Positions 1 through 64,000 of a stretch of DNA of 64,000 nucleotides are shown one piece after another. Every line of letters starts with the position of its first letter. Positions within the stretch are counted from its first letter, which is position 1. The DNA is from Minisyncoccota bacterium (GTDB lineage: Bacteria; Patescibacteriota; Minisyncoccia; Phycocordibacterales; SBAW01): positions 187,319 through 251,318 of the forward strand of contig DASZWN010000002.1 of assembly GCA_035546575.1 (NCBI GenBank), in the 5' to 3' direction. The translations under genes were made by a program, and so were the position numbers. Below the pieces are notes generated by a model. It ran no database searches, was not told where the DNA came from, and saw nothing but the letters and a program-made list of their open reading frames with translations.

Positions 1-555
1 TCCGAGTTGAGCAGAAGCACCAGGTCGTACGCCTCCTTGTCGAGCGGGTTCTCCCACTCGCCGAGCACGTTACGCTGCGCCAGATCGAGCCGCGAGTCGA
101 GACGCTTCTGATGCCGCTGCATCCGAAAGATCTTGAGCCGACGCTCGAAAGGCATATTCATCGTCGCCACGATAGTAAACGCCAAGTGTTCGCGCTCCAG
201 AGGATTGAGGAGCTCCAGAGCACGACGACGGTGCTGCCCATTGTCGATCGAAAGGTAGGCATCACTGGGACCGGTCAGGGTCCGTGCAGCCTCGTCGTAG
301 AGCCAACCGCCACCCAGGTCGCCCTGAATCGCTTCCAGCCAGATCATAGAGTGATCGATCATCGCCTGGGCGATATTCGTCGCATGATCTTCGTCGAGCT
401 TGCGGTTGACCCCGTTGGGATCCGTACCGAAGCGTTCCACCTTGCCGACCGTCACAAGCTGCTCGGCCGCGATGGAGAACATGAACACCCTGTCGCCGTG
501 CTGCTCCAGGACATTCACATTCGAGATAACGAGATTCCCCTTATCGTTAGTCATG
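1..555 (-). CDS. DGQHR-domain protein (DndB/DpdB-like, ParB/Srx fold), N-terminal part; C-terminus lies beyond the window edge
   Basis: Minus-strand translation from the ATG at 555 gives MTNDKGNLVISNV...NGVNRKLDEDHATNIAQAMID...AYLSIDNGQHRRRALELL. This contains the QR...DGQHR signature and extends past position 1. An upstream RBS-like GAGAGGAAA is present. The ORF was not in the supplied track because it has no in-window stop. Confidence 0.6.
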
Positions 556-731
556 GTTGCCAATTTCCTCTCAAGTTGGCGGGTTTAGGGATAGTTGCTC
601 AGCGGAGTATCGAGGGTCAGGTGAGGTACCTTACGCGACCTGTTCTGATTTCCAAGGAGCTAACTGTCTTCTACACTAATAGACTTATTGATGATTGTCA
701 ATATATATTCGATCTTTTATGCTACGTGAAA

Positions 732-749
732 GGCCGCGCGGACGCGGCC
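732..749 (-). terminator. GC-rich hairpin GGCCGCG-CGGA-CGCGGCC downstream of the small minus-strand gene; a T-rich tail follows on the minus strand
   Basis: Perfect 7-bp stem seen in the sequence. The minus-sense tail is TTTCACGTAGCATAAAAG. Confidence 0.35.
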
Positions 750-766
750 TCAATTGTTGAAAATAA

Positions 767-1066
767 TTACCCGTTGGCGCCTGGGTCATGCGGTGCTAGC
801 GGTTTGATCTCGTCTTTCAATACGGTGAAGGTTGTTCCTTCAGAAAAGTGGAGTTGGACTAGTCGTAGAGTACCGCGACCAGCAACTTCGGCCGAAAGGA
901 CAAATCCGGGCTTTTTTTCGGCAAGGTGAACATCGGTGATGTCGTTGCGCGAAATGCGCTTGGTGCCGAGGGCTGCGGTTAACTTGGGGACAAAGTCTGC
1001 GCTAACCCTGCCCTGTCCATATGCGTGAGCGCATACGTAGCGAATTTTATCGTCAGTGACTTTCAT
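767..1066 (-). CDS. Small hypothetical protein (about 99 aa) immediately upstream of the DGQHR gene
   Basis: ORF-track frame, with start chosen at MKVTDDKIRYVCAHAYGQG. It is preceded by a strong RBS GGAGG placed 7 nt from the ATG. No recognisable domain. Confidence 0.5.
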   Translation of the reverse strand: MKVTDDKIRYVCAHAYGQGRVSADFVPKLTAALGTKRISRNDITDVHLAEKKPGFVLSAEVAGRGTLRLVQLHFSEGTTFTVLKDEIKPLAPHDPGANG

Positions 1067-1145
1067 CGGTACCCTCCAAAGATCTCTCCTTCGCGGATTA
1101 TATACCTGCCTATTTAAAAAAGCATTTCGCGTATATAATCGCCTG

Positions 1146-3116
1146 ATGAAGGCTAAAAAACTCGTCGGGTTCGACCTCAAAGATATAGACACCGTGGTGC
1201 GGCCGCAGGACGACTTTTACCACTACGCAAACGGTGGTTGGCTCAAGAAAAACAAAATACCGGACTCGGAGAGCCGCTGGGGCAGCTTTATTATCCTGCG
1301 CGTCGAGGCAGAAAAAAATCTCAAAAAAATAATCGACTCACTTCTTAAAAACAAAAACCTTAAGAAAGGCAGTGCCGGGCAACTCGTGGGTGATCTATAC
1401 CGCTCGGCTATCGACATGAAGACGCGCAACAAGCTCGGCGCTTCGCCGCTCGCGCATCTGCGCAGCCGGATTGCCCAGGTTTCGAACCGTGAGGATCTGC
1501 TTTCGCTTGTGGGCTACTTCCACAAGCTGGGCATCGACACGCCCTGGCACCTGGTTGTTGATCAAGACTCCAAAGACAGTACGAGATATGCGCTCCATAT
1601 CTACCAAGGCGGTCTTGGCCTCCCCGACCGCGACTATTATCTCAAAGACGAGGCCGAATTTGTACGCGTGCGCGCTGCCTACCGAGAGTACGTAACAAAA
1701 GTGTTCGAGTTGCTGGGCTACAAAAAGGCCGAGGCATACAAAAAGGTAGAAACAATACTGCGGCTCGAGACCCGCCTCGCGCAAGCATCGATGAGCAAAG
1801 AGGATAGCCGGGACGCAGAAAAAATCTATCACAAAAAGAGTCTTTCCCGACTTCAAAAGGAGTTCTCGAGCATTGTATGGAACAAGTATTTTAGTACTGC
1901 AAAATTACCGAAAGTCCCATATGTGATTGTGGCGCAACCAAAATTTGTGGAGGCCGCTACGCATCTTATCGAAAATGGCTCGATCGACGACTGGAAAGTG
2001 TACTTAGAGTGGCATCTTGTAGGCGACGCTGCGACACTGCTTTCAGACTCTTTTTACAAAGCAGCGTTCAAATTCTCTCAGACCCTCACGGGTGCCAAAA
2101 CCATGAAGCCGCTTTGGCGTCGCGCGCTCGCAGCCGTAAACGGCGGGTTAGGAGAGCCTTTGGGACAAATGTACGTAGCAAAATATTTTGACCAGGCAAA
2201 GAAGCGCAAAATGGATACGCTCGTTAGCAACCTGTTTGCGGTCTACGAGGAGCGGATCAAGGCACTCGACTGGATGAGCCCGGCCACCAAGCGCAAAGCG
2301 GTTGCAAAGCTGCGCATGATCACGCGCAAAATAGGCTACCCAAGGGTGTGGAAGTCGTACAAAGGGCTGGTCATTAAGCCGCAAGAGTATTTTGAGAATA
2401 TCATGCGACTCACCGAGTTTGAGTATCGCCGGCAGATAAAAAAACTTACGCGCAAGTCGGTAGACCGCGGAGAGTGGTTTATGAGCCCGCAAACCGTTAA
2501 TGCCTATTGTAACTTTAACCTCAACGAGATTGTCTTCCCTGCCGCAATTCTCCAGCCGCCGTTCTTTAACTTTGCTGCGGATGACGCCTTTAACTACGGC
2601 GGCATAGGTGCGGTGATCGGCCACGAAGTAACCCACGCATTCGACGACCAGGGCGCCAAGTTTGACGGCCACGGCAACATGAAGACCTGGTGGCTCCCCA
2701 AGGACAAAAAGCAGTTTGAGCAGAAGGGTAAAATCCTTGTCGAGCAATACAATGGCTTTAGCGTAGCCGACGGGGTACAAGTAAACGGCCAATTAACGCT
2801 CGGCGAGAATATTGCCGACCTGGGCGGGCTCGTGATCGGCTACGATGCCTACCAAAAGCATCTTAAAACAGCGGGGCGAGAAGATATTGCCGGCCTCACC
2901 CCGGAACAGCGCTTCTTCTTGGGTTTTGCGCAGGTGGAGCGCGAGCTCGATAGGCCGGAGAGCATCAAAACCCGCACGCTCACCGACCCGCATTCGCCCT
3001 CGGAGTTTCGGATCAACGGCCCGCTCGCACATTTTGAGCCGTTTTACGAAGCGTACGGAGTCACCCCAAAAGACAAGCTCTACCGCGCTCCGAAAGACCG
3101 CGCGAAGATTTGGTAG
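1146..3116 (+). CDS. pepO: M13-family zinc metallopeptidase (PepO/neprilysin-like endopeptidase)
   Basis: HEVTHAFD zinc motif, an ENIADLGG motif, and N-terminal DDFYHYANGGW typical of the M13 family. Start chosen at MKAKKLVG. A TATAAT at 1134-1139 lies 6 nt upstream of the ATG, suggesting a leaderless transcript. Confidence 0.88.
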   Translation: MKAKKLVGFDLKDIDTVVRPQDDFYHYANGGWLKKNKIPDSESRWGSFIILRVEAEKNLKKIIDSLLKNKNLKKGSAGQLVGDLYRSAIDMKTRNKLGASPLAHLRSRIAQVSNREDLLSLVGYFHKLGIDTPWHLVVDQDSKDSTRYALHIYQGGLGLPDRDYYLKDEAEFVRVRAAYREYVTKVFELLGYKKAEAYKKVETILRLETRLAQASMSKEDSRDAEKIYHKKSLSRLQKEFSSIVWNKYFSTAKLPKVPYVIVAQPKFVEAATHLIENGSIDDWKVYLEWHLVGDAATLLSDSFYKAAFKFSQTLTGAKTMKPLWRRALAAVNGGLGEPLGQMYVAKYFDQAKKRKMDTLVSNLFAVYEERIKALDWMSPATKRKAVAKLRMITRKIGYPRVWKSYKGLVIKPQEYFENIMRLTEFEYRRQIKKLTRKSVDRGEWFMSPQTVNAYCNFNLNEIVFPAAILQPPFFNFAADDAFNYGGIGAVIGHEVTHAFDDQGAKFDGHGNMKTWWLPKDKKQFEQKGKILVEQYNGFSVADGVQVNGQLTLGENIADLGGLVIGYDAYQKHLKTAGREDIAGLTPEQRFFLGFAQVERELDRPESIKTRTLTDPHSPSEFRINGPLAHFEPFYEAYGVTPKDKLYRAPKDRAKIW

Positions 3117-3122
3117 TTTATA

Positions 3123-3197
3123 GCGAATATCTTTTAAAAAAGAGTGCACTCTGGCAAGTGACGGCCAAGTCTAACCCTCTTTTTTAAAAATATTCGC
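3123..3197. repeat. Near-perfect 21-22 bp inverted repeat (GCGAATATCTTTTAAAAAAGAG / CTCTTTTTTAAAAATATTCGC) flanking a 32-bp loop between convergent pepO and ung
   Basis: Read directly from the sequence. One indel separates the two arms. Confidence 0.6.
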
Positions 3198-3202
3198 AAA
3201 GA

Positions 3203-3871
3203 CTAAAGCCAGTCAATTGGTTTTTTGCCTTGCTTAACCAAGTAGTTGTTTGCTTTGCTGAATGGTTTTGAGCCAAAAAAACCGTTGTAGGCCGAGAATG
3301 GCGATGGGTGCGGAGATTCTATGACTAGATGTTTTGAGCGATCAATCCTCGCTCCTTTAGTGCGTGCATAGTTACCCCACAAGATAAACACTAAGTGCTC
3401 CCGCTGGTCCGAGAGCGCTGCAATAGCCGCGTCGGTAAACTGCTCCCAGCCCTTGTTTTGGTGTGATCCGGCCAAATGTGCTCGTACGGTAAGAGTTGCA
3501 TTTAAAAGGAGTACTCCTTGTTCTGCCCAACGAGTTAGATCGCCGCTTGTATGCACCATGGGTTTGCCCAAATCGTTCTCGATCTCTTTAAAAATATTCT
3601 GGAGGCTCGGTGGCAAGCGCATCCCCTCCTCTACTGCAAAAGAAAGACCGTTAGCTTGTTTAGGACCGTGATACGGGTCTTGGCCCAAAATCACGACCTC
3701 TACTTTTTCAAACGGGCAGAGTTGGAATGCCCTGAATATATTTTTTGGCGCGGGATATACGGCGCCGTTTTTATACTCGCTTTTTACAAAATCAGTAAGC
3801 TCCTTGAAGTACTCTTTACCAAACTCCTGCTCCAAATGTTGTTTCCAAGAAGCCTCGATCTTTACGTCCAT
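3203..3871 (-). CDS. ung: Uracil-DNA glycosylase (family 1)
   Basis: GQDPYH motif and overall UNG-like sequence (HPSPFSA, LLLNA). Confidence 0.9.
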   Translation of the reverse strand: MDVKIEASWKQHLEQEFGKEYFKELTDFVKSEYKNGAVYPAPKNIFRAFQLCPFEKVEVVILGQDPYHGPKQANGLSFAVEEGMRLPPSLQNIFKEIENDLGKPMVHTSGDLTRWAEQGVLLLNATLTVRAHLAGSHQNKGWEQFTDAAIAALSDQREHLVFILWGNYARTKGARIDRSKHLVIESPHPSPFSAYNGFFGSKPFSKANNYLVKQGKKPIDWL

Positions 3872-3875
3872 GGTT

Positions 3876-4172
3876 CTATAGTATCGCGCCTTCTTTTTTG
3901 AGGAGCGCGCGTTTTGCTTTTTCGCCGCCGCGGTTGTAGTTGCCTATCTTCCCGTCCGACCGGATCACACGGTGGCACGGTATGTTTTTGTCAAAATTCT
4001 GCGACATGTAAAACCCCACCGCCCGAGACGCTTTTGCGTTGCCTGCCTTTTTAGCAACTACGGCATAGGTCATAACCTGTCCCTTGGGGATTTTGGCAAC
4101 GACTGCGAGCACTCGCTTGCGGAAATCGCTTACTTTTTTAGAAGAGTTCTGCTGTCGTGGGCTCTTTTGCAT
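3876..4172 (-). CDS. Methylated-DNA-protein-cysteine methyltransferase DNA-binding domain protein (Ogt/MGMT C-terminal domain, standalone 98 aa)
   Basis: PCHRV active-site motif with the cysteine retained, plus HTH-like context. Confidence 0.75.
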   Translation of the reverse strand: MQKSPRQQNSSKKVSDFRKRVLAVVAKIPKGQVMTYAVVAKKAGNAKASRAVGFYMSQNFDKNIPCHRVIRSDGKIGNYNRGGEKAKRALLKKEGAIL

Positions 4173-4977
4173 CTTTTTTTGCTAATTTTTTAATCGCTGG
4201 GACTTTTTGCGGCGCTTTTTGCGAGGCTTGGTAGAGCGCTTTGCCCGCAGCTTGGCGATAGCGGCAGTAGTCGCAGTCATCGCTCGCCGCAGGAATCTGG
4301 TCAGAATCCAGACACTCTTTAAGCTTGGTAAGAGTTGGCTCGACCCAATCGGTTTTGCCCGTGTATGCAATAAGCGTTATATCAAACTCAAGCTTGCCGT
4401 CGAACGCTTCTTTGTCTTTAGACGCATTCGCGTATACAAAGTAGCCCGTGTCAGAAACTTTAAACCCCTTTTGACGCAGCAACCATTGATATATTTCCAT
4501 CTGGCGCTTATAGCCATCGTGCCAGTCCTGGTCGAGCGCCTCGATCTTGCTGTCTTTGCTCGTGGACTTATAGTCAACGACTATCAGCTCGCCTGCGGGG
4601 TTTACCCAAACATCGTCTACTGCTCCCGCGATAGTAAAACCCGTCGGCGTGTGTTGTATCTCAACTCCTTTAAAGTTTTCGCGCCAGGTGTCCATCTCGG
4701 CGTGCGCATAGGGCACCGCATCAATGCCATACGCTTTCATAAGCGGGTGTGGTGTTTTACCGTCGCGATGTATATCAAACTCTTTTTTAAGGAGTGCATC
4801 GACAGCGCTGTTGAGGTTAAATGGGAAGCCGGGCGGGCGGGCGGTCCCGAGTTTGTTGTCGAGATAAAAACAGCGCTGACACTCCAAAAAGAGTGCTATT
4901 TTTGAGCGCGAAAGGCGCCATTTTGGCCCGCCATAGTTCCAGTCCGGTTTGCGCTCGGGCTTGTAATAGAGGCTCAT
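4138..4977 (-). CDS. PD-(D/E)XK nuclease with 4-Cys cluster (Cas4/RecB-like family)
   Basis: VVDYKST motif (D..D/E.K nuclease core), N-terminal CQRC and C-terminal CDYC cysteine pairs. The start may be internal because the ORF overlaps the upstream gene by 35 nt. Confidence 0.65.
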   Translation of the reverse strand: MSLYYKPERKPDWNYGGPKWRLSRSKIALFLECQRCFYLDNKLGTARPPGFPFNLNSAVDALLKKEFDIHRDGKTPHPLMKAYGIDAVPYAHAEMDTWRENFKGVEIQHTPTGFTIAGAVDDVWVNPAGELIVVDYKSTSKDSKIEALDQDWHDGYKRQMEIYQWLLRQKGFKVSDTGYFVYANASKDKEAFDGKLEFDITLIAYTGKTDWVEPTLTKLKECLDSDQIPAASDDCDYCRYRQAAGKALYQASQKAPQKVPAIKKLAKKDAKEPTTAELF

Positions 4978-4994
4978 CGAGCCATTCTACCCTA

Positions 4995-5474
4995 TTAGTC
5001 TGAAGACGTCCCGTATCTATCTCTCAGCATGTTTTCCAGCTTAAGGAAGAGGGTGAAGATAATCAGACCCATAACCGTTGCCGCAAGACCGAGCAGGTAG
5101 AGCTCGAAAGCGCACGCAACGCCTATTGCCGCAGCCAGCCAGATGCCGGTTGCCGTAGTGAGCTCTACCGGGTGCTCGCCGCGGAATACCGCGAGGCCCG
5201 AGCCGATAAAACCCACTCCGATGATGACGGAGCTTGCAAGAGCAAGCGGCGTCACGCTCGCAAAGAAGCTGAATTGCAGACTTGCGAGTATGCCGACGGT
5301 TACAAACAGGCAGGAGCCCATAGCGACAAGCGCATAGGTACGCATACCAGCGTGTTTGCCTGCAATGGAGCGCTCAAGCCCAAGGACAGCCCCGAGTACT
5401 GCAGCTATTACGAGTGTTCCCACGAAGTGCACTTCTGAGAACGGGAGCAGTGCTGCAGTACTGACGGGTTCCAT
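4995..5474 (-). CDS. MgtC/SapB family membrane protein
   Basis: GLERSIAGKHAGMRTYALVAMGS signature of the MgtC family, with 4-5 TM segments. Confidence 0.8.
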   Translation of the reverse strand: MEPVSTAALLPFSEVHFVGTLVIAAVLGAVLGLERSIAGKHAGMRTYALVAMGSCLFVTVGILASLQFSFFASVTPLALASSVIIGVGFIGSGLAVFRGEHPVELTTATGIWLAAAIGVACAFELYLLGLAATVMGLIIFTLFLKLENMLRDRYGTSSD

Positions 5475-5483
5475 AAAGAATTA

Positions 5484-6182
5484 TTAGTTGGTCTTAAAGC
5501 TCGACCAAAGAGCACTGCCTGATGCGTCGGTTACCGGCTTATCGAGCGTGAGCGACAGCATATGATCGCCATCGTCTACGCGCTCGCCAAGTATGTATGT
5601 CTGAGCAGCCTGCGTTGCGCGCAAAAGCGGAATCGTAATGCCTTTGCCGTTATTTTCCGGGAAGAACATCGAGGCGCCGAGTATGCGCACTGGCTGACCA
5701 TTTGACGACTCGTATACGACAAGCCATGTAGGAACCGATACTGTTGCCGATGTCACAACCACCTGCATGCCCGCCGCCTGTGTTGCTACAGAAAGGCTGC
5801 CTGACGGGAGCATGCTGTTGCCTGTTGCTACGGAGCCAGACGGTTGCGAGCTTGAACTTGTGCTTGGCGTAGTCGTTGCTGTGTCGCTCGTGTCAGAAGT
5901 ACTCGAGCCCGCAGAAGTAAACCAGATCGTAGTAATGAGCGCCCCGATGATAAGTCCTGCGATAAAACCGCCGACTACCCGCGACGTGCTGTGTTGAGCC
6001 GAAGGCATGCTACTCGTGACTCCCGTACTCGACTTCATTGGCTGCGCTGGAGCTGCTGTCGGCCGTACTGATGCCGGTGTAGTAGTAAAACCGCTTGGAG
6101 CGCTTGCGGGCTTAGACTGCGTTTGAGTAGACGCTGCGGGCTGCGACCACGACAGGCCGCTTTGCTTCTTTTGTTCTTCCAT
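5484..6182 (-). CDS. Ser/Thr-rich membrane-anchored hypothetical protein
   Basis: ORF with a single TM segment (VVGGFIAGLIIGALITTIWF), low-complexity S/T-rich flanks and a C-terminal globular part. Confidence 0.5.
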   Translation of the reverse strand: MEEQKKQSGLSWSQPAASTQTQSKPASAPSGFTTTPASVRPTAAPAQPMKSSTGVTSSMPSAQHSTSRVVGGFIAGLIIGALITTIWFTSAGSSTSDTSDTATTTPSTSSSSQPSGSVATGNSMLPSGSLSVATQAAGMQVVVTSATVSVPTWLVVYESSNGQPVRILGASMFFPENNGKGITIPLLRATQAAQTYILGERVDDGDHMLSLTLDKPVTDASGSALWSSFKTN

Positions 6183-6197
6183 AACTGTTATCGCTTA

Positions 6198-6224
6198 CAA
6201 AAAACTGATAATGATTACTATCAG
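6198..6224 (-). terminator. Intrinsic terminator (hairpin CTGATAGTAATCATTATCAG followed by a T6 run on the minus strand) after the ATP-cone/Mrr gene
   Basis: 6-bp perfect stem plus TTTTTTG seen on the minus strand. Confidence 0.5.
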
Positions 6225-6252
6225 CTGGTTCCCCTGTGTACGAACCTCTCTA

Positions 6253-7062
6253 TCATATATCACTCCCTGGCACGCACAACGCGCCAACCTCCTCTAACAC
6301 CTTGTCGGCACGAGGCCCTACCACGCCTGCCTTTGAGAGCGCCTCCGTCTTTTCAGGCAATGCATTACACAACACCACACGCTCGCTCAGCAGAGCCGTT
6401 TTCTCGTGGTTTGAGAGACTGGTGAGCGCAGTGACCGGGTAGAGCTTTGCTTGGTCGATCCGGTCGTGCAGATTATTGCCCTGGGGATAATCCCACCCCA
6501 AAAGCTCAAGGCCGGCGCACTCAGCGTACTGTATTGCCTTGGTCGTGAATTTTGTATTAGTTACAACCAGGCCTCTTCCCTCACCAATATCGTCGACACG
6601 GGCTTTTACATAGAGCACTGTCTTGAGATCGGTTTTAAATCCCGCGGCATTGTGGAACTTTGCCTCCACAAATATCTTGTCGCTCCCTTTTGTAAGCACT
6701 ACATCAACCTCGTGTTCAACGCATCTGCCTTTTATGATTTGATCTATTTTTGCCTCATACCCTTGAGTGCGAAATAATTCGGCGACATAGGCCTCAAACG
6801 GAAACCCCGACGGGCCAAAGTCGAGCAGTGCGCGCTTGAGGCTGTAGCGCGCGGCAACCGTGTGCTTAACCTCGCGCAGATGTGCGAATGCGCGCGAGTA
6901 AATCTCCTGTGTGGTAATGCCGCTCCACAGCTGGCGCTCTATATCGTCTGCAACGCGCTGCGCAATATCCGGCTGCGCGCCCGCGCGCCGGAGCGATGCG
7001 ATAAGTTTCTGAGAGTCGAATGGCTCGCTGGTGCCGTCGGCTTTAGCAACAATAATACTCAT
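6253..7062 (-). CDS. ATP-cone domain fused to Mrr-like restriction endonuclease domain
   Basis: N-terminal ATP-cone (IVAKADGTSEPFDSQKLIASL...) and C-terminal PD-(D/E)XK Mrr_cat-like core (EVDVVL...FVEAKF). Confidence 0.72.
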   Translation of the reverse strand: MSIIVAKADGTSEPFDSQKLIASLRRAGAQPDIAQRVADDIERQLWSGITTQEIYSRAFAHLREVKHTVAARYSLKRALLDFGPSGFPFEAYVAELFRTQGYEAKIDQIIKGRCVEHEVDVVLTKGSDKIFVEAKFHNAAGFKTDLKTVLYVKARVDDIGEGRGLVVTNTKFTTKAIQYAECAGLELLGWDYPQGNNLHDRIDQAKLYPVTALTSLSNHEKTALLSERVVLCNALPEKTEALSKAGVVGPRADKVLEEVGALCVPGSDI

Positions 7063-7065
7063 GCG

Positions 7066-8139
7066 TCACTGAATTGTAGCATCTTTGATGACGCCTCCGC
7101 CCAAGCAACGCTCCCCCCGATACAGCACCATAGACTGGCCAAGCGGGACATAGTGCGGTTCTTTAAGCTCGACCTTTATTTGCTCTCCGGTAACTACAAG
7201 CTCTGCCGGTATGAGCGTTTGGCGATAACGGAACCGGGCTTCACACACGCCTCCGTCAACCTCTCCGATAAAGTGTACGTGTTCCAGATGTACTGAAGTG
7301 TTGCTGGCACCGTGCGGAAATTTAGATGCCGAGACCGTAATAGTATTGGCCAGCGTATTTTTGGATATCACAAAATGTGCTGGCACCTCGGGCCCCGCCA
7401 GAAACAGAGTGAAACCGTGCCGCTGCCCCAAGGTATAGAGCTCGCTGCCCTGGTGTACGCCAATAATCTCGCCCGCTTCCGAAAGTACATCGCCTGGTTT
7501 AGGCGCTACCTCGCGCTCAAGCATGTCCTCAAGCGATATATCGCCTAGAAAACAGAGTCCTTGGCTGTCTGGGCGCTTTGCGTTGGGCAGGTCAAATTTT
7601 TTGGCTAAGCGGCGTACCTTCGACTTCTCGAGATTTCCGACGGGAAACAGCGTGTGACGCAGTGCGGTTTCGGATACTCCGTACAAAAAATAGCTCTGAT
7701 CCTTATTTGCGTCGCGGCTCATGAGCAGCTTCCCGTCTTCTATGCGCGCATAGTGCCCGGTTGCAACCATATCAGCGCCGCGCGAGCGGCAAAACTCAAA
7801 AAATATACCGAATTTTATCTTTTCGTTGCACAGCGTGTCAGGGTTGGGGGTCTTGCCCAGTCTGAACTCTTCGATGGCGGGCTGAAATACCTCGCGCTCA
7901 TACTCGCGCGACAAATCTACCTCGATAAACGGTATCCCGAGGTGCGCTGCAACCCGCATTGCCTCTATGCGGTCGCGTGCGGCCGGGCATGGGTAGCCCG
8001 GGATCTGGATCTTGATAAATACGCCTGTCACGTCCCACCCTTCTTTTTGAAGCAGCGCCGCAGACACTGCAGAATCTACACCGCCGGAGATACCCACGTA
8101 CACCCTGCCTTTCTTTTTCTGTGTTAGTAAACCAAACAC
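7066..8139 (-). CDS. mnmA: tRNA-specific 2-thiouridylase MnmA
   Basis: PP-loop GISGGVDSAV plus overall MnmA/TrmU similarity. Confidence 0.9.
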   Translation of the reverse strand: MFGLLTQKKKGRVYVGISGGVDSAVSAALLQKEGWDVTGVFIKIQIPGYPCPAARDRIEAMRVAAHLGIPFIEVDLSREYEREVFQPAIEEFRLGKTPNPDTLCNEKIKFGIFFEFCRSRGADMVATGHYARIEDGKLLMSRDANKDQSYFLYGVSETALRHTLFPVGNLEKSKVRRLAKKFDLPNAKRPDSQGLCFLGDISLEDMLEREVAPKPGDVLSEAGEIIGVHQGSELYTLGQRHGFTLFLAGPEVPAHFVISKNTLANTITVSASKFPHGASNTSVHLEHVHFIGEVDGGVCEARFRYRQTLIPAELVVTGEQIKVELKEPHYVPLGQSMVLYRGERCLGGGVIKDATIQ

Positions 8140-8189
8140 ATTTCGAGACTAGCGCACCGGTTCGCCGAGCGCAATCAAACCAATAGATA

Positions 8190-8822
8190 CTAGTGGACCG
8201 TCGTAGTGGCCGTTACCGAAACAGAGGTCGATGCGGTAGTGCCTGGCGTTGTAGTCGCGGTGCTTGTCGCGGTAGTAGTTGATTCAGTCGGCATGATCGG
8301 CGCCTCCGGAGTGTCGGACGGGACATACGTCGGCATCGTATTTTCCGAATTACCCGGGAGATACGAGCTGATAACCGAAGGGTTCATGTATACCCATGCA
8401 CCAACACCGCCAACACCCAACAGGAGGAGAAGTACTGCGAGTATCAAAATCCATCTGCCCGTGTGGCGCACAGCCACCGGTGCAGTCTTAAGCTCGGAGG
8501 CAGCCATCATGGGGCGAGGCGTAAGCGGGGCCATAGACGCTGCAGTCGGAATCTGACCGCCCATCGGAGCCTGTGCTGCGGGAGTAACGGGATTAATTGC
8601 AGTGCCTGGTACAGCCGTAGGCGGAGTTAGTACGCGTGGGGCAACCGGTCCTGGAGCTGCAGGCGCTGGCGGAGGAGTCTTTACGCCCTCGATAGCCATA
8701 AACGCCTCGTTTGCATCTTGTGAGCTCCAGCCGCCTTGCGCAAGCGCCTGCGTAATAGCATCTTTTGAGAGCCCCGCTGCACGTTGCGCTCGTACATACT
8801 CGAGAAGTTGCGGATTGATCAT
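8190..8822 (-). CDS. Pro-rich single-pass membrane protein, hypothetical
   Basis: ORF with an N-terminal helical domain, a PAPAAPGP linker, a TM segment (WILILAVLLLLLGVGG) and a Thr-rich C-terminus. Confidence 0.5.
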   Translation of the reverse strand: MINPQLLEYVRAQRAAGLSKDAITQALAQGGWSSQDANEAFMAIEGVKTPPPAPAAPGPVAPRVLTPPTAVPGTAINPVTPAAQAPMGGQIPTAASMAPLTPRPMMAASELKTAPVAVRHTGRWILILAVLLLLLGVGGVGAWVYMNPSVISSYLPGNSENTMPTYVPSDTPEAPIMPTESTTTATSTATTTPGTTASTSVSVTATTTVH

Positions 8823-8882
8823 AGTCTTTTATAGTATCCCACGCATACATAGAGCCATCAAGTTTCTTCTATCCACATACGT

Positions 8883-9884
8883 TTAATTGCTGAGATACTT
8901 ATTTTTTGCTGCCAAATGCTGCTCATAGGTAGCGCTGTAGTGGAAGTTCCCACGCATATCAGAAAGATAGTATAGATAGTTGGTGCTAATCGGCGTAACT
9001 GCAGCCAAAATCGCATCGAGGCTCGGGTTGGCAATCGGCCCAGGCGGCAAGCCTGTGTTGGTATAGGTGTTGTATGGCGAGTCTTTTTGGAGATCAGCGC
9101 GAGTGAGGTCGAAAGAATTTTTGCCGATAATATAGGGGAATACGGCGTCTACCTGGAGCGGCATATTGAGCTTGATGCGCTTCCATAAGATGCCGGCAAT
9201 GACCCGACGGTCATACGTGTCGGGCGCTTCGCGCTCAAGAAGCGACGCCATGGTGATCACATCCGAAAGCGGTTTGCCGTACGCGTCGATAGAGGCTTGG
9301 ATCGAGTGGATATGCGTCGAAAAGTTGTTGGCAAACGCGCCTAAAATTGCATCGGTGTCCTGCCCGGGCATAAAAAAGTACGTGTCGGGGAATAAATACC
9401 CCTCTTTACCACGCGCCGCTTGCGTAAATGCCGCGAGATTAAAGTCCGGAATATTTTTTTGAAGGAGTGCGCCGATCTCGGCAACCGTGGCGCCCTCCGG
9501 CACGCGTATGCGCGCCGGATCCACCTCAAAATCGCCGTCGCCGAGCCGCGTGGCAACGCGCAAAATATTCCCTTTTTTAGGAAAAAAATATTCTCCTGCC
9601 ACGACCTGGCGTTTGGTGCCAAATAACCGGACCAGCGTTTCAAACATAATCGACGATCGTATAATATGCCGCTCTTTGAGCGCTGCCGCGGTCTCATGTA
9701 TGGTCTGGCCGCTCGGTACGCTCACGTATGCGCCGACAGGAAAGTCAAAAGGTGCTGAGAAAAACGCTAGGTACACAAAAAGAACGGCAACACACGCGCC
9801 AAGCGCCCAAGCATACGGGCGGCGTCGCACGCGCCTGCGCAGACTATAGAACCACCTCCACAAAAAGTTAGGGATCAGACGCAT
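8883..9884 (-). CDS. mltG: Endolytic murein transglycosylase MltG (YceG family)
   Basis: YceG-like sequence with an N-terminal TM segment and a conserved LLEREA region. Confidence 0.82.
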   Translation of the reverse strand: MRLIPNFLWRWFYSLRRRVRRRPYAWALGACVAVLFVYLAFFSAPFDFPVGAYVSVPSGQTIHETAAALKERHIIRSSIMFETLVRLFGTKRQVVAGEYFFPKKGNILRVATRLGDGDFEVDPARIRVPEGATVAEIGALLQKNIPDFNLAAFTQAARGKEGYLFPDTYFFMPGQDTDAILGAFANNFSTHIHSIQASIDAYGKPLSDVITMASLLEREAPDTYDRRVIAGILWKRIKLNMPLQVDAVFPYIIGKNSFDLTRADLQKDSPYNTYTNTGLPPGPIANPSLDAILAAVTPISTNYLYYLSDMRGNFHYSATYEQHLAAKNKYLSN

Positions 9885-9887
9885 GAG

Positions 9888-11297
9888 TTAGGAAGGCAGG
9901 TTTAAGGGCGGCGCAGCGGGACCGGTCGGCAAATTAGACGGCGCCTCGGCACGCTTGCTTGCCACGCGCTCAAGCCCTGGCGGGTTCACAAGCGAGTTCG
10001 GGAAGTGCCACAGGCTTGCGAGCTCCTCTACGTTAAAAAACTCGGGTGACTGGTCGTAGGGCACGTAAAAATATGCTCGCTCGCGGTAATAGAACATGAT
10101 CTGGTCCATGATCTTATTGCGGCGGATATTCATAAAGTCCTGCCACGGGTAGTCAAAAATGGACATGCCGCGGGTCACGTTGATGTTGTTAAAGTACTCG
10201 CCGGAGCGAAATGGATCGAACAAGCGCACCAGAGAACCGATGTTAACCAGCTGGAATCGTTCTTTTTTAACGATGTACATCGAGCGTATGCCACACTCAA
10301 ACAAAAGTTTGCTCATGGCGCGCTCGATAGCCTCCACTTTGCGCCTTTCTACTTCAGTCAAAAGCGTGAGACCGCGTGCCTGCGCTTGCGCTTGTTTTTC
10401 CGGGTCGTCACCCACGAGTTTTTTTGCCCGCTCGCCTGCGGCAGCCATCATGTCGGCTATTTCCTTTTTGCCGCCTTCTTTATAGGAGTCTTTGCTCTTA
10501 TAAAAACCGTACCACTCGTCCGCTTTGCGGGCCTTGATAATGAATTGCAGCCATACATACTCGCCCTGTCCGATAGACGACATATATTCGAGGATATTGG
10601 TGAGCGGGTCGACCTGAATCTCCGGCGTATCCGGATTTTTGTCGAGCGCATAGTCGACATAGGTCTTAATGGGTACGGCGCCAGCCTTCGACTTTTTATA
10701 TTCGGTCCCCCACCAGGTATATTCTTCCTTATTAAAATGCACTTTGGTGGTGTAGTCCTCTGCCTCGGTTACTTTTGCTTCAGGAAATTGCCCGTAGAGA
10801 CGCGCCTCAACGATGTTGCGCCAGTCTTTCGGCAAGTGTATGTAAAAGCTCACTTTGCCCTCGTTGCTTGCAATCTCAAGCGTCCAGATAACGCGGAATT
10901 GCCCCTTCCAGATGCGCTGGATAAAGCTGGTCTCCGAGCCGTTGTTCCAAAGCGCAGTTAAAAACAACTCCATTGCAAGCGGCGACTTTATAACCTCCGG
11001 AGGGAGCTGCACTTCAAGCAACACCATCTTGCGACGGAACAGATATTGGAAGCGCAGATACTCGATCCAGGTCGTCCAGAATACGGTCGCGAGAAAGAGC
11101 GGTATCCATACCGGCGACATGGCAACCGTTGCGGTGCCTACTGCTTTGATAGCCATCGGGTCGAGATACGCCGCAGTACATATCAAGATCATCAAACCGA
11201 TGAACGAGATGAGGAGCGTTTCCACGCGGTAGCCGCTCGGAGTCCAATTTTCGCTCTCGTCTGTGGCGTACACGTGCGCAAAATCATGCAAGAACAT
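9888..11297 (-). CDS. Large hypothetical membrane protein (2 N-terminal TM segments plus about a 380-aa soluble domain)
   Basis: 469-aa ORF with good coding appearance. No recognisable catalytic motifs. Confidence 0.55.
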   Translation of the reverse strand: MFLHDFAHVYATDESENWTPSGYRVETLLISFIGLMILICTAAYLDPMAIKAVGTATVAMSPVWIPLFLATVFWTTWIEYLRFQYLFRRKMVLLEVQLPPEVIKSPLAMELFLTALWNNGSETSFIQRIWKGQFRVIWTLEIASNEGKVSFYIHLPKDWRNIVEARLYGQFPEAKVTEAEDYTTKVHFNKEEYTWWGTEYKKSKAGAVPIKTYVDYALDKNPDTPEIQVDPLTNILEYMSSIGQGEYVWLQFIIKARKADEWYGFYKSKDSYKEGGKKEIADMMAAAGERAKKLVGDDPEKQAQAQARGLTLLTEVERRKVEAIERAMSKLLFECGIRSMYIVKKERFQLVNIGSLVRLFDPFRSGEYFNNINVTRGMSIFDYPWQDFMNIRRNKIMDQIMFYYRERAYFYVPYDQSPEFFNVEELASLWHFPNSLVNPPGLERVASKRAEAPSNLPTGPAAPPLNLPS

Positions 11298-11318
11298 ACG
11301 TGGTATTATACAGCATGT

Positions 11319-11678
11319 ATGACCGAGCTATTAAACATCATAGCCACGCACCCCGTACAAGATGTTGAAGTGCTGCTGAGTTTTCTTGGAGGATTTTCGG
11401 TTATTATTTTTCTGCGCGGATTTTTAAGCGGATTGCCGCAGCTTATACTCATCAATATGGACGCTGAGCACCTCGCGCACGCGCGCACGCGCGCTATGTG
11501 GGGCATGATGCTTTTGTGGGCATTGTTTGGGATCTGGGAATTATTCCGCTACACCCTTGCACTGCTTTTCGGAGAAACGCTGCCCCACTCACAAGGCGTG
11601 CTGGCGGTAATTATATTTGTCTTTATCGTATTTTTTGCACTACCGTACTACTTGATGCCTAAAGGCGGCGGACACTAA
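11319..11678 (+). CDS. Small hypothetical membrane protein (about 120 aa), divergent from the 9888-11297 gene
   Basis: Start chosen at MTELLNIIATHP. Three predicted TM segments. A terminator follows. Confidence 0.4.
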   Translation: MTELLNIIATHPVQDVEVLLSFLGGFSVIIFLRGFLSGLPQLILINMDAEHLAHARTRAMWGMMLLWALFGIWELFRYTLALLFGETLPHSQGVLAVIIFVFIVFFALPYYLMPKGGGH

Positions 11679-11690
11679 GCGGCGTGCAAC

Positions 11691-11719
11691 AAAAAAACAC
11701 CCAGCCGGGTGTTTTTTTG
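11691..11719. terminator. Bidirectional intrinsic terminator (A7-ACACCCAGCCGGGTGT-T7)
   Basis: Stem ACACCC/GGGTGT flanked by A and T runs, lying between convergent genes. Confidence 0.7.
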
Positions 11720-11723
11720 AATC

Positions 11724-12767
11724 TTATTTAACGAGGATAAATTTTGCGTCTTTGCCCCGCTTAAAGTATTTCTGGTTTTGGAGGTTGACCGCAACGGTGC
11801 CCGGCTTTACGTGGCGCTCTTTAAGCACCTTTTCGATTATCTGGTCTTTGGTCATCGGACCGCCCTCGCGCAATATATTGCGGATAACATCGCGGACAAC
11901 ACCCGACGCATAGCCCCACTCTTTGAGCGCGTACATGCCGCGTCCAACAAGCACAAAGCGGTCGTCCTTAATAAGCTCGTTGTGCGTCGTTGCAACATGC
12001 GCTGCGCGGTTGAACATCTTTTCAATAAGCTGCGCTACCTCGCGGAAGTGCAGAGGCGAGCCGTGCTTTTTAACAGCCAAGTAGGCGTAGTCGCGCACGC
12101 CCTTTGTCTTAACGTTTGGCGATGCAGAGTGGCCCCACTCGCCAAGTGGGTTTTTGCCGATGCGCTTGCTGATAGAGAGCCAGCGGCGCAGCACCTCGGT
12201 ATTGCGATGCTTGTCGTTGATGTCCTGGAGCTCTTTAAGAAAGCGGTCGATCATTTCGCCCTCGGGGATCAGGTCCTCGTCGGAGAGACCTTCGTAGAGG
12301 CGCTTGAGCGCAGTCTCAACCTTGTCGGCCAAACCCGGGTCAACGTACCAGCAACGCTCTACCTCGTCGTCCTCTTTGCGGTATTTAAACGGGTCGCCGA
12401 GCACGAGCAGGAAGTAGATATGGTTCTGCATGCTTGCGTCTTTGGTGATGAAGTCAAGCAAGTCTTGCTCGCAGACAATGCCGCCAAGGCTGTCTACGAT
12501 GCGCTCAAGCTCGTGGAATGCTGCCTGTGCTTCGCTAAACGAAGGAGATTTCTTGAGCGCTGCGAGAGCGTGGTTCTCGATCTGGCGTACGCGCTCGCGG
12601 GTGATGCCCCAGCGCTTGCCGATAGCCTCAAGCGTAACCTTTTCAGTGTTTGTGCCAAGGCCAAAACGAGCTTCAAGCACCACGCGAGAGCGCTCCGGGA
12701 GAGATGTGAGGAGTTTCTTTACGATTGCCTTTGGCTTAAAGCCTGTCTTGTCCGCTGTTTGTGGCAT
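11724..12767 (-). CDS. Sigma-70 region-4 HTH domain protein with C-terminal HARE-HTH-like domain
   Basis: N-terminal LPERSRVVLEARFGL...TLEAIGKRWGITRERVRQIENHAL is a sigma-70 region-4 signature. The C-terminal ...DDRFVLVGRGMYALKEW resembles HARE-HTH. Co-directional with, and immediately downstream of, leuS. Confidence 0.6.
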   Translation of the reverse strand: MPQTADKTGFKPKAIVKKLLTSLPERSRVVLEARFGLGTNTEKVTLEAIGKRWGITRERVRQIENHALAALKKSPSFSEAQAAFHELERIVDSLGGIVCEQDLLDFITKDASMQNHIYFLLVLGDPFKYRKEDDEVERCWYVDPGLADKVETALKRLYEGLSDEDLIPEGEMIDRFLKELQDINDKHRNTEVLRRWLSISKRIGKNPLGEWGHSASPNVKTKGVRDYAYLAVKKHGSPLHFREVAQLIEKMFNRAAHVATTHNELIKDDRFVLVGRGMYALKEWGYASGVVRDVIRNILREGGPMTKDQIIEKVLKERHVKPGTVAVNLQNQKYFKRGKDAKFILVK

Positions 12768-12826
12768 AATTTGTATGTTCTAATATATCACACACTAATC
12801 TGTTGGTCAAACCTTGCCAAGATAGG

Positions 12827-15247
12827 CTAAACGGGGTCTGTGGATACCGCAAAACTGATGATCCTGCCCGCAACATACACCGCCTTTTCCTCTTTGCCAA
12901 GGGCCAGCCACCGAGCTACCGCAGGGTCCTTACGGGCAGCCGCCAAAGCTTCCTCTTGTGTGGCCGCGGGTGGAAGCTCGATTGTCGCTCTAAGCTTTCC
13001 GTTTACTTGGATTGCGATAGGGGTGTTAAAGACAGGAAGATCCGATGTGTTGGGTTGGGGCCAAGCATCTAGCGAATAGCCCATTCTTTCCGCTATCTCA
13101 CTCGTGATATGCGGCGCAAGTGGAGACAACAAACGCAGGAGATCTTCGTACTGGGCTCGATTGATTTCTTTTCTTTTTGCTTCACCTACAAAAATCATCA
13201 GGGCTGAAATTGCTGTATTAAATTTCAAGTGTTCTAAATCACTTGAAACTTTTTCGACCGTTTTACGATGAACCATATCCATAGCTCCCGCAATTCCGTC
13301 GGTTACTTTTTCTTGCAGATCCCATACGTGCTCCAAAAACCGGCGGGCTCCCAAGATATTCTGGGTGTTCCACGGCTTCATGGCCTCAAGCGGACCCATA
13401 AACATCTCGTAGACTCGCAGCGTATCCGCGCCATACGTAGCCACTACGTCGTCGGGGTTAATGACATTCCCCTTACTTTTGCTCATTTTGTTGCCGTCCT
13501 CGGCCAAGATAATCCCCTGATGGCGGAGCTTTTTGAATGGCTCGCCAAAAGTAATATAACCCTCTTGCTGTAGCACTTTGGTGATAAAGCGTGAGTACAG
13601 GAGATGCAGTACCGTATGCTCGGCACCGCCAACGTAGAGGTCGACCGGGAGCCACTTTTGCATCGCCTCTTTAGAGGCAAACTCCTTGCTGTTGCGCGGG
13701 TCGGCAAAACGGAAGTAGTACCACGAGGAGCAGACGAAGGTATCCATCGTATCGATCTCTGGCTTCCAACCTATGCCAAAGATTTTTTCTGTTCGCTCAA
13801 GCAGCTCTTTGCTCTGGCCAAGCGGCGAGGTGCCGGTTGGCTTAAACTCCACATCAGTCGGGAGCAGCCACGGCAGATGCTCCTCCGGTACTGCGTGCGG
13901 TTTTCCTTCCGGATCGTACACCACCGGAATAGGCGCGCCCCAGTAGCGCTGGCGGGAGATCAGCCAGTCGCGCAAGCGATAAGTCTTTACCATTTTTCCC
14001 CCAACAGCTTCGGTGATTTTTTTCTTTGCCTCGGCGCTTTGTAGACCAGTAAAATCTCCAGAATTTATTAGTATATTCTCTCCTACAAATATATCTTCCG
14101 TAGAACCGGATTTTAATTTGGCTGTTTCCATAATCCTAGGATTTCCGGGTTCGACGACTTTTCGAATAGGCAACCCGAATACATCAGCAAATTCTCTATC
14201 GCGCCTATCGTGGGCCGGAACGGCCATGATTGCTCCGGTGCCGTAGTTGCCAAGCACATAATCCGCTACAAATACCGGGATCTCTTCTTGGTTTGCGGGG
14301 TTGATAGCTTTAATACCTTTAAGCTCGACACCGGTCTTCTCCTTCCCTTCCTCCTGGCGCTCGATATCGGTCTTGTTCTTCACCACTTCCATATATGGAA
14401 GTACCTCGGATTCCCAATTTTCAATATGATTCTTTAACTTTTGCAGCAAGGGATGCTCCGGAGCAAGCACGAGGTATGTCGCGCCGAATATCGTATCAGC
14501 ACGTGTTGTAAAGACAGTAATCGATTCGGAAGAGTTTGATATATCAAACTTAATCTCGGCACCCTCGCTGCGGCCTATCCAGTTGCGCTGCGCTATTTTG
14601 GTCGACTCGGGCCAATCAACTTGGTCGAGGTCGTCTACCAGCGCGTCGGCGTATTTAGTGATCTTAAAGAACCACTGCTCCAAGTCTTTTTGCACCACCT
14701 CGGTGCCGCAGCGCTCGCAGCACCCATTCACTACCTGCTCATTGGCGAGCACGGTCTGGTCCTTGGGGCACCAGTTAACCTTGGCGCGGCGCTTTTCTGC
14801 CAAGCCTTTGTTGTAAAGAAAGAGGAAGAACCACTGCGTCCATTTGTAGTACTCGGGCGTATGCGTGCCTATCTCGCGCGACCAATCGTACGAGAGACCG
14901 AGCGAGTTAATCTGCCTGGTGAATGTTTTGATCGCCTCGTCGGTGGTTTTGACCGGCGGTACGCCTGTTTTAATGGCGTAGTTTTCGGCAGGTAGGCCAA
15001 ACGCGTCCCAACCCATCGGGTGGAGCACGTTGTAGCCCTGCATGCGCTTAAAACGGCTGTAGATGTCAGTTGCAGTGTAACCTTCCACATGCCCAACATG
15101 TAGCCCTGCGCCGGAGGGATACGGGAACATGTCTAATATATAGAGCTTTTGTTTATCGGAAGAGTCCGATGCGGCAAAAGCATTCTCGTCGGCCCACTTC
15201 TTCTGCCACTTTTTTTCGATAGCTTTGTGGTCGTACTTGAGAGCCAT
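12827..15247 (-). CDS. leuS: Leucine--tRNA ligase
   Basis: HVGH (FPYPSGAGLHVGHVEGY) and KMSKSKGN class-I motifs. 806 aa. Confidence 0.95.
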   Translation of the reverse strand: MALKYDHKAIEKKWQKKWADENAFAASDSSDKQKLYILDMFPYPSGAGLHVGHVEGYTATDIYSRFKRMQGYNVLHPMGWDAFGLPAENYAIKTGVPPVKTTDEAIKTFTRQINSLGLSYDWSREIGTHTPEYYKWTQWFFLFLYNKGLAEKRRAKVNWCPKDQTVLANEQVVNGCCERCGTEVVQKDLEQWFFKITKYADALVDDLDQVDWPESTKIAQRNWIGRSEGAEIKFDISNSSESITVFTTRADTIFGATYLVLAPEHPLLQKLKNHIENWESEVLPYMEVVKNKTDIERQEEGKEKTGVELKGIKAINPANQEEIPVFVADYVLGNYGTGAIMAVPAHDRRDREFADVFGLPIRKVVEPGNPRIMETAKLKSGSTEDIFVGENILINSGDFTGLQSAEAKKKITEAVGGKMVKTYRLRDWLISRQRYWGAPIPVVYDPEGKPHAVPEEHLPWLLPTDVEFKPTGTSPLGQSKELLERTEKIFGIGWKPEIDTMDTFVCSSWYYFRFADPRNSKEFASKEAMQKWLPVDLYVGGAEHTVLHLLYSRFITKVLQQEGYITFGEPFKKLRHQGIILAEDGNKMSKSKGNVINPDDVVATYGADTLRVYEMFMGPLEAMKPWNTQNILGARRFLEHVWDLQEKVTDGIAGAMDMVHRKTVEKVSSDLEHLKFNTAISALMIFVGEAKRKEINRAQYEDLLRLLSPLAPHITSEIAERMGYSLDAWPQPNTSDLPVFNTPIAIQVNGKLRATIELPPAATQEEALAAARKDPAVARWLALGKEEKAVYVAGRIISFAVSTDPV

Positions 15248-15284
15248 GTGCTATACAAAGTACCACACAATTTCTAAAAAGGAA

Positions 15285-16235
15285 TTATTTATTGAGCGGA
15301 GGGAAGAAGTCTGGGTCTATAGTGCGTACAAAACACACGTGGCCCGCGTCATGCTGCCAGCCGTTGTCTCCTGTTACTCCATAGGCCTTTGGGGCAGACG
15401 TTGGCCGCTGCGAGATGCCCGTTGGCACGGTGTCGTCAGTATCGGCGAGCGTAAAGGTTGCGCACAACTCAAACCCGAGATCGGCTGTCTTTTTATATTC
15501 GTACTCAGCGCCTGTAGCAGGATCAACTGGCACCGTGTAGTAGAGCGTCGGGTCCATGAGCTGCGCAAGGCTGGTCGGGAGTGCCTGCTTTTGCTGATAG
15601 AACGAGAGTATTTGCGACTGGAGGCTCTGCAAATCTTGCACGCGCCTATCATCGAGCCGTGCTTGGCGTGCGTGCCAAGGCGTACCGATAATCAGGAAGC
15701 CTGATGCAATGGTTATAAGGATAAGCGCACCCACGCCCCACCCCACCGAGCGGGCGCGCTGCGGATACTCAATCCAATAACCCCAAATATCCGCGAGAAA
15801 ATGCATAAAGCCACCGCTTGCCACAAGCAGCACTACTGCGACTTTAAGAAGAAAGCGGATCGTGATGTCCTCGCCGGAAAGGAAGTAGTAGATGAGCGTA
15901 ACAAGGTCGCCCACAATAGTGAGGCCCGCAATAAACACGGTCAGATAGAGCGCCCAACGGCGCACCCAGACGTCGCGGCGCGTAGAGTCTTTGGCAATCT
16001 CCCGGCGGATTGCACGCATAAGGAGGAGGAATACAGGAAAGAGCACGATCAATGTCGCAATCTCAAAAGAGACCGAGCCTTGGTACGGATCGTAGTAGTA
16101 CGAGAGAGAATCTGGGAAAACATAATTGATGTAATCAAACAAGAGCCGAATGAGCGCGATAGCGCTGCCGTAGAGCATAATCATTGCTCCCGCCCACAAA
16201 AAGAAATCTCGAGGTGTTGCCTTTGGGTGTTCCAT
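15285..16235 (-). CDS. DUF5671-like multi-pass membrane protein
   Basis: N-terminal 5-6 TM domain typical of DUF5671 proteins common in Patescibacteria, plus a C-terminal soluble domain. Confidence 0.55.
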   Translation of the reverse strand: MEHPKATPRDFFLWAGAMIMLYGSAIALIRLLFDYINYVFPDSLSYYYDPYQGSVSFEIATLIVLFPVFLLLMRAIRREIAKDSTRRDVWVRRWALYLTVFIAGLTIVGDLVTLIYYFLSGEDITIRFLLKVAVVLLVASGGFMHFLADIWGYWIEYPQRARSVGWGVGALILITIASGFLIIGTPWHARQARLDDRRVQDLQSLQSQILSFYQQKQALPTSLAQLMDPTLYYTVPVDPATGAEYEYKKTADLGFELCATFTLADTDDTVPTGISQRPTSAPKAYGVTGDNGWQHDAGHVCFVRTIDPDFFPPLNK

Positions 16236-16312
16236 ATATTATAGAAAACGAATAATTCTACAGCTACCTAATAATCATACATTATAAGGCTATATGACTG
16301 TCTGGGGATAAC

Positions 16313-16341
16313 TTGACATACAGCCGTTTTGGGTGTATAAT
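16313..16341 (+). promoter_or_regulatory. Perfect consensus sigma-70 promoter TTGACA-N17-TATAAT
   Basis: TTGACA at 16313-16318, a 17-nt spacer and TATAAT at 16336-16341. It shares the TTTGGGTGTATAAT module with the promoter at 24138. Confidence 0.55.
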
Positions 16342-16382
16342 AGCCATCAAGTTCGTTTGTTCTTCAATAAAGGAGGTGGCCC

Positions 16383-16607
16383 ATGTCGGCCATTGATCAC
16401 AGATACAACTTGCCGGTTATCAAGCCAGCGAGTAAGTTCGAGAAGCGGATGCGGATCGGACTTGCAGTTTGCCTTACGGCCGCTGCAATTCTGATCGTCG
16501 CAGACAAGATCGGCGAACGTCTCCAGAACGAAGCTGCGGACTCTGTCGGCGCCTCGATTTCAAGCGGGATCAACATCGTCGGCAGCATTATGGGAAATCT
16601 TCCCTGA
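16383..16607 (+). CDS. Small membrane protein (74 aa), hypothetical
   Basis: Strong RBS AAGGAGGTG placed 6 nt from the ATG, one TM segment, a consensus promoter upstream and a terminator downstream. Confidence 0.55.
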   Translation: MSAIDHRYNLPVIKPASKFEKRMRIGLAVCLTAAAILIVADKIGERLQNEAADSVGASISSGINIVGSIMGNLP

Positions 16608-16625
16608 TACCCAAACAGGTTCGAC

Positions 16626-16668
16626 CGCCGCCCCCACCTACCTCAGGTGCGGGCGGCGTTCTGTTTTT
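16626..16668. terminator. Bidirectional intrinsic terminator (CGCCGCCC...GGGCGGCG stem with an inner CACCT/AGGTG stem, followed by TTCTGTTTTT)
   Basis: Seen in the sequence between the convergent small gene and ychF. Confidence 0.6.
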
Positions 16669-17611
16669 ATCCGTGCAAAAACTCCATCACTTCGCCGTCT
16701 TTGACGATATATTCTTTGCCCTCGGTGCGGATCCAGCCCAAGTCGCGCGCTTTGCTCCAACTCCCCGCCTCAAGCAGCTTATCCCAGGCAATAACCTCGG
16801 CGCGGATAAACTTTGTCTCAAAATCGGTGTGGATTGCAGCACCGGCTTTAGGCGCGGCTGAGCCTTTTGTGATCGTCCATGCACGCGTCTCGTCTTTGCC
16901 GGTCGTAAAAAAGCTGATAAGCCCGAGCAACTCGTAGCCGCCTCTAATCAGCGCGTTAACACCGTCCTCAAACATGCCGTACTCCTGGCGGAACTGCTGC
17001 TTGTCATCAGCATGGAGCTCGCGCAGATCGTTCTCGACATGTGCGTCTACCACCACCCAGGTAGCATTGGTATTTTTAAAGAATTCCATCAGCCTGTCCC
17101 ATCGCTCGTCCTTCATCTCATCGAGGTTGTGGCCGCCGGACTCCTTGTTCAACACGTAGAGCACCGGCTTTTGGCTGATCAGATTCTCTTTTTTATCCAA
17201 ATCGGCCAACTGGAGTTCGGTATTGATAAGTTCGATGTCGTGCACCGGGTCGATAGTGTCCTCCACCTGCGCAATGTTTTCGTTGTCAAAGATACGCACC
17301 ACATGCGCGATGGCGTCTACCTCGCGGATATGCTGCAAAAATTGGTTGCCGAGCCCTTCGCCCTCACTCGCACCCTTAACCAGACCTGCAATGTCGACAA
17401 ACTCCACTGCTGCCGGGATATCTTTTGCCGACTGCGAGAACTTGGCGAGCTTTTCGCGACGCTCGTCTGGGACCGCAACTACACCAACCGACGGGTCAAT
17501 GGTCGCAAACGGATAGTTGGCAATAAGCACGCTCTTTTTAGTGAGCGCCTGAAAAAGAGTCGACTTACCCACGTTGGGGAGGCCAACAATACCTATAGAA
17601 AGTTTCGCCAT
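16667..17611 (-). CDS. ychF: Ribosome-binding ATPase YchF (Obg-family GTPase)
   Basis: G1 motif GIVGLPNVGKST, G4 NKES-like region and the TGS-domain C-terminus. Confidence 0.9.
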   Translation of the reverse strand: MAKLSIGIVGLPNVGKSTLFQALTKKSVLIANYPFATIDPSVGVVAVPDERREKLAKFSQSAKDIPAAVEFVDIAGLVKGASEGEGLGNQFLQHIREVDAIAHVVRIFDNENIAQVEDTIDPVHDIELINTELQLADLDKKENLISQKPVLYVLNKESGGHNLDEMKDERWDRLMEFFKNTNATWVVVDAHVENDLRELHADDKQQFRQEYGMFEDGVNALIRGGYELLGLISFFTTGKDETRAWTITKGSAAPKAGAAIHTDFETKFIRAEVIAWDKLLEAGSWSKARDLGWIRTEGKEYIVKDGEVMEFLHG

Positions 17612-17685
17612 GAGCCTGGATTATGCCATGGATTTACAACATTGTCTCTCAGCCATTAGATAAAATATCTCATGCCATGAGGTAA

Positions 17686-17714
17686 TTGACTACTCGAGGC
17701 CAAACTGATAGTAT
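17686..17714 (+). promoter_or_regulatory. Candidate promoter TTGACT-N17-TAGTAT for the RND operon, with an upstream 13-bp palindrome CTCATGCCATGAG (17669-17681)
   Basis: Hexamers and spacing read from the sequence. The ATG is 9 nt downstream of the -10, suggesting a near-leaderless transcript. Confidence 0.35.
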
Positions 17715-17722
17715 AGCTGCAC

Positions 17723-19288
17723 ATGATAAACGACATTTTGTATAGGGTTTGGGCCTTTCTGCGCGGCCTGTGGAAGCGCATTCATTTATTCTTCAGCAAG
17801 CTTGGGGTCTGGAAGTCGGTCGCACTCATTGCAGGCGTTATTATCGTACTGCTCGTAGCTAAACATTTTATTTTTGGCGGCGCTCCGGCAGCAGAAGTAA
17901 CTACTAACGACACGCCAACCGTCACGGTTAAGTCGGTTGCCGCTCTCATGGAAGGCGGCTCTCCCCTTTCTATTGCAGGCCAGGTGCAATCGCAAACTCA
18001 GGCAACCGTTAATAGCGAAAAATCTGGCACCATCACCTCGGTCAACTACGCACTCGGCGATTATGTATACGCAGGCGCGGTAATAGCACAAATAGAGAAC
18101 GCATCTGAGCGCGCAGCGGTTGCACAAGCACAGGCAGCGGTAGATGCCGCTACCGCAGGCTCGCAAACCTCGCAAACAACGCTTGCGGCAGCACAAGGCA
18201 ACGCAGTTACTGCGCTTCTTTCTGCGTACGGCACCACAGACAGCTCCATAAAGGGCACGGTAGACCCGATGTTTTCTAACCCGACCAGCAATCAGCCGCA
18301 GCTCAATGTCACGAGCTCCGACTCACAGGCAAAAGTAGACTCCGAGAACGGCCGCCTGAAGATCAACACCGTCCTTAACCGCGAGCATGCACGCTCGGCG
18401 TCTCTCTCGAGCTCTGACGATCTTATGGCTGAGATCACTACAACTCAGGCTGAGCTTAGACAAACTCGTGACTTCTTTGACACACTGATCCGCGCACTCA
18501 ACGCAGGTATCGCAACGCAGACGGTAAGCGACTCAACGCTCACTGCCTACAAAGCATCTGCGGCTGCCGCGCGCGCCTCTATCACAGGCAGCATTTCAAC
18601 GCTCATAGGCATACAACAGGCGCTTCAGACCGCGCAGCAAAACTCCTCGCAGACAACCGGCGTTTCGGCAACGCAGGCTGGTCTGGCGCAGGCACAAGCG
18701 GGCCTTGCTGCGGCTCGCGCTAACCTCGAGAAGAGCATTATCCGTGCGCCTATCTCGGGCACGATCAACTCGCTCCCGCTTAAAGTGGGCAACTTTATTG
18801 CATCGTTCTCGCCGGCAGTCACTATTGCCAACAACGGCGCGCTTGAGGTTATCGCATACGTCACGCAAAACGACACCGCACAGATCAGCGTTGGCGGCAA
18901 AGCAGTAATCGAGGGCAGCGTTGCGGGCGTGATCACCCGTATCGCGCCAGCGCTCGACCCGCTTACCAAAAAGATCGAGGTTCGCGTCGGCATCACCGGC
19001 AAAAACACGCTCATAAACGGCCAGTCTGTCTCGGTTGAGCTCGGCAGCGCACCAAAACCAACTACTGCTCTTACAAAAATCACGATCCCACTCGCGGCAC
19101 TTAAAATTGCTGCCGACGGCATGAGCGTATTCACCGTAAACGCCTCAAACACACTCGAAACACAGCCGGTTACTATCGGCGAGCTTATGGGCGACCGTGT
19201 AGTTATTATCAGCGGCCTCACTGCAACGACCACTATTGTTACCGACGCGCGCGGTCTCCGCGCAGGCCAGAGTGTAAACGTTCGCTAA
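17723..19288 (+). CDS. RND efflux periplasmic adaptor (membrane fusion protein, HlyD family)
   Basis: N-terminal TM segment, coiled-coil Ala/Gln-rich region and C-terminal beta-barrel domains. Precedes an AcrB-like permease. Confidence 0.8.
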   Translation: MINDILYRVWAFLRGLWKRIHLFFSKLGVWKSVALIAGVIIVLLVAKHFIFGGAPAAEVTTNDTPTVTVKSVAALMEGGSPLSIAGQVQSQTQATVNSEKSGTITSVNYALGDYVYAGAVIAQIENASERAAVAQAQAAVDAATAGSQTSQTTLAAAQGNAVTALLSAYGTTDSSIKGTVDPMFSNPTSNQPQLNVTSSDSQAKVDSENGRLKINTVLNREHARSASLSSSDDLMAEITTTQAELRQTRDFFDTLIRALNAGIATQTVSDSTLTAYKASAAAARASITGSISTLIGIQQALQTAQQNSSQTTGVSATQAGLAQAQAGLAAARANLEKSIIRAPISGTINSLPLKVGNFIASFSPAVTIANNGALEVIAYVTQNDTAQISVGGKAVIEGSVAGVITRIAPALDPLTKKIEVRVGITGKNTLINGQSVSVELGSAPKPTTALTKITIPLAALKIAADGMSVFTVNASNTLETQPVTIGELMGDRVVIISGLTATTTIVTDARGLRAGQSVNVR

Positions 19289-19298
19289 CTCTCCTCAC

Positions 19299-22200
19299 AT
19301 GCTTGCTATCTGGAAATTCTTTATAGAAAAGCGCCAGTTCACTACGCTCTTAATCGCAGCTGTCGTATTGTGGGGCGTTGTTGCAGCGATACAAATAACC
19401 AAGGAGTCCGGCCCCGAGGTATCTATCCCGGTTGGTATTGTCACCACGGTGCTCCCAGGCGCCTCGGCCGAGGACGTTGAGCGTCTTGTGACCGACAAGA
19501 TGGAAACACATCTTGCTAACATCGAGAACCTCGACACCATCACCTCAACTTCGCGTGACGGAGTCTCTTCAGTGGTCGTACAGTTCCTCGCATCTGCCGA
19601 CCTTGATAAGTCGATCCAGAAACTCAAAGACGAGGTAGACAAAGCCAAGATCGACCTCCCAACCGAGGCAAAAGATCCGACCGTTTCCGATGTTAACTTT
19701 GTCGACCAACCGATCCAGATTATTTCTGTTTCCGCAGACGCGCCGTTTGTAAAACTTGCGGAGCTGGCCGACCAGCTCAAAGACGAACTCCAGTCAGTTA
19801 AGGGCGTGCAGCGCGTTGAGATCTCTGGTGTCCGCAATCGTGAGATCGATGTTGTTGTTAAAAAAGAGGAGCTCGCTCGCCTCAACATCAGCCTGCCGCA
19901 GGTGGTACAGGCTATCAGTGCCGCAAACTCGTCGCTCCCGGTTGGCGCTATCACCGTAGACAATGTCAACTACAATATTGCGTTTGAGGGCAGCTTCGAT
20001 ACTGTTTCTGACATCGGTAGCGTTGCGATCCTTAACGTAAACGGCCAAGTAGTGTATGTGCGCGATATCGCAGATGTATCTGATGGTATCGAAAAAGCAA
20101 CTTCGTACTCGCGAGTTTCGGTAAGCGGAGCACCGTCCGAGCAAGCAATGTCGCTCCTTGTATACAAGGTACGCGGCCAGGACGTCACTACCGTAACTCG
20201 CACCGTTAAAGCAAAACTCGACGATCTTAAAAAGTCGATTCTTAACGGCAGCCAGGTGGTGGTCTCGCTCGACGCTGGCGACGAGGTGCAAAAAGATCTC
20301 ACTGAACTGACGCGCACCGGCCTCGAGACTATGGCGCTCGTAATGTTGGTGCTGTTTTTGACGCTTGGCTGGCGCGAGGCAGTTGTGGCCGGCGCTTCTA
20401 TCCCGCTTTCATTCCTCATCGCATTCGTGGGGCTTCTCTACTCGGGCAACACGCTCAACTTTATATCGCTCTTCTCGCTCATTCTTGCTATCGGCATTCT
20501 TGTGGACTCCGGTATCGTGGTGGTTGAGGCGATCCACACGCGTATTCGCAAATTTGGCGACAAACAGATGGCGGGCATGGAAGCCTTGCGCGAATATGCC
20601 TGGCCGCTCATGGGCGGCACTATTGCAACGGTCTCGTTCTTCGTACCGCTTTTCTTTATCTCGGGCATTGTCGGCAAATTTATCGCTTCGATCCCTTTTA
20701 CGCTTATCTTCGTGCTTATTGCCTCGATATTCGTAGCGCTCGGCCTTGTGCCGACGCTCACCATTATGTTTTCCAAGAGCGGGCACGACAGCCGCCTGGT
20801 AGCAATACAGGAGGAGTACACCGAGCGCGCCCGCAAATGGTACGCAGACAAGCTGCAACACTTCCTGGACCGTCGTACATGGCAAAACCGCTTTTTGTGG
20901 GGCATGGGTCTGGCGTTTGCACTTGCGATTGCCCTCCCTATAACCGGCATATTGCCCGTTTCCTTCTTCCCGCAGGAGGACATCGACTTCCTCTACGCCG
21001 ATATTGAACTTCCTCCGGGCAGCACCCTTGCGCAGACCGACCTTTCGGTGCGCGAAGTCGAGGATCGCCTCTACGGAGACAACAATATCGCATCGTTTGT
21101 AGCCGAGGTAGGCGCCTCGAGTGAGTTCGGCAATAACCCGCAACGCGACCCGCGTTTTGGCAACATCACCATCAACCTTGCAAAGGACCGCAGCAAAACC
21201 AGTACCGAAATACTCAGCGATATCCGCAAAGATCTCTCCGACATCACCAGTGCCAAAATAACCGCAGGCGAGCCGAACAACGGACCACCCGTAGGCGCGG
21301 CCGTTGACGTTAAGTTCCTCGGTCTCGACCAAGACGCTCTCGATACTACTGTAGCAAAAGCACGCGCAGTGCTTGAGGCAACACCGGGAGCAACCAGCGT
21401 AGATGCATCAAATAAAAACGAGACGCTTGAGTTTGACCTTAAGGTAGACCGCGCAAAACTCTCGCAAGTCGGGCTTTCCCCTGCTGCGGTAGCAAGCACG
21501 CTGCGCACTGCAGTCTCTGGCGTTAAAGCAACCTCGATCTCAGGTCTTGACCGCGATGTCGATGTGAACGTGTATCTTAATATCAATCCGTCATACACCG
21601 ACCCGCACGACACCACCAATACCAGCCTCGACGGCCTCCACCAGATCCCGATCACTACGCCAAGCGGCACTACCGTGCTTTTAGGCTCCTTACTCGAGGA
21701 GAGCATTACGCGCAACAACTCGATCATTAACCACGAGGATCGCAAACGCGTTGTAGAGCTGACCGCAAATACGCTCCCAGGCTACACTGCAGCCGGCGTA
21801 CTCGCTGCATACAACAAGGGTATGGAGCAGGTTGAGCTCCCACCAGGCGTGACTGTCTCGATCGGCGGCGAGAACGAGGAGACCAACAAGTCGTTTGCAG
21901 AAATGGGTTACGCGCTCCTCGCCGGTATTGCGCTCACGTTCGTTATCCTGGTTATCTCGTTTAACTCCTACCGTTTTGCGGGCTTCTTGCTTATCTTGGT
22001 GCCGCTCTCGCTTATTGGCGTCTTCGGCGGCTTGGTGCTCACCGGCCAGATGCTCTCATTCTCATCGCTCTTGGGCGTTATTGCGCTCGCAGGCGTTATC
22101 ATCAACCATGCGATTATCCTCATGGACTCGATCATTCAGCGCCTCAAGCATGGCGCCGGCCGTACGCTCAGCGACATTGTTATCGAGGCTGCAGTATCGC

Positions 22201-22409
22201 GCCTTCGCCCAATTATCCTCACGACTGTCACGACCGTAATCGGCATGATTCCGCTCACCTATGCCTCGGCGCTCTGGGGCCCGCTCGCATTTGCGATCCT
22301 CTTCGGCCTCTCGTTTGCGATGATCCTTACGCTCGTACTGATCCCAACGCTCGTGTACCGCTGGCCAGGCGTATTGCCGGAAGGAGTAGTAAAACCTAAA
22401 AATAAATAA
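19299..22409 (+). CDS. RND efflux transporter permease (AcrB/AcrD/AcrF family)
   Basis: 1036 aa, 12-TM architecture with two large periplasmic loops, and AcrB-like N-terminus. Confidence 0.9.
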   Translation: MLAIWKFFIEKRQFTTLLIAAVVLWGVVAAIQITKESGPEVSIPVGIVTTVLPGASAEDVERLVTDKMETHLANIENLDTITSTSRDGVSSVVVQFLASADLDKSIQKLKDEVDKAKIDLPTEAKDPTVSDVNFVDQPIQIISVSADAPFVKLAELADQLKDELQSVKGVQRVEISGVRNREIDVVVKKEELARLNISLPQVVQAISAANSSLPVGAITVDNVNYNIAFEGSFDTVSDIGSVAILNVNGQVVYVRDIADVSDGIEKATSYSRVSVSGAPSEQAMSLLVYKVRGQDVTTVTRTVKAKLDDLKKSILNGSQVVVSLDAGDEVQKDLTELTRTGLETMALVMLVLFLTLGWREAVVAGASIPLSFLIAFVGLLYSGNTLNFISLFSLILAIGILVDSGIVVVEAIHTRIRKFGDKQMAGMEALREYAWPLMGGTIATVSFFVPLFFISGIVGKFIASIPFTLIFVLIASIFVALGLVPTLTIMFSKSGHDSRLVAIQEEYTERARKWYADKLQHFLDRRTWQNRFLWGMGLAFALAIALPITGILPVSFFPQEDIDFLYADIELPPGSTLAQTDLSVREVEDRLYGDNNIASFVAEVGASSEFGNNPQRDPRFGNITINLAKDRSKTSTEILSDIRKDLSDITSAKITAGEPNNGPPVGAAVDVKFLGLDQDALDTTVAKARAVLEATPGATSVDASNKNETLEFDLKVDRAKLSQVGLSPAAVASTLRTAVSGVKATSISGLDRDVDVNVYLNINPSYTDPHDTTNTSLDGLHQIPITTPSGTTVLLGSLLEESITRNNSIINHEDRKRVVELTANTLPGYTAAGVLAAYNKGMEQVELPPGVTVSIGGENEETNKSFAEMGYALLAGIALTFVILVISFNSYRFAGFLLILVPLSLIGVFGGLVLTGQMLSFSSLLGVIALAGVIINHAIILMDSIIQRLKHGAGRTLSDIVIEAAVSRLRPIILTTVTTVIGMIPLTYASALWGPLAFAILFGLSFAMILTLVLIPTLVYRWPGVLPEGVVKPKNK

Positions 22410-22413
22410 TAAA

Positions 22414-22444
22414 AAAACCGCTCGTTATGGAGCGGTTTTTTATT
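22414..22444. terminator. Bidirectional intrinsic terminator (AAACCGCTC-GTTATG-GAGCGGTTT followed by a T run)
   Basis: 9-bp stem flanked by A and T runs. Confidence 0.7.
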
Positions 22445-23057
22445 TCCCAAGTCGGCCTAGATGCGCCACTTTGCGGCGCCACTCGTTGCGCTTCCATTCG
22501 GGCGCTGTCTCACTGGGGCCAAATAGCGACGTCTTTACCCGGAAACCCGCAAACCACAAGATCCCCATCTTGATCTCGTTGGTGTAGTCGCCAAAGAGCA
22601 TCCAGATAAAAAACGGATGCGTACCGGAGAGGATTATGACGCGCGCTGTTTTGCCCTTGAGGCGTTTTTTCCAACCTAAAGCCGGCGTCCCCTGCTTGGT
22701 CTTGCGCATATTAAACGCAAAGCCAGGCATCCACATGCGGTCAAACAGGCCTTTAAGCAAGGCCGGCATCGAGCACCACCAGTTGGGATACAACAATACA
22801 AAATGGTCGCACCACTTGATTGCCTCTTGGAGCGCTACCAGGTCGGGCTCGTAGGCTTGTATCACTTTGTAGCCTTTATGGAGGATCGGGTCAAAGTGCA
22901 TCTGTGCTAAGTGAAAGTGCTTGACCTCGTGGCCTGCCTTTTTTGCAGACTCCTCGTATAAAAGCGCTAGCTCGCTGGTGATCGTTGGGTCCGAGTCGGA
23001 GTGCCCTACGAGCACAACGATTTTCTTTTTAACTTCGTGATTATGAAAAAACGACAT
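22440..23057 (-). CDS. NAD(P)H-dependent oxidoreductase, flavodoxin-like fold (Flavodoxin_2/NQO-type)
   Basis: Flavodoxin-like N-terminus (IVVLVGHSDS) and a NAD(P)H dehydrogenase (quinone)-type sequence. Confidence 0.7.
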   Translation of the reverse strand: MSFFHNHEVKKKIVVLVGHSDSDPTITSELALLYEESAKKAGHEVKHFHLAQMHFDPILHKGYKVIQAYEPDLVALQEAIKWCDHFVLLYPNWWCSMPALLKGLFDRMWMPGFAFNMRKTKQGTPALGWKKRLKGKTARVIILSGTHPFFIWMLFGDYTNEIKMGILWFAGFRVKTSLFGPSETAPEWKRNEWRRKVAHLGRLGK

Positions 23058-23071
23058 ACAAATATTCCTGC

Positions 23072-24193
23072 TTAGAATTGTACCGTGCTTGCACGATTTT
23101 GTTTGTCCACATCTTGTGGCGTGCGAGGCATAACGCGTATCGCGGGCAATCCCGGGTTCTCGTCGGGATCTAGCGCGTCTTGTCCGGTAGGTTTAATAGG
23201 TGCAGGTTTTATTGGGACAGAAAGTGTAGGCGCGACTGGTATGGGCATAACGGGCGCAGGTGTAACTTTTGGCAGCCGCGGTGCCACTGCAAGCTCGTGA
23301 GACTGTGCAACTATCGGGAGGGGCGCATGCGGGCGCTCTGGCATCGGTGGTATAGGTGCAGGTTTTGCTGCTACCGGAGTTGGAGGCGGCACCGGCTTTG
23401 GCACGACAGGCTTTGGCTGAGGAGGAGATGCTGTTGGCTTTTGTTGTACAACTGGAGCAGGCTTGGGCTGTGGCGGCGGCGTAGACTTTGGCACGGGTTT
23501 AGGAGCCTCCTTTTTTGGCTCGATAACCTTTTTTTCTGTAACCGCTGCTGGTTTGCTTAGTTTTTGCCGCTGTTTGAGCGACGGTGCGCGCAGGATACGG
23601 AAGATCGCCATGTAACATAACACAAAGGCTGCGCCGCACAAAATGTAGATGATAAAGAGATCAACCCAATTCGTAACGGGTGCGATAATATGCACGATAA
23701 AGAGTGCATACCAATTAGCGCCGATGATCCCCTCCCAGATATAGCTGGGGTACGGCTTGTTTTGACGGAATAAGCTTGCGCCAAATAACAATGCGATCAG
23801 AAGCCACTTAAATAAAAACGCCGGGGAGAGTACGATCCCGAGTGCTCCGCCCGAGATATGCATTGCGGTTATTACAAGACCGGAAAGAATAATAATCCAG
23901 AGACCAAGAGTCTGTACGCGGGTTACCGCACGGCCAAACTGCTCTTCTTTGGGGTCTATCGTACCGTCGTACACTGAGACTAAGTAGGCTACGAGGAGGA
24001 TCGACGCCGAGCCGACGCCGAGCATTACGCCCAACTGCTGCGCAGAATAAAGGATGAGGTTGACCACATCAACCGAAAAGGACATGCAAAAATTGTAGCA
24101 TGAGAAATGTTCCTCTATCTCAGTTGCTTTGCCATATTTGACAAATTCTATATTTGGGTGTATAATTAAAACCGGCAGTTTCGTCGAAATCAA
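23072..24193 (-). CDS. Multi-pass membrane protein with long Pro-rich (PxP repeat) C-terminal tail, hypothetical
   Basis: ORF with 6 or more TM segments and about 130 aa of PKPxP low-complexity sequence. The true start may be an internal Met (MSFSVDV). Confidence 0.5.
   Translation of the reverse strand: MISTKLPVLIIHPNIEFVKYGKATEIEEHFSCYNFCMSFSVDVVNLILYSAQQLGVMLGVGSASILLVAYLVSVYDGTIDPKEEQFGRAVTRVQTLGLWIIILSGLVITAMHISGGALGIVLSPAFLFKWLLIALLFGASLFRQNKPYPSYIWEGIIGANWYALFIVHIIAPVTNWVDLFIIYILCGAAFVLCYMAIFRILRAPSLKQRQKLSKPAAVTEKKVIEPKKEAPKPVPKSTPPPQPKPAPVVQQKPTASPPQPKPVVPKPVPPPTPVAAKPAPIPPMPERPHAPLPIVAQSHELAVAPRLPKVTPAPVMPIPVAPTLSVPIKPAPIKPTGQDALDPDENPGLPAIRVMPRTPQDVDKQNRASTVQF
24138..24167 (+). 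promoter_or_regulatory. Perfect consensus sigma-70 promoter TTGACA-N17-TATAAT
   Basis: TTGACA at 24138-24143, a 17-nt spacer and TATAAT at 24162-24167. It shares the TTTGGGTGTATAAT module with the promoter at 16313. Confidence 0.55.
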
Positions 24194-24209
24194 CAGAGGA
24201 AAGACGATT

Positions 24210-24626
24210 ATGGAAATCGAGGAAGGACTTTTGCCTGACTGGCGCTATGCGCTAGAAAAGGCGGGGCTACTGGTGGCCTACGACCAATTCCTGGCCAAGG
24301 TGAAAGAAATGACCGCTCCGCTCAAACCGACTAGTCGGCATGCAGCATGGGTGATTTCTGGCTATGGCGGCATCGCGCCGGAACACCTGAGGCAAGGTTA
24401 CCAACATACTCTGGTGCTCAAGGTGACACCGATCGATAACATGCGGACCCACGAAGGTTGGCTTCGCGCGCTCCTTCACTTCAACGGACCCGAGGACGCT
24501 GTCAGCGTCATCGAAAGCGCCTCAGATTCGATCGAGTATCCGCGCGAACACAAGGGTACACTGGAGAAGGTGATTCAGGAGCTGATCAGCGACATCATCC
24601 CCATCGTTCCGCGTTTAAAGTTCTAA
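24210..24626 (+). CDS. Hypothetical protein (138 aa)
   Basis: Start chosen at MEIEEGLLPDW, with RBS AGAGGAAAG placed 6 nt upstream. A consensus promoter lies upstream. Confidence 0.5.
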   Translation: MEIEEGLLPDWRYALEKAGLLVAYDQFLAKVKEMTAPLKPTSRHAAWVISGYGGIAPEHLRQGYQHTLVLKVTPIDNMRTHEGWLRALLHFNGPEDAVSVIESASDSIEYPREHKGTLEKVIQELISDIIPIVPRLKF

Positions 24627-24711
24627 CAACCCATCAACATTGGCTTAACCCGCTGCGTTGGTGGGTTTTGCTGTATGCAAGGAGTAAACTCTTTGCCAAT
24701 TAAACAGAGGA

Positions 24712-24948
24712 TTAGAGAATCACCGTGGCACCATCGTGGCGGACCTCCATCACACCTCCCTCAACCTCAATTTCTTTTGGGCTCGCGCCTGCGGTTTCTC
24801 GTATCGAAATAGTGCCCGGTTTAAGTGTGGTAATGAGCGGCATATGCTCGCCGAGCACGGTCATGTCGCCTGCAGTTGCAGGAACGGTCATGGAGTACGC
24901 TTCTCCATCGAAAAATACTTCGCTTACTTTTGCAATTACGACGTGCAT
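24712..24948 (-). CDS. atpC: F-type ATP synthase epsilon subunit (short form, beta-sandwich domain only)
   Basis: Last gene of the atp operon, with an epsilon N-terminal domain-like sequence. Confidence 0.75.
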   Translation of the reverse strand: MHVVIAKVSEVFFDGEAYSMTVPATAGDMTVLGEHMPLITTLKPGTISIRETAGASPKEIEVEGGVMEVRHDGATVIL

Positions 24949-25041
24949 TATTTTGTATATTTGCGGATCACCAACACAAGAAAGTAGCCGATAACAATAC
25001 CAACCGCTACTCCCTTGATAAAGTCGACATCAAACATGGTT

Positions 25042-26442
<1,401 letters not shown>

Positions 26443-26449
26443 TTAATTT

Positions 26450-26473
26450 GGAAGCTATGCAAGCATAGCTTCC
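26450..26473 (-). promoter_or_regulatory. 24-bp perfect palindrome GGAAGCTATGC-AA-GCATAGCTTCC overlapping the atpG stop codon (atpG-atpD intercistronic stem-loop)
   Basis: Perfect 11-bp arms read from the sequence. It encodes the atpG C-terminus MEAMLA plus the stop codon. Confidence 0.5.
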
Positions 26474-27432
26474 ATTCCTCCAGTAATTTCCGAGACTTCT
26501 CTCGTAATCGCAGCCTGTCTCGCTTTGTTAAACTTTAATGTTAGCGAGCCCCGCATCTCCCCCGCTTTGTCCGAGGCCGACTTCATCGCCACCATGCGCG
26601 CCGAGTGTTCAGAAGCTTGGGTCTCGAGTAATGCGTGGTAGACAAAGATGGAGGCTAGGCGCGGGAGGATTGCGCTGAGCACCTCGCCCTCTGATGGCTC
26701 TATTGTATATACAGACTGTTTTGAATTTGTATCAGATTGCGCTGCATACACACCCCGCACTGGGAGAATATCGTTGACCACCTCCTGGAGCTCCTCAAGC
26801 GAGAGCGGAAAGACAGTGTGTATGGTCGGGCGCTGCTCAAAGGTTGATACGAAGTTTTGATAGACAATTTTAACCACTTCTACCTCGCCCAAAGTAAACC
26901 GTTTTGCGGCCCCACTAACCAAGGTGTCGATAAGCTCCGGCGTTATCTGGTCAGTATTTGGATAAAACGCGCTTATCGTAAAGCCGCGCATTGTAAAAAA
27001 GTCGTTTGCTTTGCGACCTACTGCCACCACCTCTACCTGTGATGGATTGAGACCCATATTGGCAATATCTGCTGCACTCCCGCGCAGCACGGCCGAGTTG
27101 AGAGCGCCGGCCAAACCCTTGTCGCTGGTGATGACTATATACAAAGCTGTCTTGGGTGCGGAAAATGTATCTTCTCGACCATCCCCGCGATGACCTGCAG
27201 GGAGAGAAGACACGTTTTCTGCACCCCTCATGAGCGGATGGCTCGCAAGGTCTTTGCTGCCCGAGGTGCGTGCAAGGATAGAGGCAGCGGCCCGAGCATA
27301 TGCGCGGCCCGAAAGCGCGCGCTGCTGCGCCTTGCGCATCTTGGCAGCAGAAACTGCCTCCATCGCTTTGGTTACTTTTTGCGTCTTCTCGACGCTCTTT
27401 ATTTTAGATTTAATTGCTTTCAGCGCTGCCAT
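26455..27432 (-). CDS. atpG: F-type ATP synthase gamma subunit (carries an in-frame palindromic element insertion)
   Basis: N-terminal MAALKAIKSKIKSVEKTQKVTKAM and ITSDKGLAGALN gamma signatures. Contains the inserted peptide SSLPAGHRGDGREDTFS. Confidence 0.9.
   Translation of the reverse strand: MAALKAIKSKIKSVEKTQKVTKAMEAVSAAKMRKAQQRALSGRAYARAAASILARTSGSKDLASHPLMRGAENVSSLPAGHRGDGREDTFSAPKTALYIVITSDKGLAGALNSAVLRGSAADIANMGLNPSQVEVVAVGRKANDFFTMRGFTISAFYPNTDQITPELIDTLVSGAAKRFTLGEVEVVKIVYQNFVSTFEQRPTIHTVFPLSLEELQEVVNDILPVRGVYAAQSDTNSKQSVYTIEPSEGEVLSAILPRLASIFVYHALLETQASEHSARMVAMKSASDKAGEMRGSLTLKFNKARQAAITREVSEITGGMEAMLA
27161..27219 (-). repeat. In-frame palindromic insertion element, copy 1 (in atpG)
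   Basis: Core GACCATCCCCGCGATGACCTGCAGGGAG flanked by 16-nt complementary arms GAAAATGTATCTTCTC and GAGAAGACACGTTTTC. The core is shared with the copies at 55522 and 60141. Confidence 0.65.
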
Positions 27433-27438
27433 ACAATG

Positions 27439-29004
27439 TTATTTTGCCTGCACAAGGTCCGGGTGCGTCTCTGCAAAGCTCGTGAGCGCCTGCTTGAGGT
27501 GCTCCTCGGTCTGCTCCGCAATGAGCTTTGATTCGCGGATAGACTCAATGACCTCAGGATATTCGGACTCGATATATGCAAGCATCTTCTGCTCGTACTC
27601 CGGCACGCGATCTACTGCCACATCTTTGAGGTAGCCGTTTACCGAAGCGTAGATAGAGATAGCCTGGAGCTCAAAGCCCATCGGATTGCCGTTGCGCTGC
27701 TTGAGCGTTGCCATCATGCGCTGACCAAAGTCGATGCGCTTTTTAGTGTCTGCATCGAGGTCCTGGCTAAACTGCATAAAGGCCTCAAGCTCGCGGAACT
27801 GGGCGAGCTCAAGCTTGATTTTGCCGGAGACCTTCTTCATTGCCTTAGTTTGTGCGGCCGAACCCACGCGCGACACCGAGATGCCCGCGTTGATAGCAGG
27901 ACGAATGCCTTTGTTAAAGAGATCAGTCTCGAGGAATATCTGCCCGTCGGTAATAGAAATAACGTTGGTCGGGATGTAGCCGGAGACGTCGTTTTCCTGT
28001 GTCTCGATAACTGGGAGCGCGGTCAAAGATCCGCCGCCCTTCTCCTTAGAGAGTTTTGCGGCACGCTCGAGGAGGCGGGAGTGGAGATAAAACACATCGC
28101 CCGGATACGCCTCACGGCCCGGGGGGCGGCGCAACAGCAGCGAGAGCTGGCGATATGCAACTGCGTGCTTGGAAAGATCGTCGTAGATCACGAGTGCGTC
28201 GCGGCCCTGGTCCATAAAGTACTCGCCGATAGCAGCGCCCGCAAAAGGAGCCAGGTACTGGAGCGCCGCCGGAGCCGAAGCGCCTGCATCGACAATAATC
28301 GAGTACTCCATTGCGCCCGCATCGCGCAGCTGAGCCATCAAACGCGCAGTCTTACTCTCCTTTTGGCCGATCGAAACATAAATACAAATCGGGCGGCTCT
28401 CCTTCGGCTCAGTCTTTTGGTTAAGGATGGTGTCGATAGCCACGGTCGTCTTGCCGGTGTAGCGGTCGCCGATGATAAGCTCGCGCTGGCCACGGCCTAT
28501 CGGGATCATCGCGTCGATTGCCTTGATGCCAGTGTGGAGCGGCTGGTTAACCGACTGGCGATCCATCACGCCGTACGCCTCGCGCTCAATTGGGTTTTGT
28601 TTGTCTGCCTTGATAGCGCCCTGGCCGTCAAGCGCCTCACCCAAAGGAGATACGACACGACCAATAAGCGCATCGCCCACCGGGATCGAGAGCACCGAGC
28701 CGGTAGACTCGACAGTCATACCCTCGCGCACCAGCGCCACATCGCCCAAAATAATCGCGCGGACAGACTCCTCTTCCAGATTCAAAATAACTCCGTAGAC
28801 TTCGCTTGAGGTTTCAATTGCATCCTTGAGGTTTTTGCCGTGTGCCGTGTCAAAGCGGACCATTTCTGACATCACCGCATTTGAAAGGCCCTCGATCTCG
28901 GCCACACCGTCGGAGACGCGCAGCACAGTACCCGCTCCCTGAGCGCGCTTCTCGGGAGTAAACCCTTCTATCTCTTTTTTAAATTGTTCGATGAAGTTTT
29001 GCAT
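27439..29004 (-). CDS. atpA: F-type ATP synthase alpha subunit
   Basis: Walker A GDRYTGKT and overall alpha-subunit similarity. Confidence 0.95.
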
Positions 29005-29005
29005 C

Positions 29006-29257
29006 TTATTTGCTGGCTACAAGTTTGCGATAAAGTTCGAGAAGATTTCTGGTCTGTTGCCGCTCGGGAGTGTCCTTTTGGTGCATCTCCATGCGGGCTT
29101 TGTGCACCTGGAGCTTTTGATACTCGGAGAAGATTCTTGGCAGAAGTTTTTGATGTCCGCGCTTCTCTAATGCCTGCTTAAGAGCGTCTAAAACTTTTTT
29201 CGGCTCACTCGTTTGTGTTTGCGAGAGCGCGTGCGCGTACATTTCTTCTAATTTCAT
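29006..29257 (-). CDS. atpH: Putative ATP synthase delta (OSCP) subunit, unusually short (83 aa)
   Basis: Occupies the atpH position between atpF and atpA and is translationally coupled to both. Weak resemblance to the delta C-terminal region. Assignment is by synteny. Confidence 0.45.
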
Positions 29258-29703
29258 GCTCGTTTTTCGTTAAGGACCTTTTCAGCTCCGAGCACGATCA
29301 TCTTTGCAACCTCCTCACGACTCTCGGTGATTGCCTGCACTTTCAATTCTTTTGCTTGCGCCTCTGCCTCTGTGAGGATGCGCTGCGCTGCGCTCTCGCC
29401 CTGTGTAATAAGCTCGCGTTCCTTCTGCGAGCCCGCAGTGCGCGCCTGAGAGACAATGGTGTCTGCCTCGCGGCCGGCCTCGGCAAGCTTGGCTGCACGA
29501 GAGTGTTCAATCTGCGCAAGCTCCTCGTGCGCCTTTTGCGCATCTGCTACACCCTGCATAACCTTTTGGCGGCGCTCCTCGAGCATCCGCATGACCGGCC
29601 CGTACAAAAAGTACCAAAGGCCGACAAGCAAGATGCCAAAGTTAAGCCCCTGAATTAAGAGGAGCTTCCAATCAATGCCAAAAGTTGTAAAGATTGCTTG
29701 CAT
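29254..29703 (-). CDS. atpF: F-type ATP synthase subunit b
   Basis: N-terminal TM segment plus a long charged helix (AEAQAKELK...). Confidence 0.85.
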   Translation of the reverse strand: MQAIFTTFGIDWKLLLIQGLNFGILLVGLWYFLYGPVMRMLEERRQKVMQGVADAQKAHEELAQIEHSRAAKLAEAGREADTIVSQARTAGSQKERELITQGESAAQRILTEAEAQAKELKVQAITESREEVAKMIVLGAEKVLNEKRA

Positions 29704-29817
29704 GGGATTATGCGAAGGAAAATGTTCTTAAAAAATAGTCTGGCCCGAGAGAATTCCGCGAAGACGGAATTGCGATACGGGAGACCCGAGGACTTTTTTT
29801 AAGGACATTTTTTGGAG

Positions 29818-30069
<252 letters not shown>

Positions 30070-30072
30070 TTA

Positions 30073-30834
30073 TTAATGCGCTGCCTTGTGGCTCCCATGC
30101 GGCTCCTCGACCGCCAGCTTAATGTACGCCAGGGTAAGGATCGCAAAGATAGCTGCCTGCAAAAGCCCGATAAAGAGCTCAAATGCCATCAGCGGCACTG
30201 GCGCTATATAAGGAGCAAAAAAGGCTATCACCAAAAGGAGGGTTTCTCCCGCAAAGATCGCCCCGAAGAGCCGGAACGACAACGAGACAAGCCGTGCCAG
30301 GTTTCCGATAATCTCGAGCAACCCGATAATAAACCCCATTGCGCCTCCCCTAAAATTAACAAATTTTGAGCCATATTTCAACACGCCGAGCGTGAGGATG
30401 CCGGAAAACTCTGCTACAAAAAAAGCGATGATCGCGAGCGCGAGCGTAGTGTTTAGGTCGGCGCTTGGCACATGGAGGAGCGATGCTGTCTCTCCTTCTG
30501 TATGCACAGTAAACGGCGCGAATATGGGCAGGAATGCAAAAAAGTTTACCGTAAGCACAAACAGGAAAATAGTCGCGATAAGCGGGAAATAGCGGTTTGC
30601 GAGCTTATCGCTCTGGAGGGCCTCATGCACATAGCCATAGACGTACTCATAGGCCATCTCGATAGCGCTCTGGGTGCGACCCGGAGTGAGTTTGAGCGAG
30701 CGACCTATCAAAAAGGCGCCCAGAAGGAGCACGGCCATGATCAGCCAGGTGGTCAAAACCGTGTTGGTGACAGGTATCCCCCACACCGAGAATAAGCGCT
30801 CAGCTGCGAGCGTGATATGCAGCCCTGACTCCAT
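30073..30834 (-). CDS. atpB: F-type ATP synthase subunit a
   Basis: Conserved arginine region LSFRLFGAI, and 5-6 TM segments. Confidence 0.9.
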   Translation of the reverse strand: MESGLHITLAAERLFSVWGIPVTNTVLTTWLIMAVLLLGAFLIGRSLKLTPGRTQSAIEMAYEYVYGYVHEALQSDKLANRYFPLIATIFLFVLTVNFFAFLPIFAPFTVHTEGETASLLHVPSADLNTTLALAIIAFFVAEFSGILTLGVLKYGSKFVNFRGGAMGFIIGLLEIIGNLARLVSLSFRLFGAIFAGETLLLVIAFFAPYIAPVPLMAFELFIGLLQAAIFAILTLAYIKLAVEEPHGSHKAAH

Positions 30835-30984
30835 ATATAGGTATGTTATAGCACAAAAATTTACATCTGGCTTATCGTATTAGAGAACATCTATACCGAT
30901 GTAGTCAATAGTGTAAGAACTCTAAAAGTATAGCGTCTTCATGTAGGTGCTACAGGACGCTTAGTAGATAACCTATATACAGAT

Positions 30985-31299
30985 ATGCCCTTTATTGCTA
31001 TTGCTCTCGCAGTTTCGTTGTTTCTTGGAGGCTCAGCCGTGGTGGCACAGACTCCGCAGGCGCATAGCGCAGCGGCGCACGCAGCTCATGCCTGGGACTT
31101 TTTTGAAGCAAAAGTAACCGGCCACGAGCGCGTTGATGCAGACACTACTGCTACAAGCACTACGCAGGTACAAGGCGGACTCCGCGTCCGCTCTGATGCC
31201 GACGCAGATGCAAAGGCCGCTGATGATCGCGCAAATGGAAACGCATCTAGCGACATCAAGCTCAATGCAGACGGCTCTCTCAAAGTAAACGTGTTCTAA
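30985..31299 (+). CDS. Small secreted hypothetical protein (signal peptide, Ala/Asp-rich)
   Basis: ORF with an N-terminal signal-like hydrophobic segment, followed by a strong terminator. Confidence 0.4.
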   Translation: MPFIAIALAVSLFLGGSAVVAQTPQAHSAAAHAAHAWDFFEAKVTGHERVDADTTATSTTQVQGGLRVRSDADADAKAADDRANGNASSDIKLNADGSLKVNVF

Positions 31300-31344
31300 C
31301 GCCTGGGCGGGGTTGTAGTCATTCCTCCACATCGGGTTGCAGAC

Positions 31345-31377
31345 AAAAACTCCCCGCTATTACGCGGGGAGTTTTTG
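31345..31377. terminator. Bidirectional intrinsic terminator (AAAAACTCCCCGC-TATTAC-GCGGGGAGTTTTT)
   Basis: Perfect 13-nt arms that include the A and T runs. Confidence 0.75.
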
Positions 31378-31384
31378 TTGCGGA

Positions 31385-31879
31385 CTATTCCTGTGCTGAA
31401 GGTGCAGTTGGCTCCTGCGGCATTGGTGTTGTCGGCGGTACTTCGACAGGCGGCGTCTGAGCCGGTGTACCTGTATCAGGTGTCTGTGGTGGCATGTCAA
31501 TGTCGTTAACGGGTAATGGCTGCTCAGGAAGTATATCTTGTATCGTATCAGTTCCACTAATCGTTACGATAGGGTCGGATATCTCAAGCGGTAGCGGAGG
31601 CTCGTCCGACGTTTCGTCCACGAACGATTCTCCGGAGAATGTAACTACCGCCGCGCTTATCTGAAGCGGCTGAGGCTCCCAGGTCCCCGCCTGGAACGTA
31701 TTGGCTGTCGCTTTTTCCTGGTTAAGGAAAGCGGAGAGGGTGTTGCCTATAGCTGCAATACTCCACAGCATAAGGCAGCATGCGCCGATTATAACCGCCA
31801 CCCGCGTGAGCGGGTCAGACAGTTTAGTCAACACGCGGCCGTGCAGATTGTTTTGAGTTGTAGATGGGTTGTGCTGCAT
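31385..31879 (-). CDS. Small TasA/camelysin-like protein with SipW-cognate-type signal peptide and Pro-rich C-terminus
   Basis: N-terminal ...AAIGNTLSAFLNQEKATANTFQAGTW matches the SipW-cognate motif class. The start is uncertain: ATG at 31879 or GTG at 31834, which overlaps the sipW stop codon. Confidence 0.5.
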   Translation of the reverse strand: MQHNPSTTQNNLHGRVLTKLSDPLTRVAVIIGACCLMLWSIAAIGNTLSAFLNQEKATANTFQAGTWEPQPLQISAAVVTFSGESFVDETSDEPPLPLEISDPIVTISGTDTIQDILPEQPLPVNDIDMPPQTPDTGTPAQTPPVEVPPTTPMPQEPTAPSAQE

Positions 31880-32426
31880 GTGATGGTGAGGGTTTGCGTT
31901 CCGCTTCGGATCGCGTAAAGCGAGACGAGCGCATACGCATAAGTTCGCGCGCAATTTTGCCTAGCTCTTCGAGGATAATGAACGCTGCGGGTACTCCGAC
32001 CAAGAGCATAAAGCCCAGTGGCTTGCGCGCGAAGTCGAGCACATAGCCTACAAACGGAATCGTGAGTAGCACTTTGCCATGCACCTCTCCGATCGGCGTG
32101 GGCGTTGGATCCGGAGCATCGTTCGCATCGCCTTTGGTCGTAAAGACTCTGTCCGCTCCTGTGCCCTCAACCGCAACAATACGGTGAGTGGTCGGGATCT
32201 GCGTTTTTGTGTCTTGGCCAAAGGTAATGATGTCGCCAATCTCGTAACTGCTCGCGGGCATATCTATGACGATCCCGCCGGTCTTAATAGTCGGCTCCAT
32301 CGAGCCCGACTTGACTACCTTTACCTGGATGTGCGCCAAGGGCACGAGCGAGATCATGAGCAGACCGCCAAGCACGGCGACTGCCGCTACAAACATCCAA
32401 TAGATTCCTTTATAGAGCCATTGCAT
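31824..32426 (-). CDS. sipW: Signal peptidase I, SipW/archaeal-ER type
   Basis: N-terminal TM segment, then the catalytic SGSMEPT motif and a downstream His. Embedded among TasA-like genes. Confidence 0.8.
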   Translation of the reverse strand: MQWLYKGIYWMFVAAVAVLGGLLMISLVPLAHIQVKVVKSGSMEPTIKTGGIVIDMPASSYEIGDIITFGQDTKTQIPTTHRIVAVEGTGADRVFTTKGDANDAPDPTPTPIGEVHGKVLLTIPFVGYVLDFARKPLGFMLLVGVPAAFIILEELGKIARELMRMRSSRFTRSEAERKPSPSHAAQPIYNSKQSARPRVD

Positions 32427-32432
32427 ACGTTA

Positions 32433-33680
32433 TTACTGTTGATTCAGGCTTGAGCACGTGAAGTTGCTGTTATTGCGAGACTGCGTTGCATAGAACGTAA
32501 TATCCGCAAGCGTCGAGTCTGTTTGTGCTGCGTTGCTGACCGATGACCCATCGCACGAGATAGCTCCGCTGCCGTCTACCGAGAGTGTGCCTGCGCACCA
32601 TGCCGAGCCAATGTAGTCGGTAGTGTTGCCCAGGAGCGGCCCGCCAAGCGTTGTTGAGTCGTGGATAGCAAGCGTGGTCGTACCTGATGAATTGAAGATG
32701 TTCGTGTACGTTCCTGCGCCAACTGGTGTTTCTGTCGGCGGGTTATAGATGCCGTCTTGGTTGAGGTCGTGCCACAAGAAGAGCTGCAGATACTGCCCCA
32801 ACTCGCCGTTGAGTCCATTTGCAGGACCGGCATCGCCCGCATCGATTTCTGGATCGATGAGATCGTTCTCGTTGTTGCGGACATTGCCGACCTCCATACA
32901 TGCCCATGCATCGTTGGTAGCGACATGGAGCGAGAGCACGTCGCGGCCCTGGTCGGCCGGCTTTACGTCGTCGAAGTTCCAGATCGGCTGGCCCGTGAGA
33001 TCGATCGGGTCAGACCACGTGTTGCCCGCGCCATGCACCTCAAGGCGAAAGCGCACGCCTGCCGGATTCTGCACTTGGTCAGGCGGGCTCGACTGGGCAT
33101 CGTTTTGCCCAAGCACCACAAGCGTGTTAACGCCTTGGTTTATCCACGAAGGGTCAATGATATAGCTGTCGGCAGACACATGCTGGTCGTTGCTTGCAAA
33201 GCCTGCGCCCAGGTCGACATCGTGGCCGTTGAGCGTTGCTTTGTAGCGGTTATCTGCGGTGATAGCGAGCGATGCGCTCGTAACGGTGCCCGTCCAGTTG
33301 AAGGTGCGCGTGAATGTTTTTTGTACATTGCTGTTAATAGCGTCGTTTGCGGCAGGATTCTCAGACCAGATCCAGGTCGAGCTTGCAAGAAGCGGGCTCG
33401 AGGAGGCTGTCCAGTATTGCGTCGTGATCGGCGTGTCGGTAATCACTACCGCTGCATGGCTATCGACTTGCGTTTGCGGGTCCGACACTACCACGAGGTC
33501 GGTCGCCGCCGCATTGCCGTTGTAGGTCGAGAGGCTGTGATCGACCTTGAGATCGATCGACCCTGCGGTGAAGATGTTCCCTGCGGAGGTCTCTGTATCG
33601 GAGAAGAACGCTCCTGTTGAGGCGGTAGCGACCGCGCCGACAAAGATGATCGTTCCGAGGCTGAATAAGATTCGTTTCAT
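32433..33680 (-). CDS. TasA/camelysin-family protein with SipW-cognate signal peptide, paralog C; TasA core is at the C-terminus (permuted arrangement)
   Basis: N-terminal MKRILFSLGTIIFVGAVATASTGAFFSDTETSAGNIFTAGSIDLKVD. Core motifs DVKPADQGRDVLSLHVATNDAWAC, AWCAGT and QSRNNSNFTC. Confidence 0.7.
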   Translation of the reverse strand: MKRILFSLGTIIFVGAVATASTGAFFSDTETSAGNIFTAGSIDLKVDHSLSTYNGNAAATDLVVVSDPQTQVDSHAAVVITDTPITTQYWTASSSPLLASSTWIWSENPAANDAINSNVQKTFTRTFNWTGTVTSASLAITADNRYKATLNGHDVDLGAGFASNDQHVSADSYIIDPSWINQGVNTLVVLGQNDAQSSPPDQVQNPAGVRFRLEVHGAGNTWSDPIDLTGQPIWNFDDVKPADQGRDVLSLHVATNDAWACMEVGNVRNNENDLIDPEIDAGDAGPANGLNGELGQYLQLFLWHDLNQDGIYNPPTETPVGAGTYTNIFNSSGTTTLAIHDSTTLGGPLLGNTTDYIGSAWCAGTLSVDGSGAISCDGSSVSNAAQTDSTLADITFYATQSRNNSNFTCSSLNQQ

Positions 33681-33700
33681 ATGCGTGTGCTGATAATTGA

Positions 33701-35026
33701 TTACGGAGTAACGCCCGTTACCGAGACGTTGTCGATATAGACATGGTCACTCGAGTTCGTCGCCGTGACGCTGAAGCGGACTTTGACTGCCGCTTTGTTG
33801 TCGGCCGACGGCGAAAGCGAGAATGTTTTAGTAGTAGTGTCAGAATCGACACCGGTTGTTTCAAGCGTCGTCCACGTCGCTCCGTTGTCTGAGGAGTACG
33901 CGACGGTAAGCGTGAGCGGTGCGCCCGGAGGAGCGTCGATGTTGCGGTCGTACTTGAGGGTTATGTTGTGATACCCGGTTGTCGAGAAGGCCACAGTGGT
34001 AAGCGTCGAGGTCTTGCCCGATGCCTTGCCGGCGTCGAGGAACGCGACTTTGCCATACGGCGATCCCCAATCATCGCCCACTACTTTGCCCGTGGTGTCC
34101 CACTTGGTGTTGTCGACTTTGTTGAAGTCCTTACCCTTGCTGCAGGAGTTGAAGTCGTCCGCAAAGAGAGTCGAGGTGGTCGGAGGCGTTGTCGAGTCGC
34201 CGGCAACCTGCCCGCTGCAGAGATATGAGCCGTTGTTGCGCGCTTGCGCGACCGAAAAGCTCACGTCTGCCTTGATGCCGTCGCTCTGGACGATATTGCC
34301 GACATCAGTGCCGCTGCATGAGAAGCCGGTTCCGCGTACAAGCGGTCCGTTGGTAGCACCCGCAAGCTTGCCTTTGCCGTCTTGGGGTTTAGGCGCCACG
34401 GTCATAGTGCCAAAGCACCATGCCTTGCCGATGTAGCGCACCGTGTCGCCAGGAATGTATTTGCCCGAGTCATTCCAGATGCTCTTGCTCGCGTCTGCGA
34501 GCGTCCATTGCTGGCCGTTGAAGAGGTCTTTCGCAAGACCTTGCTTGAAGATCTGCTCGCCAGCCTCGTACACGTTGTCGCCATCGTCTGCCCAGAAGTC
34601 GAAGTAGAGGTTGTTCTGCAGCTCGCCGTCGTTCGTGCCAGTCGTTGGATCGACAGCCGCTTCAGGCTCGTTCTGCCCGTTCTCTGGCGTTGCAGTTGTT
34701 TTGATGTTCATGCACGCCCACGCGTTGTTATTGTTTACGTGGAGCGAGATCGTATCTTCGCCAATGTCACCCGGCTTGAGGTCGAGGAAGTTGAAGAAGA
34801 GCTTCCCCGCCAGATTCGATAGCTGCCACGAAGTCGCAAGGCTCAGGGCGAGCACACCGAGATTGTTGGTGACATAACTTTCGTTATCGACTTGGAGGTC
34901 AACCACGCCGGAGGCGAAGGTGTTCCCCGTCGACGAGTTCTGGTCGGCGAAGAATGCTCCCGTGCCGCCGGCGAGCAAAGCGCCGGCAAACACGATAGAG
35001 CCCAAACTGAGTAATATTTTTTTCAT
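33701..35026 (-). CDS. TasA/camelysin-family protein with SipW-cognate signal peptide, paralog B
   Basis: N-terminal MKKILLSLGSIVFAGALLAGGTGAFFADQNSSTGNTFASGVVDLQVD. Core motifs LKPGDIGEDTISLHVNNNNAWAC, AWCFGT and AQARNNGSYLCS. Confidence 0.75.
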   Translation of the reverse strand: MKKILLSLGSIVFAGALLAGGTGAFFADQNSSTGNTFASGVVDLQVDNESYVTNNLGVLALSLATSWQLSNLAGKLFFNFLDLKPGDIGEDTISLHVNNNNAWACMNIKTTATPENGQNEPEAAVDPTTGTNDGELQNNLYFDFWADDGDNVYEAGEQIFKQGLAKDLFNGQQWTLADASKSIWNDSGKYIPGDTVRYIGKAWCFGTMTVAPKPQDGKGKLAGATNGPLVRGTGFSCSGTDVGNIVQSDGIKADVSFSVAQARNNGSYLCSGQVAGDSTTPPTTSTLFADDFNSCSKGKDFNKVDNTKWDTTGKVVGDDWGSPYGKVAFLDAGKASGKTSTLTTVAFSTTGYHNITLKYDRNIDAPPGAPLTLTVAYSSDNGATWTTLETTGVDSDTTTKTFSLSPSADNKAAVKVRFSVTATNSSDHVYIDNVSVTGVTP

Positions 35027-35066
35027 GTCAGATGTTCAGTGAATGCTGGTTTCCCGTTAAGAGAAA

Positions 35067-36611
35067 CTAGTTTCCGAAGTCGAAGGTCTTAGTTGTTGCC
35101 CCAATGGTGATTGAGAACTTATCTACATTGCCAGTGAAGCCGTTTGCGTATGGCTCACCCACTCGCATACCGAGCCATGAGTCGGTCGTGCGGGTCTTAA
35201 TTCCTGGATAGTCAGCAAGAATATCAGCCCAGGTCTTAAGCGTTGTGCCTGGAGTTCCAACTTGGCCTATATGAGGTCCTGCTGTGGGAGTAGGCCATAC
35301 AGACCCAGAGAAACTCCACTTAGCTGCACCACCCTGTATTGCATCCCAATTCTGCCATGTATCCGCAACTACTGAGCCGTTTTGCTTCGGTACGAATACG
35401 AGACGATTCTGGAAGGTGTCAGAGCCGTTGAAGTCTACGTTAAAGTTAAGGTATGCATCGCGTCCCGTACCAGGTGAGCCATCTCCTGCAGATTGCGCAA
35501 GAGTACTAAAGCTCATTGCACTAATTGTAGAGAGTGGAACGTTGCTGAACTGATAGGTTGCGAGATTGCGACGCTGAGAGCCAGTTACGGTCATTTGTGC
35601 GCTATTTGACCCAAGCGGAGGAGTGCCTGGACCTGAAACAAACGATCCAAGCGAGTTATCAATGACATCACTTTCATCGTTATAGAAGAACCACTTATCT
35701 GACCCGAATGCCGTTGCAAGATCTGCATGCGCAGTATTTGGCTGAAGATCATTTGTGGTTACATCAATTTCTGTAGAAGCCGGCGCCGTACAAGTGAAGT
35801 TTCCGTTATTGCGAGCCTGCTCTACACGCAATGATATATCTGCCGTGTATGAGTCAGTCTGAACATTATTGCCCATAGATGTACCGTTACATACTGGTGT
35901 TATGCCAGGACCACCCGCGGTAAATGTACCTGCGCACCATGCAAAGCCCAAATAACGGGTCTGTGTGCCAGGAATAGCACCTGTTCCCGAATCTGCAAGC
36001 GTAAATGATTGAGGGGTTACAGGTGCCCCAGCTGAGTGTGTACCAACTTCATCTGCGTCCCAGATGTTATTACCTGCATTTGCACCTGCGCCATTGTCAG
36101 ACCAGATCAAGAAATCCAGATTTGATGCAAGCTCGCCCGTTGCAAGTCCATTTGCATCAACAGCAGCCTCAGGCTCTGTTTGCGTATTGTCGTTGTTGTG
36201 GATATTAGATATATCTGCGCAAGCATACGCATCATTGTTGTCGATATGGAGCGAGATTGTATTTTCGCCCTCGTCTCCTGGCTTTATATCGTTAAAGTTA
36301 AAGAATTGATTGGTCGGACCAAGGTTGGTTGCCAGCCAGGTGCCACTGCATGCACTACCTTGAGCCGGATATGGAGCATTCCCTACCCAGTAATATCCTG
36401 GAGTTTCCAGAGTAGTGCTAGAAGTAGGAGTCAAGAGAGTGCAAATATTACCGTTATAATGCTGCGTTGAATCAACGGTAAGGTCGATAGCACCTGCGCT
36501 GAAGGTGTTGCCTGTTGAGGTTTCTGTATCGCTAAAGAACGCGCCCGTTGCGCCCCAGGCCACTGCGCCCACAAATACGATCGCGCCCAAACTCATTAAT
36601 ATTCGTTTCAT
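35067..36611 (-). CDS. TasA/camelysin-family protein with SipW-cognate signal peptide, paralog A (first gene of locus)
   Basis: N-terminal MKRILMSLGAIVFVGAVAWGATGAFFSDTETSTGNTFSAGAIDLTVD. Core motifs IKPGDEGENTISLHIDNNDAYAC, AWCAGT and EQARNNGNFTC. Confidence 0.72.
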   Translation of the reverse strand: MKRILMSLGAIVFVGAVAWGATGAFFSDTETSTGNTFSAGAIDLTVDSTQHYNGNICTLLTPTSSTTLETPGYYWVGNAPYPAQGSACSGTWLATNLGPTNQFFNFNDIKPGDEGENTISLHIDNNDAYACADISNIHNNDNTQTEPEAAVDANGLATGELASNLDFLIWSDNGAGANAGNNIWDADEVGTHSAGAPVTPQSFTLADSGTGAIPGTQTRYLGFAWCAGTFTAGGPGITPVCNGTSMGNNVQTDSYTADISLRVEQARNNGNFTCTAPASTEIDVTTNDLQPNTAHADLATAFGSDKWFFYNDESDVIDNSLGSFVSGPGTPPLGSNSAQMTVTGSQRRNLATYQFSNVPLSTISAMSFSTLAQSAGDGSPGTGRDAYLNFNVDFNGSDTFQNRLVFVPKQNGSVVADTWQNWDAIQGGAAKWSFSGSVWPTPTAGPHIGQVGTPGTTLKTWADILADYPGIKTRTTDSWLGMRVGEPYANGFTGNVDKFSITIGATTKTFDFGN

Positions 36612-36682
36612 TAGTAAGATTGATTATTTCTAATTTTCTAATTCTTTCGCTGCGGCTATGAGACGACCGACCTCGTTACTCA

Positions 36683-36730
36683 AATAAAAAGGCCGCCTCC
36701 TGGTGCGTGAGTACGCAACAAAAAGCGGCC
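36683..36730 (-). promoter_or_regulatory. Terminator-like hairpin (GGCCGC...GCGGCC followed by TTTTTATTT on the minus strand) in the leader region upstream of the TasA-like operon
   Basis: Read from the sequence. It lies about 75 nt upstream of the first tasA-like start codon. Candidate attenuator or upstream terminator. Confidence 0.35.
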
Positions 36731-37094
36731 CATCTATGGGTGCCTGCCTTGCGATTCGCCGGAAACACAATCCCCATGTGTGTATTCCAAAACTGCTATG
36801 GATAATGTTGACGGAACAGAACTCTAAACAGAAACCCTGTCGCTTTTGTTGCGACGTAAACGAAATGTAGCATCACAAAAATGAAGCTAGAGTAAAGTCG
36901 AATATATTTTTGTTGAAAACTCTGTGGGCAACACGTTGGCAATCATGTATAACCTGTTGATAGAAAATTCGAGAGTATTTTTTAGTTACACGCAACGGAT
37001 TGACAGATTCTTTTGAGAGCGCATAGTGAGAGTATTGGGAACCAGCCCGGCCATGCGCCGACGGTTCTTTACACTCAAATAAGAGAGGCCTACT

Positions 37095-37457
37095 ATGCGG
37101 CTCATTCGCAGGCTTTTACTAGGGTTGTGCCTCCTTCCAGGAGTTGCGCAGGCGGGACCCGCCTTCGAGGAAGATCGCGACTTTCTGAACAAGAGTCACC
37201 TGTATTGCGAGGGGGAAACGGCGGAGAATCTTCCCTTCTTTGCTATTGTCGACATGGAAAACGAAAAAGACGTTGCCTCTATGGAGGAGATGGGAATATC
37301 CTGCAGGATATTCAAGGGCAGTAACCTTACGTTCTTGGGCTCTCTCGCCATAGACGTCAAAGGCAATACGCCAACCTACAAGGTGACCATCTACGAATTT
37401 TGCGACGACAACCATGTCAGTTGGTATCACTGGGAGTACGAGAATATTCGCTACTAG
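37095..37457 (+). CDS. Small secreted Cys-containing hypothetical protein (120 aa)
   Basis: RBS AAGAGAGG, signal peptide MRLIRRLLLGLCLLPGVAQA. Contains the 18-bp palindrome AATATCCTGCAGGATATT. Confidence 0.5.
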   Translation: MRLIRRLLLGLCLLPGVAQAGPAFEEDRDFLNKSHLYCEGETAENLPFFAIVDMENEKDVASMEEMGISCRIFKGSNLTFLGSLAIDVKGNTPTYKVTIYEFCDDNHVSWYHWEYENIRY

Positions 37458-37575
37458 TGCACGGCTTTCCACAACTCTGTATCTGAATTGTCTTGTATCT
37501 CATACACAAACGATACATAGTGCAATAAGGAAACGCCGGGCATGACTTCAACCCGTTCTTTGAAAGGAACACGTC

Positions 37576-37983
37576 ATGCGGTTACTGAAATATGCGCTTC
37601 TTGCGCTTTCCCTATCGGTTACGGCTCCTGTGCAAGCACAGGAAATCGAGCCGATCGTTATCGGCGCCAACGAACACATAGACGCGTTCGGCGCCTGCTT
37701 GAACGAAGAATCTACTCAGTCTCTGGTCAACACCGCCAAGACCATCGGCACAAGCGCTCTGCAGTTTAAGTACCTGGCAGAGCTTCAGGTATGTCAGGTG
37801 GTGCAGAATGCAAATGTGGTGGTAGACCGGCTTATCGAAATGTATATCGATGACCTGGGTATCGACGAACCCCACATAATGTGGGAAGTCGAACTTCGGA
37901 TTCTCAACTGGAACGGCACCTCTGTACGGGTATGGGCACTCATGAACCGTCCCGTAATCAAATCTGCAAAGGGTTCAATCTGA
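37576..37983 (+). CDS. Small secreted hypothetical protein (135 aa)
   Basis: RBS AAAGGAA, signal peptide MRLLKYALLALSLSVTAPVQA. Confidence 0.5.
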   Translation: MRLLKYALLALSLSVTAPVQAQEIEPIVIGANEHIDAFGACLNEESTQSLVNTAKTIGTSALQFKYLAELQVCQVVQNANVVVDRLIEMYIDDLGIDEPHIMWEVELRILNWNGTSVRVWALMNRPVIKSAKGSI

Positions 37984-38050
37984 ACCTTTTTACTCGCCGC
38001 GGCCAAAAGCTGCGGCGGTTTCTTTTTGCATGATAAAATCACGTTATCCT

Positions 38051-38593
38051 ATGGACATGCTCCCCAACTCGATAACGATCACTATCGTATTGCTGACCGC
38101 ATTTCTTTCTTTTATCACGGCTATTAAATACGGGGTCGAGGACGACTTTGTACGTACACGGTTCATCATGACCGCGTTCTTTTTCTTTATAGTAGCAACG
38201 CTCACCGTATCGTTTTGGCACTATACCTTCGACACGCTCCCCTACACGGTGCCTGCATGGGGTTTAGGCGCCTTGATCGGCTATATATTGGGCGTACGCA
38301 CCGAGCAGCAGAAGTTGCGTGACCAAGGTTTGGCTTACTACACCGAGCACTTTGCGCATATCCATATGCAAGACATCGAAAAGCTCAACTGGTGGGCTGT
38401 GATCAACTTCTACTCCGTCATAAGTGCGCTTATTATGATCAATTTGGTGGGCCTAAGCACCGTGATCTTTAAACAAGCCGAGAGTTGGGCGATCATCACG
38501 AGCGTCGTGGGAGCGTTTCTGCTCGGCACCATCGCTCCGTACCTAGTTCATCTTTGGAGCCTGCCTGCCGGCAGGCAGGTATCAAATAAATAG
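38051..38593 (+). CDS. Hypothetical integral membrane protein
   Basis: Start chosen at MDMLPNS. 5 or more TM segments. The 3-prime end overlaps the 20-bp palindrome CCTGCCTGCCGGCAGGCAGG. Confidence 0.5.
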   Translation: MDMLPNSITITIVLLTAFLSFITAIKYGVEDDFVRTRFIMTAFFFFIVATLTVSFWHYTFDTLPYTVPAWGLGALIGYILGVRTEQQKLRDQGLAYYTEHFAHIHMQDIEKLNWWAVINFYSVISALIMINLVGLSTVIFKQAESWAIITSVVGAFLLGTIAPYLVHLWSLPAGRQVSNK

Positions 38594-39286
38594 ACCTGCT
38601 GATATCAAAGCACCGCATACTATCAAAAGCACAACGAGCGAAATATAAAATACGATCCTTGCGCGGCGGCGCTGCTTATCATTCTGCGGGCGTCTAACCA
38701 AGAGCGGCACGCCCGCATTGGCGTACTCGTCGTAGCGGTAGCGCGCAATCGCCAAAAAGTGCGGTAGCTGCCATACAAACAGTATTGCAAAGAGCCACAA
38801 GGCGGTCATATCTAGCGCATGGGCAGCAGCAACGTAACCCACGACCGGCGGCATAGCGCCCGCAACAGCACCCGGAAAAAGGGCGAGGCCCGTACGCGGC
38901 TTGAGCGGCGTATAGATAAGCACGTAGACAACAAATCCGATAAGCGCCATATCGAGCGAGCGCATGTCGAGCGGGAGCATAAGCAGTATCCCGACCGCAA
39001 GCAGTGCAAACCCGAACACGAGCGCATGTGCCGAGACAATACTGCCCGATGGGAGCGCGCGCTTTTGAGTGCGCTCCATTTTGGCGTCGATAAACCGGTC
39101 TGAGTAGTTATTAAAGACGCATGCGCTTGCAACAATGCACGCAAGACCTAGCACCATGGCAGCAAACGCTTTCCAGTCGACTACACCATGCGAGCCAAAT
39201 ATAAATGCAGCAGCCGCAACCGCCACATTCATGTAGACCATGCGCGGCTTGGCGAGGCGATAATACGAGCTAATCAGTGTCGGCAT
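38582..39286 (-). CDS. cyoE: Protoheme IX farnesyltransferase (heme O synthase)
   Basis: UbiA-family prenyltransferase motifs (NNYSDRFIDAKMERT). Last gene of the cyo operon. Confidence 0.8.
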   Translation of the reverse strand: MPTLISSYYRLAKPRMVYMNVAVAAAAFIFGSHGVVDWKAFAAMVLGLACIVASACVFNNYSDRFIDAKMERTQKRALPSGSIVSAHALVFGFALLAVGILLMLPLDMRSLDMALIGFVVYVLIYTPLKPRTGLALFPGAVAGAMPPVVGYVAAAHALDMTALWLFAILFVWQLPHFLAIARYRYDEYANAGVPLLVRRPQNDKQRRRARIVFYISLVVLLIVCGALISAGLFI

Positions 39287-39632
39287 GAGGGAATATATTT
39301 TCTCCTTTAAATATATCGATGTCGGACATCTGCATATGCTCCAGGTTGGTCATTATCCAAAGCGTACCAACAACAAGAATTAAAACGACAACAACCGCAA
39401 ACACGAGCGCGGTTAAGTTCCACCGCGGCTTGCGCTCCTGCCCTATATGCAAAAAGAAGATCAGCTGCACACATAGCTGTGCGAGGGCCAGGATAACAAA
39501 CCCGAATCTAAGCTCCTGGTGCGTCGGGAATGAGTGCGAGGTAGCTCCGTGCAACCATAAGAGCCCGAGCGGCACGAATGTGAGGAGTATTGAGAGTATA
39601 AAACCGGTTATGTAGGCGTGTTGCGGTTTCAT
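39270..39632 (-). CDS. cyoD: Quinol oxidase subunit IV
   Basis: About 120 aa, 3-TM CyoD/QoxD-like protein in the expected operon position. Confidence 0.65.
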   Translation of the reverse strand: MKPQHAYITGFILSILLTFVPLGLLWLHGATSHSFPTHQELRFGFVILALAQLCVQLIFFLHIGQERKPRWNLTALVFAVVVVLILVVGTLWIMTNLEHMQMSDIDIFKGENIFPHADTD

Positions 39633-39635
39633 AGT

Positions 39636-40205
39636 TTAGAGCGAGCCAAACAGATACACAAACGTAAAGATAAAGATCCAGATAATATCGAGGAAGTGCC
39701 AGAACAAGCTTAGTATGGTAAGCCGGCGCACCGCAGTATCGGTAAATCCCCGCCTCCATATATAGGCTGCGAGTATCAGCATCCAGAGCAGGCCGATCGA
39801 TACATGGAGCCCATGCGTGCCAAGGAGCACGAAGAACGAGGAGAGGAACGCGCTCACCCCAGGCCCGCTCCCCTCCCCAACTAGATGCACAAATTCGCTA
39901 CCTTCAAGCAATATGAAGAAGAATCCCAGTATCCACGTTGCCGCAAGCGCAAAAAGGGACTGCGCTTTTTTACCCTCGCGTGCCCGCAAGACTGCGATCC
40001 CTGCGGTAAAGCTGGAGCTGAGCAGTACTACTGTTTCCAAAAGCACAAACGGCAGGTCAACAATCGTTTCTATAGATACTCTGCCAAAGGTTGCATCTTG
40101 GAGCACTGCATAGGTGGCAAAAAGGCCGGCAAACAAAACGCAGTCGCTCATGAGATATACCCAGAAGCCGAAGGTTACTTTGTCGAGTAGAGATTCTTCT
40201 TTCAT
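39636..40205 (-). CDS. cyoC: Heme-copper quinol oxidase subunit III
   Basis: Subunit III-like 5-TM sequence ([16 protein letters not shown]). Confidence 0.8.
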
Positions 40206-42115
40206 ATGGTTATGGTGTGCTCTGTGTGTTCCTCAAGTGAGCGGATTATCAGCACGATAACGATAGCCACGATACCAAGTACTGCGAGCCACCACATGTG
40301 CCATACCATCGCAAAACCGAACGCAAATGCACACGCAGCGATAATACACCCAATAAACGAGTTATTTGGAATTTCAATCTCGACTTTCTTTTCAGAAATA
40401 GTTTTAAGATTTTGTTTTTTTATCTCCCACCACGCATCTCTGTCGGTAACAGTCGGGATCACCGCAAAGTTGTAGTGCGGCGGCGGCGAAGAGGTCGACC
40501 ACTCGAGCGTGCGGCCGTTCCATGGATCGCCAGTAGTATCGCGATACTGGTTGCGCTGTTTGATGCTGACAACAAGTTGGAGGAATTGGAAAAAGATCGC
40601 AAGCGCTATAACGCATACGCCAAGCGCGGCAACAATAAAGAGCGGCTGCCAGCTCGGGTCTACCACATCGAGCCTGCGCGTTGCGCCCATAAAGCCCAAA
40701 ATGTAGAGCGGCATAAACGCGAGCAAAAACCCGGTGATCCAGCTCCAAAAGGCGTAGCGACCAAGGCGCTCGTTGAGGGTAAAGCCAAATAGTTTTGGGA
40801 ACCAGTATGCAAGCCCCGCAAAATAGCCAAACAGCACGCCTCCGATAACCATGTTATGGAAGTGCGCTACCAAAAACAGGCTGTTGTGGAGCTCAAAGTC
40901 CGCGGCGGGCACCGACATAAGCACCCCTGTCATGCCGCCGATAATAAACGTGCTGAGGAAGCCCATAAACCACAGCATTGGCGTTGGGAATAAAATCCGC
41001 CCGCGGAACATCGTAAACAGCCAGTTAAACACCTTAACGCCTGTTGGTATCGCAATCACCATGGTCATGATGCCAAAGAACGCGTTTACATCCGCTCCCG
41101 CGCCCATCGTAAAGAAGTGGTGCACCCATACCAAAAACGAGAGTACGACAATGCTCATGGTCGCAACGACCATTGAGGTATAGCCAAAAAGCTTTTTTTG
41201 CGAAAAGACCGGAACAATTTCGGAGAATATGCCGAAGGCTGGCAAAATAAGGATATATACCTCCGGGTGGCCCCAGGCCCAAATGAGGTTGACGTACATC
41301 ATGGCCGAGCCGCCTAAATCGGTCGTAAAAAAGTGCATACCGAGCGTGCGGTCGAGTGCTAGGAGCGCTAACGTGACCGTGAGTATCGGAAAGGCAAATA
41401 TCACAAGGATCATCGAACCGAGGCTGGTCCAGACAAAAATCGGCATGCGCATGAGGCTCATACCCGGCGCGCGCATTTTTATAATCGTTACCAAAAAGTT
41501 AATACCGGCAGCAAGCGTGCCCACGCCCGCTATCTGGAGCGCCCAAATGTAGTAGTCAACCCCTACCCCGGGGCTATACGCGAGTTCGGAGAGAGGCGGG
41601 TATGCAAGCCAGCCGGTTGCGGCAAAGTCGCCGATTACGAGCGAGGCGTTGAGAAGCATCGCGCCCACAACCGTGAGCCAAAAGCTTATCGAGTTGAGGA
41701 GCGGGTAGGCCACGTCGCGTGCGCCGATCTGCAGCGGCACGATAAAGTTAAGCAGCGCAAACATGAACGGCATCGCGACAAAAAAGATCATGATAACTCC
41801 GTGCGCTGTAAAAATCTGCCCGTAGTGCTCGGGGGTGAGAAACCCGGGGCTCCCGGGCAAGCTGGTGGCCTGTTGCACGCGCATCATTGCCGCGTCGGCG
41901 CCGCCGCGGAATAGCATGACAACCGAGAGTATCAGATACATCACGCCGATTTTTTTATGGTCGAGGGTTGTGAGCCACTCGCGGTAGAGCCAGCCCCACG
42001 CACGGTAATAGAGCACGAGCCCCATTACCGCAATGCCGCCAAAGACCACCATGAGTTGCGGTACTGTCTCGATCGGTCCATGTATGAATGCTTGTGGGGT
42101 AAGGATGCCAAACAT
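40202..42115 (-). CDS. cyoB: Heme-copper oxidase subunit I
   Basis: [17 protein letters not shown] and other conserved His ligand regions. 637 aa. Confidence 0.95.
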
Positions 42116-42116
42116 A

Positions 42117-42935
42117 TTAGTGATGATGCGCGCCAGGGCTCAGGAGGTCCATGTACTTTTCCATGATCGTAGTATACAGACCATCTTCTACCTCTCCATA
42201 ATATGCCACAGGGTCGCCAGTGCTTGGCCGAGCAAGAAAAGTATACGAATCGTCGGAGAGCACATTGGCGGAGAGCTTGGTCGTTTGTGCCCATGCATCA
42301 AACTCGTCTTCCGGCACCGCTTCGACCACGAACTTCATCCCCGCAAAACCGGCACCACTATAGTTGGCCGAGCCGCCCGCAAAGGTGCCCGTCTCGCTCG
42401 CTTCTAGGTTTAGTACATTGCTCATGCCGGTCATGGCATAAATCTGGCCGCCGAGCTGCGGCACCCAAAACGAGTTCATCGGTGCATCGGCAGTAACTTC
42501 AAACTGTACCGGGCGGCCAACAGGAATGCGCAGATAGTTTATGGTTGCGATTCCCTCTTCCGGATAGATAAAAAGCCACTTCCAATTGAGCGCTACAACC
42601 TGCACCACCAATGGCGGTTCACCCCGAGCAGAGTCGAGGGGCTTATTGGGCGCAAGCGCGTGCGTGCTGCTCCAGGTGAGGGCGCCCAGAATAAGGATGA
42701 TCTCAAAGGGGATTGCCCACCAGACTAACTCGTCCATTTTGGAGTGCTCCCAATCGGGCATATACTTTGCCTTGGTGTTGCCGGCGCGGTATTTCCATGC
42801 AAAAAAGAAAAGGAGTATGTAGACCGGGATAGCCACAATGAGCATAAACTCCACTGCGTGGAGCATAAGCCCGCGCTCGGCAAGGGCAATCGTGCCCGAT
42901 GGTTGTAGCAGTGGGAATGCGCTCGTGAGCGGCAT
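42117..42935 (-). CDS. cyoA: Quinol oxidase subunit II (lacks CuA cysteine ligands)
   Basis: Cupredoxin-fold subunit II with [10 protein letters not shown] but no CxxxC CuA motif, which indicates the quinol-oxidase type. Confidence 0.8.
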
Positions 42936-42942
42936 GTGATTT

Positions 42943-43323
42943 TTAAAAGCCCAACGAGATAGTGAGGGCGAAGAGGGCTACGCTTGCAATAACGGGCGAA
43001 AGCACAAGGCGCGTCGGATACACGAGCGCAATGTTGCGCATTTTTGCAAAAAGGGCTGCTTCCACTACCGCGCATACGCCTAGGTACTCAAGAATATGGA
43101 GGCTGAGCGCTGTTGCAGAAAGGTCGGGCGAAGTAATTGCGAGTACGGTGCCGCTAAAAACTTCAAATGCAGCAACTCCCGCAAGTGCGAGCGCAATACT
43201 GCGATACATCTGTACATGTCCGCGCAGTACTGCATAAAGAGCATATAAAATAACCGCTCCGGTCAATGCCGCAGTCGCGAGATGGAGACCTAAGGTAATT
43301 ACGTATGTCATATCTATAATCAT
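42943..43323 (-). CDS. Small 4-TM membrane protein, hypothetical; first gene of the cyo cluster
   Basis: ORF co-directional with and 7 nt upstream of cyoA. Confidence 0.45.
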   Translation of the reverse strand: MIIDMTYVITLGLHLATAALTGAVILYALYAVLRGHVQMYRSIALALAGVAAFEVFSGTVLAITSPDLSATALSLHILEYLGVCAVVEAALFAKMRNIALVYPTRLVLSPVIASVALFALTISLGF

Positions 43324-43336
43324 ACCCTATATTTTG

Positions 43337-43409
43337 TGGACCGGAGGGAAGTCGAATCCCTGACCTCGTCAATGCGAATGACGCGCTCTACCAGCTGAGC
43401 TACCGGCCC
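43337..43409 (-). tRNA. tRNA-Ala (anticodon CGC)
   Basis: Cloverleaf folded by hand: acceptor GGGCCGG with a G3:U70 pair, anticodon loop TTCGCAT, T-loop TTCGACT. Confidence 0.8.
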
Positions 43410-43430
43410 ATAGACACAGAATAAAATATC

Positions 43431-44048
43431 TTATTTCTTGCGTTTGTGCATGTTCCGGTCGGACTCTTTGCGGTCGACAAACCAGCTATCGGCTTTGTTA
43501 AACCACCAAGAATCAGGGCGAGTCTTTGCGAGGAGCCTCCCTAGATCTTTCCCGGCAGGAGTCTTGAGCCGTTTGATTGCAATCACAATCCACTCTTTTG
43601 CCTTTGCGTTGCCTTTTACCTCCTCTTCGCGAAGTGATGCGATCCACTCTAATGTATCTGCATCTTTTACTACCTTTGCTTCGGGAGTTTTGCGATCATG
43701 CTCTTCTACATACACGTCTCGCAGTTCTTTACCAAAAGGAACTGCTTTTGAAATATCTTCAAATGCCGCCGTCTCTGCCAAACGGCCATATCGCTGGTGG
43801 ACATAGTTAAGGTCTGAGGTGCGGCCTTCTGCAAAGTCATGCACAAGCGCCATAAATACTACCTTCTGCTTATCAACTTTAGGCGTGAGGTACGCAAGCG
43901 CATAGGCAATAATCGCCGCACGGAAAAGATGCTCCGCAACAGACTGCTGTCCGCTACCTAAAAACCAATATCCTGATCGCGGCGTATGCCGCAGTATCCC
44001 GGCTTCGTAAATGAAGTCGGTAATTTTTTGTAAGTCGTCTTTTTTCAT
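43431..44048 (-). CDS. HD-domain phosphohydrolase (YfbR-like 5-prime-deoxynucleotidase family)
   Basis: HD motif region (FMALVHDFAEGRTSD). Confidence 0.75.
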   Translation of the reverse strand: MKKDDLQKITDFIYEAGILRHTPRSGYWFLGSGQQSVAEHLFRAAIIAYALAYLTPKVDKQKVVFMALVHDFAEGRTSDLNYVHQRYGRLAETAAFEDISKAVPFGKELRDVYVEEHDRKTPEAKVVKDADTLEWIASLREEEVKGNAKAKEWIVIAIKRLKTPAGKDLGRLLAKTRPDSWWFNKADSWFVDRKESDRNMHKRKK

Positions 44049-44084
44049 AGCTGCCGGCTACCAAAGTCTAAATTCAGAAACAGG

Positions 44085-44109
44085 GTCGGAGTGCCGAGAA
44101 TCGGACTCG
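44085..44109 (-). repeat. Partial duplicate of the 3-prime T-arm and acceptor segment of the downstream tRNA-Pro-like gene (25-bp direct repeat of 44171-44195)
   Basis: Exact 25-bp direct repeat GTCGGAGTGCCGAGAATCGGACTCG, followed by a different hairpin (GGTGCGT-CTC-ACGCACC). Confidence 0.6.
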
Positions 44110-44171
44110 CTGGTGCGTCTCACGCACCAAAATGTAAAAGATACGCACGCATTGTATTTTCGAAGGCTCTG

Positions 44172-44242
44172 TCGGAGTGCCGAGAATCGGACTCGGGTCT
44201 TACGCACCCGAAGCGCATGTAATACCACTATACCACACTCCG
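44172..44242 (-). tRNA. tRNA-Pro-like (anticodon CGG) with a non-canonical T-loop (C55) and a 20-bp extended perfect stem (44160-44179 / 44236-44255)
   Basis: Hand fold: acceptor CGGAGTG/CACTCCG, anticodon stem TGCGC/GCGTA with loop TTCGGGT, T-arm CCGAG-TCCGATT-CTCGG. Thirteen extra perfectly paired bp extend beyond the acceptor stem. Confidence 0.4.
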
Positions 44243-44346
44243 ACAGAGCCTTCGACGAGGCATGTGTTACCATTCCCAAAAGGAAACAGATGCAGCAATA
44301 CTAGCCGAATTTCCAGAAAAAGAAAATGTGCTAAGATGCGGTATGT

Positions 44347-45393
44347 ATGCGGCTGGAGGAGGACGTAAAGCTCGATTTTAAAGATGTCCTTATTCGACCT
44401 AAACGCTCTACCCTCACCTCTCGCTCTGAAGTAGATCTTACTCGCACGTTCGACTTTAAAGTCTCCGGACAATCACTCACAACGGTACCGCTTATCGCCG
44501 CCAATATGGACGGCGTTGGCACCATGGCGATGGCTCGCGCATTTGCTCCGCACAACATGCTCGTGGCACTCCATAAGTATTACTCGGCTGAGGAATTAAA
44601 GAATTTTTTTGAGTCGCTTAATCCAGAGGACGCTAAGTACGTGTTCTACACAATGGGTATTAAGGAGCGCGACGTGCAGCAACTTGATGCGTTGCTCGTG
44701 ATTATGGACGAGGATCGTATTAAGAGTATCTGCATTGATGTTGCCAACGGCTACACCGAGCGTTTTGTCGAGTTTTGCAAGCAGGTCCGGACCCGCTTCC
44801 CCAATAAGATCTTGATGGCTGGCAATGTAGTGACCGGCGAGATGGTCGAGGAGCTAGCGCTGGCAGGAGTCGACATAATTAAGGTTGGTATCGGCCCAGG
44901 CTCGGTATGCACCACGCGCAAAATGACCGGTGTTGGCTACCCGCAGCTTTCGGCCGTTGTGGAGTGCGCAGATGCGGCACACGGCATCGGTGCGCGCATC
45001 TGCTCCGACGGCGGCTGCCAGGTGCCCGGCGATGTGGCAAAAGCGCTCGGTGCCGGAGCCGACTTTGTGATGATGGGCAGCATGTTTGCCGGCCACGAAG
45101 AGGCCGAGATGGAGCGATTTACTAAAAACGGTAAGGAATATTTGAAGTATTACGGCTCTTCTTCCAAAGAAGCGATGCTCAAACACCAAGGCGGTGTAGC
45201 CAAGTATCGCGCGAGCGAGGGCAAAAGCGTTGAGATCGAGTACAAAGGCAAAGTAGAAAACACGCTCCAAGACATTTTAGGCGGCCTGCGCTCGGCGTGC
45301 ACCTATGTCGGTGCCGCGCATTTGCGCGAACTCCCCAAGCGCACCACCTTTATCAGGGTGACGCAGCAGCTCAACCCGCAATATAAAGATTAA
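44347..45393 (+). CDS. guaC: GMP reductase
   Basis: N-terminus [23 protein letters not shown]..., an IAANMD motif and a GSVCTTR catalytic-Cys loop. Strikingly close to enterobacterial GuaC from memory. Confidence 0.9.
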
Positions 45394-45417
45394 AGGCGCG
45401 CCGATGACGGCGCGCCT
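45394..45417. terminator. Bidirectional hairpin AGGCGCGCC-GATGAC-GGCGCGCCT between convergent guaC and gpt; T-rich tail on the minus strand
   Basis: Perfect 9-bp GC-rich stem. The minus-strand tail is TTTAATCTTT. Confidence 0.55.
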
Positions 45418-45438
45418 GAAATAGTGAGGAGTCTTCGA

Positions 45439-46113
45439 TCAGTCGGAGCCTTGATGGTCTGTTCCATCCAGCTTGTACGAGGGAGTTACTTCTTCGGCCC
45501 GCTCCTCAGGAGAGCGGTACAACTGACCATCCGAGCCCATTGGGATAGGTGGAAAATCAATCGCCATCTCCCACCCGGGTTCGCCACGTGCCACCGGCTT
45601 CCAATCCCATGGAAAGTCGACCCAGCAGTCTTGGTCGACGCTGATAGCGTAGTGATCAACCAAAGGCTTGCCCGAAGTTTTGACTACAGCCGCAACAAAA
45701 ACGTAATCGGTGATGTTCAGCCGCCGCATCTCGCCGCGAACAAACTCGGCCGTCACGCCTGTGTCTGCAACGTCCTCAAAAACGTAGATCTTTCGACGTC
45801 TGGCTTGATGCAACCATTCGACGCTGATGCTTTTGAGGACTCGAAGGCCTTTTTGCTCGCGAGTAGCATCGTACGAGGTCACACCAAAGGTCTCGATGTT
45901 CTTCACCTTGCTGAGCATTGCGGTGAGGATACATGAGACACCCAACCCGCCGCGCGTTACAACGATCGCCTCGGTGATATCGGGGTATTTTTCTTGTAGA
46001 GTCTGCGCGAGCTTCCAAAGCTCGCTATGGAGCATATCCCAGGAAATCGGTAAGGATTTTGTCTCTGGTCTACTCGCAGAAGGCGGAACAAATTTCAAAA
46101 TCTTATGCATCAT
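45439..46113 (-). CDS. gpt: Xanthine-guanine phosphoribosyltransferase-like (type I PRTase) with about 70-aa C-terminal extension
   Basis: PRPP-binding motif VFEDVADTGVT, VSRGGL-like (VTRGGLGVS) region and Gpt-like overall order. Confidence 0.75.
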   Translation of the reverse strand: MMHKILKFVPPSASRPETKSLPISWDMLHSELWKLAQTLQEKYPDITEAIVVTRGGLGVSCILTAMLSKVKNIETFGVTSYDATREQKGLRVLKSISVEWLHQARRRKIYVFEDVADTGVTAEFVRGEMRRLNITDYVFVAAVVKTSGKPLVDHYAISVDQDCWVDFPWDWKPVARGEPGWEMAIDFPPIPMGSDGQLYRSPEERAEEVTPSYKLDGTDHQGSD

Positions 46114-46254
46114 CCTACCCTTTGTTCCGCGATCCGCGCGGCACGGTCGGCTTTTAACCGAGGTTCAAATAACAAGCTGCCTAAGAAATAGCACAGAACC
46201 CAGACATTGTTAAGCATTCAGGCAGTCTTCATATTTTTAAGCGACAATGGGTAT

Positions 46255-46767
46255 ATGCGAGGACAATCACCAGCAACAGTAAATACTATTATTGGTATTA
46301 TATTACTCGTACTTATTATTGGTCTTGGATATTGGTGGTACAGCACCACTCCCTCAGAATCCCAAACACAAATCGGCACCGCCGATGAGCAAGCAGTGCG
46401 CTCGGTCGTAACCAATTTCGGCAAGCAGCTCCAGATGGTGCCGCTTACCGCAAGCTCAGATGACATCGCAAGCGCAGTTGATCGATATTACAAACCGTAT
46501 ATAGCTCCTGAGCTGCTTGAAAAGTGGGAGGCGGCTCCTGCCAACGCGCCAGGCCGATTTACGTCGAGCCCATGGCCGGATCATATCGACATACTGACAA
46601 CCAGCAAAAACCCGGACGGCTCCTATGTTGTTGAGGGAAGCGTGGTTGAGATAACAAGCGCCGAGGTAGAGCAAGGCGGCTCCTCCGACACCTACCCGGT
46701 TGAACTGAAGTTGGAAAACAGAGACGGTAAGTGGTTGATAACCGATTACGCCCGCCGGGCGCAGTAA
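46255..46767 (+). CDS. Membrane-anchored hypothetical protein
   Basis: Start chosen at MRGQSPATV. N-terminal TM segment followed by a soluble domain. Confidence 0.45.
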   Translation: MRGQSPATVNTIIGIILLVLIIGLGYWWYSTTPSESQTQIGTADEQAVRSVVTNFGKQLQMVPLTASSDDIASAVDRYYKPYIAPELLEKWEAAPANAPGRFTSSPWPDHIDILTTSKNPDGSYVVEGSVVEITSAEVEQGGSSDTYPVELKLENRDGKWLITDYARRAQ

Positions 46768-46814
46768 ACAAAAACAGAGAACCCCGACAATTGCTTTCGC
46801 AATCATCGGGGTTC
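46767..46814 (-). terminator. Minus-strand intrinsic terminator (GAACCCCGA...TCGGGGTTC followed by TCTGTTTTTGTTT)
   Basis: 9-bp stem. The T-rich tail is on the minus strand only. Confidence 0.55.
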
Positions 46815-46910
46815 CAGGAAGCGAGGAAACGGTTCTTGTTCTGCCCTTGGCTCGTGCGAGCGAGGTGCAATTACCCGTTTAAGAGGACTAGGTCCTCACC
46901 TTGGCTTTCG

Positions 46911-47192
46911 TTAGCGATCAGACATCGTGATCGAGACACTATTCTTGTTGAACATCTTGCCGACCAATTTCGGCAATATGTCCGCATAGAAATCTCTAAG
47001 CTCATTCAGATCAACTCCGGCGTCCTTGGCGATGTTACCGAGTTCGCGATTGAAGTTGTTCGGGGTCGGCATCGGTGTGCTCAAAAACCGATACTCGACG
47101 AGCTTGAGAGCGATCTCGCCCTTACGTTTGTCGTCCATCTTCTTTCCTTCAAAGTACATCATCCACGAAACTCTCGTGGCAGAGGTTACCAA
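46911..47192 (-). CDS. Small hypothetical protein (93 aa)
   Basis: ORF with a TATAAT-containing upstream region. AT-richer than its surroundings. Confidence 0.4.
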   Translation of the reverse strand: MVTSATRVSWMMYFEGKKMDDKRKGEIALKLVEYRFLSTPMPTPNNFNRELGNIAKDAGVDLNELRDFYADILPKLVGKMFNKNSVSITMSDR

Positions 47193-47308
47193 AGGTCTTT
47201 AGTAACTCTATAATTATACCCCCAAACAATACAAAAGTCAATAGGTCAAGGGAGCTTTAAAATAAGGGTTCTGAGGGCCGGAAAAGAAAAGAGCTACACA
47301 GGGTAGCT

Positions 47309-47848
47309 CTAGGAAAAAATTTCTTCTTCTCGAGTGTCTTTGTCGACAGTGTCTAGCAATTGCATGGCGTTTTTGTAGAACTGTGCCGACTGAGTTACGA
47401 GGCTCCCTTGAAGAGTTTCGATCTCTACGAATACGGGAGCGCCTATAGGGCTCGGGCTATTCCGAACGATATCGTTGCGCGTCTCAAGCCTGCGCCCCGT
47501 TATCTCAAACAACCGAGTGATCGTAATCAGCAAATCTTTGCACTCCTCAACTACCCGATTCGTACTCTCTCGGTTGCGATGGAAACGTGGATCCGTATTC
47601 CGCAACATTTCTAGGGTGTCGATCAGTTCTTGGAGAGAGCCGGGAATAGAGAGTATGGATTGCCACTGGGCATCATAATCCTTGTCCCCTATCTCGATAT
47701 GATCGACTACAAGGTAGAGGAAGAATTTGACGCATCCATGCACGATGTCAGCAACTTGTGAGTAACAACCAACAAATGGTTGCAACTTGCCCCTCTTGTA
47801 GATGTGGTCTCCAAATGCAATGACCTTACCGTCACTTTCTTCTACCAT
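47309..47848 (-). CDS. Hypothetical protein (179 aa), AT-rich relative to the window; possible Rx6H (HEPN-like) motif
   Basis: ORF of about 47% GC against about 57% for the window. RNTDPRFH fits the HEPN Rx4-6H pattern, but only weakly. Confidence 0.45.
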   Translation of the reverse strand: MVEESDGKVIAFGDHIYKRGKLQPFVGCYSQVADIVHGCVKFFLYLVVDHIEIGDKDYDAQWQSILSIPGSLQELIDTLEMLRNTDPRFHRNRESTNRVVEECKDLLITITRLFEITGRRLETRNDIVRNSPSPIGAPVFVEIETLQGSLVTQSAQFYKNAMQLLDTVDKDTREEEIFS

Positions 47849-47917
47849 GAACGTATCCTCCGAATAGGAAAGAACCTGTATAGAAAAGTAGCATTACTAA
47901 TGCCGCTCGGTAAAGCC

Positions 47918-56745: not shown

Positions 56746-57213
56746 TGTTGTGGGACCCTTAGGATCCCGTCTGGAGGGTTTAGCCCTCCTGATGGGACCA
56801 TATGGTCCCCGATCGCGATGCCAACATTGCTGCCAGCTCGCACATCGATAGCTCTTGGCTTTGCACCATGAGCGAGTCATTAATTTCGTTTCATCTCGAA
56901 CGTCCATGCCCTCCTCGCGGAAGTTACTTCTGCTCGAACTGATTCGAAACTCACGACTTGATAAGAGTTGTCAGCAGTCGCCACCGCCGATCGGTGAAGC
57001 TTTGACCAAACTTCTCTCTTACCTCGCAACCATGTCCGAATGGTCATCCCGAATTTCGAACTTCAGGTACTCGATTCTGATTGCCTCGGCGTCACTTTCT
57101 TTCTTACGATCAATCGTGCGCCGGTAATGTATGAGTCTACTCCTCTCACTTTGACCTACAAGTGGATAACTTATTGGAGAATATTTTTTAAAAATCCGCA
57201 AGAGTTCCTATTC

Positions 57214-59286
57214 TTATTTCTTAGGTTTTTTTGGTTTTCCTTCGCTTCCCTGCCCGCTTAAGGCATAAATTTCATCTCTTATTAGCGCGGCGGTTTCAAA
57301 GTCGAGATTCTTTACCGCCTCGGCCATTTCAGCTCGCTTTGCTGCTATAAATTTACGTGGATTCTTTTTATACTCTGCATGCTCGATGGTCATCATCTCT
57401 ACAACCGCCTTGCCGTGCTCGCTACGCAGCTCTTCAGTAATATCTTTTATCGCTTTGCTGACCGTTTTTGGAGTGATGTTGTGCTCTTTGTTGTAGGCCA
57501 TCTGGATTTCGCGACGACGATTGGTCTCGCTGATAGCGCTTGTAAGCTGCGGTGTCATTTCGTCGGCATACAAGAGTACGCGACCGTGTATGTTGCGCGC
57601 CGCGCGCCCGATAGTCTGTATCAGCGATGTCTCGCTGCGCAAAAAGCCCGATTTATCGGCATCTAGAATGGCGACCAGCTCCACCTCGGGCAGGTCAAGC
57701 CCCTCGCGCAGAAGGTTAACGCCTACCAAAACGTCGTACTCACCCTTACGCAGGTCGGTGAGGGTGGTAATGCGGTCGAGCGTCTCTACATCGCTGTGCA
57801 GATATGCCGCTTTTATCTTGCGATCCTTAAGAAACTCCGCCAAGTCCTCGGCCATCTTTTTGGTAAGTGTGGTCACCATGATGCGCCCGCCATGCTCGAT
57901 CACTTTATCGGCCTCTTCAAGAAAATCTTGCACTTGGCCTTTTATATCGTGGTCGAAGCTGCCGGTGACCGGACGGACGATAATCTCGGGGTCGACAAGG
58001 CCAGTGGGGCGTATGATCTGCTCCACCACATTTGAGCCCGAATGTTCCTTTTCGTACGGTCCTGGTGTAGCGGAAGTGTAGATTACCTGACCTACGCGCT
58101 CCTCAAACTCTTCGAACTTGAGCGGGCGGTTGTCTATTGCCGACGGCAGGCGGAAGCCGTACTCAACCAAATTTTCTTTACGTGCGCGGTCGCCCGCATA
58201 CATGCCACCGATCTGCGGCACTGTAACATGGCTTTCGTCGATAACGGTCAAAAAGTCGGGGGTACCGTCTGCTTTGTGCGGAAAGTATTCCAAAAGGGAA
58301 AATGGCGGCTGTCCCGGCGCGCGGCCGTCGAAATGGCGCGAGTAATTTTCGATCCCATTGCAGTATCCGATCTCGCGGATAAGCGCGAGGTCGTGATTGG
58401 TGCGGCGCTTGAGGCGCTCGGCCTCCAGCATTTTACCTTTACGCTCAAATTCAGCGAGCTGCTCTTTTAACTCGTGCTTGATATCCTCGATAGCGCGTAC
58501 GCGCTCGTCCTCAGGCGTTACGTAGTGTTTTGCGGGGAAAAGGAAGAGTGATTCTTTCGGCTCCTTTTCCGCGCGCGTTATGGCATCGATCACCCGTACG
58601 CGCGAGATCTCTTCGCCCGCTTGGCCTGAGCTTGTCGAATGGCCAAACTCTACGCGGTATAGTACGCGCTCGCCAGTCGGCATAATCTCGATCGAGTTCC
58701 CTATTGCGCGGAAGGTCCCCGGCGTAATGTCGGCGTTGGTGCGGCTAAAGTACACCGAGATAAGCTCGCGTATGAGTTCGGCGCGGTTTTTCTTAAGCCC
58801 CGGTGCAATCTCGAGATGTACTTTGCGATACTCCTCGGGCGAGCCCAGCGCGTAGATGCACGAGACCGATGCAACAATGATCACATCTTTGCGGCTCAGC
58901 AGCGCCTGGGTTGAGGCGTGGCGCAAGCGGTCGATCTCTTCGTTGATCTGCGCCTCCTTCTCTATATACGTGTCGCTATGCGGGATATAGGCCTCCGGCT
59001 GATAGTAGTCGTAGTAAGAGACAAAGTATTGCACCGAGGCATCAGGAAAGAACTCGCGATACTCTTGTGCGAGCTGCGCCGCGAGCGTTTTATTGTGTGC
59101 AATTACGAGCGTGGGCTTGCCGATTTGCTCAATAACATTTGCAATCGTAAATGTTTTGCCCGAGCCGGTTACACCAAGGAGAGTCTGGTGCTCTTTCCCC
59201 GCTTTAATACCCTTTACAAGGGCCTCTATAGCCTTGGGCTGGTCGCCGGCAGGCTTGTAGTCGGACTTGATCTTAAAGACAGCCAT
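57214..59286 (-). CDS. uvrB: Excinuclease ABC subunit B
   Basis: Walker A GVTGSGKT, a helicase DEAH-like DESH motif, and a C-terminal UVR domain (ALIRDEIYAL). Confidence 0.95.
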   Translation of the reverse strand: MAVFKIKSDYKPAGDQPKAIEALVKGIKAGKEHQTLLGVTGSGKTFTIANVIEQIGKPTLVIAHNKTLAAQLAQEYREFFPDASVQYFVSYYDYYQPEAYIPHSDTYIEKEAQINEEIDRLRHASTQALLSRKDVIIVASVSCIYALGSPEEYRKVHLEIAPGLKKNRAELIRELISVYFSRTNADITPGTFRAIGNSIEIMPTGERVLYRVEFGHSTSSGQAGEEISRVRVIDAITRAEKEPKESLFLFPAKHYVTPEDERVRAIEDIKHELKEQLAEFERKGKMLEAERLKRRTNHDLALIREIGYCNGIENYSRHFDGRAPGQPPFSLLEYFPHKADGTPDFLTVIDESHVTVPQIGGMYAGDRARKENLVEYGFRLPSAIDNRPLKFEEFEERVGQVIYTSATPGPYEKEHSGSNVVEQIIRPTGLVDPEIIVRPVTGSFDHDIKGQVQDFLEEADKVIEHGGRIMVTTLTKKMAEDLAEFLKDRKIKAAYLHSDVETLDRITTLTDLRKGEYDVLVGVNLLREGLDLPEVELVAILDADKSGFLRSETSLIQTIGRAARNIHGRVLLYADEMTPQLTSAISETNRRREIQMAYNKEHNITPKTVSKAIKDITEELRSEHGKAVVEMMTIEHAEYKKNPRKFIAAKRAEMAEAVKNLDFETAALIRDEIYALSGQGSEGKPKKPKK

Positions 59287-59300
59287 AAAAGGCTATTCTA

Positions 59301-60566
59301 TCATTTTTGATACTCTGACAGAAACGCTTCTTTATATTTCTCAAAGGTACCGTCGATAATTGATGCGCGGATTTTTTTCGTGAGATTCGCTAAAAAGTAG
59401 AGATTGTGCTGGCTTGCGAGTATCGGCCCGAGCATCTCACCCGTGCGAAAGAGGTGATGGATATAGCTTTTGGTATAACGCTTGCAGACCGGGCACGCGC
59501 ATTCGGGGTCTATAGGGTTCTGATCCTCTTTGTACTCGGCATTTGGGATCTGGATCTTACCCTTGTTGCTGTAGAGCCCGCCGGTGCGACCATTGCGCGT
59601 TGGGAGCACGCAGTCAAAGGTGTCGCACCCTGCCGCAGCACCAATAAACAAATCCTCGGGCTCGCCGATGCCGAGCAGATGGCGCGGTTTTTCTTTTGGC
59701 AGTTCCGCATTTACTTTGTCGAGAATGCCGAGCAGATCCCATTTGCTAAAAGACCCGCCGATGCCGTAGCCGTCAAAGTCCATGGTGGCTATTTCGCGGG
59801 CGCTCTCGATGCGCAGGTCGGCAAAGCGTCCGCCCTGGACGATGCCGAAGATCCCTTGCTTTGCATTTTTATCGATATTGCCGCGATGCGCGCGCAGAGA
59901 GCGCTCGGCCCAGCGATGCGTGCGGTCCATCGCCTCTTTTTGGTACTCATATTCGGCGTTTGGCGCAGTACACTCGTCGAACGCAAAGATAATGTCGGCG
60001 CCGAGCGCATGCTGGATCTCGATCGAGCGCTCAGGAGTAAAGCGGTGGAGCGAGCCGTCGATATGCGAGGTAAACGAAACGCCTTCGTCGTCGATGACGG
60101 CAAGCTTGCCGTGGCTTGTTGCCAGATCCTCATCCCAGACAGCCGGAACAGAGTCGTTTGACCGACCATCCCCTTGCTGGCCTGCAGGGAGGGCAGACGA
60201 CTCTGCTCCGGCTGCTTTGCTAAATTTAGAAATCTTTTTTCCAAAGCCGACGCCAAGCGAGAATACCTGAAAGCCGCCGGAGTCGGTCATGCTTGGCCTA
60301 TCCCACGTCATAAATTTGTTTACGCCGCCGCCTTTTTCAACTATTTTTTCGCCCGGGGAGAGATATAAATGGTAAGTGTTTGCGATAATACCCTGCACCC
60401 CAAGCTCTGCGAGCCGCGAGGCTTCAATCCCCTTAACATCGGCTTTGGTAGCAACCGCAATAAACGCAGGCGTCTCAATAGTGCCATGGGGTGTATGCAA
60501 AACTCCGGCTCTCGCAAGAGAGCCGGTGAGTTCTTTCTCAATCGTGAGCGAAATCGGCCGCATCAC
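59301..60566 (-). CDS. tgt: Queuine tRNA-ribosyltransferase (carries an in-frame palindromic element insertion)
   Basis: Catalytic Asp region (MTDSGGFQVFSL) and a Zn site CxCxxC...H (ECACPVCKRY...HHL). Contains the inserted peptide SSALPAGQQGDGRSNDSVP. Confidence 0.9.
   Translation of the reverse strand: MMRPISLTIEKELTGSLARAGVLHTPHGTIETPAFIAVATKADVKGIEASRLAELGVQGIIANTYHLYLSPGEKIVEKGGGVNKFMTWDRPSMTDSGGFQVFSLGVGFGKKISKFSKAAGAESSALPAGQQGDGRSNDSVPAVWDEDLATSHGKLAVIDDEGVSFTSHIDGSLHRFTPERSIEIQHALGADIIFAFDECTAPNAEYEYQKEAMDRTHRWAERSLRAHRGNIDKNAKQGIFGIVQGGRFADLRIESAREIATMDFDGYGIGGSFSKWDLLGILDKVNAELPKEKPRHLLGIGEPEDLFIGAAAGCDTFDCVLPTRNGRTGGLYSNKGKIQIPNAEYKEDQNPIDPECACPVCKRYTKSYIHHLFRTGEMLGPILASQHNLYFLANLTKKIRASIIDGTFEKYKEAFLSEYQK
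60141..60213 (-). repeat. In-frame palindromic insertion element, copy 3 (in tgt)
   Basis: Core CGACCATCCCCTTGCTGGCCTGCAGGGAGGG flanked by 19-20 nt complementary arms AGCCGGAACAGAGTCGTTTG and CAGACGACTCTGCTCCGGCT. Confidence 0.65.
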
Positions 60567-61054
60567 TACTGGGCAGCGGGAGTCACTTTAACGAGTTCGA
60601 CTTCAAATACGAGTGTCGCGTTAGGAGGTATTGGACCATAGCCAGAGGCGCCATATCCGAGCGCAGGCGGAATAATAAGCAAACGCCTGCCGCCCTGCTT
60701 CATGCCCTGGAGCCCCTGCTCCCAACCCGGGATCACTGTGCCTGCGCCAAGCACAAACGAGATTGGAGCTTTACCAACCGAAGTGTCAAACACGGTACCG
60801 TCCTCAAGCTTGCCGGTGTAGTTAACAGAAACCGTGTCGCCAAGTTTAGCTTCTGCTCCGGTGCCCACCGTCTCGTCTTGTACAACCAACTGCGTTACCT
60901 GGCCTAAGCCAGTCGCATCATTCGATTGCCCTGTTGTTCCCGAAGAAGCGAGATCGTTTGCCATCTGAAAAGGATTACCAATAACAAAAAATAGTAGCAC
61001 TACTGCTAAAGCAACTACAACCGCGATACCGGCAATGAGGGTGCGTTTTGTCAT
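60566..61054 (-). CDS. FKBP-type peptidyl-prolyl cis-trans isomerase, membrane-anchored
   Basis: FKBP core (VSVNYTGKLEDGTVFDTS...LIIPPALGYG) with an N-terminal TM segment. Confidence 0.8.
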   Translation of the reverse strand: MTKRTLIAGIAVVVALAVVLLFFVIGNPFQMANDLASSGTTGQSNDATGLGQVTQLVVQDETVGTGAEAKLGDTVSVNYTGKLEDGTVFDTSVGKAPISFVLGAGTVIPGWEQGLQGMKQGGRRLLIIPPALGYGASGYGPIPPNATLVFEVELVKVTPAAQ

Positions 61055-61132
61055 ATGCTCCTACGATACTGCTTGGGGCCATGGCGGGCAACCCTTGTTA
61101 TCCCCGCCTAGTGTGGGCTAGTATCAAGGTAT

Positions 61133-61606
61133 ATGGTGCGTATTCCATTTTTTAAACAGAAGAATATCCATTTTTGTGCGCCCGCTATCGTACAGATGAT
61201 CTTTGCCGCACACGGCATTAAGATGTCGCAGACCAAGATCGCAAAAGAGATGAAAACGCCGCTTACAATGCATGAGGGCACCAAGCCTGAGCGTATGGTG
61301 CATATGCTCGCAAAACACGGATTTGGCGTGCAAGCCGGGCAAAGGAAAAAAATTTCTGATATAACGCATGCGCTTAATCAGAATGTAATCGTGGTCGTCT
61401 GCTACACCGATCCGTTTGATCAGTACGGCCACTATGTGATCGTAAAGTCGTGTACAAAAAGCCGAATTGTATTTATTGACCCCGACAGATATATGGGCCG
61501 ATTTTCTTTGCCTGCAAAAAAGTTTGAGAGTCTCTGGAAAGACCCGCTTTTTACTAAAACCGTAGGGTGGGCAGCGTTTGTTACTGCGCCGAAGAAGCTG
61601 CGATAG
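61133..61606 (+). CDS. Papain-like cysteine peptidase domain protein (C39-like)
   Basis: Candidate catalytic Cys (NIHFCAPAIVQMIF) and downstream His (GHYVIV). Weak family-level assignment. Confidence 0.5.
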   Translation: MVRIPFFKQKNIHFCAPAIVQMIFAAHGIKMSQTKIAKEMKTPLTMHEGTKPERMVHMLAKHGFGVQAGQRKKISDITHALNQNVIVVVCYTDPFDQYGHYVIVKSCTKSRIVFIDPDRYMGRFSLPAKKFESLWKDPLFTKTVGWAAFVTAPKKLR

Positions 61607-62657
61607 AGTCTATAAACCCGCCGCTGGTTGGCATTGCACCAAAGACCGAGGCCGATTGCGTTGTGTTAAGCGGCACGTTAAACGGTGTCTTGGAGTTGAG
61701 GAACAGGAGCGAAAGCGCGATAACGGCAACTACTGCACCGCCTACAAGCATTTCGGTTGCCTGCACTTGGATATGGATAAAAAACGCAAGCGCTATACCT
61801 ATAACCAATAGTGTGGCGATACCAGCCAGTATCCAAGAGATTGCTGCACTCGGCCGCACTTCATTGCGGGTTAGCTCGCGAGCAAATGAGCTCCACGGAG
61901 TTTCATTTCTCTGCACTGTTGGAGTAACTGCCGTCTCTACAGGAGCCGTTATCTCGGGCTGTTGTGGCTGCCCAATTTCTGTCTCAGCGCCTTGCACTTG
62001 CGAAGAGGCTGGTGGAGCTGTGGCTACATTTTGCGTTGGTGCTGTTGCAACTGCGGCTGCAATACCACGCGGCGTTCCAAAATACTGTACGACAAACGTT
62101 GCAGGCTGGCCTTGGTAGGTCCCTTGTGCCACGCCGACGCCGATCTCTGTATAAACCGGTTTTACAATGTTTGCACGATGCGTGGGCGACGCCATCCATG
62201 CATTAACTACGTCTGTCGAGTCTTCAAAATGTACGGCCAGGTTTTCGCCCGCGTACGAGTAGTTGTATCCGGCGCCCGCGACCCATGCCCATGGCTCCTT
62301 GCCGTCAGGCCCAACATGCGAAAAGTAGCCCTTGGTTGCCATGTCATTTGCTTTTGCCTGCGCAGCAGCATCAAGCAGCGCGTTCTCGCCTAGCGTACTT
62401 ACCGTGTTCTGCGAACGTTCGTCGTTAGTCAGCGCAATGATCTCGCCCGGAAGCACCGACGCAACAAAGTTAAATGCCGATTGTCGCGCGATAAGATCGG
62501 CGATAAATACTCCTTCAGATGTAAGAATTACCGTAAGAAAGAATAAGAGCCACGAGCGGCGCAGCATATGCGGACGGTACACATTGCTCGATGAGGGAAT
62601 AAAGTGATCTCTGAACTTCCTGAAAAAATTCTGCAGAAATTCCGCTATAGAATGCAT
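61581..62657 (-). CDS. CAP (SCP/PR-1-like) domain protein with TM segments
   Basis: CAP-domain signatures (GYFSHVGPDG, GENLA, WMASPTHRANI). Start chosen at MHSIAEF to avoid overlap with the divergent gene. Confidence 0.65.
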   Translation of the reverse strand: MHSIAEFLQNFFRKFRDHFIPSSSNVYRPHMLRRSWLLFFLTVILTSEGVFIADLIARQSAFNFVASVLPGEIIALTNDERSQNTVSTLGENALLDAAAQAKANDMATKGYFSHVGPDGKEPWAWVAGAGYNYSYAGENLAVHFEDSTDVVNAWMASPTHRANIVKPVYTEIGVGVAQGTYQGQPATFVVQYFGTPRGIAAAVATAPTQNVATAPPASSQVQGAETEIGQPQQPEITAPVETAVTPTVQRNETPWSSFARELTRNEVRPSAAISWILAGIATLLVIGIALAFFIHIQVQATEMLVGGAVVAVIALSLLFLNSKTPFNVPLNTTQSASVFGAMPTSGGFIDSIAASSAQ

Positions 62658-62671
62658 AGTATAATAGTAGC

Positions 62672-63451
62672 ATGCGATATATCGTCGCCCTGGCATTATT
62701 GTTAATACTCCTCCCCTCCTGCGCCTTTGCCGCAGGCTTTGCAAAACAATCGCTTTTTTTGTCTAAGACTCCCGTAACCGAGGGCGAGACAGTATTGATA
62801 CACGCCGTGGTAGCCAACGATACGACTACAAAGTTTGTCGGCGAGGTTGTCTTTAAAGATGCTGATATAAAAGTCGGGAGTATAGCAACAACGATTGCCG
62901 CAGGCGGTGCAAATGCGGTTTCTGTTTCGTGGAAGCCTGCTGCCGGCTCGCACACCATAACCGCAGAGCTTACTTCCGACGGCGATATGATAGTGGCGCA
63001 GGAATCTGCAATATTCTCAATTGAGGAAAAACCAAAACCTGTTTCTACAAGCACGCAGGCAGCCGCTGCAGTCGAATCATCGCAAAAAATCCAGGACACT
63101 ATTAATCAGTATGTTCCTGCAGCCGGAGGCATCACTGAGCCTGTTTTCTCTGCACTAGACTCGGTAAGGGCAAAAGCCGCCGATGCGCTCGACAAAGGGA
63201 TCGACTGGGCAAAGAGCAACTCGAGCAGCAAAAAATCATCAGGGCAGGTCTTAGGCACTTCAACCTCTACGGTACCGGTTGGAGCTTTGGGTACTGCGTA
63301 TAGCGTACTGGCTTCTATACTGTTTTATATACTCTCCTTCCTGCGCTGGGGCGTTGAGAACCCGGGTATTTTCTACCCCGCCTTTGTACTAATCTTCTTC
63401 TATATTTTATGGAAGACGTATAAACGCTTCCGCAGACCTAGTTACGAGTAG
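62672..63451 (+). CDS. Secreted/membrane-anchored hypothetical protein
   Basis: Signal peptide MRYIVALALLLILLPSCAFA and a C-terminal TM segment. TATAAT lies 6 nt upstream of the ATG, suggesting a leaderless transcript. Confidence 0.5.
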   Translation: MRYIVALALLLILLPSCAFAAGFAKQSLFLSKTPVTEGETVLIHAVVANDTTTKFVGEVVFKDADIKVGSIATTIAAGGANAVSVSWKPAAGSHTITAELTSDGDMIVAQESAIFSIEEKPKPVSTSTQAAAAVESSQKIQDTINQYVPAAGGITEPVFSALDSVRAKAADALDKGIDWAKSNSSSKKSSGQVLGTSTSTVPVGALGTAYSVLASILFYILSFLRWGVENPGIFYPAFVLIFFYILWKTYKRFRRPSYE

Positions 63452-63863
63452 TACGCCAATGCCAGATCGCTAGGCCAAAAAGTATAAGCGTGGTGAGCGC
63501 GGAGATGGCGCAATACATGCAGTACGCGCCGATAAGTACACCCTGGATATAGAACTCAAAGTATGCCGAGAATGCTACGCCTATCGCGGTATATGCCAAC
63601 AGGCCAACTCTAAGCGCTTTAGAGCGCGGCTCTATTGCAAGCAGGACAGCAAGCGCTAGCATGTATATATAGAAAACAAGCCCAATATACGCGAGCGGCA
63701 CATTATAAAACTTGGAGTACACACTCGTGAGTACCTGCTCGCAGCCGCCGATAGCGCAGCCCGGCACGGCGTTAGTGTATGCAAAATACGAAAGGTACAT
63801 GGTGTCGGCGAGTCCAACAAATGTTGCTGATATAAGATAAAACGGCGTGAGTAGCGGCTTCAT
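63438..63863 (-). CDS. Vitamin K epoxide reductase (VKOR) family protein
   Basis: 4-TM protein with CxxC pairs (CAIGGC and CMYC) typical of VKOR. Confidence 0.75.
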   Translation of the reverse strand: MKPLLTPFYLISATFVGLADTMYLSYFAYTNAVPGCAIGGCEQVLTSVYSKFYNVPLAYIGLVFYIYMLALAVLLAIEPRSKALRVGLLAYTAIGVAFSAYFEFYIQGVLIGAYCMYCAISALTTLILFGLAIWHWRTTRN

Positions 63864-64000
63864 GACTACTTAAATGTAACAGTCTTCAGAAGATTTTGGA
63901 AATCACTGCGTATCGGCGCATTGGCGTCGCTCCACGATCCAAAAAAGAGATACACCCGGCCAGCATGCGCTACTGCAACGGCATCGTTCTCATACAAACC

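What the first reader, a model, noticed from the sequence alone, without database searches (positions are those of the whole stretch)
44085..44255. tRNA-Pro(CGG)-like gene embedded in a 20-bp perfect extended stem, with a duplicated 3-prime segment: an integration scar or a tRNA-derived element
A cloverleaf with anticodon CGG can be folded on the minus strand (44172-44242). Three features are atypical:
- C rather than U at T-loop position 55.
- A 4-nt variable loop.
- An acceptor stem that continues as a 20-bp perfect inverted repeat (TCGAAGGCTCTGTCGGAGTG / CACTCCGACAGAGCCTTCGA).

Its 3-prime 25 nt, covering the T-arm and acceptor 3-prime strand, recur as an exact direct repeat 86 bp away (44085-44109). 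That is the classic signature of site-specific integration or excision at a tRNA 3-prime end, yet only about 60 bp separate the repeats.

No other tRNA-Pro is present in the window. This could be a functional tRNA with an unusual precursor, or a tRNA-derived mobile or repeat element.
Basis: seen in the sequence. Interest (0 to 1): 0.55.

Follow-up and report, generated by a model that had tools for sequence, protein, structure and literature searches.

The report
tRNA-Pro gene with conserved precursor stem
This is a working proline tRNA gene of a tiny "candidate phyla radiation" bacterium whose flanks pair into an evolutionarily conserved 13-bp stem; the duplicated tRNA tail beside it is a conserved tRNA-derived element, not the scar of an inserted virus or island.

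Summary
That covers tRNA-Pro(CGG) at 44172-44242 (-), the 20-bp perfect inverted repeat and the 25-nt exact direct repeat.

- **The tRNA is genuine.** It scores 55.6 bits against Rfam and carries the Pro identity elements. C55 and the 4-nt variable loop are normal for this Paceibacterota lineage.
- **The 13-bp leader-trailer extension is a conserved RNA helix.** In 10 related loci, 7 of 13 pairs show compensatory double changes and 94% of cells pair. G-U outnumbers A-C 14:2 on the tRNA-sense strand. Among about 65 tRNAs in these loci, only tRNA-Pro(CGG) has it.
- **The integration-scar reading fails.** There is no integrase, only 61 bp lies between the repeats, and no phage or plasmid matches. 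The same layout recurs in relatives.
- **The partial copy is not decaying.** It is 87% identical to that of a relative whose neighbouring gene is only 46% identical at third codon positions.
- **Best reading.** A precursor processing or stability stem, plus a tRNA-derived element in the 5' region of a probably co-transcribed HD-hydrolase gene. The mechanism is inferred.

Related metagenome contigs carry nested "tRNA-Pro inside tRNA-Pro" genes. One nests GGG, UGG and CGG together. I found no description of this in the literature searched.

The parts
44172..44242 (-). tRNA-Pro(CGG) gene, 71 nt, no encoded CCA. It has C1-G72, A73, G35, G36 and G37, T loop UCCGAUU (C55) and a 4-nt variable loop.
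   Evidence: ARAGORN. Rfam RF00005 55.6 bits. L096 and L104 carry an identical tRNA sequence, and relatives show compensatory changes in the acceptor, anticodon and T stems.
44243..44255 (-). 5' leader arm UCGAAGGCUCUGU. It pairs with A73 plus the 12-nt trailer arm, lengthening the acceptor stem from 7 to 20 bp.
   Evidence: Inverted repeat I1. Covariation across 10 loci: 13 pairs, 7 with double changes, 93.8% of cells paired. RNAalifold independently predicts the continuous 20-bp helix.
44160..44171 (-). 3' trailer arm CAGAGCCUUCGA, partner of the leader arm. Discriminator A73 at 44172 pairs with U-1.
   Evidence: The trailer consensus is shared with relatives (alignment A2).
44131..44159 (-). 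Conserved 29-nt spacer (AAAUACAAUGCGUGCGUAUCUUUUACAUU) between the trailer arm and the partial tRNA copy.
   Evidence: Together with the partial copy it is 87% identical to L104 (94% without gap columns). HD third codon positions are only 46% identical.
44085..44130 (-). Tandem partial copy of tRNA-Pro, covering profile positions 33-72. It holds a degenerate anticodon loop (UUUUGG), the hairpin GGUGCG-UGAGA-CGCACC (44112-44128), and an exact copy of the T arm plus 3' acceptor strand plus A73 plus C (the 25-nt repeat, 44085-44109).
   Evidence: nhmmer profile hit of 27 bits; no shuffle exceeded 0. Direct repeat D1. The homologous copy in L104 scores 32 bits, and L100 has a degenerate one.
44074..44084 (-). 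Trailer-like sequence CCUGUUUCUGA after the partial copy. It resembles the trailers of relatives (for example CUAAGUUUCUGA in L102), which indicates that tRNA 3' part and trailer were duplicated together.
   Evidence: Read directly. In L100 both copies are followed by CAAAG(C/U)(U/C)UCUGA.
43431..44048 (-). HD-domain (HD_3 / YfbR-like) hydrolase gene, 36 nt downstream of the partial copy. It is probably co-transcribed with tRNA-Pro and the following tRNA-Ala(CGC).
   Evidence: Pfam HD_3, E = 1.5e-23. The order tRNA-Pro(CGG)-HD(-tRNA-Ala(CGC)) is conserved in L100-L104 and L106-L108. No promoter-like or terminator-like site on the minus strand between them.
43337..43409 (-). tRNA-Ala(CGC), the downstream end of the presumed tRNA-Pro/HD/tRNA-Ala unit. 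It has no leader-trailer helix.
   Evidence: ARAGORN and Rfam at 63.5 bits. The leader-trailer extension is only 3 bp.

Best explanation
The locus is a genuine, functional tRNA-Pro(CGG) gene of a Paceibacterota (CPR/Patescibacteria) bacterium.

**The helix.**
- In the primary transcript, 13 nt of 5' leader pair with the discriminator and 12 nt of 3' trailer. The 7-bp acceptor stem therefore continues as a 20-bp helix.
- This helix is selected at the RNA level.
- It most likely acts as a precursor processing or stability stem. It would hold both ends of the pre-tRNA together at the 5' end of a tRNA-Pro / HD-hydrolase / tRNA-Ala co-transcript.
- It would be opened or cut, for example by a double-strand-specific RNase, before RNase P and RNase Z make the mature ends and CCA is added.

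**The 25-nt repeat.**
- It is the best-preserved part of a tandem partial copy of the tRNA, running from the anticodon loop through the 3' end plus trailer.
- This copy lies in the 5' region of the HD gene.
- It evolves in concert with the tRNA and is kept under constraint. It is a tRNA-derived cis element, not an attachment-site scar.

**Shown:** that the tRNA is real, that the helix covaries, that the partial copy is conserved, and that mobile-element hallmarks are absent.

**Inferred:** co-transcription, which nucleases act, and what the partial copy does.
For: **The tRNA is real.**
- Rfam 55.6 bits and the ARAGORN call.
- In 10 relatives the acceptor, anticodon and T stems pair in 100% of cells, with 3, 3 and 2 compensatory pairs respectively.

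**The helix is a conserved RNA structure.**
- Leader-trailer pairs in alignment A2: 13 pairs, 7 with changes on both sides, 93.8% of cells paired.
- For the whole structure, 0 of 500 shuffles reached the observed covariation, and sliding the partner by 1-3 columns dropped pairing to 29-50%.
- RNAalifold predicts the 20-bp helix on its own.
- Window and L104 have identical tRNAs but differ at 5 of 13 leader and 6 of 12 trailer positions. Both still pair at 13 of 13 positions.
- Non-Watson-Crick cells: 14 G-U/U-G against 2 A-C/C-A on the tRNA-sense strand.
- The extension is 10-15 bp in 9 tRNA-Pro(CGG) loci with this leader/trailer (6 bp by the same count in rearranged L105). It is 5 bp or less in about 55 other tRNAs from the same loci, with one exception at 9 bp.

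**The partial copy is conserved.**
- It is present in window, L104 and L100/L101.
- Window against L104: 67 of 77 columns identical, against 46% identity at HD third codon positions.
- L100's partial copy carries L100-specific acceptor and T-stem states, so it tracks its own tRNA.

**Context.**
- The gene order tRNA-Pro / HD / tRNA-Ala(CGC) is conserved.
- No promoter-like or terminator-like site lies between them.
Against: - No expression or end-mapping data exist, so the nuclease pathway is pure inference.
- A leader fully paired up to position -1 is expected to hinder RNase P (general knowledge). The helix could therefore delay or prevent maturation rather than promote it.
- L096 carries an identical tRNA-Pro(CGG) with no helix at all. 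The helix is thus not required for this tRNA as such.
- Perfect 13-bp arms in window and L099 could be refreshed by DNA-level palindrome correction rather than by RNA selection.
- The 10 sequences are related, so shared G-U pairs may be few events. The shuffle control can over-state significance.
- The function of the conserved partial copy is unknown.
- Relatives L102, L103 and L106-L108 do without the partial copy.
Confidence: 0.6

Rival explanations
1. Relic of a nested "tRNA inside tRNA" gene. An older tRNA-Pro gene was interrupted in its anticodon loop by a cassette made of a tRNA-Pro flanked by inverted arms. The 13-bp arms are the cassette or intron helix. The downstream partial copy is the old gene's 3' half. 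Its 5' half has been lost in this lineage.
For: **Related contigs show complete nests.**
- L099: 5' half (GGG), 5' half (UGG), full CGG gene, 3' half, 3' half, with 13- and 14-bp leader/trailer helices.
- L086, L094 and L095: 5' half, full GGG gene, 3' half.
- L102: a 5' partial copy upstream of the helix-flanked gene.

**The outer halves belong together.** They match each other at acceptor positions where they differ from the inner gene. In L099 these are G4-C69 and A7-U66.

**Joined outer exons still look like tRNAs.** ARAGORN calls tRNA-Pro for both L099 outer genes and for the L086 outer gene.
Against: - No 5' half is detectable in the window or in L104.
- The window's partial copy begins in the anticodon loop and is followed by a second trailer. 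That pattern fits a tandem duplication.
- The copy and the spacer are conserved far above neutral expectation, which a dead exon would not be.
- The helix persists and covaries in loci that have no halves at all: L103, L106, L107 and L108.
Confidence: 0.25
2. Classical site-specific integration scar. A phage or island integrated at the 3' end of tRNA-Pro, duplicating the T arm and acceptor as attL/attR. It was later almost entirely deleted, leaving 61 bp.
For: An exact 25-nt direct repeat covers the T arm to the 3' end. This is the usual form of tRNA att-site duplications. Partial tRNA genes as attR of 9-23 kb elements are described in PMC9897764.
Against: - No integrase, recombinase or transposase among the roughly 39 ORFs scanned across the window.
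- The repeat sequence gives 0 hits in viral contigs, phages and plasmids.
- Both copies are followed by a homologous trailer.
- The configuration is inherited across genomes whose synonymous sites are near saturation, and it is conserved rather than decaying.
- Base composition around the locus is flat.
Confidence: 0.04
3. DNA-level palindrome with no RNA function. This lineage often creates hairpins by template-switch (quasi-palindrome) mutation. On this view the leader-trailer arms and the hairpin in the partial copy are by-products that happen to flank the tRNA.
For: - The arms are perfect 13/13 in window and L099, and 12 Watson-Crick pairs plus one G-U in L104.
- Several unrelated hairpin insertions occur in tRNA-Pro copies of relatives. 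L091 has one in the D arm, L094 in the variable region, and L100 and the window have different hairpins at the same place in the partial copy.
- The arms diverge faster than the flanking spacer.
Against: - G-U against A-C is 14:2 on the sense strand, which a DNA palindrome would not favour.
- The helix sits in the same register next to the acceptor stem in 10 loci, with invariant closing pairs.
- It is confined to tRNA-Pro(CGG) among about 65 tRNAs.
Confidence: 0.08
4. Functional split or nested tRNA. The downstream 3' half is an exon that is joined, in cis or in trans, to a 5' half encoded elsewhere. The helix acts like the complementary leaders of archaeal split tRNAs.
For: - The 3' copy is strongly conserved.
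- The nested L099 locus carries GGG, UGG and CGG, which is the full set of Pro anticodons, in one nest. Its outer exons still fold as tRNAs when joined.
Against: - The window copy has a damaged anticodon loop (UUUUGG, no G37 in register). It also has a 7-nt insertion before a T stem reduced to 4 bp.
- No 5' half lies in the 64 kb.
- There is no bulge-helix-bulge geometry at the junctions, and no group I intron.
- The exon boundaries differ between L086, L094 and L099.
- No splicing endonuclease or RtcB was seen in the window.
Confidence: 0.06

Closest known systems
Canonical bacterial tRNA-Pro gene (Rfam RF00005), CCA-less type matured by RNase P, RNase Z and the CCA-adding enzyme
   Same: Full cloverleaf, C1-G72, A73, G35-G36 and G37. 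It scores above the gathering threshold and is conserved with compensatory changes.
   Different: The leader and trailer are fully complementary up to position -1/73, which lengthens the acceptor stem to 20 bp. C55 replaces the near-universal U55. A tandem partial copy follows the gene.
Leader-trailer processing stems of bacterial rRNA operons, and RNase III sites that release a tRNA from a downstream mRNA (E. coli metY-nusA-infB; Regnier and Grunberg-Manago 1989, cited in PMC12217051)
   Same: Sequences 5' and 3' of a stable RNA pair into a helix of about 20 bp within a polycistronic transcript. The helix is kept by compensatory evolution.
   Different: Here the helix is coaxial with, and directly continues, a tRNA acceptor stem. 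Cleavage by RNase III or any other enzyme is untested. I know of no described bacterial tRNA family with such a conserved stem (own knowledge plus literature searches).
tRNA 3'-end duplications at attL/attR of integrated phages and islands (partial tRNA genes; PMC9897764)
   Same: An exact direct repeat of the T arm plus 3' acceptor strand lies next to an intact tRNA gene.
   Different: There is no integrase and no element. Only 61 bp lie between the repeats, against 9-23 kb in the published cases. The trailer is duplicated as well. The arrangement is conserved among diverged genomes.
Archaeal split, permuted and intron-containing tRNAs (Nanoarchaeum equitans, Thermoproteales; PMC3218864, PMC4033280)
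   Same: Complementary sequences flanking tRNA pieces form a helix of 12-14 bp. Related contigs have separated 5' and 3' halves whose acceptor strands match.
   Different: The organism is bacterial. No bulge-helix-bulge motif, no splicing endonuclease and no 5' half were found here. The piece enclosed by the helix is a complete tRNA, not an intron.
Group I introns in the anticodon loop of Patescibacteria tRNAs, position 35/36 (PMC13011429)
   Same: The same phylum. In the nested relatives L094 and L086 the interruption also lies within anticodon positions 34-37.
   Different: No group I intron signature in Rfam scans. The inserts are 120-190 nt, and 71 nt of that is a tRNA. The paper reports tRNA-Asn and tRNA-Asp and has no mention of Pro or nesting.

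Membership tests
tRNA (RF00005), isotype Pro | Cloverleaf scoring above the family gathering threshold | tested here: met
   55.6 bits against a gathering score of 29, full-length model match 1-71. ARAGORN calls tRNA-Pro(cgg).
tRNA (RF00005), isotype Pro | Bacterial ProRS/TrmD identity set: G35, G36, G37, A73, C1-G72 (own knowledge of E. coli identity elements) | tested here: met
   All are visible in the sequence and in the ARAGORN drawing. They are invariant in 10 relatives.
tRNA (RF00005), isotype Pro | Stems maintained by compensatory change in relatives | tested here: met
   The acceptor, anticodon and T stems pair in 100% of cells, with 3, 3 and 2 double-change pairs.
tRNA (RF00005), isotype Pro | Expression and aminoacylation | not testable with these tools
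   No RNA data are available.
Integrase att-site scar at a tRNA gene | Direct repeat of the tRNA 3' segment | tested here: met
   25-nt exact repeat.
Integrase att-site scar at a tRNA gene | Tyrosine or serine recombinase gene next to one repeat | tested here: not met
   Pfam scans of about 39 ORFs across the window found only housekeeping families.
Integrase att-site scar at a tRNA gene | Foreign DNA between the repeats, or a matching attP in a phage or plasmid | tested here: not met
   61 bp lie between the repeats. There are 0 hits in viral contigs, phages and plasmids. GC content is flat.
Integrase att-site scar at a tRNA gene | Repeat absent from, or decaying in, related genomes that lack the element | tested here: not met
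   The same partial copy is present in L104 at 87-94% identity, although HD third codon positions are only 46% identical.
Leader-trailer processing stem (rRNA-operon / RNase III type) | Uninterrupted dsRNA of about two helical turns formed by 5' and 3' flanks | tested here: met
   20 contiguous base pairs. RNAalifold consensus helix at columns 4-23 / 80-99.
Leader-trailer processing stem (rRNA-operon / RNase III type) | Pairing conserved through compensatory substitutions | tested here: met
   7 of 13 pairs carry double changes and 93.8% of cells pair.
Leader-trailer processing stem (rRNA-operon / RNase III type) | Cleavage by RNase III or another dsRNA nuclease, and presence of its gene | not testable with these tools
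   No rnc gene was seen among the window ORFs scanned. The rest of the genome is not available.
Archaeal-type split or intron tRNA | Bulge-helix-bulge motif at the exon-intron junctions | tested here: not met
   Junctions read in the window and in L086, L094 and L099 show no 3-4-3 bulge-helix-bulge. The boundaries differ between loci.
Archaeal-type split or intron tRNA | A matching 5' half for the 3' half | tested here: not met
   None in the window at up to 3 mismatches or by profile search.
Group I intron in a tRNA anticodon loop | Group I catalytic core detectable by a covariance model | tested here: not met
   Rfam E-value scans of the window locus and of the nested loci return only tRNA hits.

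The most novel reading that the evidence does not exclude
The window locus may be one state of an undescribed bacterial gene architecture: "Russian-doll" tRNA-Pro genes.

- A complete tRNA, clamped by a leader-trailer helix, sits inside the anticodon loop of another tRNA-Pro. It can be nested up to three deep. Contig L099 carries GGG, UGG and CGG in a single nest.
- On this reading the outer genes are still expressed. RNase P and RNase Z would excise the inner tRNA. The helix would hold the outer halves together for an unknown cut-and-ligate step. That would be a bacterial analogue of archaeal split-tRNA maturation.
- The conserved 3' copy in the window would then be a functional exon or a tRNA-like processing signal for the HD mRNA.
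Probability: 0.1. Interest if true: 0.9.

Novelty: new variant of a known kind. Interest (0 to 1): 0.6.

Why it matters
**What would be new.** Bacterial tRNA precursors are normally thought of as having unstructured, unconserved flanks. This locus shows a clade-wide, covarying 13-bp leader-trailer helix on a single tRNA species. That implies a dedicated maturation, storage or regulatory step for tRNA-Pro(CGG) in ultra-small CPR bacteria. Their RNA-processing repertoire is reduced and poorly known.

**A caution for annotation.** A duplicated tRNA tail next to a tRNA gene is not always an att scar. Here it is a conserved tRNA-derived element in front of a housekeeping gene.

**A possible new kind of tRNA gene organisation.** The nested tRNA-in-tRNA loci found in relatives are directly testable. 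They can be checked with whole-genome tRNA inventories and with metatranscriptomes.

Tried and rejected
- **Synteny through GuaC.** The closest species representatives are 78% identical and have no tRNA near guaC, so this gave no comparison. It did place the window in the CPR/Paceibacterota.
- **A 5' tRNA half in the window.** No match to the first 20 nt of the tRNA at up to 3 mismatches. No profile hit either.
- **A 5' remnant seen by eye.** I thought window 44256-44277, and L104 just upstream of the leader, looked like a remnant. The profile test against shuffles gave no hit. ARAGORN did not accept the joined L104 candidate, although that construct was mis-spliced by a base or two. I dropped this.
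- **Intron-containing outer tRNAs.** ARAGORN in intron mode did not call any in the nested loci.
- **Other known RNA families.** No group I intron or other family in the window locus or the nested loci.
- **attP search.** Nothing in viral contigs, phages or plasmids.
- **An inversion in the window.** I first read the comparison with L096 as showing one. The window is in fact collinear with L100: Pro-HD-Ala-cyoA-cyoB. L096 is the rearranged one, so I withdrew the inversion.
- **Target-site duplication.** UCGGG occurs on both sides in L104, but this is not reproduced in L094, L086 or L099. That is not a transposon signature.
- **Alternative pairing of the leader with the second trailer.** It is good in L100, weak in the window (9 of 13) and absent in L104. 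It is therefore not conserved.
- **Promoter and terminator scan.** It found nothing convincing on the tRNA strand. A possible -10 box, TAGTAT at 44303-44298 (-), rests on eye only.
Full report
**Observation**

- ARAGORN finds tRNA-Pro(cgg) at 44171-44242 on the minus strand.
- Rfam's tRNA model matches 44172-44242 over its full length at 55.6 bits, against a gathering score of 29.
- The repeat finder reports a 20-nt, 100% complementary inverted repeat at 44160-44179 / 44236-44255. It also reports a 25-nt exact direct repeat at 44085-44109 / 44171-44195.
- The 25-mer occurs only at these two places in the window and never in 100 shuffles.
- The inverted repeat is the 7-bp acceptor stem, plus U(-1)-A73, plus 12 further leader-trailer pairs.
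- The T loop is UCCGAUU (C55) and the variable loop has 4 nt.
- Two independent public assemblies reproduce both flanks exactly.

**Organism and neighbourhood**

- The adjacent HD-domain protein is identical to one annotated in an NCBI "MAG TPA: Candidatus Paceibacterota bacterium" on a 327-kb contig.
- GuaC is 78% identical to CPR metagenome-assembled genomes.
- On the tRNA strand the order is tRNA-Pro(CGG), partial copy, HD hydrolase (43431-44048), tRNA-Ala(CGC), a small ORF, then cyoA and cyoB.
- About 39 ORFs scanned across the window are housekeeping genes. Examples are ATP synthase, signal peptidase, UbiA, Ddl, UvrABC, LeuRS and MnmA. There is no integrase, transposase, RtcB or splicing endonuclease.
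- GC content is flat.

**The "atypical" tRNA features are lineage traits**

- A metagenome scan for the T arm plus acceptor 20-mer returned 17 contigs. The same C55 T arm occurs there in tRNA-Pro of all three anticodons and in a tRNA-Gly and a tRNA-His; L096's tRNA-Ala(CGC) has the same C55 T loop.
- All 12 related tRNA-Pro genes have a 4-nt variable loop.
- In the alignment of 10 orthologous tRNA-Pro(CGG) genes, position 55 is C in four and U in six.
- The tRNA's own stems show compensatory changes and pair in 100% of cells.
- The identity nucleotides are invariant: C1-G72, A73, G35, G36 and G37.
- I conclude it is a functional tRNA.

**The leader-trailer helix is a conserved RNA structure**

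Using homologues of the HD protein, I fetched syntenic loci L100-L108. Most have tRNA-Pro(CGG) directly upstream of HD.

A gapless alignment of 16 nt leader, tRNA and 16 nt trailer from 10 loci (A2) gave the following.
- The 13 leader-trailer pairs include 4 invariant pairs, 2 that vary on one side, and 7 with changes on both sides. 93.8% of cells are paired.
- The whole-structure covariation score exceeded all 500 shuffles. Pairing collapsed to 29-50% when partners were slid by 1-3 columns.
- RNAalifold, given no hint, predicts the continuous 20-bp helix.
- Window and L104 have identical tRNAs. Their arms differ at 5 of 13 leader positions and 6 of 12 trailer positions, yet both pair at 13 of 13.
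- Among non-Watson-Crick cells there are 14 G-U/U-G against 2 A-C/C-A on the tRNA-sense strand. That is the asymmetry expected for an RNA helix, not a DNA palindrome.
- The extension is 10-15 bp in 9 tRNA-Pro(CGG) loci with this leader/trailer, and only 6 bp by the same count in the rearranged L105.
- It is 5 bp or less for about 55 other tRNAs in the same loci. One tRNA-Ala(GGC) in L099 reaches 9 bp.
- Some tRNA-Pro(CGG) genes have none, including L096, whose tRNA is identical to the window's.

Caveats: the sequences are related, so events are fewer than cells, and the shuffle control is not a probability.

**The 25-nt repeat belongs to a conserved tandem partial copy**

- A profile of tRNA-Pro aligns 44130-44085 to positions 33-72 at 27 bits. 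Shuffles never exceeded 0.
- The copy consists of a degenerate anticodon loop, a hairpin (GGUGCG/CGCACC) created by a 7-nt insertion, the exact T arm and 3' acceptor strand, and a second trailer-like sequence.
- L104 has the same element (32 bits). L100/L101 have a degenerate one that carries L100-specific acceptor and T-stem states and a second trailer.
- Window and L104 are only 46% identical at HD third codon positions. The spacer plus partial copy is identical in 67 of 77 columns.
- The element is therefore under constraint, or is continually homogenised against the tRNA. The 29-nt spacer has no tRNA template, so constraint is needed for at least that part.
- L102, L103 and L106-L108 lack the copy. 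It is thus specific to a sub-clade.

**Why it is not an integration scar**

The repeat itself is the only att-like feature.
- There is no recombinase gene.
- Only 61 bp lie between the repeats, compared with 9-23 kb for published partial-tRNA attR sites (PMC9897764).
- No viral contig, phage or plasmid carries the sequence.
- The trailer is duplicated together with the tRNA tail.
- The arrangement is inherited and conserved in relatives.

**Most likely mechanism (inferred)**

- No promoter-like or terminator-like site separates tRNA-Pro, HD and tRNA-Ala(CGC).
- In L100 and L108 an extended -10-like box lies about 20-30 nt upstream of the leader arm (read by eye).
- I therefore propose one transcript, in which the 5'-proximal leader pairs with the trailer. 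The tRNA is enclosed in a 20-bp stem directly in front of the HD message.
- The stem would act like an rRNA-operon processing stem, or like the RNase III sites that release tRNA-metY from nusA-infB mRNA in E. coli (reference 68 of PMC12217051). It would co-ordinate 5' and 3' maturation and set or protect the HD mRNA 5' end.
- CCA is not encoded, so cleavage after A73 (RNase Z type) and CCA addition are expected (general knowledge).
- Against a purely positive role, pairing up to position -1 should hinder RNase P. L096 also manages without the helix.

**Nested tRNA-Pro genes in relatives**

- L099 (about 3223-3570) reads: 5' half (GGG-type), 5' half (UGG), complete tRNA-Pro(CGG), 3' half, 3' half.
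  - Each inner unit is clamped by 13-14-bp complementary arms.
  - The halves of each layer match each other where they differ from the inner gene: G4-C69 and A7-U66.
- L086, L094 and L095 show 5' half, complete GGG gene, 3' half. The interruption lies inside anticodon positions 34-37.
- L102 has a 5' partial copy only.
- Joining the outer exons in silico yields sequences that ARAGORN calls tRNA-Pro for both L099 layers and for L086 (at a slightly relaxed threshold).
- The outer genes all carry defects.
  - L099's outermost gene lacks U33, and its middle gene has a weak anticodon stem.
  - L086 has an extra nucleotide and a mismatch.
  - L094 has acceptor mismatches.
- The junctions differ between loci and show no bulge-helix-bulge or group I signature.
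- I therefore regard the outer genes as most likely disrupted relics. A functional, spliced arrangement is not excluded.
- Literature searches found group I introns at 35/36 in Patescibacteria tRNA-Asn and tRNA-Asp (PMC13011429). They found nothing on nested or helix-flanked tRNA-Pro.

**Verdict**

- The integration-scar interpretation is rejected.
- The "functional tRNA with an unusual precursor" interpretation is supported and sharpened. The locus has a covarying leader-trailer helix specific to tRNA-Pro(CGG) in a Paceibacterota clade, plus a conserved tRNA-derived element upstream of the HD gene.
- The mechanism remains inferred. The nested loci in relatives deserve a dedicated survey.

Noticed in passing
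L099:3223-3570: A triple-nested tRNA-Pro locus. It reads 5' half (GGG-type), 5' half (UGG), complete tRNA-Pro(CGG), 3' half, 3' half. Each inner unit is clamped by 13-14-bp complementary arms. Each 3' half is preceded by the same two-hairpin module. The outer halves have mutually matching acceptor strands.
   Followed up: partly
L086:588-843 (-); L094:110-396 and 8140-8361; L095:595-816: tRNA-Pro(GGG) genes interrupted within anticodon positions 34-37 by an insert that contains another complete tRNA-Pro(GGG) flanked by complementary arms. The arms of L094a and L094b differ by compensatory changes. The outer L094 genes also carry a long hairpin in the variable region.
   Followed up: partly
L091:~1510-1607: A second tRNA-Pro(CGG) copy carrying a 35-nt palindromic hairpin inserted in the D arm. 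It lies about 320 nt downstream of an intact tRNA-Pro(CGG).
   Followed up: no
L102:3864-3894: A 5' partial copy of tRNA-Pro(CGG), positions 1-31, lies directly upstream of the helix-flanked intact gene. This is the mirror image of the window's 3' partial copy.
   Followed up: partly
window 44183 (T-loop position 55) and alignment A2 column 69: Position 55 is C instead of the near-universal U. It toggles between C and U among close relatives. The same C55 T loop is used by tRNA-Pro, tRNA-Gly, tRNA-His and tRNA-Ala in related contigs, which suggests relaxed need for pseudouridine-55 in this lineage.
   Followed up: partly
L104:~816-870: In the closest relative the HD start codon is ATA instead of ATG. 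An in-frame GTG inside the tRNA-like partial copy extends the called protein by 17 residues (P0002, 222 aa). The tRNA-derived element may therefore have been recruited as coding sequence there. The alternative is a sequencing error or a rare start codon.
   Followed up: no
L103:1-390: The 3' end of tRNA-Val(CAC) is duplicated about 300 nt downstream (GAGTCCTGTAGAGTGCACA). The spacer between the copies is rich in hairpins. Partial 3' tRNA duplications are therefore not limited to tRNA-Pro in this clade.
   Followed up: no
window 38582-42935 (-): A cytochrome bo3-type quinol oxidase cluster in a Paceibacterota genome. It contains COX2/COX_ARM, a 637-aa subunit I-like ORF (COX1 by synteny with L100), COX3 and a UbiA-family prenyltransferase. 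Aerobic respiratory components are uncommon in CPR bacteria.
   Followed up: no
window 6253-7062 (-): An ORF that combines an N-terminal ATP-cone domain with an Mrr-type restriction endonuclease catalytic domain. This is an unusual fusion.
   Followed up: no
window 44298-44303 (minus strand TAGTAT): A possible -10 box about 43 nt upstream of the leader arm. It resembles the TGCTAGTAT and TGCTATATT boxes upstream of the leader in L108 and L100. It was seen by eye only, and the consensus scan did not flag it.
   Followed up: no
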